Below, piece by piece: positions 1 through 64,000 of a stretch of 64,000 nt of DNA. The notes under the pieces are model-generated. The model worked only from the letters and a program-made list of their open reading frames with translations. It was not told the DNA's origin and did not search any database. Origin of the DNA: Mytilus edulis (lineage: Eukaryota); NCBI RefSeq assembly GCF_963676685.1, contig NC_092345.1, positions 99,014,001-99,078,000 on the forward strand. The letters run 5' to 3'. The position numbers and the translations under genes were made by a program. The first letter of the stretch is position 1, and every line of letters begins with the position of its first letter.

Positions 1-186
1 CCTGACGATACGTAGTCAGACATATCTCCTGACGATACGTAATGAGACTTCTCTCCTGACGATACGTAATCAGACTTTTCTCCTGACGATACGTAATCAG
101 ACTTCTCTCCTGACGATACATTATCAGACCTCATTCTATAGACGATACATTATCAGACCTCATCCTATAGACGATACATTATCAGA
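1..186. repeat. 27-bp tandem repeat switching to a related 29-bp unit
   Basis: Units cctgacgatac(a/g)taatcagacttctct, then gacgatacattatcagacctcatcctata. Confidence 0.95.
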
Positions 187-545
187 GTCGTACTAGTGGT
201 TCTGTACATACTATGCACGGCCATGACAATGAACATATATATAAAACGATGAGGACGAAGCTCATAAACTGTCAATGTACCGACATAAATTCAACTAGGT
301 TTTCAAAAAACCGTAACATTTATATTGGTATGTCATTTTCGTCGTCGTTGTCATCGTCGGTTAAAACAATAATTATTGGAGTACAAGTGTATGGATCTCT
401 ATGAAACTGTACCACAAGGTTCCATACTACTAAAGGAAGGTTAATATTAATTCGGAAGGTTATCGTTCTAACTGTTTAGGAATTTGGGACCAAAACAAGA
501 TTTTTTTCGTTTCATAACAATAACTTGATGTGGACAAATATATGA

Positions 546-696
546 ATCTCTCCTGACGATACATAATCAGACTTCTCTCTTCTCTCCTGACGATACATAA
601 TTAGACTTCTCTCCTGACGATACATAATCCGACTTCTCTCCTGACGATACATAATTAGACTTCTCTCCTGACAATACATAATCAGACATCTCTCCT
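546..696. repeat. 27-bp tandem repeat (left flank of LINE insertion)
   Basis: Same 27-bp unit, about 5 copies. Confidence 0.9.
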
Positions 697-3600
697 ATAA
701 TAATAATAATAATAATATCTTTATTTAGAGAGAGTAACTCATTTGGATTACACCAATTTTCAATAAGGCTCTCTTAATACAATAATAATTACATTACAAA
801 TAAACAATGCATCAATAATAATAAATTAAATAAAGATTATGTACAATTTAAAATACAATAAACAATTATGATATGGCATTACAGTAAAAATATGATGGTA
901 ATGTTAAAAGTACATAGATTTGTATTTATGTTTAAATTCGGATACTGTATTTGATTTTTTTTATTGAATTAGGAAGAGCATTCCACACTTTTGGTCCATT
1001 GTACGAGAAACTAGACTTATACAACTCTGTATTTGGTTTTGGAATAATAAAATTATCTGAGGATGAAAATCTCGTATTATATTTTTGGTTTGCAGAAGCT
1101 GATACAATAAGACTGGACATATATTCTGGAGCTAAGCCATGTTTTGCCTTATACATTAGTAATGATTTGTGATAAAGTATTCTTTGTGTGATTGGCACAA
1201 TGTTACATTCGTGAAATAATTCTCTTGAAGGTTTGGTGTAATCATGTTCGTCTAAAATTATTCTTGCTGCCCTTTTTTGCAGTTTTAGTAAACTATCTAA
1301 TAGAAAGTTATTACAGTTTCCCCATATTGAACAACAATAATCTAAGTGAGGTAAAACGTAAGCGTTATAGTACATTTGTCTAGCTTTATGATTTAGATAT
1401 TTCTTTATCCTTTTTAGTAAAGCTAAAGAAGAGTTAACTTTTTTGATTATATAATCAATATGAGAAGACCAAGATAGAGATGCATCAATAAAAACACCTA
1501 GAACTTTTTCACATGTACTTTCTATAATTTGTTGTCCATTTAAAGCAAGATTAATGTTTTCATTTGATGTAACGGAAAGCTTTTGTTTAGATCCAATGCA
1601 TATAGCTTTCGTTTTAGATACATTTACAGCCATCTTATTGTCATCACACCAGCGAAAAATATCTTGTAAAACCGTATTAAGTTTTTGACTGATGCAACTT
1701 TTGTTTTGTCCAATGACTGATATGGTGCTATCATCAGCAAATAAATCGGTGTTATGATTAGGATTAGACAAAGGAAGATCATTAATAAAAATTAAAAACA
1801 ACACCGGTCCTAATACGGGTCCTTGAGGTACACCCGTTTTTTGTTTTTGTACGTCTGAAAATGTATTTGAAATAGATACTTTCTGATATCTGTCAGCCAA
1901 ATATGATGTAAACCAACGTAATGAAGTATAAGCTAATTTGTATTTGTTTAATTTTTGAATAAGCAGTTCATGATTGAGAAGATCAAAGGCTTTTGCTAGA
2001 TCTAGAAATACTGCTCCAACAAGATCGCCATCATCAATGGCTTTAAGCCATTTATCTATTAAAGCTGTTAAAGCAGTTTGACAAGAATGGTTTGCACGAA
2101 AGCCTGACTGCATTCTATACAATAACTTGTATTTATTAAGATATTTTACTAAGTGTGTTTTCACATGTTTTTCAAGGATTTTAGAAATGAGTGGTAAAAT
2201 TACAATTGGTCTATAATTAAAAACATCCTGTTTTGAGCCTTTGTTCTTATAAACTGGTATGACTTTTGCCAGTTTAAATGAGGATGGAAAAATACATGTT
2301 TTGATACTCAAATTAAAAATATGACAAAGTGGTAGTGAAATAGCATGAGAAGACATCTTTAAAAATTTTGCACTTATGGTATCAAGGCCTGTTGCTTTTG
2401 ATTCATCTAGTGCTTTTAGTTGTAAACACACAAAATCATTACTCATAAGTGGTATAGAAAAATACACGTCATCTGGTACATGACCCGATATAAAATCACC
2501 AAGTTTGTTAAAACAGCTACTAGAATTGTCGATGTTTTGATCTATATTAAGATTATCTGTGATATTTGTGAAATAAGCATTAAAAACATCAGCAATGCCT
2601 TTTGGTTCTAAAATTTCCTTTTTGTTACAATCACTTATGATTTTTATACTGGTATGATTGTCGGTACCGCTGACAGTATGTAGGTGCTTCCATAATTTAC
2701 TGCTGTTGTTCTTTTTTTGTTCTATGATATTGGTATAATAATTTTGTTTAGAGTTTTCGATGAGATATTTGACTTTATTTCTCCAAAGTCTATAACTATA
2801 CATATCTTTTTTCTTATGATAAAAATCACGTTTTCTCATGCTATCTAGAATTTCATCATCCATCCACTCATTTTGATACAAACGTTTTACTCTCTTTTTA
2901 ATGAGTGGAGCATGATGATTTAATACTTTAGTAAAAATATTCAAAAAAGACAACAGTGCTTCTTCGGGGTCATCAATTTCTAATACACAATTAAATGAAC
3001 ACTGTGATATGTCATTGACAAAATCATTTTCATTAAAATGTTTAGTAGATCTGAACGTAATATATTCATGAATTTTCTTTTTCGATTTTAACCCTCTTTT
3101 GTGAGAAATGCATACTGGATAATGGTCACTGATAGAATACTTCGGAACAGATATAAAATGAATATTATGTGGTTCATTGCTATAAATATGGTCTACCAAA
3201 GAGGAAGATGTTTGTGTGACTCGAGTAGGAACTGAGACTATTTGAGACAAGTTAAAAATGTTTTTTAAATGTGACCATTTAGCTGGAATCTTTCTCGACG
3301 ACAAATTAATATTAAAGTCACCCAAAATAATCATTTCCTTATCTTCAATATCGACATTTGTTAACATTAATTCAAATTTTGTAACCCACTCTGCATTACT
3401 TTTTGGTGGTCTATAAATGTTACCAATTAATATAGGTTTTTGATGAACAAAAATAATTTCGATCCACATTGATTCTATATCATCATTTTCCAAATCATGT
3501 CGTCTTATTGTGGTTAACATGTTAGAAATATAAATTAAAAACCCACCGCCAGATTTTCCAATTCTGTCTTTTCTGTTTGTATCATAACCCTTAATATCTA

Positions 3601-3958
3601 TTTCTTTGTTTTGGACAGAATCTGACAAAAATGTTTCACTTAAACACAGCACATCTGTGTTAGATTTTGATAGCAAATATTTAATTTCAGAAAACTTTGG
3701 CAATATATGATTGATGTTTAAGTGACATATATTAAGTGACTTGTGTGGAAATATAAAAGGGTTTGTAAATGGAGATGATTTGGAATTAGATGATAGAATA
3801 TGTGTTGCAGTACATAAATACAAAATAACAATACTGACAATATTTCCTAAAATAGAATTACATGTTCTGGTAGTGGAAAAGTTATTGGTTAAATTTACCT
3901 CCAGTACGTTTGACTGGACACACTTTGTTCTTGAGTTGTTGTGTTGTTGAATGGTATA
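697..3958 (-). mobile_element. CR1/L2-group non-LTR retrotransposon, ORF2 essentially complete, no ORF1 seen
   Basis: APE+RT ORF; minus-strand AATAAA followed by a (TAT)n tail at 697-716; satellite on both sides. Confidence 0.92.
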
Positions 3959-4039
3959 AATCAGACTTCTCTCCTCACGATACATAATCGGACTTCTCTC
4001 CTGACGATACATAACCAGACTGCTCTCCGGACGATACAT
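932..4039 (-). CDS. LINE ORF2: APE endonuclease + reverse transcriptase (the called start lies in the flanking satellite; last residues frameshifted)
   Basis: APE motifs HLNI, LSETFL, YRPP, GDFN, PTR, SDH; RT motifs YRPI, QSGFR, FLDLAKAFD, GVPQG, FADD; C-terminal YCCSIW and LQKRAARII. Confidence 0.93.
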   Translation of the reverse strand: MYRPESSLVMYRQERSPIMYREERSLIYTIQQHNNSRTKCVQSNVLEVNLTNNFSTTRTCNSILGNIVSIVILYLCTATHILSSNSKSSPFTNPFIFPHKSLNICHLNINHILPKFSEIKYLLSKSNTDVLCLSETFLSDSVQNKEIDIKGYDTNRKDRIGKSGGGFLIYISNMLTTIRRHDLENDDIESMWIEIIFVHQKPILIGNIYRPPKSNAEWVTKFELMLTNVDIEDKEMIILGDFNINLSSRKIPAKWSHLKNIFNLSQIVSVPTRVTQTSSSLVDHIYSNEPHNIHFISVPKYSISDHYPVCISHKRGLKSKKKIHEYITFRSTKHFNENDFVNDISQCSFNCVLEIDDPEEALLSFLNIFTKVLNHHAPLIKKRVKRLYQNEWMDDEILDSMRKRDFYHKKKDMYSYRLWRNKVKYLIENSKQNYYTNIIEQKKNNSSKLWKHLHTVSGTDNHTSIKIISDCNKKEILEPKGIADVFNAYFTNITDNLNIDQNIDNSSSCFNKLGDFISGHVPDDVYFSIPLMSNDFVCLQLKALDESKATGLDTISAKFLKMSSHAISLPLCHIFNLSIKTCIFPSSFKLAKVIPVYKNKGSKQDVFNYRPIVILPLISKILEKHVKTHLVKYLNKYKLLYRMQSGFRANHSCQTALTALIDKWLKAIDDGDLVGAVFLDLAKAFDLLNHELLIQKLNKYKLAYTSLRWFTSYLADRYQKVSISNTFSDVQKQKTGVPQGPVLGPVLFLIFINDLPLSNPNHNTDLFADDSTISVIGQNKSCISQKLNTVLQDIFRWCDDNKMAVNVSKTKAICIGSKQKLSVTSNENINLALNGQQIIESTCEKVLGVFIDASLSWSSHIDYIIKKVNSSLALLKRIKKYLNHKARQMYYNAYVLPHLDYCCSIWGNCNNFLLDSLLKLQKRAARIILDEHDYTKPSRELFHECNIVPITQRILYHKSLLMYKAKHGLAPEYMSSLIVSASANQKYNTRFSSSDNFIIPKPNTELYKSSFSYNGPKVWNALPNSIKKIKYSIRI

Positions 4040-5356
4040 AATCAGACTTCTCTCATAACGTTACATAATCCGACTTTATCCGTGACGATACATAATCAGA
4101 CTTCTCTCCTGACGATACATAATCAGACTTCTCTCATAACGTTACATAATCAGACTTCTCTCCTGACAATATATAATCAGACTTCTCTCCTGACGATACA
4201 TAATCAGATATTTCTCCTGACGATACATAATCAGACTTCTCTCCTGACGATAAGTAACCAGACTTCTTTCCTGACGATACGTGATCAGACATCTCTCCTG
4301 ACGATACATAATCAGACTTCTCTCCTGACGATACGTAGTCAGACATATCTCCTGACGATACGTAATGAGACTTCTCTCCTGACGATACGTAATCAGACTT
4401 CTCTCCTGACGATACATAATCAGACTTCTCTCCTGACGATACATAATCAGACTTCTCTCCTGACGATACGTAGTCAGACATATCTCCTGACGATACGTAA
4501 TGAGACTTCTCTCCTGACGATACGTAATCAGACTTCTCTCCTGACGATACGTAGTCAGACATATCTCCTGACGATACGTAATGAGACTTCTCTCCTGACG
4601 ATACGTAATCAGACTTTTCTCCTGACGATACGTAATCAGACTTCTCTCCTGACGATACATTATCAGACCTCATTCTATAGACGATACATTATCAGACCTC
4701 ATCCTATAGACGATACATTATCAGACCTCATCCTATAGACGATACATTATCAGACCTCATTCTAAAGACGATACATTATCAGACCTCATCCTATAGACGA
4801 TACATTATCAGACCTCATCCTATAGACGATACATTGTCAGACCTCATCCTATAGACGATACATTATCAGACCTCATTCTAAAGACGATACATTATCAGAC
4901 CTCATCCTATAGACGATACATTATCAGATCTCATCCTATAGACGATACATTATCAGATCTCATCCTATAGACGATACATTATCAGACCTCATCCTATAGA
5001 CGATACATTATCAGACCTCATCCTATAGACGATACATTATCAGATCTCATCCTATAGACGATACATTATCAGATCTCATCCTATAGACGATACATAATCA
5101 GACTACTCTCCTGATGATACATTATCAGACCTCATTCTATAGACGATACATTATCAGACCTCATTCTATAGACGATACATTATCAGACCTCATCCTATAG
5201 ACGATACATTATCAGACCTCATTCTATAGACGATACATTATCAGACCGATACATTATCAGACCTCATCCTATAGACGATACATTATCAGACCTCATCCTA
5301 TAGACGATACATTATCAGACCTCATCCTATAGACGATACACTATCAGACCTCATTA
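3959..5356. repeat. 27-bp array (to about 4660) followed by 29-bp array
   Basis: Direct reading; produces 9-aa-periodic spurious ORFs. Confidence 0.97.
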
Positions 5357-6339
5357 TAAACAATCCCCTTGACATTAAAAAAAAATCAGTCCATTCTCTT
5401 GACGATAATCTCACTTGCATGTTTTAAAACTATTCTTAAGTCAGTTATCATAATTTCCAGACATGGATCTAAAATTAAATTACGTGCAAGTGTCCATCCA
5501 ATTCTACGCATGCGTCTTTCAAACTTCATGTGTTAACAATCAAATTACATGGGGTTGTCAACAATCTATTTATGTTATATAAGACATGTTTGTTTCATTG
5601 ATCGTCAGTATTGTGCTATTGTTTCTTACGTGAATTTTATTGCTTTGGTTTAGTGCTTACTGGTGGTTTTTGCCTCTTTCTTTAGTTATGACATAAAACA
5701 TACGATATGTATCTATATTCTAAGCTGGAGTTACTGACACAGCGATGAATTGGCTCCGGTCCTAAGTTTTTTTTATGTTTCTGTTTAGTACCGTACTATT
5801 AAGACAAGGGCTGTCCACTTCAGCAATGACTTGAAGCTTTTTCGTTGTTAAAGGTGTTTCTTAGACATGCGTATAAATACATTATACAATTTACAGAAAA
5901 ATATTGCGTTCATGTCCTTGCCAAAAGCACTGAAAATATGACATCTGGTTAAACTTCTAGCGATAAAGTAAGCAAACATGGTAGATAACTATAGAAAAAA
6001 AATCCATACAAAGGATGTTCTTAAAAACGGAAAGACAGTTAAAAAAAGAAAATAGTACTCAAACAGGACCAAACACCTGATACGAAACGATGCAATGGCA
6101 GAAAATGTTTTATCTTCAACACGCCTACTACTTTATGTGTTTTGTTTTTCAATCAGGTGTTGCATATTAATTTTTTGATAACAAAGGTCCTAGAAAGGGA
6201 ACAAAGATTAATACAGTTGTCAAGGTTTGCTTCTTATTAGAAAACACTTTTAAAAATTGGAAACTTCTTCACAAAGCATGCAGACTTAAGACTAGTTTGA
6301 GATATGGTAATAAGGTTTTATACATCATAGCGCATATAA

Positions 6340-6568
6340 GGGACGACATCAAAAGTTCAATGAAGGATAAAAAACTTAATTCACATAGTTTTTTTCACTG
6401 ACCCCCCCCCCCCCCCCTTCTTAACTTAATTTGGGGAAAATTGATTGACCAATAGGGGTATATGTAAAATCGATTTTAGATTAACAAAACTTGCAGCAAT
6501 GTTGACCCCCCACCCCAAACTATTTGATTTAAGTTTTTTATCCTACATCGATCTTTTGATGTCGTCCC
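6340..6568. mobile_element. PIF/Harbinger-type (Tourist-like) MITE
   Basis: TIR gggacgacatcaaaag...cttttgatgtcgtccc, extending imperfectly about 55 bp; TAA on both sides (6337-6339, 6569-6571). Confidence 0.88.
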
Positions 6569-7502
6569 TAAATACAACAATATTGACAAGAACTGTTGAT
6601 ATTTATTTTAGAAGATTAAACTAAGCCAAATGGTACACGGACAGAAACTATATTTAGCTGATATTCGCCGATTCAAATAAATGTATAAGTAGAGATGTGA
6701 TATACATTAAGACGTAAAAGAAATGAATGACATTTAATAATAATCTTCCCTCTTACTTCACATCACGATGTAAAGGGAATGACGAGCTGTAGAAAATGCT
6801 ACAACGATGATCAAAAGGACCAAATATAAATGACCAGATCCCAAGGACAGCGCGTATGTATAGACCTGAGAGCGGACTGGAGGGTGTCTGCTCACTCAAA
6901 TGATGCGGATCAATGGAAGGGTATAGACATACCTTACTCATGTTTGGTTCATTTGTTTCCTATGCGTTTACCAGACGATAGAACTATCATTTATTAATGT
7001 ACAAGTTTATGAAATGTTTAATTTCGGCAATCGCTGACATCAATTATGTCTGAACATTTCCTTAATCAATCCGACTTGATGTCAAATACATGTAGAACTT
7101 TTTATAAAACACATATACCCTCGGATGCCTCAAATATAAAACAATGAGACATAATGATGTATTCTGGCGTCTACAAGTTATACATCATTAAAACTTTACC
7201 ATGTCCTAGGGCCTATTTTTTGTTTAAGACTTAACATGAATAATAAATAAACGTAAATCACTTATTCGTGAAGTAATGTTGGACGACATATACAAGAAAC
7301 GATTATTGTTAAGACATATATTACAAGTAACTTCTCATGCGACAGCCTATACTTCAAAAGGAGAATGTCAGGCAATTTACAAACGAGCTTCCTCAGATGG
7401 ACAATCATCTTCTCAAATCATTTTGATTCTAGAATACATATACATCAAAGTTCTTATACGAATTTAAAGGAAAAATTAGAATATTCAAATAGTTATTTTG
7501 AT

Positions 7503-7794
7503 ATAGATATAGGAAGATGTGGTTTGAGTGCCAATGAGACAACTCTCCATCCAAATTACAATTTATAAAAGTAAACCTCCATCCAAATTACAATTTATAA
7601 AAGTAAACCATTATAGGTCAATGTACGGCCTTCAACACGGAGCCTTGGCTATAACAAGCTATAAAGGACCCCAAAATTACTAGTGTAAAACCATTCAAAC
7701 GGGAAAACCAATGGTCTAATTTATATAAAAAAACGAGAAACGAGAAACAATTATAAATTACATAAACAAACGACAACTACTGTACATCAGATTC
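7503..7794 (-). mobile_element. Short non-autonomous retroelement (family B), 5'-truncated
   Basis: Reverse-complement match to 26935-27200; small internal duplication at about 7545-7610. Confidence 0.8.
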
Positions 7795-8816
7795 ATATTA
7801 TTGATATGTTCATTTCATTTGTATATTTGAAATTAGAAAAAAAGTGACATTCATACTAAGCCTTAATAGACCGACATAGTAGAATTGTAAAGTTTTCCAA
7901 TTATCCGAATTTGATAGGAAGTTTTTATAAGAACAATGTGTTATTTGTCTATCCATGTATCAAACATCAGATGATGGCTGTGAATAGTAATAAAAATTAG
8001 TTTTACACACCAAAACTTAAGCGTTTGTCCAAACTCAAATGCCTCGTCGTCGGTTCAGTATCGTTTGTTCTTTTTATGGAAGTTCGTGTAGGTTGCATAT
8101 TTTAATTCTTTCATAACTTATCTTTACTCCCGATGTCTAACGGACGAGCAAGTTGTGTCGACACGTCTGTATGTTTATTTTTTCTTACTAAAAAACCAAC
8201 CCCATTTGAAGTTAAATGATTTCTCCCTAACCCTTGTAGTAGTTGTTTGTGCTTAGTTCTTTTGGTTGTTTAACTGCTGTCCACATGCAGCTTCTCATAA
8301 GTTAAACGTTGATATCATCATCAGCGATTTTATGTGTTATTAATATTGTGTTATTGGTGTTGCTGTAGCTTTCATTGTCATTTGTTAAACTATTTTCTCT
8401 CCGGAATTTCTAAAGATAGACCTAAAGAAATAAGTCTGATATAGTAGACTGGAAACTGGGAGGGGCTTCTGAAAATGACAAGCTTCCCTAGCTCCTAATT
8501 ATACGACAGTGGTCTGAATTAATTTAATTTGTAAACTGAACGATGAAACTGAGAATGTCGTAAAATGCCTTCCCTTTTATTTTTAACGAGTATAGTTCAT
8601 AGTCTAAAGAAAATATCAAGGAAACCGGTTTCTTTTTTTTTGCCCAGTCAAATGTACTTCTTATACTTTGGAATGGAGCAGCATAATGTTTAATTAAAAA
8701 AAAAATGCTTATTGTCATTTGAAGATACGGACAAAACTTGTTTTTGTATTTACTATCAGCATCCAAAGTTGGTTATATTTGAAGCGTATTTCAGACTGAA
8801 ACCAAATAAATTATAT

Positions 8817-9110
8817 TATTGCATAGCAATATAATATTTCCCACAGAAAGTAACCAAAAGTTAGCGTGCAATAAATCCAATATTGCACTCGTGCAATAAA
8901 TCTTCAAAAATTTATGACGTCATCAACGACAAAATCTTTGTTTAAACCAATTTTTACTTTCAAATATTATATTGCTATACACTAAAAGGGTTATTGCATG
9001 AATATTGGGGAATATTTATTGTCCCTCGTAGAACATATAGTGCACTCACAAGCTCGTGCAATATAAAATTCTACTCGGAACAATATTCCCAAATATTCAT
9101 GCAATAATCC
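8817..9110. mobile_element. Foldback/MITE-like element
   Basis: Inverted repeats ttattgcatgaatatt(g)gggaatatt (about 8991) / aatattcccaaatattcatgcaataa (about 9082); second pair at about 8826/8962. Confidence 0.55.
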
Positions 9111-9559
9111 TATACTACAGTACTCAACTGTATATGCAGCTGTATATATATTATCAACGATTCCACATGACACTGAGCGAGTTCTGGGCTTTTTACACCG
9201 CAAAATCGTTCTAAATATCATGATTAAAACTTGTTTTAGGCGTTTAATTTTAACAGAAAAAACATGTCATGATATAAATAATTGATGGTCGATATTTATA
9301 TTTATGCATAAATTTACGTATAGAATCAGAAGGATTTGAAAATTTACACGTAACTTGGATTAAAACATTCATTTCCTTGTCTAATGGGACGAAAATTTCC
9401 TCAGAATAACTCCCACTTATCAAACAGTCATATTTACCTATGACCCTGTCTTCGGGATTTTTCCTGTTGGGGCAGTGGCACTTCTTCATTTCTCTCATCG
9501 GCAAGAAAAATAAATAAAATTTCATTTTTCAAACATATATTTTTTTCTTCTGGCCTCCC

Positions 9560-10475
9560 TTCATAGTCAATAATGCTGTATTCTCTGAATAAGGTTTATT
9601 CCAAGTTTCATTGTTAGCCCTTAAAAATGCAATTAATTTTTGACTTCATATCATTAATATGGACAGTTAGAAGTTAGAGTATGGTAAAGAAAGCATACAA
9701 TGAAAACTTAAACTTTTCAAATGGTTTTTGTAGTAAATTAAAAGTGTTATTAGGTAAACTTGGTTTTCAGCATGTCTGGGAAAATCAAAATACTATGTCA
9801 AAGAAAAAAAATGCTTTTTTCATTTCAAAAGAAATAAGAAGAGGAGTTCATTAAATACTGGAAACAAGCTCTTTTAGTGACTCTAATAAAGATAGTCATG
9901 GTAATAAACTAAGAAAATATCAAAAATAATTTTGAATTAGAAAAATATCTTCTACTAGATATACTAGAACATCTTTAGAACAGAGAATTTGTCCAATTTG
10001 CAAGGATGGAATTGAAGATAAGTTCCATTTCCTCATTGAATGTAGTCTTCTTTTGTCATCTTTTGTTAAAATGTCTGATCAAGATAAGTTTAGTTCATTT
10101 TGAAAAGTAATCATACGGACATTAGTACTGTATGTGTAGCTGGGATAAGCGATATGTATGATTTGAACATTCATTTAAAGCAAACATAGTGTTTCTAAGA
10201 GCTTTTATAGTATTGAAGCTTATTGTAATATCTTGAATTAACAATATAGTATGAATAACACCTCCACGCAAAGTAGATATTAAATATGTATCTCTTATCA
10301 TTGAGAAAATATGTTTTTTGGTTTTTTTGTTGTTTTTTTGTTTGTTTATTTTTGTATTTGTATTTTGAAAATGTCAGCTGGTATCATTTCTAATCAATTG
10401 TATCTGATTTTATGCCCTTTATGGGCCCTGTAATTTGGAAATAAAAATATTCTATTCTATTCTTTTCTATTCTAT
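9560..10475 (+). mobile_element. Degraded 3' end of a LINE with C-terminal CCHC finger
   Basis: About 9985-10043 translates RICPICKDGIEDKFHFLIEC; AATAAA plus (TATTC)n tail at 10440-10475; left boundary approximate. Confidence 0.65.
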
Positions 10476-13317
10476 AGGAATAAACACCAATAAAATTATT
10501 TGATTTGATTTGATTTGATTTATTTGATATCACAATTATCGTCTGCATTGTCTATAGATTTCCCGCCAAAGATATATATGTTGGGATTATTTTTCTTTTA
10601 TTAAAAAGTTTTTAATGCATGTAAATTTTGCAATCTAAACATAAATGTTCTTAATCAATAAAATCTGTCTTTGAGAAATTCGAGACATACTCTTTAACTT
10701 TTTAATATAATAATTGTTTTTAGCATTTGGTTTCTTCATTAAAACATTATTAAAGGTACTAAACATTGAACTGTTGAAGTGATGTCATACCTTCAGAGTA
10801 TAAGAAACATTACGTCTCTCGATGACTGACATCTAGATAAATAACATGCAATTTCAAGATATATTTCTATGTGAAAATATAATTTTAGTGGAAACAATTT
10901 TGGTATCACATGTTTATCCATGGTAAAAGCATATGCTACAGAACAAATTGGAATTACATAGGACTAGTATCGAAGTAGTACACATGAGAATCCAATCTTT
11001 AATGGTAGAATTTTGAACATCTAACGCCACGTGTCTAGCGCTTAGGATAATGATAACTACACCAAGTTCGTGATTGTATTGTATTATATTTATTATTCAT
11101 TAGTTTAATTCTAATTCTATATCGTACTCAACTGAATATGTTGGTAAATAAAATGTGTGAACTTATCAATACCTTATTACAAAACAAATCTGACATAATG
11201 CACTTGTGAAACTGACAAAAACTTTCTTTAATTTCTTTTTAACTGGTTTATCTTTCTCAACATTTTCTAGTATTTTGTTTATGGTCTTTTCTTGAAAAAG
11301 CAACGTTTCGAACTTTTACGACATTTCCGAGACCGATGCGGAGTCAATGATATTATCACCAAGAACACAGACTGTTTATGAATAATGTTGTTTGAAATAT
11401 TATTCTTCGATAAATATTTATCACTTTGAAATTCAACAATCTATCAGCCTTAATTTTGATTCCAATACAGAGCATAATTCTTAATAATTTTTTTGCAAGG
11501 GATTGGTTTTAACTCATGATCGGTACTTCCTCACTTTGTTGCCCTTAAATCACGAACTGTAAATGCATCGTGTCTATATAAGTTGCTGGACTCTTTAAGA
11601 GTGTCGAGAATCGTCTTTCATATGATTGCTGTCTGGCTGCACTGCAGAGCAACATTACCCCTCCCCCCAAGAAAAAAACAATAGTCGACAAAACATGTCA
11701 TGTTACTTGTCTACAAGAACTTCAACAAAGTTTTAAACTAAGTCACTAGGTTTTATTTATGTCATAAGCAAACACGTTTTCTTTTTGAAAATGTACGATC
11801 TTCTGTAATAGGGAAACATTTAATAATAAAGCTTCACTAATGCATAACCACGGTAAACCAGGTAAAATGTAACCTGGAAGAAAGCTTTTATTTTTGACCA
11901 GCGAATTAGGTCTTATTGAGTAAATTACAAACATAGTATAACATAGACGTATAACGTTAGTTATGATTATCCGTCAAAACATTTCTCATCACGACTGAAT
12001 GGACAGACCAAGAAGGCGCCACATCTATCAATCCTAGAAATGATCAACACGAAAATTTAATCCCATCAATGTCATTTGTTAATTATTCTGATATGATACA
12101 TATTAATAATTAACATAACCCGTTTCTGGCATCACCGTGAACATGGTGGTAAACGGAAATGTACTATTGCTATGTCTGTTTTGACACAAACTGGGGCGTT
12201 GTTACATGTGGCGTATAAATATGTTCCATGTTTATAGCCTGTTGGTCAATTTAACAATGTATATACATGGTTGAAGTTAACAGAACCATTCACGTTTTCG
12301 TTGTTGTTAGATATAAAGAAAACAAAACATTACTTACATAAGGACCGTGACTGAGTGTGACTGAAACAATACGATCGTAAATAGAACATAGACAGCAACA
12401 AAGAAAAATCAAGAAATATATAAAGTAAATAATTCCAAATATTTTAGAATCTTCCAAAGAACTAGCATATGGTATTTTTTTACACGGTTCTAAAGATATG
12501 AAGGGATTGATAAAAGTTTGAAACATTACTCGCAATATTAAATGTTTTTTTAACCACAAATACTTTTTATCAGAGGGACTCAAAAATATTAACCTTGTCT
12601 GCAGATTCGTTCACTCTTCAAATCATAGATTGGATGTTGAGCAACTATTGGTCGATTGATTTTCTAGTAAATGCTAATTTTGTTATTTTGATATTAATTA
12701 CAATTTAGTTTTCATTTACTTTAGAGTTCGTAGAGCTCTTACCAACCTTCATCAGGAACGTTATGAGCACCCCCCCCCCCCCTTTCCGCCCCAAAATAAA
12801 ATAAACAAATAATCAAAAGCATAATAACAAACAAATAAAATAAGTTTATTTGCATTTGTTTATAAGTTTTATAATTTGTCTGCATTTCTTTGCACCTGTC
12901 CAAACCAGGAATCAGATGTTAAGCAAATAAGTTGGGACTTCGGAGTCAGTGAAAGGATTAAGACTAAATTGAGGTTTAATACAGTTTTTAGACTACTTTT
13001 TGATACAAAGTTAATTGTGAATAATTTTGTTGTTTCTTTGTTAATTTTTAAAATTGAAAGGTTGGTATCGTAGTTTTTAGTAAAGCCTCCAAATTGGAGA
13101 TATGTTTAAGTAAATTAAAAGATTGATATTGGAGCATCTCAGATTCTGTGAAAACAGATACGAACAGATATTTTATAACCCAAACAATGTACGTATCCGA
13201 AATTTTTGTTTGAATTGATTGCTTTATCCTTTCTAATTATATTTGTTTTTTACCGGCATATGCATTCCCATTCCAGAGGACCTGAAAATATATACGGTTT
13301 TGGTTTGGTTTGCATTG

Positions 13318-15975
13318 ATTTGTGTTTTTCTGAGTCTTTGGTTTGATTTGTGTTTTTCAGTCTTTGGTTTGATTTGTGTTGTTGAGTCTTTGGTTTGATT
13401 TGTGTTGTTGAGTCTTTGGTTTGATTTGTGTTGTTGAGTCTTTGGTTTGATTTGTGTTGTTGAGTCTTTGGTTTGATTTGTGTTGTTGAGTCTTTGGTTT
13501 GATTTGTGTTGTTGAGTCTTTGGTTTGATTTGTGTTGTTGAGTCTTTGGTTTGATTTGCGATGCTGAGTCTTTGGTTTGATTTGTGTTGCTGAGTCTTTG
13601 GTTTGATTTGTGTTGCTGAGTCTTTTGTTTGATTTGTGTTTTTCAGTCTTTGGTTTAATTTGTGTTTTTCAGTCTTTGGTTTGATTTGTGTTTTTCAGTC
13701 TTTGGTTTGATTTGTGTTGTTGAGTCGTTGGTTTGATTTGTGTTGTTGAGTCTTTGGTTTGATTTGTGTTGTTGAGTCTTTGGTTTGATTTGTGTTGCTG
13801 AGTCTTTGGTTTGATTTGTGTTGTTGAGTCTTTGGTTTGATTTGTTTTTCTGAGTCTTTGGTTTGATTTGTGTTGTTGAGTCGTTGGTTTGATTTGTGTT
13901 GTTGAGTCGTTGGTTTGATTTGTGTTGTTGAGTCTTTGGTTTGATTTGTGTTGTTGAGTCTTTGGTTTGATTTGTGTTGTTGAGTCTTTGGTTTGATTTG
14001 TGTTGTTGAGTCTTTGGTTTGATTTGTGTTGTTGAGTCTTTGGTTTGATTTGTTTTTCTGAGTCTTTGGTTTGATTTGTGTTGTTGAGTCGTTGGTTTGA
14101 TTTGTGTTGTTGAGTCGTTGGTTTGATTTGTGTTGTTGAGTCTTTGGTTTGATTTGTGTTGTTGAGTCTTTGGTTTGATCTGTGTTACTGAGTCTTTGGT
14201 TTGATTTGTGTTGTTGAGTCTTTGGTTTGATTTGTTTTTCTGAGTCTTTGGTTTGATTTGTGTTGTTGAGTCGTTGGTTTGATTTGTGTTGTTGAGTCTT
14301 TGGTTTGATTTGTGTTGTTGAGTCTTTGGTTTGATTTGTTTTTCTGAGTCTTTGGTTTGATTTGTGTTGTTGAGTCGTTGGTTTGATTTGTGTTGTTGAG
14401 TCGTTGGTTTGATTTGTGTTGTTGAGTCTTTGGTTTGATTTGTGTTGTTGAGTCTTTGGTTTGATTTGTGTTGTTGAGTCTTTGGTTTGATTTGTGTTGT
14501 TGAGTCTTTGGTTTGATTTGTGTTGTTGAGTCTTTGGTTTGATTTGTGTTGTTGAGTCTTTGGTTTGATTTGTTTTTCTGAGTCTTTGGTTTGATTTGTG
14601 TTGTTGAGTCGTTGGTTTGATTTGTGTTGTTGAGTCGTTGGTTTGATTTGTGTTGTTGAGTCTTTGGTTTGATTTGTGTTGTTGAGTCTTTGGTTTGATT
14701 TGTGTTGTTGAGTCTTTGGTTTGATTTGTGTTGTTGAGTCTTTGGTTTGATTTGTGTTGTTGAGTCTTTGGTTTGATTTGTGTTGTTGAGTCTTTGGTTT
14801 GATCTGTGTTGTTGAGTCTTTGGTTTGATTTGTGTTGTTGAGTCTTTGGTTTGATTTGTGTTGTTGAGTCTTTGGTTTGATTTGCGATGCTGAGTCTTTG
14901 GTTTGATTTGTGTTGCTGAGTCTTTGGTTTGATTTGTGTTGCTGAGTCTTTAGTTTGATTTGAGATTTTCAATCTTTGGTTTGATTTGTGTTGCTGAGTC
15001 TTTGGTTAAATTTGTGTTGCTGGGTCTTTGGTTTTATTTGTGTTGCTGAGTCTTTGGCTAAATTTGTGTTGCTGAGTCTTTGGTTTGATTTGTGTTGCTG
15101 AGTCTTTAGTTTGATTTGAGGTTTTCAATCTTTGGTTTGATTTGTGTTGCTGAGTCTTTGGTTAAATTTGTGTTGCTGAGTCTTTGGTTTGATTTGTGTT
15201 GCCGAGTCTTTGGTTAAATTTGTGTTGCTGAGTCTTTGGTTTGATTTGAGGTTTTCAATCTTGGGTTTAATTTGTGTTGCTGAGTCTTTGGTTGAATTTG
15301 TGTTGCTGAGTCTTTGGTTTGATTTGTGTTGCTGAGTCTTTGGTTTGATCTGTGTTTCTGAGTCTTTGGTTTGATTTGTGTTGCTGAGTCTTTGGTTGAA
15401 TTTGTGCTGCTGGGTCTTTGGTTTGATTTGTGCTGCTGAGTCTTTGGTTAAATTTGTGTTGCTGAGTCATTGGTTTGATTTGTGTTTTTCAGTCTTTGGT
15501 TTGATTTGTGTTGCTGAGTCTTTGGTTAAATTTGTGTTACTGAGTCTTTGGTTTGATTTGTGTTACTGAGTCTTTGGTTTGATTTGTGTTGCTGAGTCTT
15601 TGATTAAATTTGTGTTGCTGAGTCTTTGGTTTGATTTGTGTTGCTGAGTCTTTGGTTAAATTTGTGTTGCTGAGTCTTTGGTTTGATTTGAGGTTTTCAA
15701 TCTTGGGTTTGATTTGTGTTGCTGAGTCTTTGGTTTGATTTGTGTTTCTGAGTCTTCGGTTTGATTTGTGTTGCTGAGTCTTTGGTTAAATTTGTGCTGC
15801 TGAGTCTTTGGTTTGATTTGTGTTGCTGAGTCTTTGGTTTGATTTGTGTTGCTGAGTCTTTGGTTTGATTTGTATTGCTGAGTCTTTAGTTTGATTTGTG
15901 TTGCTGAGTCTTTGGTTAAATTTTTGTTGCTGAGTCTTTGGTTTGATTTGTGTTGCTGAGTCTTTGGTTAATTTG
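13318..15975. repeat. 26-bp satellite, about 100 copies
   Basis: Unit gagtctttggtttgatttgtgttg(t/c)t; gtt variant on the left, gct variant on the right. Confidence 0.98.
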
Positions 15976-16984
15976 ATTTTCTCCGCTGGTTATTTTGTGT
16001 AGTGTTTTCTCTTTTTATCCGTTTGTTTTGTGTGCGAACAAACTTTTATTCTAATTATAGGGTGTTACAGTTTTATAATTATTTGTTTTATTTTAAATGA
16101 AATAATATCAGTTTAATCGTATTCAGTTTAGATAATTTAAACACTGGAACTGAATGGAAATAAAAGGATGTCGATAACTGTGTGAGAAATTCCGTATTTT
16201 TCCAAACCGTAAACTAAATAACCGAAATATTTTTATAAAGTTGTGCATGCAAGTCTGGAGCAATACTTGTTTGCACTGTGAGGTATTGGTGAACCTGAAA
16301 AGTGATTAATTGGATTGAATTAGATAAAATGAGTAAAGTAACTTAGTTATCCGAGATGCAAAATATAGATCTAATTTCGATAAACTTAATTATAAATTAC
16401 TATGGGAAAAGTTGCAAAAACCAATACTGCTAAACGCGATCAAGTACAGTTCACTCATTATGTGTGTTTTTTTCTTTTCGTGTATATTTTTTTTCGCTTT
16501 GAAGGTCAGTTGTTACTATAAACATGAACTGGTAGTACATTATTCTATATATAATAAATGACATGTAGTTAAGCTTCCGTGTAAGAGAAGGGGGATAATT
16601 AACTTTTACGACACTTTCATCTGCTTACCCGTCAGCCAATAGTTATTGTGACTGATATTACAAGTATTACAATATAGTGGCTTTCACTGGTATACTATCG
16701 TTAGATAAAATTATATTAAACATGAAAATCTCCAGAAATGAAACAATTTGAGCGCCAATCGTTGTATTTTGATATCAGCAGAGAAGTATCTCCGTCAACA
16801 AAACAACAAATAATATTCAACATTTGGTCATTTGAATTTGAATTAATATTTTAGATATGTGTCCCGTTTGTTGGCTGTTTTTTTGTAGTATTTAGATGAA
16901 GTTGGAATACAAAGTATTTAATATAGTATAGAGCGTTTTCCAACTATTATTTTTTTGTTTTATTATGTTGTGTTGTTGCACCGC

Positions 16985-17320
16985 ATATCCAGTAAGAGGG
17001 AGGGTTGGGAGTTCACAAACATGTTAAACATGTTCAAACACACAATATGCGCAATGCGCATTTCCTAAGTCAGAAGGCTTCAATTCAGCAGTTGTCATAC
17101 TAAGAAATTGTATCTCTTTTGCAAACGTCAGGCCGTTAGTTTTCTCGTTTGAATTGTTTTACATTGTTATATCGGGGTCTTTTATAGCTGACAATGCGGT
17201 ATGAGCTTTGCTCGTTGTTGAAGGCCGTACGGTGACCTATAGTTGTTATTGTATGTGTCATTTTGGTCTCTTGTTGACAGTTGTCTCATTGGCAATCATA
17301 CCACATCTTCTTTTTTATAT
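16985..17320 (+). mobile_element. Short non-autonomous retroelement related to family B, with decayed twister-like head
   Basis: gggagggttg...aaacatgtt...tcctaagtcag, then ttgaaggccgtacggtgacc and the agttgtctcattggca...ccacatctt end. Confidence 0.7.
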
Positions 17321-18590
17321 TGTTTTTTTTTTGGTCATTTTCCCACATCAGTCGCTCTTTATAGAAGACAGCACAATATCCTGAATTTGTAAACATCTTC
17401 TTCCTAAACTCGTATGATTCAGTGGTCCGCTATCGGTCAGTATCATCTCGCCTACGTAGCGATAGATAGTGAGTCGGAATATAACGACTGGATTAGTTTC
17501 TGTTGGTCTCCACATTTCCCTAGATTCGTATCAAATTTTAGTACTTAGTTTAAAATATATCAACCTGGTAATTTGAAACAATTCATTTAAGCAGAGCATT
17601 TTATAAATAATATTATGTTTCACGGTGAATTCTATGTGTTAATGCATTTATTACTACACCCCTCCCACCAAAAAAAACCACACAAAAAATGTATAGTAAG
17701 AAAATAGCACGATCACATTTTAAAATTCAACAACGATTAAAAAAAGCCTGTGTTCGTATGATTTTCTTTATATTGTTTTATTAAATATATTAACACTGAA
17801 AGGAAGGAAGAACACCATATTTTATCGGACAAAATGAAGAAATTAAAATATATGAAACACATCTTATTTAACAAACTGTTATTTGATATATGTATCATAT
17901 TTTTGCTATTGTACGAGACTTGATGTCGTCTGCGATAGTCACTTACATCGATCTACACACCACTCAGTACCACGTTTTATGCACCAGGTGTTTAATAGCG
18001 GACCAATTTCACACAATAATAAAAAGTTTGATAAATTATACATATCAAATCATTAACTATTATTGTCTGGTGAAGACTTTGATCTAATTATGTTTTTGTA
18101 ACTTGGCGCCAGGTTCCGTCATCTACCGGAGATTTTCCGCATTATAGGGAAAACCTGGAAGTTATACTGCTATTAGTCATCTGACGTTTACAAATATCAA
18201 CTTTTTCTTTAATAATTTATGAAACAGTAATCAAATGTCATAAACGTGATCTGATCATTTGAAAAGGAAATAGTACAATTATATTGTTTAATTTATGGCA
18301 TTGAGGAACTATGCGAAGCGCAGTAAACGTAATGCATACAGCCCTCAAAGGCTTGAATATAGGCTAAAATGAGGTCCACGAATAATATTTTAGTCGTTAT
18401 AACGAGTAAGCCATGTCGCTATAGAGAGTTAGAATATCAATGGCACCTACCAACGTCCGTAAATAAAGACAACAGTAATATACCGCTGTTCAAAAGTCAT
18501 AAATCGATTGAAAGAAAACAAATTCGGTAAAAATAATCCTTTGTATACCTAACTATAGTGTTTTATTAAGGTATATACAGAATTATTTTT

Positions 18591-19106
18591 TTCTGAGACA
18601 AGAGCCTGTGTATCACAGTCTACCTGAGGTACTTTCTGAGACAAGTGTCTGTGTATCACAGTCTACCTGAGGTACTTTCTGAGACAAGTGTATGTGTATC
18701 ACAGTCTACCTGAGGTACTTTCTGAGACAAGTGCCTGTGTATCACAGTCTACCTGAGTTACTTTCTGAGACAAGTGTCTGTGTATCACAGTCTACCTGAG
18801 GTACTTTCTGAGACAAGTGTCCGTGTATCACAGTCTACCTGAGGTACTTTCTGAGACAAGTGTATGTGTATCACAGTCTACCTGAGGTACTTTCTGAGAA
18901 AAGTGCCTGTGTATCACAGTCTACCTGAGGTACTTTCTGAGACAAGTGTCTGTGTATTACAGTCTACCTGAGGTACTTTCTGAGACAAGCGCCTGTGTAT
19001 CACAGTCTACCTGAGGTACTTTCTGAGACAAGTGCCTGTGTATCACAGTCTACCTGAGGTACTTTCTGAGACAAGTGTCTGTGTATCACAGTCTACCTGA
19101 GGTACT
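18591..19106. repeat. 43-bp minisatellite, 12 copies
   Basis: Unit ttctgagacaagtg(t/c)ctgtgtatcacagtctacctgaggtact, head to tail, no spacers. Confidence 0.97.
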
Positions 19107-21130
19107 TGATTATTGACTGATATTTTAGTTCTGGTAGGATCTGAAAAGTATGGTGCATGGGACAAACGGCGGCTAATTTAAATCGTCATCGGAAAACAAA
19201 GGCCTTTTTGGCAGGAAAAGAAATATCCTATAATATGACAGCTACGAAACCCAAGGCATTATTGCTCGTGTTCTTTGACACGCAGAGATCGACGTGTTTT
19301 CCAAAAAAAGAAAATAGATTGAACGATAGTGTAAATAGCTTTTTTAAAAACATCAAACAAATTAAGCAGTTGTCCTCTCAGATGAAGACATTATTTTCAG
19401 AAGAAAGTATTTTTATTTCGGTTTTATTATACACACACTAGTGTAAAAGTTATCACTGAAAATTAAAAAAAAACTTGAGCATTTTTAAGCAGAATTGAAT
19501 GACGATGATGAATATATTTTGCGAAAATAACACTTTTAACCAGGCGATTATCTTAATAATTGAATTAACATCGTATAATGTATATTGTGCCAATAACATG
19601 AACTCATATTGAAAGAAAATGCGCAAACATGTATTTTCGGCCACAATCTATTTTATTTTAATTTTTAACAGTCAAAAATGAGTTTCAGGCATATGCACCA
19701 ATACATGATTGATGAAGATCATCATAAAGTCTCTGTTATTAGAGTTCTAACATTCCAGTTCAATTTCCGTCAACATGAACAACATATCTGATAATTAAGA
19801 CCTCATTATTGTAAGTACAGGATAATTTTATCGACGCCATTGCTGCCAGATCGAATTTTATCCTACTGATTACCCGGATTAAGCATAATTCGACTCCGGC
19901 TTTCAAAGTTGGCTTTGAAATCATTCTTTCAGCTAGGTTTTATTTTTAAAGTGGTTTTGTACGCCTTTATTTTCATTTTTTTGGCTGCGCCGATTAATTC
20001 GATACAATAGAAGCGTAGAAAATTGATAAGTTAATGATATCAGGCATGCACAAGAGGTCTACAAAGATTATTTGAAGACATTTAAAGAGTAACCACTATA
20101 ACGTTAAAACAGTTATAGAGTTGAAATAGTTGGGTTTTTTTAATACGTGGAACACAGATAACCTCCATGGTTTTCAGTTTTTAAATTTCAATGATTTTGA
20201 CCAAAATTGTGTGTGGTGGGTGAAAAAGGGGAAGCGCACACGCCTTTATTTTATAGTTATATTAAAATTCATCTCTTAGCATAAACAATACTATTATTTC
20301 TGTAACAAAACTACCCTTGAGTCGGTCAATATCTGTCAATTCAATGTGATTTCTTCGTGTTCTTATTTCTTACTTAAAATGCACCCAAACATCGGTAATA
20401 TCCAGTAGTAAAGGCAACAATTGTACTATAATGTCTTAATTCAATCAAATGAAATTTGTTATACATTATTATTAAATTGTCTGAGAAATTTTATGATACA
20501 CAACTTGGCGTCTTCAAGTAAACTTTGCCAATTTTATAAACAAGCGGAAAGCAAACACTAAAACATTTATTAAGATAAAAGTTGTCAGTTTCATTTACAA
20601 TGATAATAGTCATGTTTGTTACATCTCTTCCTGAAGACGCCATTCTGTAATTTGTGCACTGGAAGACAAATAGATTTCATCAAAGACAGACTTGAAATAT
20701 TCAAAGAAGATTTGTTCCTGACTGACGACTGCATGCTTTTCAAAAGATTGATTAACGAACTAATACAAAGTACAATCAAGACAACTAATAAAAGTGTAAG
20801 ACTTTATAGTTTATACAAATGATTGTAAACTGTTTATTTCGATAGTAGAAGTTTATGTTAATTTACAGATCTTAAAATACTATGAATATAAACTTTTAAT
20901 ATCTACATTCTATATCATTCTATATAAACATAACTTTATATAAAGAAATTCAAAAACATTTCAAAAACATTAAACGAATATAACTAGTATTGACTAACAA
21001 GGATTAAGTATGACAGCACCAAAACAAATACTAATGAATTGAATTCATAGTTAAGTTATCATATATATTGTTCAAATTTTCATATATCTAGTAATATTTC
21101 ATTGAAATGATTTTTTTTTATTTCGACCTC

Positions 21131-21645
21131 ATACCTTGCGTGATTGGGAGATGTCTTTTTGTCTAGACTCAAGACACTACCAGATTCTTACCTTGGTTGC
21201 TTTGTTGATGTATATTGCCTGGACGCAAACCACTACCAAAATGTATACCTTGGCTAATGGTGGGAGTCTATCGTCTGGACGCAAACCACTACCAAATGCA
21301 TACCTTGGTTGATTGGTAGATGTCTATTGTCTGGACGCAAACCACTACCAAATGCATACCTTGGTTATTGGTAGATGTCTATTGTCTGGACGCAAACCAC
21401 TACCAAATGCATACCTTGGTTGATTGGTAGATGTCTATTATCTGGACGCAAGACACTAATCTATTCTCTGGACGCAAGACACTAGTCTATTGTTTGGACA
21501 CAAGAAACTACCAAATTCATATTTTGGCTGATTGGTTAATGTCTCGTGTCTGGACGCAAGACACTAGTCTATTGTCTTGACGCAAGACACTACCAAATTC
21601 ATACCTTGGCTGATTGGTGGATTTTTATTGTCTTGGCCCAAGCCA
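21131..21645. repeat. Degenerate 56-bp tandem repeat
   Basis: ataccttggttgattggtagatgtctattgtctggacgcaaaccactaccaaatgc recurring. Confidence 0.88.
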
Positions 21646-22394
21646 CTAATGAATTTACAAGCCATTCGTATATTTTCTCTTCAAAGCACGATATTATACG
21701 AAAGATTAGTACTCTTTTAAGGACTAAGTAATACAAAGGCTTGACCGATACATTAAGTTTCATCTCCATCAGTCCAATCCGTCATTGAGATATATTTATC
21801 GATAATGAGTCGATATTATTGAAGAGGGAATAAATACAAGATATAAACTAGAATATGTTCCTTCCAACAAATAAGCTTTAAACTTCTTGCATGTTTAAGC
21901 AAAAATATATACGCGTCTTGTTTTCACTTCATGACAATACAAATCCTTGGGGGTAACCTGGAGTATAAACAAGAGTTACAAATCAAATAGTCTCTTTGTC
22001 TAGAGGTGTAATCAAAGAACCATTATTGTGCATTTGTTGTCTTTGCTTGTCATATGGTCCGATTTTAACTTTACACAGGAGGTCTCGGGTTTCATAACTA
22101 TTTTTAAAAGGGACTGAAGCGAAGACTAGTGAAACTTTATTTTGAAAAAGTGTTATGAATTTAAATGGATTCTTAAATTTCCAAATGGAATTCTCTCACG
22201 ATATTAGATATCAAGAAATTCTTGAGTGTAACATATCATGTCACTTGTAAACGTATCACATGTCATTAGTTAAAAAAAGTCATAGTAATGCAAAACAAAT
22301 TTGATTTACACAGATTAAACAAGGAAATAAACATATCAGTAAACAATAACATAAATATTTGACTCTTCGTTTACAAATTTGAGAAAGTATAAAA

Positions 22395-22580
22395 AAGAAG
22401 ATTATTGCCAATGAGACAACTCTCTACAAGAAAAAAAATGACAAAAAAATTAGCAACTATAGGTCACCGTACGGCCTTCAACAATAAGCAAAGCCCATAC
22501 CGCATAGTCAGTTATAAAAGGTCCCGAAATGACAATGTAAAACAATTCAAACGAGAAGACTAACGACCTAATTTATGTAT
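22395..22580 (-). mobile_element. Short non-autonomous retroelement, 3' portion
   Basis: Reverse-complement match to 17130-17315. Confidence 0.75.
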
Positions 22581-25261
22581 AAAGGAATATTATATATTAT
22601 AACAGTACCAAAGAATTGACTATGGACTTAATGATACCGTATAGGACTAGAAGTACACCAGCAGTGGTTTCGATCTAGTGTTAAAAAGAAAAGAAACTCT
22701 TTAAAGTTTGATGCGTCTGAAGCGTTGTACTGCATGTACCTTCCTTAGAAATGCTCCAACACAAAACTTTAAAGCCATTGATGTAAAATATACTGGAACA
22801 CTTGAAGAAATACAAAACCATTAGGGATATTAAAGTATAGCCAAATCCTAAACCTTTCACAATGGAGTTTTAAAACACAAGCAATATATATCCAATGAGT
22901 TCGAAAATCATGTCAAATTGATTTAGGAGAGATATACACTTGGGCATGTGAATATAATGGTAAATCGACATTATAGGTGCTCTCGTGTTAACTTTTCTAT
23001 TGTCGAAATTTTATAAAATTCAATTGATGTCGGCTGTTGTCTTCTCTATGGGTTGTTGACGCTTTGACACATTCCTCATTTATATTCTCAATTTTACATC
23101 AGCGCCGATTAAAATGTTTTGTTTGTTTCACTTTGGGTCTGTGTAAAAATAATCCACCAGACTATAAATGACGTAGATGTAAGCAACTTTAGGTCATCGC
23201 AAAGCCTTCAACAATGAGTAAAACCCACACCAATAAACGAAACCCAAATATGATATACATAAACAAACGACAACCACTAAATTTCATACTCATGACCTGT
23301 ATAGAATTTGGGCGATTAAATATGTCTGTGAGTGCTCAACCCACCTAAAAGAATCAGTGCACATCCAGTGGATAAAGTGTCAAGTGGCCTTAGTCCCAGA
23401 TATTATTGTAAAAGGTTTATTCAAAGCTAGGCCTTCCAGAGGTATGTTAACCAGTGTATTGATTCAATTTTATGTTTATCCTTGCTGTGTGATATTCGGC
23501 GTTAAATGAAAATGAACACCCTGCATTTTTCATGCTTTTCAATTAAATATGGTATAATCGCTGAAAGATCCCTCCTAATTTTTTTGAAGACTATCATTCT
23601 GCATTGACAGGGCTGTATCTAATACATATGGCATGCTGATCTGAATCTTCTTTTTTATTACTTCAGTTATTGTAAATTATTTATTGATTTGAAGTATCAG
23701 ATTTGTGTATGGGTTGTTGATCTCAATGTTCTGCTGTATAATGATTGTTGTAACACAGTTTTTTAACAAGACAGATGTTTTTCGCTAATTTTATTTTATA
23801 CCCAATCAATTAAAGATTATAAAAAAATCCTTAATTTAATTTGTGCGCGTTCCATCTGTTTTGTGTATGTGTTTGGTTGTTTTGTGTACATTATTGTATG
23901 TAGTCGCTATTTTAACTGGTATATATTTCATTTTGCATTGACCACGAAACATGATAGTGACAACTTACATACAACTTTATTTATCTAAACACCAGCTGGA
24001 AACAATTAAAATTTAATTCAATAATCATATCGATATGTAATGACAAGCTTTATTCATTATAGCCATCAATAGTCATAAACATGTCGTAACTATCTTCTAA
24101 TTACAATAATCCTTACGTATCTCCTCCAGTATTGCAATCAGAATGATTCAGCTGAAAACTTGTATCTTAGAACATAATATCGAATACTATGAATACATTT
24201 TTTTGGGGGAAAAAGGGGGGGGGGGGGAGTCAACATGTATTACTTAATTTGATTTCCCTAGTAATTCAGGACTATATCAAATTAACAATAAATCGAAAAG
24301 ATATATTCTGAGTGTCAAAAAAACGAACAAATTTCGTAAGGAAGATTTTACATGCAGAAATTAATATCATCTGGATTTATTGTAAATGCTAGTATTACCC
24401 ATTTTATATTTTCTGGCAATTTTTTTATACCTTCGATTACCTTGAAAAATATTACAACTGTTCTTTCTCCTTATTGGTAGACCACAATTTGTCATGTTTT
24501 CTCATAAGTAACTAATTTGCAATATAGATTTATTCCAAAAATAAGTAAGCTATTCATCTAATTCTAAATTTTAATAAAATCTCGAACGTCTTCTATTGAG
24601 GGCGTTCACAAAAGTTAAAAAAACCCATATATTTAAGGTATGGTGTAAGGTTATTATATCTACGAAGAAAACATAACCGGATTTACGTTTGAAGGACTAA
24701 GTAATGTAAAATGAGGCAGTTATTACAAACATTTTAAGTGCCATCACAATATAGTGTCTCTGATAATAAAGATACCACTACAGAACACTACTTCAGCCTT
24801 ATTTTGATGTTTTATTCAATTTTTGTCTTAAAACTGATCGTATCGCACGAAACCATAAGCGTAAAGAAAATAAAAAGGGCATAAAAGTTTGTTTTTCTTT
24901 GAAGTTGTTTATAATTGTTGGAAATTTGTCATTCGAGGTGAAAACTAATGCACGCATAATGGACGTCGTAAGATTGTTCGACATGATAACGAGGGCGACT
25001 TTATATTTTTGATTTATGAATATATAATATATATTAGTTTGGACGGATAGAAATAATATTAAAATAAAATTAACATGATCTTATAATCATGATTTATGAA
25101 CTATGCATTACCAGAAAAAAGACATGCGATTCTTTAAATACGAATATATAATGAGAGTATATATATCATATAATCGGCAATATTTCTGTCGGACCATTTG
25201 TATTACAAAAAAGTAGAAACACTTTTCATCTGCGATCATCTGCTAGTTTATGGTTTAACCA

Positions 25262-25720
25262 ATATGAAGTACGAACTGTTCCTTACTGATTCCGACAGAA
25301 AACAATGTATCAATTTTCAAGCCGCTCATTAAAATATGATTTCAAAATGATACAATGAAATACGAACCGTTCCAAAAAATATAATTTCTACAGAATACAA
25401 TGAAGAAGGAACCGGAACCGTTCCATACAGTATGTATTTGTAAAGAATACAATGAAGTTTGAATCGTAGCATACAATATTATTTCTACAAAATACAACGA
25501 AGTACGAACCGTTCCATACATTATGTATAATTTATTCGGAATATGATGAAGTACAAAACATTTCATAAAGTATCATGTATGTCTGCAGAATAGAATGAAA
25601 TACGAACCGTTCCATAAAATATTATTTCTACAGAATACAACGAAGAACTAACCTGTTCCTAATATATGTATTTTCAAAGAGTACAATGAAGTACGAACCG
25701 TTCCAAACAGTATGCATTAT
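25262..25720. repeat. Degenerate tandem repeat of about 53 bp
   Basis: Recurring aatacaatgaagtacgaaccgttcc core. Confidence 0.75.
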
Positions 25721-26819
25721 TACAGAAAACAGTTACTGTAGTATATATAATGACCGTCCAGTACGGAATGTGTTTTAACAAAATAAAATTAATTACGAAA
25801 AAAATATAAAAAAATTACAATCTCATAAATAATTACTTCAGTAAGGTTTTAACTCCCTCAGGCTAATTTGACATATTTGGCCATTGTGGACCTTTTTTGG
25901 TATAATAGCTATTCAACTGCATGTTTTTATTCTTGTACATCATTGGCTTTCAAATACTTGGCTTTGAGAATGCAAGGCCCGTCCGAACAACTTATCTGTT
26001 TCAAGTCATTCAGTATCTCAATAACGTCCTTGTATAAGACACGTTGTATAAAAGTAATCTTTTTTGGAAAGGCTATTGATCATATCCAAAAGTTAGCAAA
26101 CAGGTCTCAAAGAAAGCAATTTTGTGGTCTTACAGATTTTCCTTTAATGCAAGTTAAATGGTTTACGACAAATATGCAAGATAAAATTCAAATACAAATA
26201 ATCCACATAGCACTAGTAACTGATATATGTCAAGACTAATATTATTAGTTACATATATATATATAGTGTGCTAGTGACCTAATACGGTATAAATGGGGTC
26301 AGTAAATTCCATATGGAATATAAAGGGACGTAACTCCACTATAACCGTGTATGAAATAAGCCCCGCCTCCCTACTAATCTAATATCAAATATACACGGTC
26401 TTCACGCGGACGCTTTTAACCAATCACATTCCTAGAAATGTATAGGAGGTAAGATAAATACACATCTTTAGGATGTTATTTGTTATATTTGATTTGCTTC
26501 GTGTTTTTCTAATCAAGGGACCAAATTGAATATAGCCTTTTACCACACTGACTTTTGCACACTTGTAAAAACTTATCCAAGATATCAGGCTTATAAGTTG
26601 GTTCGCGAAACCTCTATTTTGTCTCTTCGATGGCACTCGAATCAAAGTATTTAAAAGGTAGTTGAATCAAACATGCAGTGTGGGTGTTTCATGTATTGAT
26701 GGTTTGTGAAATACTTCGTAATGTCTGAGAGTTAATGAGACACATTCATCTATCCAATATTGCACGATGCGTAATGACTTTAAATAATCAATATATTTTG
26801 TTAGGAGTACGTATATTTT

Positions 26820-27202
26820 ATCGTATGTTTTTCTTTGTTGTGATGTTATGCTATTGTTTCAGAAAAAGGGAGAAGGTTTGGATCCATTAAAACGTTTAAT
26901 CCCGCTGCAAATGTTTGCACCTGTCCTAAGTCAGGAATCTGATGTACAGTAGTTGTCGTTTGTTTATGTAATATATACGTGTTTCTCGTTTCTCGTTTTG
27001 TTTATATAGATTAGACCGTTGGTTTTCCCGTTTGAATGGTTTTACACTAGTAATTTTGGGGCCCTTTATAGCTTGTTGTTCGGTGTGAGCCAAAGCTCCG
27101 TGTTGAAGGCCGTACTTTAACCTATAATGGTTTACTTTTTAAATTGTTATTTGTATGGAGAGTTGTCTCATTGGCACTCACACCACATCTTCCTATATCT
27201 AT
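26820..27202 (+). mobile_element. Family B short non-autonomous retroelement, longest copy
   Basis: Homologous to 7503-7794, 47930-48265 and 57248-57519; contains twister and junction modules. Confidence 0.8.
26859..26942 (+). ncRNA. Predicted type-P5 twister ribozyme (family B)
   Basis: tcaga..GGGA-G-A-AGG..TAA-TCCC-GC-tgcaaa/tttgca-CCTG-TCCT-AAGT-CAGG..tctga; stems covary with the copy at 35709. Confidence 0.75.
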
Positions 27203-27404
27203 TTTAAGACAGAGCATTTCACCTGTCGAGCATGAACTTACAACCTTCCTCGAGTCCCCCCTCCTAATTGTTCGAGTGTGTTCTGTTGAACCTTATATTT
27301 TTTGTAACGGGTATTAGGAACTGCTGTTATGTTAAGTGTGTTTAGTTAACGCTGTGCAATATCCTTGAATTTGAGTATACTATATTGACTATAAAGAATT
27401 AGAA

Positions 27405-27662
27405 TATTTACCAGATTTGTAATAACATGAGCAACACGACGGGTGCCACATTTGGAGCAGGATTTGCTCACTCTTCCAGAGTACATGAGATCACCCCCAG
27501 TTTTTGGTTGTGTTCGTGTTGTTTAGTCTTAAATTTTCTATGTTGTGTCTTGTGTACTATTATTGGTCTATTTGTCTTTTCCTTTTTTAGCCATGGCGTT
27601 GTCAGTTTATTTTCGATCTATGAGTTTGACTGTCACTTTGGTATCTTTCGCCCCTCTTTTTT
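27405..27662 (+). mobile_element. Short interspersed repeat
   Basis: gagcaacacgacgggtgcc...ttcgtgttg...ggtatctttcgcccctc; decayed relative at about 40440-40635. Confidence 0.6.
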
Positions 27663-28789
27663 GAAGATATAAGGACCATGTGTTCTTTTGTTACCCTTGT
27701 ATAGTAGCTAATACTTATTTCCCAGAAAATTGATTTATCAATAGTTTTCAAGTCCTCAATGTCATACAACTTTTTAATTCAGACAACAACACGCCATAAT
27801 CAAATCAGAATTGTCTATCTTTTAAAAATACATTATTAGAAACCGCAACTTTGGCAAATTGATGCATAGAAGGAATTAGTATGACGATAAATAAAAATGA
27901 CAGTGTAATCTGGCCTCTATAGTAGAGAAACATCAGTTTTTGTGTCACTAGAATCCAGGAACATGTCAAAACCGATACATTTGACTCAATATACCACATT
28001 TTTGCAATTTAGTTTGAAGAATAAAATATCAACTACAGCAAATGTGTTAGACAGAATTTTGAAATACAAATACTGCTATCTGAAGCAATTTTAAAAAGAT
28101 TTATAATACGTCGTAATGTTGATTTTCCAATATTACACTGTAGTTTTCCCTTTGATAGATGCCTAGTATGTCAGTCATTCTAAAAAATAAACCTTCTTAA
28201 ATTCTGTGCATTTTGTCGATATGTTGCCTTTCCAATCGAGTATTTATTTTGTTTTCTGTGAGTTCTTTAGTGCATGCATGAAAATTGTCAATTTATTATA
28301 TATTACAAATGTGCCACTATCAGGTCGATGTCAGTACCGGTAAACTGTCACGTCCTTCAGGATAATGATACTGTTGTGCTATCATGACATAACATTGATA
28401 TGTGTACTGAAGACATGTTTCATCGGTTGGGTATCTTTACTAAAACTAAAACGCTGTACTCTGAGGTTATACGAAAGAAGAAGAAAATTACAGATGTTTG
28501 CTAATATGAATCAAAACATGCACCTGAGTACCTTATGTAATCCATCTATTTGTTGAGAAACGGTCAAAATATCATTGCTCCATTTTGTAGGTTTTCATTT
28601 ACCACTGAATCTTTTATTATATCCACAAATCGAGAACGAAATAAGCTTTATCTAAACATTCACAACATCGGCTTTGTATCTGAATTCACGAAATAATTGA
28701 AAAAGATAGTCTCTTGAGTAAAGTTCGAGACAACAAGATATTATTTTATATCAAATGCGATGTTCCGCTTTTCTCTTAATTTATGGCGC

Positions 28790-28930
28790 TTTCAATGCTT
28801 AAATTATACTGAATCTTTCCTGTCAGTGTGGGTCAGCTATTGATGATGCTCATCATTTCTTGTTCGTTTGCCCAAACTACACTACATGTAGATATAGTTT
28901 ACTTAACAATCTTAATCGGCCTTCAGAAAA
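28790..28930 (+). mobile_element. LINE C-terminal zinc-finger fragment
   Basis: About 28818-28880 translates SCQCGSAIDDAHHFLFVCPNY. Confidence 0.5.
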
Positions 28931-30772
28931 TTTGTTTAAGGTAATCATATTGTACTATGGGGAAGACTTCACACGTATAATGTATTTGTGTCTCATTCAA
29001 TTGCTTAGATTTAGCAAATACAATATGTTTAAAATTTAAACTAAATTAGTTGATATCTGTAACTAGTTTACAAGAAATTGCTCTTTGAAAGGGAAAAGTA
29101 AAATCACAAAAATAATGAACTCGAATGAAAATTCAAAACTGAATGTCCCTATTCAAATCAAATGGAAAACAACTGTCATATCTCGGACTTGGTACAGGCA
29201 TTTTCAAATGTAGAAAATGGTGGATTAAACCTGGTTTTGTAGCACTTGTACGGTTTGAGGGATTTAAAAATTCAATTTGATTCCTTCTGAGAAAATTGGA
29301 ATACTTAATAGTATGAATCAATTATTACGTGTTGTTTACAGAGAGGAGTTATGCCCCTAAAGAAAGGCATATTGAAATCAGATCAGGTTTGTCATATGCA
29401 CAGACCATGTGGAATTCAAAATATCTCATGGTGTGGTACTTTTATTTGTTTTTTAATGTAAACATTACGTGACGCGCCGATACAGCGCCACATGAATTTA
29501 TGTTTGCAAGTGAGCTCTAGTGGTTTGTTTTGTAAAAAAATGCATAAGAAAGATAAACTCCCAAGCGGATGCATTGTTGACATATTTAAGGTATTCATGT
29601 GAATAGAATTAATATTTTTCAAGCACCATCTTATTAACAAGTATAAGTTATTAGTATGTTGTTAATTGTTTCGATTCATCTCAAGTGTCCCCACTTACTG
29701 ACAAGTAGTTAAGTCAGACAAAACTCTTTACAACACAAATAGGCAATGTTTAGGTTTCAAAGCGCCCGGATGTCACTATCAAGCCGCATTTAGACGTTTC
29801 AACTTGAAAAGTCTCCTTTTCAAATAAAAAAAAATGGACCAACACGATCAAACAATTGGACTAAGATTTTTTTTCTGAATCAGGAAAATTAAACACGAAT
29901 ATCATAAAATTTTATGGTAGATTTTTACAACGGATTTTTTTAACATAAGGTCAAAACATTTCAAGACAACTACGTCACTAACTTAAATAATACACGATCA
30001 GCAAATATTTCTTTGTGTTTTTTTATTCATCTTATTACCTGATAACATTGTGGCAGACGACAACTAGCTTCGACGCCAACTATTTAGTGCCTTCAAGTGA
30101 AAAAGTAAAAAATATCGATACGATCAACTATTTTATGCGTTTCATTGAATTTCTGTCGAATTTTAGGTTTAATATTCGGTCTAGGGATAATTGAAATCAG
30201 ATAGTCATCTAAAATGTTTTAATGTAAGGTAACTCGTGGTTGACAGTCATATGATATTGTGGGATATTAAAATCCAAAATTTCATAAAATCAAATTTAAA
30301 GAGATGCCCTTATTGATAGGGAATTTAATTTGAAAATATTTGTAATTGAAATATTCATTTATAATCTTATTTTAAGACTTAACTATAACAAAACATCCTG
30401 TTGGTTAACCTATGTTTCATAGCACTTACCTCAGAGTTACAGAACTTATCTAGAGCTTTTACAATCTTGCAGAGCTACAATGGCAACATTGATACAGATT
30501 TTTTTTAAGTTGTAAATTGGCTTTGAATAATAGATCAATAATTTTTTTCATTTTTTTTTTGGTTATTTGTTTTTGTACCGAACTGACAAGGAAAGTTCAT
30601 TTTAAATGTTTTTTACAGTTTGTTCTTATGCTGTGTTGCTACATGACTGTCCAGATGCCTTCCCAAGCGATGAAGTTTCAATTTAGTACATGTACGTAGT
30701 TGTTGATGATGGTATGCTTTTATTCCTCTTTTTTTTTAACTTGTTTTTTTTTCTATCTATTTTATTGAAATA

Positions 30773-30845
30773 CAGTCGAACCTCGTTGTGTCGAAGTCGA
30801 AGGGACCAGACGAAAGTATTCGACTCATCCGAGGTCGAGTTTGAC
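30773..30845 (+). mobile_element. Single terminus of a Tc1/mariner (pogo/Tigger-like) element
   Basis: TA|CAGTCGAACCTCG start; no partner TIR found. Confidence 0.45.
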
Positions 30846-31867
30846 GTCATATTTTTTAAATGTATGAAATACCAATACATGTATTAGAATTAAGTGTTTT
30901 TCCTTTACTAGACGATAAGTGTTATTATATTACTATGAATCTTTTTGCACTTTTTGTAGTTTATAATGTACACAATAAGAATTCAAAATACTTTCCAAGC
31001 TCCGCCGTATATTCAAGTCCCAAATCAGGAACCTTATTGTATAGTTATGGTATTATGGTATGCCATATCTTTATTTTTTTGTTATTCCGAGAATCCGCTA
31101 TTGATATGTGTTTTTTTTTTAATTTTTTTTTTTAATTTCTTTGAATATGTTCACATTTTTCATAGCCTTGGAACAATTAAAAGCTTGTCGTAATCGTTGT
31201 TGCCATACTTGTTTTTCTTCGTCTTAAAAGTTCAGTTCATATATTTTCAGTAAAACTTCGGAAAATACTAATTCATTTTAAAAGGGTACAGGCAAGCAGA
31301 ATTAAAAGCGACTAAAGGTTGATAATGAAGATTTCCTGAGAAAAAAATCATTAATTTTAGTTTTAAGACGGTAATTTTATATTATATTTATCAATGTATT
31401 TTTGAGATAATAAATACAACCCAAATATTAACCACTAAGTCGATTTACGTTGCAAGGGGAATAATTCATTTTGCTCAGACATAGCTTGTAATTGTAAACT
31501 CTATGTATGGTTATCTGGACCGTCCGTTTGAGTGTGTTGTCTGTACAAATACGACTACACGTCCGGTCGGAATAGTGACTTAAAATACATGTATGATATT
31601 TTATGTGTAGACGGCCACGCTCGAATCATTACACCAACTCCAGATTGTACAATACTAGTAACTGCACGCGAGATTTCAGAAGTGTAGAATTGTGTTTGTA
31701 TTAAATTCCCCAGAAAATTTGACAAAAGTTATGAAAATAAATAAAGATATTGAAACTTTTGGAACGTGTGAGTCTGATACTAATTTTGGCTGAAAAAATG
31801 ACAGTGTAATGCTTCCGCTTAGCGATTGCCTGTTCTTTACTTTATACTTTTAGTACGAGAAGTTGGT

Positions 31868-31975
31868 AATGAGATTCGGTTGAGAACCGAACTTCACGAC
31901 AAAAGAGATAGTTTCAATTTTCACCATTATAAATTTTCCATTTCTGTGTAGGAACATTCCATCATGCACTTTCAC
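31868..31975 (+). mobile_element. Penelope-like RT C-terminal fragment
   Basis: Approximately RLRTELHDKRDSFNF..INFPFLCRNIP, similar to LNTKIYDKRDDFSFPIVNYPFL at about 34890. Confidence 0.65.
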
Positions 31976-32284
31976 TTTTTATGTAGTAACATTCTGGCAG
32001 CAGCAAACTGTCACAAGTATCACTATTGAAAATATATATCCATTTTTAAGTAATAGGACGGAACCATTATATTGGTATATGATACTTTCTTGGTAAAATA
32101 TTTTGTATTCAATAAAATTATTATTTGCTTTTCTATTCCTTTAATGCAGTACACGAATTCAAGCTTGATATGACAGTGGTCTAAGAGATACCTACATCGC
32201 CTAGATACTATCAGTTTTATATATTTCCGAACTACTTAGCTTGAATTTTTAAAAGTTATCCTGATCTCCGCAGTTCTAAACCAG

Positions 32285-32369
32285 TCAAATTAGACTTTGT
32301 TCAAAACACTTTATGTCTTCTTCGTTGAAGTATTTTAGAAACAAATGTCTATACTGAATGTAGTCTATA
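32285..32369 (-). pseudogene. Detached 3' end of ankyrin/SOCS-box paralogue 1
   Basis: Translates IDYIQYRHLFLKYFNEEDIKCFEQSLI*, matching paralogue 2 IDFIQYRHLVLKYFNEEDIQSFEHSLI*. Confidence 0.92.
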
Positions 32370-32382
32370 CCAAAAAACAAAT

Positions 32383-35300
32383 ATGAAGCTTAGAAATGGA
32401 AAAATATTAAATACTAAACTCGTTCAAAGGGTATCTACACGTCTCAATCTTCAGAATCGCTTATCTAAAAATACTACAATAGCTAACGTTTTTAACAATA
32501 AAAATCGTGGTTACCCTTCTATCGATAAGTGTCATGCCAAAAAATGACTTACGTGTCCCCGTCTTTCCACCAACAATACAGTAAGGTCCACATTTAATGG
32601 TCGCACATTTTCTCTAAATTTTGAAACTGATATTACTTGAAAAACAAACAGTATTATTTATTTACTCACATGAAACAAACCGGGATGCGGTATTCAGTAC
32701 GTAGGTGAAACTGGGCGATATTTATCTAAACGCACGCAAGAACACCTGTATCGTTTTAAAAGACCCAATAAATTCAAAAGTATCATTTATCAACATCTTA
32801 AGAAGCACAGTCATCCTATTAAATATTTAACAGTTCAACCTTTAGAAGTAGTAAATAAGCAGCCTGGTGAATCTCATTCCAAGTTTGTACGATCACGAAA
32901 AATAAATGAATTAAATTGGATTAAAAAATTACAGACAGTCTACCCTCTCGGTCTTAATGATAATATCATGGGAATTGGCAATATATCAAGAACCGATTCT
33001 GTTAACATTTTGGATATAGTTTCTAAAACTGTTCGTAAAAATCGTTCTCATGGACGCAGAAAAAATCGCAATCAAAGAAAATTTCGGACCAACCATACAA
33101 ATATTTCGGACCTAATTTCCATTTCAAAAAACAACGGCAGACATTATCTGTTAACCAAGCTTTGTTCTTTACCTATAAATAAATAAAATAAAATTTTAGA
33201 GGATTGCAACACAATTTCATATTACAGTCCTAAGTATGAAATTGTCCAAATTATAATGGCATATTGTTATTCTAAACTGTTTCCAAAAATTGATCGCCCT
33301 GAAGATCATAAAAAACATTTTATTAAAATAAAGTATGTCAATAAAGGTTTTGATTTTGTAAATATTGCCGGTATTTTTAACGACCATTCTGTTAAAGACC
33401 AAATTCCTGGATATTTTGATAATACTGAACTCCCTCTCATTTGTTATATTTACAAGAAATCTACCCGAAAATATGTGTTTAATTATAGCCAATTGTGTAA
33501 AGATGTAAATATCACTGATAATACACCTATGTCGTGTAATTGCAGTAATTCAGAATACACCTATGGACCAATTTCCCATGTTATAACAGGAGACCTTAAC
33601 ATCGTTCGCGACCGAGAGTTAAAATCATTCCTCAGTAAAGGACCTAAATATCGTCCCCCGTCAACTATTAACTGGAATGAGTGTCGTAATATCATCAACG
33701 ACTCACTCCGCGCCTACTGTTTGAAATGGGTAAAACGGGAAAAAGCTGACAAAAAATCTTTGGACTCTTTTTTTAATTCAGTAATGAAGATAGTTGATAT
33801 TCGAATACAACATTTTAAAGAACATTTTACCCTCAACAAAAACTATAAAAACCCTATTTCGCGTATCAAAAATAAACTAACAGAACTAGCCAAGGAATTT
33901 GTTTTTGTCCCGGCTGATAAAGCTGCTAATAATATCATTATTGTTTGACGTAAATTTTATATAGAGGTTCTACAAAAGGAAATCACGAATTCACCAACAT
34001 TCCAACTGACTTCATTTTCAGAAAACGACATCTGTAACAAACATAAACTTTTAGCTACTTCTTTACAAGCAGAACCAAACACAATGAAAGTCCCAACTAT
34101 GTACTGGCTTCCGAAGCTGCACAAAAAACCTTACAAATATAGATTTATTTCATCTTCCAGCCATTGTTCAACTACTAAATTGTCTGTTTTACTTACTAGT
34201 ACACTTGGTACAATAAAAAACCTGATAATAAATTGTTCAAATAAGGCCTTTGAAAATAGTGGAATTAATTACTTTTGGAGTGTCAAAAACTCTTTGGAAG
34301 TACTTGATAAATTGCATGCATATATTGGTGATTTTGAATCTGTTCAAAGTTTTGATTTTTCTACCCTATATACCACTTTGCCTCATATTCTTATTAAGAA
34401 AAAATTCACATCCCTAATTAACTGGGCATTTAAAAAGTCGGAATGCGAGTACATATGTTCAAACTCTTTTAGATCATTTTTTAGTAGCAATAAACAAAAG
34501 AACTATGTCAATTGGACATGCTTTGATACTATTTATGCACTTGAATTTTTACTTGATAACATTTTTGTTCGCTTTGGAGATTCCGTATATCGTCAAGTTA
34601 TTGGAATTCCAATGGGGACTAACTGTGCACCACTTATTGCGGACCTGTTTTTTGTATTGTTATGAGTTACAATTTATGACTAAAATTAGCAAAGACCCAT
34701 CAAAACAACATTTGATACAAAAATTTAACAATACTTTTAGATATTTGGATGATATATTGGCTCTAAATAATGACGACTTCAGTATGTATACTAAAGAAAT
34801 TTGTCCTGTAGAACTTACTTTAAATAAAGCTAATGATAACAATGACCACTGCCCTTTCCTCGATCTTGATATCTATATCATAAACGGGAAGCTTAATACA
34901 AAAATTTATGATAAAAGAGATGATTTTTCATTTCCTATTGTTAATTATCCATTTTTAGATGGTGACGTTCCCTTGTCACCATCTTATGGTGTTTATATAT
35001 CTCAACTTGTACGATTCGCTCGTGTATGTAACAATGTATTAGATTTTAGCGAGAGAAATTTATGTATTACTGAAAAATTATTACACCAGGGTTTTCGATA
35101 TCACAAACTGGTCAAAACATTTACTAAATTTTATCACCGGTATAAGGAAATAATTCGTAAATATAACTCAACATGCAGACATCTTATACGTTCAGGTATT
35201 TCACATCCAAAATTTTATGGAAATATTCTTTATAAAGCACAAAAATGTCAGTATTCTCCTCAGAAACTAACAAAACCTTTAAATAGACTTATTAAAAGGG

Positions 35301-35392
35301 GATATAGTTACGATACTGTTGTCAGGTCATTAAAGATTGCATATTTTGGCTTTAACATTGATTCACTGATAGGGTCTTTGCATCGGAACTAA
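32383..35392 (+). CDS. GIY-YIG endonuclease + RT, about 1002 aa, predicted selenoprotein with 4 UGA; this copy has one TAA (33184) and a +1 T (34648-34653)
   Basis: From ATG 32383: IIYLLT..QYVGET..KR..EH..E..W..YPLGLND; PADKAANN, YWLPKLHK, FDFSTLYT, GIPMGTNCAP, RYLDD; TGA at 32545, 32638, 32671, 33946. Confidence 0.88.
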
Positions 35393-35447
35393 ACACATTT
35401 ATTTCTAAAAAAAACAGTTGTTGGCATGACAGGGGTTATGTTCTTCT

Positions 35448-35512
35448 CATATATTTTATGATAGTATGATACTAAACCCCTAACGGGAGGGATTGTACCT
35501 GATATTCATATG
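35448..35512 (+). promoter_or_regulatory. SECIS element (type II)
   Basis: ATGAT (35458), helix gtatgat/attgtac, apical AAA (35474), mini-stem ccc/ggg, TGAT (35500); lower helix catat/atatg. Confidence 0.85.
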
Positions 35513-35708
35513 ATGAAGACATAATCTTTCAATCAGTTTAATTGAGGTCTGGAGCTGGCATGTCAGTTAACTGCTAGTAGTCTGTTGTTATTTATGTATT
35601 ATTGTCATTTTATTTATTTTCTTTTGTTACATCTTTTGACATCAGACTCGGACTTCTCTTGAACTGAATTTTAATGTGCGTATTGTTATTCTTTTACTTT
35701 TCTACATT

Positions 35709-35799
35709 GGCTAGAGGTATAGGGGGAGGGTTGAGATCTCATAAACATGTTTAACCCCGCCGCAATTTTGCGCCTGTCCCAAGTCAGGAGCCTCTGGCC
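35709..35799 (+). ncRNA. Predicted type-P5 twister ribozyme
   Basis: P5 ggctagagg/cctctggcc; P2 GGGG/CCCC; G-A-GGG; UAA; P3 cgca/tgcg; P4 cctg/cagg around TCCCAAGT. Confidence 0.78.
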
Positions 35800-36030
35800 T
35801 TTGTTAGTCTTGTATGATTTTAATTTTTAGTTTCTTGTGTATAATTCGGAGTTTAGTATGACGTCCATTATCACTGTACTATTATGCATATTTTAGGGGC
35901 CAGCTGAAGGACACCTACGGGTGCGGGAATTCTCGCTACATTGAAGACCCATTGGTTGCCTTCGGCTGTTGTTTGCTCTATGGTCGGGTGGTTGTCGCTT
36001 TGACATATTCACCATTTCCTTTCTCAATTT

Positions 36031-36977
36031 TATAATACGCGGAGGAAAACCGCCATGTTTGATGTAGTTGATAAAAATTTGAAAACTAAGACCTAAATGA
36101 CTTCTCAAGCGACGTCTGCACAAATCGGCTAATGTTCGTGGTTCGTAAAGCACACTGTGAATTTTTGCCAATATTTCTTCATCTACGGTATAAACATCAT
36201 TTGATAAAAGGAATCGTTTATCTTCATGGCAAAAATCATCAAATGTCTCTAAAAGAAGCATGATGAGGTCTTTTATACTCGGTTTTACATGACTTAAAAC
36301 ATACACATGAATGCTTCGCGCCAGGAGAAATTGTAAAAGAGAAGTGTCACCTGCCGGCATGCTTTTAAGGGCGTTACATGAAAGCAACAAATAAAACACC
36401 TTCGCTCTGACATTAATTTCCAAAAGTCTATATAAAAAGAAATCCTCGACTAACGGTAGTGCCCCATTCATCAACAGTAGGGCCATGACATCGTATCTGC
36501 CGGTCTTGAGAGCTACTAAAAAGGGCGTCTCGTTTAACATTACTCTATCCTGAGTGTCGCACTGGTTTGCATCTGAATGTGTAAAATCGCTATGAGGTTT
36601 ATTAACATCATGTCGTTTATTGATCAGTGTTGCTACATTTTGAATCAAATGTTCATTTTCAATGATAATTATAGAACTGATTGCAGACCAGGCATTTGTG
36701 GAGGACCCGAGAGCAACAAACTCTTTTCTCTGAAGAAAATCCACTATCTCCCTCGATTCGAGTACTTCAGCCCATCTTAGTGCAGTATAACCTTTGTATC
36801 TCAACTTACGTAATTCGGATTGTAATTCTGGCTCAACATCTACTCCTGTAATGATTGCCTTTACCACGTTTAAATTGTGATTAAAAATTGCTTCTATCAG
36901 CCATTTGCAAATTTGATTTTTATTCCATCCGTATTTGATATATTCCTTGATGACAGTATGACAAAGCTTACTGTCTC
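36031..36977 (-). pseudogene. Paralogue 1 last exon (ankyrin-like repeat + SOCS box), interrupted by the retroelement
   Basis: Acceptor ttctaattcacag|GA; ETPFLVALKTGRYDVMALLLMNGA; PRTLADLCRRRLRSHLG...FPPRII; colinear with 50397-51451. Confidence 0.85.
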
Positions 36978-37331
36978 CTGTGAATTAGAAACAAAGTAAA
37001 ATATCAATTAATACTTAAAATAATTATTAAATACATGTACTATAATGTTCTTATTTATGCAATTTACCAATCACATTAAAGTACTTCTTAGCACTTTGAG
37101 TATCTGTATTGGACCTTAAATACTAGAAGGGAAAAAATATCAAGGGACATGGTTGCATTCTGGTAACGGGCATACCTTTCTGTGGTTGACATTTCATAAA
37201 GATGAAGAATATCCAGGGTTATAGCTGCATTGTTGCGTAGAGGATATCAGTCTAGCTTCAATCTCAAGGACATGGCAGTATTCGTGCTATCCGGTACGAT
37301 TCAGTTACAGGGGAGGTAATGACGTTGCTAA

Positions 37332-37880
37332 AGCCTCGGTCACACCTTACCGGATAGCACGAACGGACGCCTAACGGATGAAAATAAAAGTAGTCCGTTG
37401 ACAAAATTGTTATCCGTTGGAAGTCCGTTGATGCACTGAACGAATAAAACGGACACACAACGGGTATGCAACGTACGTGAAACGGAACCGTAACGGACAG
37501 AACGGATGTCAAACGTACATCCAACGGACGTTCATCATCCGTTTTATCCGTTATACGTCCGGTAGAAGTCCGTTTCATATTCGTTCAACATCCGTTTTAT
37601 CCGTTAGACGTCCGTCAGAAGTCCGTTGGTGAATTTATCTGCCAGACCTCCAACGGATGTATAACGGACACGTAACGGATACAAAACGGAAACGAAACGG
37701 ACGAGTACCGTACAAAACGAACGCCTACCGGACGTTCAACGGACATTTCATCCGTTGGACGTCTGTTCAAAGTTTTGAACATGCTCAAAATTTTCCACCG
37801 GACAAAACAGACGTCGACGTATAAAACGTACGCTAAACGGACATGCAACGGATATGGACGGACTTCTAACGGATAAGATA
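37332..37880 (+). mobile_element. Truncated Harbinger-like non-autonomous element
   Basis: TAA|agcctcggtcacac terminus resembles the TIR at 41160; dense aacgga/tccgtt internal repeats; no right TIR. Confidence 0.6.
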
Positions 37881-37929
37881 ACAGAAAGTGAGAAAGGAAA
37901 ACACAACAAAAAAGTGAGAGAAATAAATT

Positions 37930-38585
37930 ATACTACGAAATGAAACAAAATGAGAGAATAAAAGAATACAAAAATTCCATAGCTGCTGTAAAAAAGAGGA
38001 GACAAAGGGAAAAACACAACTCACTTAAGCAAAAAGCTGAAGCTAGGAGATTAAAAAACTTGCATAATGTCAGAAGGTTTAGGGAAAAAGAAAAGGTGAA
38101 GAAAATCTTGAAATTGTAGAAATTGAAGATGTAACGAATTTTACAAATAGAATGCAAAAATCCAGAGCAATGAAAAAAATTAAGAGAGCACTTCCTCAAA
38201 CTCTTAGAAAAAAGGCTGAACTTTTGATAAACCTTTTGACGGGGAAAAAATCTAAGCAGTCACCTACAATGGCAAAATTAAGGCAAATGAACATTGTTAA
38301 ATCCCCTGACGAAATTGAAAATGATGAAATAGCAAAACATGTCTTAGTTGATGTTAAAAAAGTCCTGACTCATACAAAAGCTCAAAGATCAAAAGATTCC
38401 TTAGTGACCAAACACATAATTTTAGCAGCTGTAAGTGGTGAAAGCGTGACGGAAAACAGATGTAAGAAAAAACTCGCTTCTAAACTTGAAGTACCGATAT
38501 CATAAGGCGATTGTCGGGGGGTAAGCGGATACGGACAAACGTTCTCCGTTCAGAGCAGTCCTGCTGGACAATAACAAAACGAAAT
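37930..38585 (+). pseudogene. Degenerate basic-protein coding fragment, probably from a DNA transposon
   Basis: Broken Lys/Arg-rich frames (KKIKRALPQTLRKKAELL); no catalytic motif seen. Confidence 0.3.
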
Positions 38586-39004
38586 AACTCTTGAAATAAA
38601 ATTTTAGACAAGTTGATTTTCCATTTTTTTTTTAGGTCTGAAATTCACGCTTTTATTAAAACACGCCCAATTATGTCACTATGCAATATAAAATTGAAAG
38701 TGGTCATTTTGTAGTATTGAAAGGCGCATCCTGAAATGCCAGCGTATTCCCGATTTTGGTATTTTTTTTTACTTCTTTTACAGAAGCGACAAATACAGGA
38801 GTTATTTTGAATACCTCTATCATAAACCTATTTGTAAATAAAAAGTGTATTCTTTAATACTCTTTAAAATGATATTATTTTCATAATCTACCCTGTACTG
38901 TTTCGTAGGGGACATTTGGTCTTACGAAACAGCTAAAAAAAAACCAGTTAAGAACGACTGTATGGTAGTGGTAGTGTCTCGGCACTACGAAACGCTTTTC
39001 TCCC

Positions 39005-39900
39005 AAACCGAAAAGGAAAATAAAAATCGAATAAGGAAATAAAAACCGAATAAGGAAATTTTCAGGAAAACAAATTAAGAGGAAAAACAAATTTTTGTGT
39101 ATCAGTTTAGACTTTTATTTTTCAAAATTTGAAAATCGAATAAGGAAAAAGAAACCGAATAAGGAAATGAAAATCGACTAAGGAAATGAAAATCGCATAA
39201 GGAAATACAAACCGAATAAGGAAATAGAAACCGTATATAGAAATAAGACCGAAAAAGGAAATAGAAATAGAAACTGAATAAGGAAATGAAAATCGAATAA
39301 GGAAATTGAAATCAAATAAGGAAACGAAAATTGAATAAGGAACTAGAAACCGAATAAGGAAATAGAAAAGGAATAAGGAAATAGAAAATAAGGAAATGAA
39401 AATCGAATAAGGAAATGAAAATCGAATAGGGAAATGAAAATCGAATAAGGAAATGAAAATCGAATAAGGAAATAGAAACCGAATAAGGAAATGAAAATCA
39501 AATAAGGAAATAAAAATCGAAAAAGGAAATGAAAATCGAATAAGGAAATGAAAATTGAATAAGGAAATAGAAACCCAATAAGGAAATGAAAATCGAATAA
39601 GGAAATGAAAATCGAATAAGGAAATAGAAACCGAATAAGGAAAAGGAAACTGAATAAGGAAAAAGAAACCGAATAAGGAAATGAAAATCGAAAAAGGAAA
39701 TAGAAAACGAATAAGGAAATGAAAGCGAATAAGGAAATGAAACCGAATAAGGAAATGAAAATCGAATAAGGAAATAGAAACCGAATAATGAAAAAGAAAC
39801 TGAATAAGGAAATGAAAATCGAAAAAGAAAATTGAAACCGAATAAGGAACTGAAAATCGAAAAAGGAAATAGAAAACGAATAAGGAAATGAAAAAAATAA
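39005..39900. repeat. 19-bp purine-rich tandem repeat
   Basis: Unit gaataaggaaatgaaaatc / gaataaggaaatagaaacc. Confidence 0.93.
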
Positions 39901-41159
39901 GGGAAAAATGGTTTAGAAAAAAAAAGTGAGGAAAAAAAATTTTGAGGACAAAAAATTTTGTGAAAAAAAAATTTGAGGAAAAAAAAATTTGTGAAAAAAA
40001 AAATTGAGAAAAAAAATTTTGAGGAAAAGAAATTTTGAGGAAATTAAAATTCAATTTGGACTTGTAATATTTTTCAAAATTTGAATTTCGAAAAAGGAAA
40101 AAGGTAAAAGGAAACAACTTGTGGTTGGTGTCTTACTTTCGAAAAGGAAAATACGGCCACAAATCCGAATTTTGAGCAAATATACAAAATTTCGACCTCA
40201 TTTTACTCAAAAAGTGGCACATGAAGGTATATTTTTATAACATATTTGATTTAATCAGGTAAAAAATAGTCCATATGGAAATTTCTATCAAAATGTAAAT
40301 ACGGGATCAAAACTGTATCGTATGCCCTTATCATTCGAAGAACTGGTAAATATTAAATTTATATTTTTACCATAATACCTTCTCTTTTCATTGAATTTGA
40401 TATCACTAAATAAGAATTTTTGTACTTAAAAACACAAACAGCACTACGGTGCCACCTTTTCGGGTCACCTGACAACACCTCGGTTTTTGGTTGTGTTCGT
40501 GTTTGCTCAATCGTTTGTTTCATGTTGTATTTTGTCGGCTTTTGTTCGTTATTTTTGTTGTTTTTAATCTTTTGCTATGACTTTGTCTGTTTGTCTTTAA
40601 GGGATATTCCTTTGGTATCTTTCGCCTCCCTTTTTGTACGGTAGAAAATTGAGGGAATCGACCTGTGTCTAATATTAAACGGATTTTTTATAGAGACTAT
40701 TTTTCAATGACTATTCGCAAAGAAATGTTTAATTACCTGCTTTCAAAGCGATAGCTACTTTATTTCCAATGTCTTCATGACCTAGAAATTAAAGAAAACA
40801 GAGATGAATGACTCCATCAACACCCTCGTGTAGTTAAGCCATAAGTACTGGTTTACATACATTTATAATGAAACATGATAATATACTGTGTGACTGTATG
40901 TTTATTGTATACTTTGCTTATTGAACAATGAAGCCCGTCAGATTTTTCAATCCTTAGTGGTTTCCAATATATTAGACAAAACTTGCATTTTACCTCTATG
41001 TTAAAATTTTAATCGAAGGCTGTGATGTTGGTAGGGAAATGTTTTGTTTTAGTTATCATATTTATCGACAAACAGCATTTTTATGAACGGTGAACAGAGT
41101 TGATAATTCTTTGAATTGAAAAAGACTTATCTCTTAAAATTTTACTTTGAGTTTCGTAA

Positions 41160-42800
41160 TGCCCGCGTCACACTGTCCCGATTTTTACGCGGATGGCAAC
41201 ACGATTATGGAAATTTTCAAAATCCGGACTGATCGTATCCAGATCGGGCTATTCGTAGTGCCATCTTTAACCATCGTAGAATCATCGGCCACTTTTTCTA
41301 GCCTTCGGGGACAACTTCGGGAAGGGTTCTAAATTTTTTAACATGTTAAAAAATACTCGAAGGTGCGTCCGATGTTGAGGGTTCGTATTGAGTTCGTATT
41401 ACCATCCTCACCATCGTAATGTCACCGGGAATGCATCTTTGAACATCGTATTGTATTCGTGTTTCCATCGTTTCCATCGGGCAGTTTTGACACTACGATG
41501 TCTACACGAATGAATCACGAAGCTACCCGAAGGTCTTACGATGGCAACACGACTTCGTGAAGACCTCGTAATCCCGTCGTGTTGCCATCGAATAAAAGTA
41601 CGAAGCCGACAAGATGGAACTACGACGGCAATAAATCAAGCTAAATGTAAGTTAATTTTCGCGCTAAAATACATTTAAAGTGCCATGCGTGATATGCACT
41701 GGTCAGTCTAGATCAGTCTAATACGACAGTTAAGAAAGACCTTCACAAACCATGGAGCTCATATCATATGATTCTATGAGAACAAGAAAGGCGACAGCGT
41801 TGTTTCTATTAATTCAAATGGAACAAGAAGAGCAGCTATTACAGGCTCAGGATTTACTTTTACGAGTAAAATATTATTGTTTGTCAATTTTTCATATCAA
41901 GTAACATAATGAAAATCATAAACGCGCCTCGTACACCAACACTGTAGGTACACGTATATAGGGAAACCAACTTTTTCTTCATTATTCTGATTTTTTATGT
42001 ATCGTCTGAGTTGTTGTCACACGAATGTTTACTCCATAACCATTTTGTTTTCTATATGTCATATTTTGCCGCATTTGTTGCTTTCCCCATATCCTTCCTT
42101 TTGTCTATATTATTATGATATTCTCCTGGAAAGAGCTCTTTTTGGATAAAAGGGATCAACGAACCCATTACCTTACCTTTAAGATAGATCAGTAAACATG
42201 GGCATAATTATGGGTGATTATTCAGACTAGTGCACACATTTTACAGTTCAAACAAGGCAATGCCGAGTGTGGCATCCCCTCGTATGTAAAATATTCCTCT
42301 TCCTCTCCCTGATTTTGGTGGCATTATATGCAGAGACATAGAGTCAAGTTTTACCCTTCAAGCCCACGGTCTTCCGTCTTATGATTAAACCAGAAATTAA
42401 ATGTACAATATAATATATATTCAATATTGATCAAACAATTTAAAAAGCGTGATGCCTTCGGCATATAATTTAAATGCATCGTAAGCTGTACACGACGTCT
42501 TTTAGACATCGTATGGCCATCGCGCCATCATCGTAATCCATCGTGTAACCTTCGTAATCCATCGTGTAGGCTTCGGCTGAGATATGAAGCTTAAATACCC
42601 GTCTTCGGTTAACCTTCGTATGTCCATCTTTTGCTATCGTATATAATTTCGGCACCATCGTATAAACTTCGTTATTCATCGTACTTGCTTCGATCACTTT
42701 TTGGTATTTTAACGAGATCGGGACCAACTTCGTACGAACTTACAATTTTCGCATTCGGGTGTCAATCGTATATAAAAATCGGGATAGTGTGACGCGGGCA
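41160..42800. mobile_element. Non-autonomous PIF/Harbinger element, 1641 bp
   Basis: 28-bp TIR tgcccgcgtcacactgtcccgattttta / taaaaatcgggatagtgtgacgcgggca (1 mismatch); TAA duplication at 41157-41159 and 42801-42803. Confidence 0.92.
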
Positions 42801-43666
42801 TAACCGAGGGTTAAAAAGAAGTTGAGCCACCTTTTTCTACTGCATTGCAATTCGTGTAAACAGTCCGAGTGTTTCTATAAATTCATTTTTGATTAAGTTA
42901 GCAATTTGAATGCTTAATAATTCTAATGAACTGCGCAGCCGCTACCGAGTAACAAAAGTTGTCCTCATCAAAATTCGTTCTTCTGTTAAAAAATATTTCT
43001 GGTACATATTTGAATATAAAAAAAAACATTTTCGGACGCATAAAATAATTATCTTCATCAGTCACTGTTCTAACACTGAAAGCAATTGATATCTCATGTG
43101 TATACTATACGTACTTCTGCAGAATACAAATCATATATTCAACCACCGGAGTAACCATGCAAGTTCAGAATTAACATACATTTGTCAGATTTCTGATAGA
43201 TTCTGATAAGACGAGAAAAATATAGAAATACACTACACTTTTATTTTTAGATAACATATTTAAGCTTCATTGTAAAATTTAGTTAAGTCCCTTTGAACAT
43301 TAACTTGATGATAAGTACTTTTTGTAAACAACGGGTTATACTAGTATATATATTTACTAGTGTTATTGGATTATATATATATGTATATTATATATAATCC
43401 AAAAACAATAGATATACAAACATCGGTTATGTAAATAAATGCATGTGTATCACTTGATTTTTTTCATACTTTTATGAGGTTTAAGTTAATTACACAAGAA
43501 AATTCTCATTACTTTTGTAAGTTGCAGGCGTTATGTAAATTGAATATCGACGAATAAATTGACCTGTTATACAATCTATACGATGATCATTATAAATAAT
43601 TAATTTCAGGCGTGTTCTCTATTTTTTTAAATAGAAAATGAAATAATTAAATAGATATGTATTTAC

Positions 43667-43712
43667 CTTTGATACTGTTCTGACCCGAAAGCTTGCCAGA
43701 ATGTGCTCCCAT
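43667..43712 (-). CDS. Paralogue 1 first coding exon (MGAHSGKLSGQNSIK)
   Basis: 46 nt ending AAAG|gtaaat; same length and phase as, and similar to, 58416-58461. Confidence 0.75.
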
Positions 43713-44322
43713 TTTTTATGTTTATATTTAGCAACGGTTATGTCCCTTAGACTGGTGTTCCACTGCCACTTTATAACGTAGTTTCAAAACAAATGGAAAG
43801 CGGTGGTTGTACGGCATGTTTAGGGAAAGTGCTGGTTGTACGGCATGTTTATGGAAAGTGCATGCTGGTTGTACGACATGTTTAGGAATCCAATACCTCA
43901 GATTCAGATAATACTTAATTTTTTGTTAATCCTTCTTTTTTTGAGCATTCATGAGAATGAATTCATTTTCACAACTATCCTTCATTAATTATAATGCTAA
44001 AATTCCGAAGTCTGAATGTGTCTCTAAGTTGTTTGATGACATGAAACATGAAGATCATATCTGGGAATCAGGATGTGAAAAAAAATATCTAAGAAGATGC
44101 AGTATCTCTCCAAAAGAGGCCTGGTAAATTCTCTCCAAAAGAGGTGTGGTAAAATTAGCTATATCTATAAATTGCAAACTTTAGAACATGACTTTTTGTA
44201 CCTTTAAATCATTTAATGTCATATGATACTTCAAATTACAATCATACATTGGAATATATGTCATGCGCCTGAAAATCTACGTTTTACCACATAACAAGTG
44301 TACGTGGACTTTCTTGTAAAAG

Positions 44323-44968
44323 ATAAAATTGAGAATGGAAATGGGGAATGTGTCAAAGAGACAACAACCCGACCAAATAAAAAACAACAGCAGAGGGTCA
44401 CCAACAGGTCTTCAATGTAGCGAGAAATTCCCGCACCCGGAGGCGTCCTTCAGCTGGCCCCTAAACAAATATATACTAGTCCAGTGATAATGAACGCCAT
44501 ACTAATTTCCAAATTGTACACAAGAAACTAAAATTAAAATAATACAAGACTAACAAAGGCCAGAGGCTCCTGACTTGGGACAGGCGCAAAAATGCGGCGG
44601 GGTTAAACATGTTTGTGAGATCTCAACCCCCCCCCCCCCCCCCCCTATACCTCTAACCAATGTAGTAAAGTAAACGCATAACAATACGCACATTAAAATT
44701 CAGTTCAAGAGAAATCCGAGTCTGATGTCAGAAGATGTAACCAAAGAAAATAAACAAAATGACAATAATACATAAATAACAACAGACTACTAGCAGTTAA
44801 CTGACATGCCAGCTCCAAACTTCAATTAAACTGACTGAAAGATTATGATTTCATCATATGAACATCAGGCACAATCCGTCCCGTTAGGGGTTTAGTATCA
44901 TACCATCATAACATATATGAGAAGAACATAACCCGTGTCATGCCAACAACTGTTTTTAGAATAAATGT
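44323..44968 (-). mobile_element. Solo 3' UTR module of the Naiad-type family
   Basis: Colinear reverse-complement match to 35395-36033; no coding sequence. Confidence 0.92.
44855..44919 (-). promoter_or_regulatory. SECIS element, second copy
   Basis: ATGAT-ggtatgat-act-AAA-cccctaacggg-acgg-attgtgcc-TGAT. Confidence 0.78.
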
Positions 44969-45129
44969 AAAAGAACATGCTTTACCTAATCAAAATCTTC
45001 ATAAGCTTTCTACTGTTAAATCATTGTCTTCCCGCACTCTAATTCGCTGATGTTTTTCGGTATGCAGTGATCTTACATTTTTTGTAACTACGAGACCTCT
45101 CGCAACCAAACAGTGCAAATACTCGTTGT

Positions 45130-45297
45130 GATCTATTATAGTGATGGTAAGTTTTTTTTAGATCAGCTTGGGCGTGCCCAGGTGATCTCAAATGACGACT
45201 TACGGGGAGGTCGGGCTTGCAGGTGTAGTCACTACGATGACCATTCATGCGTTTGTTGAATGGCTGTTCTGTCTCGCCAAAATACTGCATGTCACAG
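45130..45297 (-). mobile_element. GIY-YIG fragment of a canonical Penelope-like element
   Basis: CDMQYFGETEQPFNKRMNGHRSD...PVSRHLRSPGH. Confidence 0.8.
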
Positions 45298-45563
45298 TTA
45301 TTATATTTAACAAACCTGGTAAACTTTTAAATGAATATTTTTATTTCGAAAAAGATACAATAGAATGTGTTAACAATTATAAATATTTAGGTTTAAAATT
45401 TATATCTAGTAGTTCTACTCTATTACATATATATGACCATACAATAAAACCCATTTTAATGTATGGCAGTGAAATTACAGGTATGTTTAAAAATAGCTCT
45501 GCAGCATGGCAAAAAGAAAGTGAATATTTATTGCAGCACATTTATATGAATGATTTTTTTTAG
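45298..45563 (+). mobile_element. LINE RT C-terminal fragment
   Basis: IECVNNYKYLGL...IKPILMYGSEI. Confidence 0.7.
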
Positions 45564-46234
45564 ATAAAATGCCCCCATGAATTATGACAAATACAGCAAT
45601 TCTTTTGGATCGAAGCGCAAACTATTTACAATAACGTATTTAAATAGTTTTGGCTGAATTTAAATGATAATTTACTTATATGTCTTATGTCCTCTTATAT
45701 GTATAAAAAAAAAAGGCTTATACCACATTTTAGCATCGTTTGTTTACGTTTTCTTGTGATGATTTTCGGTTTTCCGTTAAATGCTGAAATTCTTACGTCA
45801 TCGTTCTATGACGTCGGGTAACTCATACATAAAAAATCATATGACATGGGAGTACGATCGGAACAGCCCAGGCAGTATATTCATATTTTACCACGGGTGT
45901 GTACTCAAAGCGTTTGAAGGGTATGAAAGGCCGATCATGTCAAAAACCCGATAAAGTAACGCGTTGACATTTAACACGTTAAAATCACATTTAACGCGAT
46001 AAATACAGTTTTAACGCGTTTAAATAATTTTGAATGCGTTATTTAATTGTTTAACGCGTTAAGGGGGCTCCTGGCTATAAATCAATTTTTTTTCTAATAT
46101 AGGATTTCGCTATATTTTTTTATTAATGAACTTTATCATATACTTAAAAGAAAAATGAAATAAAAAAATGGTGTCACCGTTCATTTAAGCTCACAATCTG
46201 CCTCCGAAAGAAGCATACATTTTTGTTAATGTCC

Positions 46235-47365
46235 TTTTTAGCTCACCTGGCCCACAGGGCCAAGTGAGCTTTTCCCATTACTTTGCGTCCGGCGTCCGTC
46301 GTCCGTCGTCGTTAACTTTTACAAAAATCTACTCCTCTGAAACTACTGGCCCAAATTAAACCAAACTTGGCCACAATCATCATTGGGGTATCTAGTTTAA
46401 AAAATGTGTTCGATGATCCGGCCAACCAACCAAGATGGCCGCCATGGCTAAAAATAGAACATAGGGGTAAAATGCAGTTTTTGGCTTATAACTCAAAAGC
46501 ATTTAGAGCAAATCTGACAGGGTAAAATTGTTTATCAGGTCAAGATCTATTTGCCCTGAAATTTTCAGATGAATCGAACAACCCGTTGTTGTGTTGCTGC
46601 CCCTAAATTGGTAATTTTAAGGAAATTTTACTGTTTTTTGTTATTATCTTAAATATTATTATAGATAGAGATAAACTGTTAACAACAATAATGTTCAGCA
46701 AAGTAAGATTTACAAATAAGTCAACATGACCGAAATGGTCAGTTGACCCCTTTAGGAGTAATTGTCCTTTATAGTCAATTTTTAACCATTTTTCGTAAAT
46801 CTTAGTAATCTTTTACAAAAATCTTCTCCTCTGAAACTACAAGTCCAAATTAATCCAAACTTTGCCACAATCATCTTTGGAGTATCTAGTTTTAAAAATG
46901 TGTCCGGTGACCCGGCCATCCAACCAAGATGGCCGCCATGATTAAAAATAGAACATAGCGGTAAAATGCAGTTTTTGGCTTATAACTAAAAAAACCAAAG
47001 CATTTAGAGCAAATCTGACAAGGGTAAAATTGTTTATCAGGTCAAGATCTATCTGTCTAAAAATTTTCAGATGAATCGGACAACCCGTTGTTGGGTTACT
47101 GCCCCTAAATTGGTAGTTTTAAGGAAATTTTACTGTTTTTGGTTATTATCTTGAATATTAATATAGATAAAGATAAACTGTTAACAGCAATAATGTTCAG
47201 CAAAGTTAGATTTACAAATAAGTCAACATGACCGAAATGGTCAGTTGACCCCTTTAGGAGTTATTGCCCTTTATAGTCAATTTTTAACCATTTTTCGTAA
47301 ATCTTAGTAATCTTTTACAAAAATCTTCTCCTCTGAAACTACTGGGCCAAATTAATCCAAACTTT
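46235..47365 (+). mobile_element. Helentron-associated (HINE/DINE-1-like) element with a tandem core of about 500 bp, truncated
   Basis: T-run, hairpin agctcac.tggccc/gggcca.gtgagct, (cgtc)n microsatellite, repeat starts at 46321, 46815 and 47317. Confidence 0.75.
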
Positions 47366-47929
47366 TGATGTTTTTAACGCGTTAAATATGCTTTAAACGC
47401 GTGAAAGTTGCATTAAACGCGTAAAAGATACATTTAACGCGTTAAAAATGTTTGTCACGCGTTAAAGTTGGATTTTTATACGCGGTAACCTTCTTTTAAC
47501 GCGTTAAACCCTCTTTTATCACGTCTCACGTATCAATCTGTGCCAAAAGTAAGAGGATGACTATTTGATATCCATTGGGGAAGGAGGATGTTATTCTGTT
47601 GTTATTCTTTATTTTTACTACTTACTAAGTCGGGTTTTTTCTTTTTCCGCGCAATCATTCATTTTCGTCATTTTTTACCTCTAAATACTGCGTTGTTCTG
47701 TAATATGGCATGTACGGAGAGCAGATTATTTATCCCCTCCCCCTAAAATGGGCGCTATTATTAGTGCCCTACCTGTAAAGCTGAAATAATCTGTCTCTCT
47801 GTCCGTCCGTTTTTCTGCCCGTTATCAGTCCTGAATTTTGTTCAAGGTTATGATTGTCTTTCTGATATTGTTTGACTGTAACCCCATTGTTTTATTTTGT
47901 ATTTACATTGAGTCATAGATCAAACTTAT

Positions 47930-48265
47930 TCGTGAAGTGATATGTCATTTGATTGAGTTAAGCCATTTCAGTTGATGTTTTAAAGTGTGTCTTTCTACGT
48001 TGTGATAATACACTATTGTTTCAAGTTGGATTAAGGTTGGTGCCTATTAAAACGTATAAACCCGCTGCATTTGTTTGCACCTGTCCTAAGTCAGGTACCT
48101 GGTACCGTGGTTGTCGTTTGTTGATGTGCTTCATAAGTGTTTCTCATTTTTTTTATATAGATTAGACGTTGGCTTTTCTGTTTGAATGGTTTCACCCTAA
48201 TCTTTTTTTGGAACCCTTTATACATTGCTGATCAGTGTGAGCCAAGGTTACACGTTGAAGGCTGT
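47930..48265 (+). mobile_element. Decayed family B element
   Basis: cccgctgca..tgcacctgtcctaagtcagg and gtgtgagccaagg..gttgaaggc shared with 26820-27202. Confidence 0.7.
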
Positions 48266-49007
48266 AATTCCCGAGTGTGCTAAAATGTTATAGTCTTCAT
48301 TGGTGTCATCTTCATGTGTTTGTGGTGGTATGTTTTCATTTGCAGCACTTGTTTTTGATAGTAAATCGCGTTAAGCGATGCATTCAGAGTCCATGTTGTT
48401 CAAGATAACTGTTACCATTAGGACATTAGAACTTGTATGGTTTTTAGTTAACAAACAGTGTTTGCTATTTTGAAATCTGGTTAGTTAAAGAGAATGGTTT
48501 AATCGTGAGAGGAAGACGCCATGTAATATCTTCATTATTCTCCTCGTCTGTAATGTCCAGGACACCACGATACTCCAAAAAAAAAAATACGAACAGATCA
48601 TGATAGTATTTTGTAAGTAGCATTATTCCATAACTCCATCCAACGATGTTTTATCGCGTTAAACGATGTTTTGTCGCGTTAAACGATGTTTTATCGCGTT
48701 AAATGATGTTTTAACGCGTTAAAGTAATGTATCGTAGCAACATAATTGTATTGAATTTAACGCGTAAATGTGATTCATTATGACACATGTGGCCAGTGCG
48801 ACGGGTATTTTATCGCGATAAACGTATTTTTTCACCTAAGGGTTAAATCCCATGCAAACTTGATAATTGTTAAGTTTAAAGCGTTAAATATATTGATTTC
48901 TTTACGCGTTCAAATCTTGTTTTAACGCGTTAAAACTGTATTCATCGCGTTAAATGTTAAGTTAACGCGTAACTTTATCGGGTTTTTTACATGATCGGCC
49001 TTTCATA

Positions 49008-49560
49008 GTTACATTACAAAATATCGTGTGCACAGACCCAGTGGAGTGGCAAGTAAATGTTTGAGTATTCAGTATTTGTTGGCAAGTTAGACATCGTCTG
49101 TTACCACATGACTTGCACCATCCTGTAGTTGAACAGCTTTTATTAGAGGAGACGTCAGCTCTCACAAATAAGTCTTTCAGACTTGCTGGTCTCCGAAAAG
49201 CTACAACAGGAGGATTGGGAAAGATTTTTGGATAATTTAAGTTGATTGGCACGGATCAAACATGAAAGGAAATCAAAGGCGGGATTGTATTTTAAAGCAA
49301 ATGGAACTATTTTGCTGCGCCTCTTCTTTTTGTACTGTAACAGGTCATTACGGCTGTTATTGTTAGCACGCGCAAACCCCTTACCACCTATGTCCCATTT
49401 CTTATAACCTCGTTTGGTTAAAAATCCGCGAAGTTCCTGTAACCGTTTAGTGACAGCCTCCTGAGAGGAGCACATCCGCTTTACTCTTAGAGCTTGACTG
49501 TACGGGATACTTTTTGTACAGTGTTTGGGGTGACAGCTCTGGGAAGAAGTTACTGATGTT
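49008..49560 (-). mobile_element. Canonical Penelope-like fragment (RT thumb + Cys linker)
   Basis: SIPYSQALRVKRMCS, FLTKRGY, PPVVAFRRP, CKSCGNRRCLTC..GSVHTIFCNVT; frameshifted. Confidence 0.85.
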
Positions 49561-49939
49561 TATTCAATATACATAAATAAAAAAAATGTAGTAAGGTATA
49601 CCGTTAAAATTGAGAAAGGAAATACTTTTTAAAAAACATTTTTTCTGTTGCTGTTCATAGTACGAAGAAGTGATTGTCATATCAAACACTTATCAAAGCT
49701 GGTATATAGACATTAAATAACAAAAAAACATTACAAATTGTATCAACAAGTCAAATTAACAATAAAGTACGATTACTGACAGCTAGTTAAAAGCCAAAAA
49801 CAATTAATGATAATAAAAAAAAATCAGAGACAAAAATCAACTAAACATATCCCAGAGATTTAGTATTTTAACGTCATGAACAGTCAAAGAAGACGACGTG
49901 TGCATTGATAACTATAAATGTATCGACAGGCAGTGAGAT

Positions 49940-50311
49940 AGTTACGAGTTTCCTCGCTTTTAGTACAATGTAACCGTAAAATTTAGGATGTGAAATACCG
50001 TATTTAATCAGTTTTCTACGGGTTCATCCAAATCTACTAATCAAATCTTGGTATCTATGAAAGAATTAAGTAAAAGTTTGAAGTTATTTATGATAACGAA
50101 ATCTCTGACATAATAATTTACCAGTGATGCATGGATAACGTTCGTTAAAATAAATGAAATCACTACACACATTGGCATAACGAACGAGTAGGGCTATATT
50201 AACACCATATATAGGAGCAAAAGGCACATCGCCGTCAAAAAAAGGAAAATTAACAATATTAGGGAATGAAGAATCGTCTCTTTTGTCGTAAATTTGTACT
50301 TCGTCGAACAT
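49940..50311 (-). mobile_element. Decayed Naiad-type RT C-terminal fragment
   Basis: IYDKRDDSSFPNIVNFPFFDGDVP..YGV..RFRYHK aligns to the 34505-35392 frame. Confidence 0.8.
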
Positions 50312-50396
50312 TTAAATTCTTGGTTCCCCTATACCCAATAAATCCACGAATACTGTATCACACGAATAACAATGAATCTCCAGTATTGCAAACCCG

Positions 50397-51451
50397 TCAA
50401 ATTAGACTGTGTTCAAAAGATTGTATGTCTTCTTCGTTGAAGTATTTTAAAACCAAATGTCGATACTGAATGAAGTCTATAATACGCGGAGGAAAACCTT
50501 CATGTTTGATGTAGTTGATATACAGTTGAAAACTAAGACCTAAATGATTTCTCAAGTGACGTCTGCACAAATCGGCCAATGTTCGTGGTTCGTAAAGCAC
50601 ATTGTGAATTTTGGCTAATATTTCTTCATCAACATTATTAATATCAATTGATAAAAGGAATCGTTTATCCTCATAACAGAAACAACTAAATGTCTCTAAT
50701 AGTAGAAGGGCGAGATCTTTTACTTCCGGTTTAATATAGCTAGGTCCATTCATGTTTGTACTCTGAATTAAAAGATACTGCAAAAGAGACGTGTCACCTG
50801 CCGGCATGCTTTCGAGGGCGTTACATGAAAGTAGTAAATAAAATATTTTTGCTCGGATGGTATTGTCCACAAGTCGGTATAAAAATCTCTCGTCAGCGAC
50901 TGGAAGTGCCCCGTTCAACAATAGTTTTACCAATACATCGTATCTTCTGGTGTTTAAAGCTACATAGAATGGTGTCTCGTTTAACATTATTCTATTCTGA
51001 GTGTTGCATTGGTTAACATTTGCTCTCGAGTATGTTAAATCGCTACTGGCTTTGTTAACATCGTGTCCTCTAGTGATAAGTGTTGCTATATTTTCAATTA
51101 CATGTTCATTTTCAATGATTATTGTCGAACTAATTGCAGACCAGGGACTATGAGCAGAACCAAGAGCAACGAAATGTTCCTGGCTTAAAAAGCTCGCAAT
51201 GTCGGTCAACTCGAGTTCTTCAGCCCATTTTAGTGCACTGTAACCGCCATACCTCAATCTACGTAACTCAGATCGTAATTCTTGTTCATTATGCATATCT
51301 AAACCTATGACAATGGTCTTTACTGCTCTTATGTTGTGATTTAAAACTGCCTCTATAAACCAACCGAGAATTTGCGTTTTGACCTGCCCTCTTTTGACAA
51401 ATCCTAATTTGACATATCGTTTCATGACAATATAGAAAATCTTACAATCCC
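50397..51451 (-). CDS. Paralogue 2 exon 3: ankyrin-like repeat and C-terminal SOCS box
   Basis: Acceptor ttttattttacag|GG; ETPFYVALNTRRYDVLVKLLLNGA; PRTLADLCRRHLR..FPPRIIDFI; TGA at 50397. Confidence 0.88.
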
Positions 51452-52696
51452 CTGTAAAATAAAACACATTGTTAAATACGATCCAACCTTTAATTCTGTA
51501 ACTGAGTTTTACAAACAAAGTTAAGCAGTGGCATGAATAATCGTGATGTCAGTTATAATATGATAATTTAAATATAAACATAACAAGGGTATCACTATAA
51601 CTTCCGGTAACTAGACGTTCAGTTAGCTATCCAACCAGGTTTAATCCATCATTTTCTACATAAGGAAATGCCTGTACCAAGTCGGGAATATGGCAGTTGT
51701 TTTCCATTTGTTTGATGTGTTTGAGATTTTGATTTTGCTATTTGATAAAGGGCTTTCCGTCTTAAATTTTCCTTATAGTTCGGTATTTTTGTTTTCTTAC
51801 TTTTTACTGCACCTGATTTCAAATAAATCTGTGAAGTTTTTTTTTCTTTTTAGATATAATGTTTAACAGGCATTTGCTATGAGTAACGAAAAATTCGTCT
51901 AATTCGGTTACATTTGAACAAAAACTGTAGGGGTGTGTGCGTTCACACGCTTTCCCAGAAAATGATAATGTAAAATTCCTATTTACATTGGGAAACCAAG
52001 GTAGACAATCAGATAACATATAAAACGGTGATTATATTATCTCAAATAAAAGACTTCATGTCAATGACGGGAAAAAAAGTCAACATTGCTAAACAATTAA
52101 AACTAAAAAAATATTGAAATGATGTTACAATGTTTGGACTACTCTCCAGGTAAACATGATTAACATAATGCGTGATTTACATATATCCTTATAATACCCC
52201 GAAATGACCTTGTTTAACAGACAAATGTTTTACTGGGATATTCTACTCTTAAACGGAATTTTTCATATTACGACAATTGCCATTAGTGGAGCAGTAATTG
52301 CTTGGTACCCCTTATGGAGGAACACACAAGCTGTTTTTAAAAGTGTTTATGGTTCGTGTTGCATTTGTTAAAAAATGCTTCGTTTTTATTTCGGATGATT
52401 TATTTTCAATGTCCGTGCTTGTTATATATGCAGAATACTCTTTAAATTTGTCCTCAAGATTGCCGGGGCTTTTATTTTAAATTTCCCATTCGATAATTAG
52501 GTTGAATGGTGTATACAAATATCATCATCGTTCGATATCAAAAACACATGCTAAAAAATCGTCCGTTTGATTGTGGAGGTCAAAATAGGGCGATTAAATC
52601 CAAAGACGATCGTTGAAATCTAGATATCTTTGTTTTTTTTTGTCGTTGGGTTGTTAGAGATTTAGGTTTCATACTTTAAATAAAGATACATGTTAC

Positions 52697-53401
52697 CTGA
52701 CTCAATTGCGTTGTCCAAATTGTTTAGGATATTTAATAATCGATCGTAATTCGACATATTGTTTTCTAAAATCTGGCCGTAGTTATCAGCAATAAATTCA
52801 AGACAACCATGAGCACAGGAACGAAGTGCTAGATTGTACAGCTCTTTCATTTTGCGGCAATCCGACTTCTCAAGCTGAATTTTTTCTGCTAAAACTTTAA
52901 AGACACCAAGTCTGTCTAATTCAATAGACTTGTGTAAATCGTATCCACATACTATGTAGTAGACTGATCCTGTGTCCAGTTGATCAATTAACTTCATAAC
53001 GTCATTCATTATTTCTGTATGGTTATGTATGAGAGCCAGATATAAGACCGACAACTTGTTCTTCAGTGTAAACCATGTATTGGAATACTTATCATTTTGT
53101 AAATACCAAGTAGACATTTCCTGAATCAATTTCTTTTTATTCATTATGACGGCCAAGTGAACCCAGTAGAAGCCACCGCAATCATTTTCAGGATACGACT
53201 TTGTAGCGCCATCTCCTAAAGAAACGTTCGATTCATGACTGCGCATATGAATACACTTTCCGGTTTTCAAACAACGACCAAGTTCCGATACCATGTCATC
53301 TGTTGTCATACTTGTTGTAGGGAGGCATGTTTCAAATTCATCAGCGCACGAACAGGTTACTGGAAAGCCTTTATATGTTTGCTTTGGGTCAATCCAAATC
53401 T
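52697..53401 (-). CDS. Paralogue 2 exon 2 (705 nt, degenerate ankyrin-like helices)
   Basis: tatttacag|AG acceptor, TCAG|gtaac donor, phase 1/1, open frame; VHLAVIMN, LYLALIHNHTEIM. Confidence 0.82.
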
Positions 53402-53570
53402 CTGTAAATAAAATATGAAAACAACAAAATTCATACATTTATAAGAAAGCTTATTTCATCAAAAATAAAATTGAGACGATCCCTGCTACTAGAGGAGGAG
53501 CTTTTTGAAATACTGCTTAAATGATCTTAAATAAGAGATATGGGGTATGATTGTAAATTATAGATAACAT

Positions 53571-55163
53571 AGATAACTGTACAGATTGCCACTGAGATGA
53601 CTGTCCAGATTGCCACTGAGATGACTGTACATATTGTCAATGAGAAAACTGTCCAGATTGCCACTGAGATAACTGTCCAGATTGCCACTGAGATAACTGT
53701 ACAGATTGCCACTGAGATAACTGTCCAGATTGCCACTGAGATGACTGTACATATTGTCAATGAGAAAACTGTCCAGATTGCCACTGAGATAACTGTCCAG
53801 ATTGCCACTGAGAAAACTGTCCAGATTGCCACTGAGATAACTTTCCAGATTGCCACTGAGGTAACTGTCCAGATTGCCACTGAGATAACTGTACAGATTG
53901 CCACTGAGATAACTGTACAGATTGTCGATGAGATAACTGTCCAGATTGCCACTGAGATAACTGCACAGATTGTCAATGAGATAACTGTCTAGATTGTCAA
54001 TGAGATAACTGTCCAGATTGTCAATGAGACAACTGTCCAGATTGCCACTGAGATAACTGTCCAGATTGCCACTGAGATAACTGTCCAGATTGCCACTGAG
54101 ATAACTTTCCAGATTGCCACTGAGATAACTGTACGGATGCCACTGAGATAACTTTCCAGATTGCCACTGAGATAACTTTCCAGATTGCCACTGAGGTAAC
54201 TGTCCAGATTGCCACTGAGATAACTGTCCAGATTGCCACTGAGATAACTGTCCAGATTGCCACTGAGGTAACTGTCCAGATTGCCACTGAGATAACTGTA
54301 CAGATTGTCACTGAGATAACTGTCTAGATTGTCACTGAGATAACTGTCAAGATTGCCACTGAGATAACTGTCCAGATTGCCACTGAGATAATTGTCCAGA
54401 TTGCCACTGAGATAACTGTACAGATTGCCACTGAGATAACTGTACAGATTGTCAATGAGATAACTGTCCAGATTGCCACTGAGATAACTGTACAGATTGC
54501 CACTGAGATAACTGTACAGATTGTCAATGAGATAACTGTCCAGATTGTCAATGAGATAACTGTCCAGATTGTCAATGAGACAACTGTCCAGATTGCCACT
54601 GAGATAACTGTCCAGATTGCCACTGAGATAACTGTACAGATTGCCACTGAGATAACTTTCCAGATTGCCACTGAGATAACTGTACGGGTTGCCACTGAGA
54701 TAACTTTCCAGATTGCCACTGAGGTAACTGTCCAGATTGCCACTGAGATAACTGTCCAGATTGACACTGAGATAACTGTCCAGATTGACACTGAGATAAC
54801 TGTCCAGATTGCCACTGAGGTAACTGTCCAGATTGCCACTGAGATAACTGTCCAGATTGCCACTGAGATAACTGTCCAGATTGCCACTGAAATAACTTTC
54901 CAGATTGCCACTGAGATAACTGTACGGGTTGCCACTGAGATAACTTTCCAGATTGCCACTGAGGTAACTGTCCAGATTGCCACTGAGATAACTGTCCAGA
55001 TTGACACTGAGATAACTGTCCAGATTGACACTGAGATAACTGTCCAGATTGCCACTGAGGTAACTGTCCAGATTGCCACTGAGATAACTGTACAGATTGT
55101 CACTGAGATAACTGTCCAGATTGTCACTGAGATAACTGTCCAGATTGCCAATGAGACAACTAT
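53571..55163. repeat. 24-bp satellite in intron 1 of paralogue 2
   Basis: Unit gataactgtccagattgccactga, about 66 copies. Confidence 0.97.
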
Positions 55164-55663
55164 CAACGGTTGAAAGCATCTTTTTATAAATTTAATCGGC
55201 CTTCGACAATGAACAAAACCCATACTGTAAATATAGTCAGCTATGAATGACCCTGCCAGGACAAAATTTTAAACAGTTCTACTGGGAAAACAACGGCCTT
55301 TTTTATTACAAAACAATGCTTTCCTGATGTAGATAAATCATGAAAAACGATTCAGACGCATGCAGTTTATTACGTATTGATTTCATTGTTTAAAGCACTT
55401 GGTCGATACCTCTTCCGTGTACTATCAGTCCCTGTTGGTATCATCAGCTCATTAGTCAGTTCTTCTGTACTGATTTATTACAATGCTCTCTGATTGTTTT
55501 CCGTTTATAATTTTTGAAATTAAAAAGAAACTAAGGTTTTAACTCCCTCAGGCAAACTGACCCGACCTAACGTAGATTGATTTCTGTAGGTTCTTTTTGG
55601 TCATATAGCTCTTCAACTGTTCTGGTTCTTCAACATTCTTGGCTGTCAAATATTTGGCTTTGC

Positions 55664-55705
55664 GCGTTCCTGATGAAGGTAGATCAAGAAAAGCGCTTCG
55701 GATGT
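55664..55705 (+). ncRNA. Possible decayed minimal type I hammerhead ribozyme
   Basis: gcgttc-CTGATGA-aggtagatcaa-GAAA-agcgct-TC-ggatgt; stem II poor. Confidence 0.4.
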
Positions 55706-56591
55706 ATGAACTGTAGTATATAACCTGCTGATTTCGTTATTTTAACGAACAGCAACCAATGACAGCAACTGATTTACGGAATGGGACGTTATAAAACAAA
55801 TTACCAATACATATATGCTAGCCACAGATATCAAAAAGTGGTCAGATAAATAATTAGTTTTCTAAAAGATGTAAGAAAATAATTTTACCAATTTGAATTC
55901 ATGATGATTTCTATCAAACCGTAACCCTATCAAGGAAAACATAATAAAAAACGCAAGTTTGTTGCAATTCTTAATGGAGACCATAATTAGTATCAACTTT
56001 TCAAAGCTTAATTCTACCGTGATTTGGCCGTCATATTAAATAAAAAGGAATTAGTTCGTGAAATTTTGATTAGTATAAGCATGGCATATTTCGTCGTGTA
56101 TACAAACGAAAAGTTTAAAATCATTGTTTTGTCTTAAAGTTGAGTCTTCAACCGACCGTCGGGTAAATGTCTTGGTGTGGGTAAATATATGCTGCAGACT
56201 TTATAAACTGTTTCTATGGTAACATTTCGTTTTTGACTATCATTTAACTATATGGTCATAATAACAATATTACTAAAATAAGAAATATAATGAAAAAAGA
56301 AATCTGAATAAATTCAAGCTTTCGGAAATTGATACTCCTTGTGTTCTCATTTAATAATTGTTGTACTAGTAAATTAACCAAACCACTACATATACATGGC
56401 GGACAAAACCACTAACAATTGTTACTAGAATCCACATGTTAACCAGTGTTCATCTAACATGGCGGGCAATGATACAAAAATAGAAAATTGGTACTATATT
56501 CAACATGTTCACCAACGTTCATCTGACAAAAGCAATGGCCGTGACACTTAATAGATATAATAATATGGCAGGTTAAACATCATGAGCAGGA

Positions 56592-57640
56592 GATGCTCAC
56601 CCTGTCCATGTTTACCCTGTCCATTCTCATCCTGTCCATTCTCACCCTGTCCATTCTCATCCTGTCCATTTTTATCCTGACCATTCTGATCCTGTCCATT
56701 CTTATCCTGTCCATTCTTATTCTGTCCATTCTCATTCTATTCATTCTCATCCCATCCATTCTCATCCTATCCATTCTCATTCTATCCATTCTCATCCTAT
56801 CCATTCTCATTCTGCCCATGATCACCTTGTCCATTCTCATCCTGTCCATTCTCATCCTATCCATTCTAATCATGTCCATTCTCACACTGTCCATTCTCAT
56901 CCTACACATTCTCATCCTGCCCATTCTCATCTTGTCCATGTTTATCCTGCAAATGCTCATCCTGTCCATGTTCACCCTGTCCATGAACACCTTGTCCATT
57001 CTCATCCTGTTCATGCTCACCCTGTCCATGTTCATCCTGCCCATGCTCATTCTGTTCGTGCTCACACTGCATTCCATGCTCATTCTGTCTGTCCATGCTT
57101 ACACTGCAGTCCATGCTCACCATGTCCATGCTTACCCTGTTCATGTTCACCCTGTCCATGTTCACTATGTCCATGTTCACCATGTCCATGCTTACTCTGA
57201 CCATGGTCATATTTTCCATGTTCACCATGTCTATGCTTACTCAATCCATAGATAAAAGAAGATGTGGTATGAGAACAAATGAGACAACTCTCTCATCTAA
57301 GTCACAATTTGTAAAAGTAAACCATTATAGGTCAAAGTACGGTCTTCAACACGGAACACATTGGCTCACACCGAACAGCAAGCTATAAAGGGCCCCAAAA
57401 ATGACATGTGGAAAACCATTCAAACGGGAAAACCTACGTTCTAATCTATAAAAAAAATGAGAAACGAGAAACACTTATGAACCACGTCAACAAACGACAA
57501 CTACTGAACATCAGATTCCATGCTTTCTCTTACTCTGTCTATGATCAGCCTGTTCATGCTCATTCTGTCTATGCTCAACCTGTTCATGCTCATTCTGTCC
57601 ATGTTCATCCTGTCCATGTTCGACCTGTCCACGTTCATCT
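56592..57640. repeat. 15-bp tandem repeat, interrupted by an insertion
   Basis: Unit ctcatcctgtccat(t/g). Confidence 0.92.
57248..57519 (-). mobile_element. Family B element, 5'-truncated
   Basis: Matches 7503-7794; tccat at both junctions. Confidence 0.8.
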
Positions 57641-58415
57641 TACATTCGATGTCGCCAGTTTTCCACTGTCGAATTACCAAAGTTAGATATCATTATTTTA
57701 ATGTAATACATTTAGGTCACCTACAGGTATATCGTACATGCACTTACCAAAACTCATTGGATATAAAGCAATACCAGGCTTTATATACTTCAACAAATAG
57801 ATGACGTCACTCTGTGGTTTATTTATGACGGCGTTGTATAAACGGTAGCATTCCAGTCTGCCGAACTCTTTATCAGCTTGAAAATTAAAAAAAAATCAAC
57901 AATTGAATCAAAATCAAGGCGACATTAAATCGAAATCTGGATTTTTTTCCTCTTTTTTTAATATGGCAAAAATATTTGTCACAATCAATACACAGACAAG
58001 TCTAATTTACTCTGGTTTTTACTTCAATCGTGTTTTCTTCGCTCAAAAGCCAGCACTCCGTGTCATAAACAGCCACAACTATTTAATGTGATAATGGTTA
58101 TAGGTACTATAAGCTATATTGAAATAGAGTTATGTCCCTTATAACATTAATGCGTATAAATCCTGGAACAAAAGATCAAGAAATTTCAGCTGTATTTAAA
58201 CCTTTTGTTAGACCGAATTGTCACTTGTCATTTAAATATTTTTACGAGGTGGTTTAAACAAATAATCAATTAATATGCTTGGTTACAATTAATAAACTTA
58301 GTAGTAAAATAGTTATAGCCAACATGGACGATGGAAAGAAAGAAAAAATAACAAATGTAAGTGTATCTAATCTTATTTGTAAATATGATCAAGACAGATT
58401 TTGATAGAACATTAC

Positions 58416-58461
58416 CTTTTTGACAGTCATAATCCGGAACCTTGCTAGAACGTGCTCCCAT
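58416..58461 (-). CDS. Paralogue 2 exon 1 (MGARSSKVPDYDCQK)
   Basis: ATG...AAAG|gtaatg, phase 1, in frame with exon 2; 46+705+1055 = 1806 nt = 601 aa + stop. Confidence 0.78.
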
Positions 58462-59759
58462 TTTGCTATTGAGAAATAGTTATGTCCCTTAGTATACAGT
58501 GTAGACATGTACTCAATTTTTCTCTGTGACTGTACCATGATAACGGTTAACCTACTTCGGGTAGATTACTAACCGTTTATCATGGAACGCATTCTTAAGC
58601 CATATTCTAGCTAATATTTATCTGAAATTCTCTTCTACCTTACCGACATTTAAATATTGATTAAGAAGTTTAAACAAGTATAAGACATATAGGACATTGG
58701 TGTCACAAATATCAATTCAAAATTAAAGTTTAAATTCTATGTAAAATGTGTATCAATGAATAAAAGTTTACTTGTTCAATATCGGTAGTGTACACACATA
58801 GAAGTATACATGGTTTCGTACAAACAAACATTAACACCATGCGTAGGAGCATATATAGGTAATATGGCATTTAATATTACGTTATTTCATGCATCATCAA
58901 ATGCAATTCATATTTTATAAATTGTTTTCAAATTTGTCTTCCATATCTAATTTTGGATATGTATATATATATATTCATTTAAAGGTTAACGCCTGTACAC
59001 CCTTAATACAGAGCAGGAGGTTCAATATGGGTAACACTAGGTAACACGTAGTTTATGTTAAATATTTGATTGCCAACTTAGCAGGAATTTGACATGATAT
59101 TTGTCGACTTAAATAGCCATATAACAAGTCAGAGCGGACACTTAATCCTATAAGTTCCAACGCGTATTCAATGATTATATTTCGATTTTAATTAATCTTT
59201 TCCCCTTCTAGACACATAAACATCAAACAAATACCCGTTATATCGATCTTTTATGACAAAATATTTATGAAGCGGGCAGGTTGCTTGGATTACATTTCTG
59301 GTTAATATTTTCTCGATGATTGCGATGATTGCATTGAGAATAATATACCAGAACGCATAAAAAATTAATAGGATTTTATCCGATTGCTTGAAAGTTATTG
59401 GAACTAAATCACCATACGTCAATATTAACATAGCAGACAACTTAAAATGGCGGTAAGTTAGAATAATTGTTTACACCTTCATTAGACAACCTCTATTGTT
59501 GGTATATTCCTTCATGAAAACAAAAAAACATTTAGGTTTAACTTTCTAACTTAAAACATGCAAATAATTTTTATATAACCCGTGGCAATCTGTCGCTGAA
59601 CGCAATGACTTTATATGCCTTACTAGTACTGGCAACAAACGATGCATCTTTTACAAAGACCATCTTTTTTTTATTTAGTTTATCTATTATTGTTGCAAGT
59701 GTTCCTTTTAGTCATAAAAGTTTTATAAGGCATGAGCCCTTTATGTCATGTAAGATACA

Positions 59760-62700
59760 TGACCTTCAGTTCTCGTAAGGTGCGATTCCTTTATATTTCG
59801 TAAGGTGTGAGCCCTTTAGTTCTTGTAAAAATATAATCCCTTTAGTTCTTATAAGGTGTGATCCATTTCAATTTTGTAAGGTGTGTTCTCTTTAGATCTT
59901 GTAAGGTGTGATCTCTTATGATCTTGTAAGGTGTGATCTCTTTAGATCTTGTAAAGTGTGATCCCTTTATTATTAAGTTTACATCTTGTAAGGGATAATC
60001 ACTTTAAATCTTGTAAGGTGTAATACCTTTAGTTCTTGTAAGGAGTGATCCCTTTAGTTCTTATATAGAGTGATCCCTTTATATCTTGTAAGGGATAATC
60101 ACTTTAGATCTTGTAAGGTGTGATCCCTTTAGTTCTTGTAAGGTGTGATCTCTTAAGATCTTGTAAGGTGTGTTCCATTAAGATCTTGTACGATGTGATC
60201 CCTTTAGTTCTTGTAAGGTGTGATTTCTTTAGATCTTGTAAGATACGTTCCGTTATTATCTTGTACGGTGTTATCCCTTTAGATCTTGTAAGGGGCAATC
60301 CCCTTAGGTCGTGTAAGAATTGATCCCTTAAGATCTTGTAAGGAGTGATCCCTTTAGATCTTGTCGGGTACTATCCCTTTAGTTCTTGTAAGGTGTAGTC
60401 TCTGTATATCTTCATAGACATGATCCATTTAGATCTTATAAGGTGTGATCCTTTTAGTTCATGCAAGGTGTGATCTCTTTATATCTCATACGGAGTGACC
60501 CCTTTATATCTTGTTAACAGTGATCCCTTTAGATCTTGTAAACTGATCCCTTTAGTTCTTGTAGGGTGTGATCCCTTTAGATCTTGTAAGATGCAATCCC
60601 CTTAGTTCGTGTAAGAATTGATCCCTTAAGATCTTGTAATGAGTGATCCCTTTAGATCTTGTCGGGTACGATTACTTTAGTTCTTGTAAGGTGTGGTCTC
60701 TGTTTATCTTATTAGGCATGATGCATTTAGATCTTGTAAGTAGTGATCCTTTTAGTTCATGTAAGGTGTGATCTCTTTAGATCTCGTACGGAGTGACCCC
60801 TTTAGATCTTGTAAACCGATCCCTTTAGTTTTTGTAAAGAGAGATTCCTGTAGTTCTTGTAAGGTGTGATTCCTTTAGTTCTTGTCAGGAGTGATCCCTA
60901 AATAGAACTTGTAAAGAGTGATCCTTTTGTATCCTGTAAGTCGTGATCCCTTTATATCGTGTAAGGTGTGATCTTTTTAGATCTTGTAAGGTGTGATCTC
61001 CTTAGATCTGGTAAGTCGTAATCCATTTATATCTTGTAAGATGTGATCTCTTTAGATCTTATAAGGTGTGATCCTTTTAGTTCATGTAAGGTGTGATCTA
61101 TTTAGATCTCGTACGGAATTACCCCTTTAGATCTTGTAAAATGACCCCTTTAGTTTTTGTAAGGAGTGATCCCTAAATAGAACTTGTAAAGAGTGATCCC
61201 TTTATATCCTGTAAGTCGTGCTCCTTTTATATCTTGTAAGGTGTGATCTCTTTAGATCTTGTAAGGTGTGATCTCTTTAGATCTTGTAAGGAGTGATCCC
61301 TTTAGATCTTGTAAGGAGTGATCTCTTTAGATCTTGTAAGGAGTGATCTCTTTATATCTTGTAAGGTGTGATCTCTTTAGATCTTGTAAGGTGTGATCCC
61401 TTTAGATTTTGTAAGTCGTGATCCCTTTAGATCTTGTAAGATGTGATCTCTTTAGATCTTGTAAGGTGTGATCTCTTTAGATCTTGTAAGGTGTGATCCC
61501 TTTAGATCTTGTAAGGTGTGATCTTTTTAGATCTTGTAAGGTGTTATTTCCTTAGATCTTGTAAAGTGTGATGTTTTAAGATCTTGTAAAGAGTGATCCC
61601 TTTAGATCTTGTAAAGAGTGATCCCTTTGGATCTTGTAAAGAGTGATCCCTTTAGATCTTGTTAGTTGTAATTCCTTTATTTTTTGTATGGAGTGATCCC
61701 TGTAGTTCTTGTAAAGTGTGACCCCTTTAGTTCTTGTACGTTGTGATTTCTTTTTTTCTTGTGAGCAGTGATCCGTAAATAGAACTTTTGAAGAGTGATC
61801 CCTTTAGTACTTGTGGGGTGTGATTTCTTTAGTTCTTGTAAGGAGAGACCCCTTTAGATCTTGTAAGGTAAAATCTGTAAATCTTGTAAAAGATGGACGA
61901 AAGATATCAGAGGAGCAGTCAAGATGTGATCTATTTATTTCTTTTTAAGTGTTATATCTTTATATCTTGTAAGGTTTGATCCCTTTAGATCGTGTATTGA
62001 GTTATTCCTTTAGTTCTTATAAGATGTGATCCCTTTAGATCTTGTAAGGTGTGATCCCTTTTGATCTTGTAAGGCAGCAACCATTTGATTTTCTGGGGGG
62101 AGGGCTATGGTTTTTTTTTGGAAAAAATTTTTTTTGGACCCTGAGTAAAAAAAAATGTTTGTTTTACCCTCAGCTGCCACTATATGAAATGCTAAAATTG
62201 AAAGAAAAAAATTGTCTTCGGTTTGTCGCTAACAAAATAGATTGTTCTTCGCCAAAGGCGAAAAAAAAAGTTTGTACAGAAAAAAAAACCATAGCCCCCC
62301 CCCCCCCCCCCCCCCCGAAAATCAAATGGTTGCTGCCTAAGGAGTGATCCCTTTTGGATCTTGTATGGTGTGATCTCTTTAGTTCTTGTAAGGAGTGATC
62401 CCTTTAGATCTTGTAAGGTGTAATCTCTTTAGTTCTTGTAAGGTGTGATCTCCTTAGATCTTGTAAGGTGTGATCCCTTTAGATCTTATGAGGTCTGATC
62501 GCTTTATATCTTGTAAGGAGTGGTCCCTTTAGTTCTTGTAAGGTGTGATCTCCTTAGATCTTGTAAGGTGTGACCCCTTTAGGTCTTATGAGGTGTGATC
62601 GCTTTATATCTTGTAAGGTGTGATCTCTTTAGATCTTGTAAGGTGTAATCTCTTTAGATCTTGTAAGGTGTAATCTCTTTAGTTCTTGTAAGGTGTGATC

Positions 62701-64000
62701 TCCTTAAATCTTGTAAGGTGTGATCCCTTTAGATCTTATGAGGTCTGATCGCTTTATATCTTGTAAGGAGTGGTCCCTTTAGTTATTGTAAGTCGTGATC
62801 TCTTTAGATCGTGTAAAGTGTGATCTCCTTAGTTCTTGTAAGGTGTGATCTCTTAGATCTTGTAAGGTGTGATCTCTTTATATCTTGTAAGGTGTAATCT
62901 CTTTAGTTCTTGTAAGGTGTGATCTATTTAGATCTTGTAAGGTGTGATCGCTTTATATCTTGTAAGGTGTGATCTCTTTAGATCTTGTAAGGTGTGATCT
63001 CCTTAGATCTTGTAAGGTGTGACCCCTTTAGGTCTTATGAGTTGTGATCGCTTTATATCTTGTAAGGTGTGATCTCTTTAGATATTGTAAGGTGTAATCT
63101 CTTTAGTTCTTGTAAGGTGTGATCTCCTTAAATCTTGTAACGTGTGATCCCTTTAGATCTTATGAGGTCTGATCGCTTTATATCTTGTAAGGAGTGGTCC
63201 CTTTAGTTATTGTAAGTCGTGATCTCTTTAGATCGTGTAAGGTGTGATCTCCTTAGTTCTTGTAAGGTGTGATCTCTTAGATCTTGTAAGGTGTGATCTC
63301 TTTAGATCTTGTAAGGTGTAATCTCTTTAGTTCTTGTAAGGTGTGATCTCTTTAGATCTTGTAAGGTGTGATCGCTTTATATCTTGTAAGGTGTGATCTC
63401 TTTAGATCTTGTAAGGTGTGATCTCCTTAGATCTTGTAAGGTGTTATCTCTTTAGTTTTTGTAAGGTGTGATCTCCTTAGATCTTGTAAGGTGTGACCCC
63501 TTTAGGTCTTATGAGGTGTGATCGCTTTATATCTTGTAAAGAGTGGTCCCTTTAGTTATTGTAAGTCGTGATCTCTTTAGATCTTGTAAGTGTGATCTCC
63601 TTAGTTCTTGTAAGGTGTGATCTCTTTAGATCTTGTAAGGTGTGATCTCTTTAGATCTTGTAAGGTGTGATCTCCTTAGATCTTGTAAGGTGTTATCTCT
63701 TTAGTTTTTGTAAGGTGTGATCTCTTTAGATCTTGTAAGGTGTGACCCCTTTAGGTCTTATGAGGTGTGATCGCTTTATATCTTGTAAAGAGTGGTCCCT
63801 TTAGTTATTGTAAGTCGTGATCCCTTTAGATCGTGTAAGGTGTGATCTCCTTAGTTCTTGTAAGGTGTGATCTCTTTAGATCTTGTAAGGTGTGATCTCT
63901 TTAGATCTTGTAAGGTGTGATCTCCTTAGTTCTTGTAAGGTGTGATCTCTTAGATCTTGTAAGGTGTAATCTCTTTAGTTCTTGTAAGGTGTGATCTCTT
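59760..64000. repeat. 25-bp satellite running off the window
   Basis: Unit gtgtgatc(t/c)ctttagatcttgtaag; degenerate at left, more homogeneous at right. Confidence 0.97.
62073..62337. mobile_element. PIF/Harbinger-type MITE inserted in the satellite
   Basis: TIR ggcagcaaccatttgattttc / gaaaatcaaatggttgctgcc; TAA duplicated; removal restores cttgtaaggagtgatcc. Confidence 0.93.

Follow-up and report, generated by a model that had tools for sequence, protein, structure and literature searches.

The structure described here is closest to the type-P5 twister ribozyme (Rfam RF02684, clan CL00120), with which it shares its strand order, P2, P4, T1, T2, a conserved GA, a U|AA site and the L4 loop. 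Although essential in the twister consensus, helix P1 is dispensable in vitro, and the review PMC5408937 gives P1-less twisters a near wild-type rate and cautions that an altered P2 length may disturb the site; in PMC8501958, cleavage by a P1-less twister is termed "inefficient". Eckert 2023 reports no twister permutations that are new. Twisters are also found in retrotransposons, namely the Schistosoma Perere-3 T-variants, in which P1 is likewise weak or missing; these belong to an APE/RT LINE, at whose 5' end, beside the target duplication, the insertion site supplies P1 (Liu 2021, PMC8501958).

Palindromic helices are known from the hammerheads of Penelope-like elements, in which helix III is reduced and palindromic, and whose cleavage is weak and confined to dimers (Cervera and de la Pena 2014, PMC4209133; Lunse 2017 via PMC6765202), as part of a proposed route that leads through circles to tandem insertions (PMC4209133; PMC6765202). 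Unlike other Penelope-like elements, the Naiads, for which section 6 of Craig 2021 (PMC8557442) gives GIY-YIG, CxC, DKA and RT as diagnostic traits, are a host clade reported without hammerheads. The statements of that paper on ribozymes have the canonical hammerhead absent from Naiads, and consider that hammerheads may merely parasitise Penelope-like elements. The selenoprotein Naiads that it lists are from clams and spiders only. Short, abundant bivalve ribozyme repeats tied to Penelope-like elements have also been described, as non-LTR retrozymes (PMC7761336; bioRxiv 10.64898/2026.07.22.740005).

Positions 26813-27202 (forward strand) of the 64,000-nt stretch of Mytilus edulis DNA analyzed here (the window) are, judging from their sequence, the truncated tail of an autonomous Naiad-type Penelope-like element of what we call family B. 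These 390 nt are 97.9% identical to positions 4112-4501 of the metagenome contig L064, that is, to its last 390 nt, in the 3' UTR of a Naiad ORF (473-3484) that is open for 1003 codons once TGA is read through. The 3' end is common to other copies: among 30 family-B copies, most stop ~305 nt beyond the predicted cut site discussed below, with 5' ends spread from 19 to >1500 nt ahead of it, and family-A copies likewise have a fixed 3' end and variable 5' ends. The window copy is a lone 5'-truncated insertion. The 7 bases TATTTTA occur at both of its junctions (26813-26819 and 27200-27206), possibly as a target duplication or through microhomology. When extended, the longest family-B copy contains a GIY-YIG region, a motif at the CxC position, DKA, RT, and five TGA codons at cysteine positions. 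Read by eye, both L031 and L064 combine an N-terminal GIY-YIG, zinc-finger-like cysteine motifs and a C-terminal RT in one ORF, with U-D-C and DKAANN as their CxC and DKA motifs; Pfam returned RVT_1 alone for the Naiad ORF, as a weak match (E 0.0096), and nothing for its N-terminal part. The further Naiad traits of 5' truncation, partial tandems and inverted truncated copies are all present here. Families A and B are sister lineages with RTs that are 65-68% identical, and the RT tree of this analysis is built from its own loci only.

Family A is represented in the window by a near-full element at 32367-36033 (forward strand), with a GIY-YIG region and RT in translation. It carries TGA at cysteine motifs (32545, 32638, 32671 and 33946), its frame is broken by one premature stop (near 33184) and one frameshift (near 34650), and it is 99.7% identical to its metagenome counterpart L068, in which the frame is open. 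Right behind its stop codon, at 35448-35512 (forward strand), lies a SECIS-like hairpin (Rfam SECIS_1, 30.9 bits, E 0.042, against a gathering score of 35), and a SECIS_1 match that is also below gathering (E 0.0041) lies ~135 nt past the stop in L031. The domain order of both families is that of the selenoprotein Naiads Naiad_Scon, Naiad_Mmer, Naiad_Sdum and Naiad_Smim, which likewise show 5' truncation, partial tandems, TGA at cysteine motifs and a SECIS past the stop (Craig 2021, PMC8557442). The mussel consensus families there are not marked as selenoproteins in the records we compared, whereas families A and B have 4 and 5 in-frame TGA codons at cysteine motifs, respectively (five in L064; also L067-L069). 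Together with the SECIS-like hairpin, these codons suggest that both families are selenoprotein-type Naiads, with predicted selenocysteine insertion. The main text of Craig 2021 (PMC8557442) makes no mention of a twister, a fold that both families carry.

In the family-B tail, the type-P5 twister fold spans 26859-26942 (forward strand) and is closed by P5 (26859-26863 with 26938-26942). Based on the Rfam alignment, 26868-26876 contains the 3' strand of P2, the conserved GA (26872-26873) and the 3' strand of T1, and the fold and Rfam together place the 5' strand of P2, T2, the P3 hairpin and P4 with its L4 loop in 26900-26935. P2 has 4 bp (26868-26871/26900-26903), as does P4 (26920-26923/26932-26935), and the tertiary pairs are T1 (26874-26876/26925-26927) and T2 (26904-26905/26930-26931, one of them G-U). 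The predicted cleavage site falls between 26897 and 26898, where U|AA (26897|26898-26899) is placed by the Rfam alignment, and the G of the GA is likely the general base, by analogy with the catalytic role described in PMC5408937. The permuted strand order, with ends in P5, is found both here and in the family-A twister at 35709-35799 (forward strand), which lies in the 3' UTR of the near-full element, 320 nt behind its RT. The minimum-energy fold of the 26859 copy recovers P5, P2, P3 and P4 with a z of only -1.47, and that of the 35709 copy has a z of -3.04. In small searches, Rfam Twister-P5 scored them at 21.8 and 23.4 bits (E 0.011 and 0.0027), respectively, both short of the gathering score of 37.6 bits; an Rfam scan of the whole window matched neither copy, and a family scan of the mussel's own genome gave 0 matches, with the controls equally silent.

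The elements named in the preliminary description of this DNA are all where it had placed them, and its compensatory changes relative to the family-A copy (35722-35788) are borne out by one C-G to U-A replacement in each of P2, T1 and P3. The pair change in P3 holds, whereas the stem there has 5 bp, closed by a loop of 4 nt, rather than the proposed 6 bp, and P5 does differ, but as another, shorter helix (5 bp compared to 10 in the 35709 copy). That description also took the covariation within the window as strong evidence for selection on the fold. We agree about the selection, but the two families are sister lineages and thus represent one lineage split, such that three pair changes in the window are weak evidence alone. 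Of the decayed copies it listed, the one at 48033-48099 is a profile match, 16995-17080 is a damaged twister nearer the 35709 family, and 12880-12919 is only a P3/P4 remnant. It overlooked the P1 region of the 26859 copy, where no stem is possible and two palindromes are present.

Much stronger evidence for selection comes from a comparison across Naiads. An RT search of metagenomes gave 154 loci, of which the best 80 were taken (39-100% identity) and searched with a sequence-only profile seeded with both window copies. The profile matched 42 of these best 80 loci and 0 reversed sequences, with 44 of 45 matches on the RT strand, and 37 of the 44 loci (again from the best 80 of 154) with at least 500 nt behind the RT match carry the twister motif. 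From 76 profile matches we retained 24 below 90% identity, removed one decayed window copy and L127, and added four loci, some of which are close to others, to give a set of 26 families. With hand-set anchors, the P2 pairs are kept in 24-26 and the P4 pairs in 22-26 of the 26 families, T2 in 25, and T1 in 26 for the inner pairs and 19 for the outer pair; as for the core bases, GA and NAA are each kept in 25/26, U in 26/26 and AA in 24/26. In 17/26 families P2 consists of 3 bp and a bulge, a subtype that our first strict descriptor overlooked. The two P2 subtypes are one column out of register in sequence-only alignments, and MAFFT scoring was therefore limited to 2 P2 pairs and the hand-set anchors used separately. 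In the plain MAFFT alignment, 93% of 286 cells are paired over 11 pairs, compared to 30-49% in slid controls, and the covariation score is 0.447 compared to 0.136 in shuffles (reached by 0/500). Six pairs in P2, T1, T2 and P4 change on both sides, a number also reached by 109/500 shuffles.

These shuffle controls disregard relatedness, and we therefore counted changes on the RT tree. The T1 pair that differs between the window copies changed on both sides along the same branch at least 2 times, T2 did so at least 3 times, and one P4 pair in 4 of 4 cases. A twister fold is thus conserved in Naiad 3' UTRs, and its selection is supported by the 26 families far more than by the window. By eye, the twister is also present in six of the Craig 2021 (PMC8557442) consensus records, from the part of the 54 that was viewed (Naiad-1_Movir, Naiad_Mphi, two that correspond by record order to Naiad-4_Chem and Naiad_Bpla, plus two in the clam part), and absent from the three Acropora consensus tails Naiad_Amil, Aacu and Anas. 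The 3' ends of those three contain the words GAAA and CTGATGA with their order reversed, and may represent a permuted hammerhead. Rfam, when run on 18 Naiad loci, returned 7 weak SECIS matches, one weak twister-P1 and no P5 match. In the 1.37-Gb mussel genome there are 1652 exact core matches for the 26859 family and 7592 for the 35709 family, compared to 0 for reversed controls. In 400 kb of random sequence from the same genome (L143-L182) there are 27 profile matches of several subtypes, and the genome may thus hold tens of thousands of twister-like tails.

The Naiad fold departs from RF02684, apart from its sub-gathering scores, in a T2 that is often G-U, A-U or CC/GG, in the 3-bp bulged P2 of the 17 families, and in having two palindromes instead of a P1 stem. 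In the window copy, palindrome 1 (TGGATCCA, 26879-26886, forward strand) occupies the P1 position with a predicted self-duplex of -13.2 kcal/mol, and palindrome 2 (AAACGTTT, 26890-26897, forward strand, -5.9 kcal/mol) has as its last base the one preceding the predicted cut. The direct P1 pair, which would join the base following T1 to the one preceding the site, is absent in 25/26 families. Two perfect palindromes, each with at least 6 paired bases, are found in 20/26, where shuffles lead one to expect 1.9; the remaining families mostly have palindromes closing with G-U or one mismatch, and G-U closure, as seen in several imperfect palindromes, is a trait of RNA. Over the families, predicted self-duplexes range from -11 to -23 kcal/mol for the 5' half and from -4 to -16 kcal/mol for the other, and single-strand folds from 0 to -2.6 kcal/mol. 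An intramolecular P1 between the two palindromes was considered and rejected (0.5 to -4.0 kcal/mol). The center of palindrome 1 is AT in 10 families, CG in 8, GC in 4, TA in 2 and GT in 2, with 11 changes on the tree, and a hand count of the first 100 of 1724 family-B copies gave AT 62, TA 33, GC 1 and 4 non-palindromic. Since a hairpin would leave its loop free to vary, a center that changes and stays self-complementary is indicative of a duplex of two strands, and the replacement of P1 by two palindromes suggests that copies pair with each other. In 15/26 families, palindrome 2 extends up to the cut or stops a single base short of this, which ties it to the active site.

Taking these observations together, we hold with moderate confidence that the missing P1 of this type-P5 twister fold, with its predicted cut at 26897/26898 in a Naiad 3' UTR, is likely supplied when its palindromes pair with the palindromes of another copy. 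On balance, pairing-assisted cleavage of transcripts with two tails appears to be its most likely role. Naiads occur in partial tandems, and thus a transcript that begins in an upstream tail, crosses the ORF and reaches the tail behind it would have two twisters. The two would pair and release a unit-length RNA, which could then be circularized by ligation and copied starting at the fixed 3' end, in the manner suggested for hammerheads in other Penelope-like elements. The tandem layout is observed directly: twisters flank the ORF on both sides in L184 (from the mussel's own genome, the upstream copy being partial) and L078, a twister stands ahead of the ORF in L079, L089, L101 and L114, and in L064 and L069 the sequence opens with a tail fused to the 5' end, although assembly collapse may account for the tandems on metagenome contigs. 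We also note an identical 4.75-kb tandem unit in L183 (G000:C1:6233000-6242900), in which a twister is accompanied by two distinct, truncated pieces of Naiad RT.

Dimerization is the weak link of this scheme, as P1-less twisters cut well in vitro (PMC5408937), and a single copy may thus cut alone. The alternative is then an active twister that cleaves as a single molecule, the palindromes serving to join two element RNAs, or both ends of one, for ligation, RNP assembly or template switching. The near wild-type rate of P1-less twisters (PMC5408937) and a remaining core that is complete within one strand are both in line with this reading; however, palindrome 2 reaches the cut, or stops one base short of it, in the 15 families noted above, and unrestrained cutting would cost every transcript its 3' UTR, whereas the site is spanned in most insertions. 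We therefore regard single-molecule cleavage as unlikely, although it is the strongest of the alternatives. That most genomic copies are intact across the site implies templates that were either uncut or religated.

A twister-derived fold that no longer cuts, and that acts instead as a structural signal for the element RT or for RNA stability, appears less probable still. It would account for the absence of P1, the P2 shortened in 17/26 families and the lack of a cleavage footprint. The preliminary description had anticipated RNAs with ends at 26897/26898, and none were seen in the RNA reads: in one RNA run (X24, of which ~6% was read, for families A and B) there is no pile-up of ends at the predicted site, the reads being from both strands and mostly from embedded copies that run on into other sequence, and the X11 contigs added nothing further on ends at the site. 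Similarly, 5' ends of genomic copies fall between P4 and the site in 6 and 12 per ~100 copies of the two families, close to the background of 3.2 and 10.8, with 0 of these 18 within 2 nt of the site (for each family, 30 unselected and 20 picked copies were drawn from the first 100 of a single contig, and all but 2 family-B copies were checked). Short copies tend instead to terminate within the 5' arm of P3, at 7-15 nt from P4 (5 per ~100 in family A and 11 in family B; L214-L288, G000:C1; the total number is near background), which also favors this reading. A fold without catalysis is, however, at odds with the conservation of the bases that occupy the catalytic G and A positions, in 25/26 families and down to 39% RT identity.

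It is very improbable that the palindromes are DNA sites, nicked or bound by the GIY-YIG endonuclease, with the twister part alone acting as RNA. Palindromes of 6-10 bp in DNA are typically protein sites, but the palindrome sequence is free to vary between families and within family B, with self-complementarity kept, several palindromes close with G-U, and the ends of the element are ~300 nt away.

The reading in the preliminary description, that these short, abundant copies are non-autonomous, retrozyme-like units moving as small RNAs, linear or circular, with the twister at their boundaries, is hardly credible, as their 3' ends are fixed and shared, their 5' ends scattered, the long copies continuous with a Naiad ORF, the 35709 copy part of a near-full sister element, and a monomer between two sites at a 150-400 nt period absent among the fetched loci. 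Non-LTR retrozymes are hammerhead-based non-coding units (PMC7761336; bioRxiv 10.64898/2026.07.22.740005), whereas the Naiad copies are truncated tails of a coding element, and non-coding units of 150-400 nt bounded by ribozymes and without an ORF of their own are not what we find here.

For pairing-assisted cleavage, the minimal hammerheads in the pseudo-LTRs that Penelope-like elements carry are a close parallel: like the Naiad twister, they are near the 3' end, on the sense strand and doubled in tandems, and have a key helix reduced to a palindrome, as is P1 here (PMC4209133). The Naiad twister belongs to an unrelated ribozyme class and has two palindromes rather than one (PMC4209133), and it differs from the Perere-3 twisters in being of type P5, within the 3' UTR, and in copies that do not end at the site. 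A broader proposal, which we put forward tentatively and with slightly less than even confidence, is that one Naiad branch, reaching from hydrozoans and box jellyfish to bivalves, carries a natural dimer-dependent twister, in which P1 is replaced by side-by-side duplexes between the palindromes of two RNA copies, and which arose independently of the dimeric Penelope-like hammerheads as a switch that cuts only two-tail transcripts. If true, this would be a second ribozyme class in the same place, with a helix again made palindromic, and would argue for copy-pairing self-cleavage as a part of Penelope-like replication. It would also extend the twister architecture beyond the Rfam thresholds and add ~ten thousand more ribozyme-like loci in one genome, and a cheap in vitro test is available for cleavage by copy pairing.

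A P5 twister from Clytia is reportedly among the examples of Roth et al. 2014, and may itself be a Naiad copy. We did not find this example in Felletti 2016. Nor did the literature searched contain a link between Naiads and twisters, although such sequences could appear, with no mention of the element, in the supplements of Roth 2014 and Lunse 2017. The element family is thus already known, and what is new is the P1 arrangement of a conserved twister fold.

The window contains several further Naiad and twister pieces. A truncated family-A copy on the reverse strand (44323-44968) holds both a SECIS-like hairpin (44855-44919) and a twister with an expanded G run (44565-44634). The twister at 48033-48099 mentioned above is damaged and belongs to a diverged family-B-related tail at 47917-48269 (forward strand). 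On the same strand, the twister at 16995-17080 has a duplicated palindrome 2 and is missed by the profile at E 1e-4, and the remnant at 12880-12919 consists of the P3 arm and P4. A third twister subtype (3-bp P2, ACC/GGT T1) is present as its 3' half, identified by the profile, at 51631-51689 (forward strand) and again at 29183-29238 (reverse strand). At 49704-50295 (reverse strand) lies a fragment that covers RT and 3' UTR and comes from a Naiad related to family B (77-86% identical to L064). Finally, short TCCGTT-rich repeats without relation to the twister are clustered on both strands at 37400-37900.
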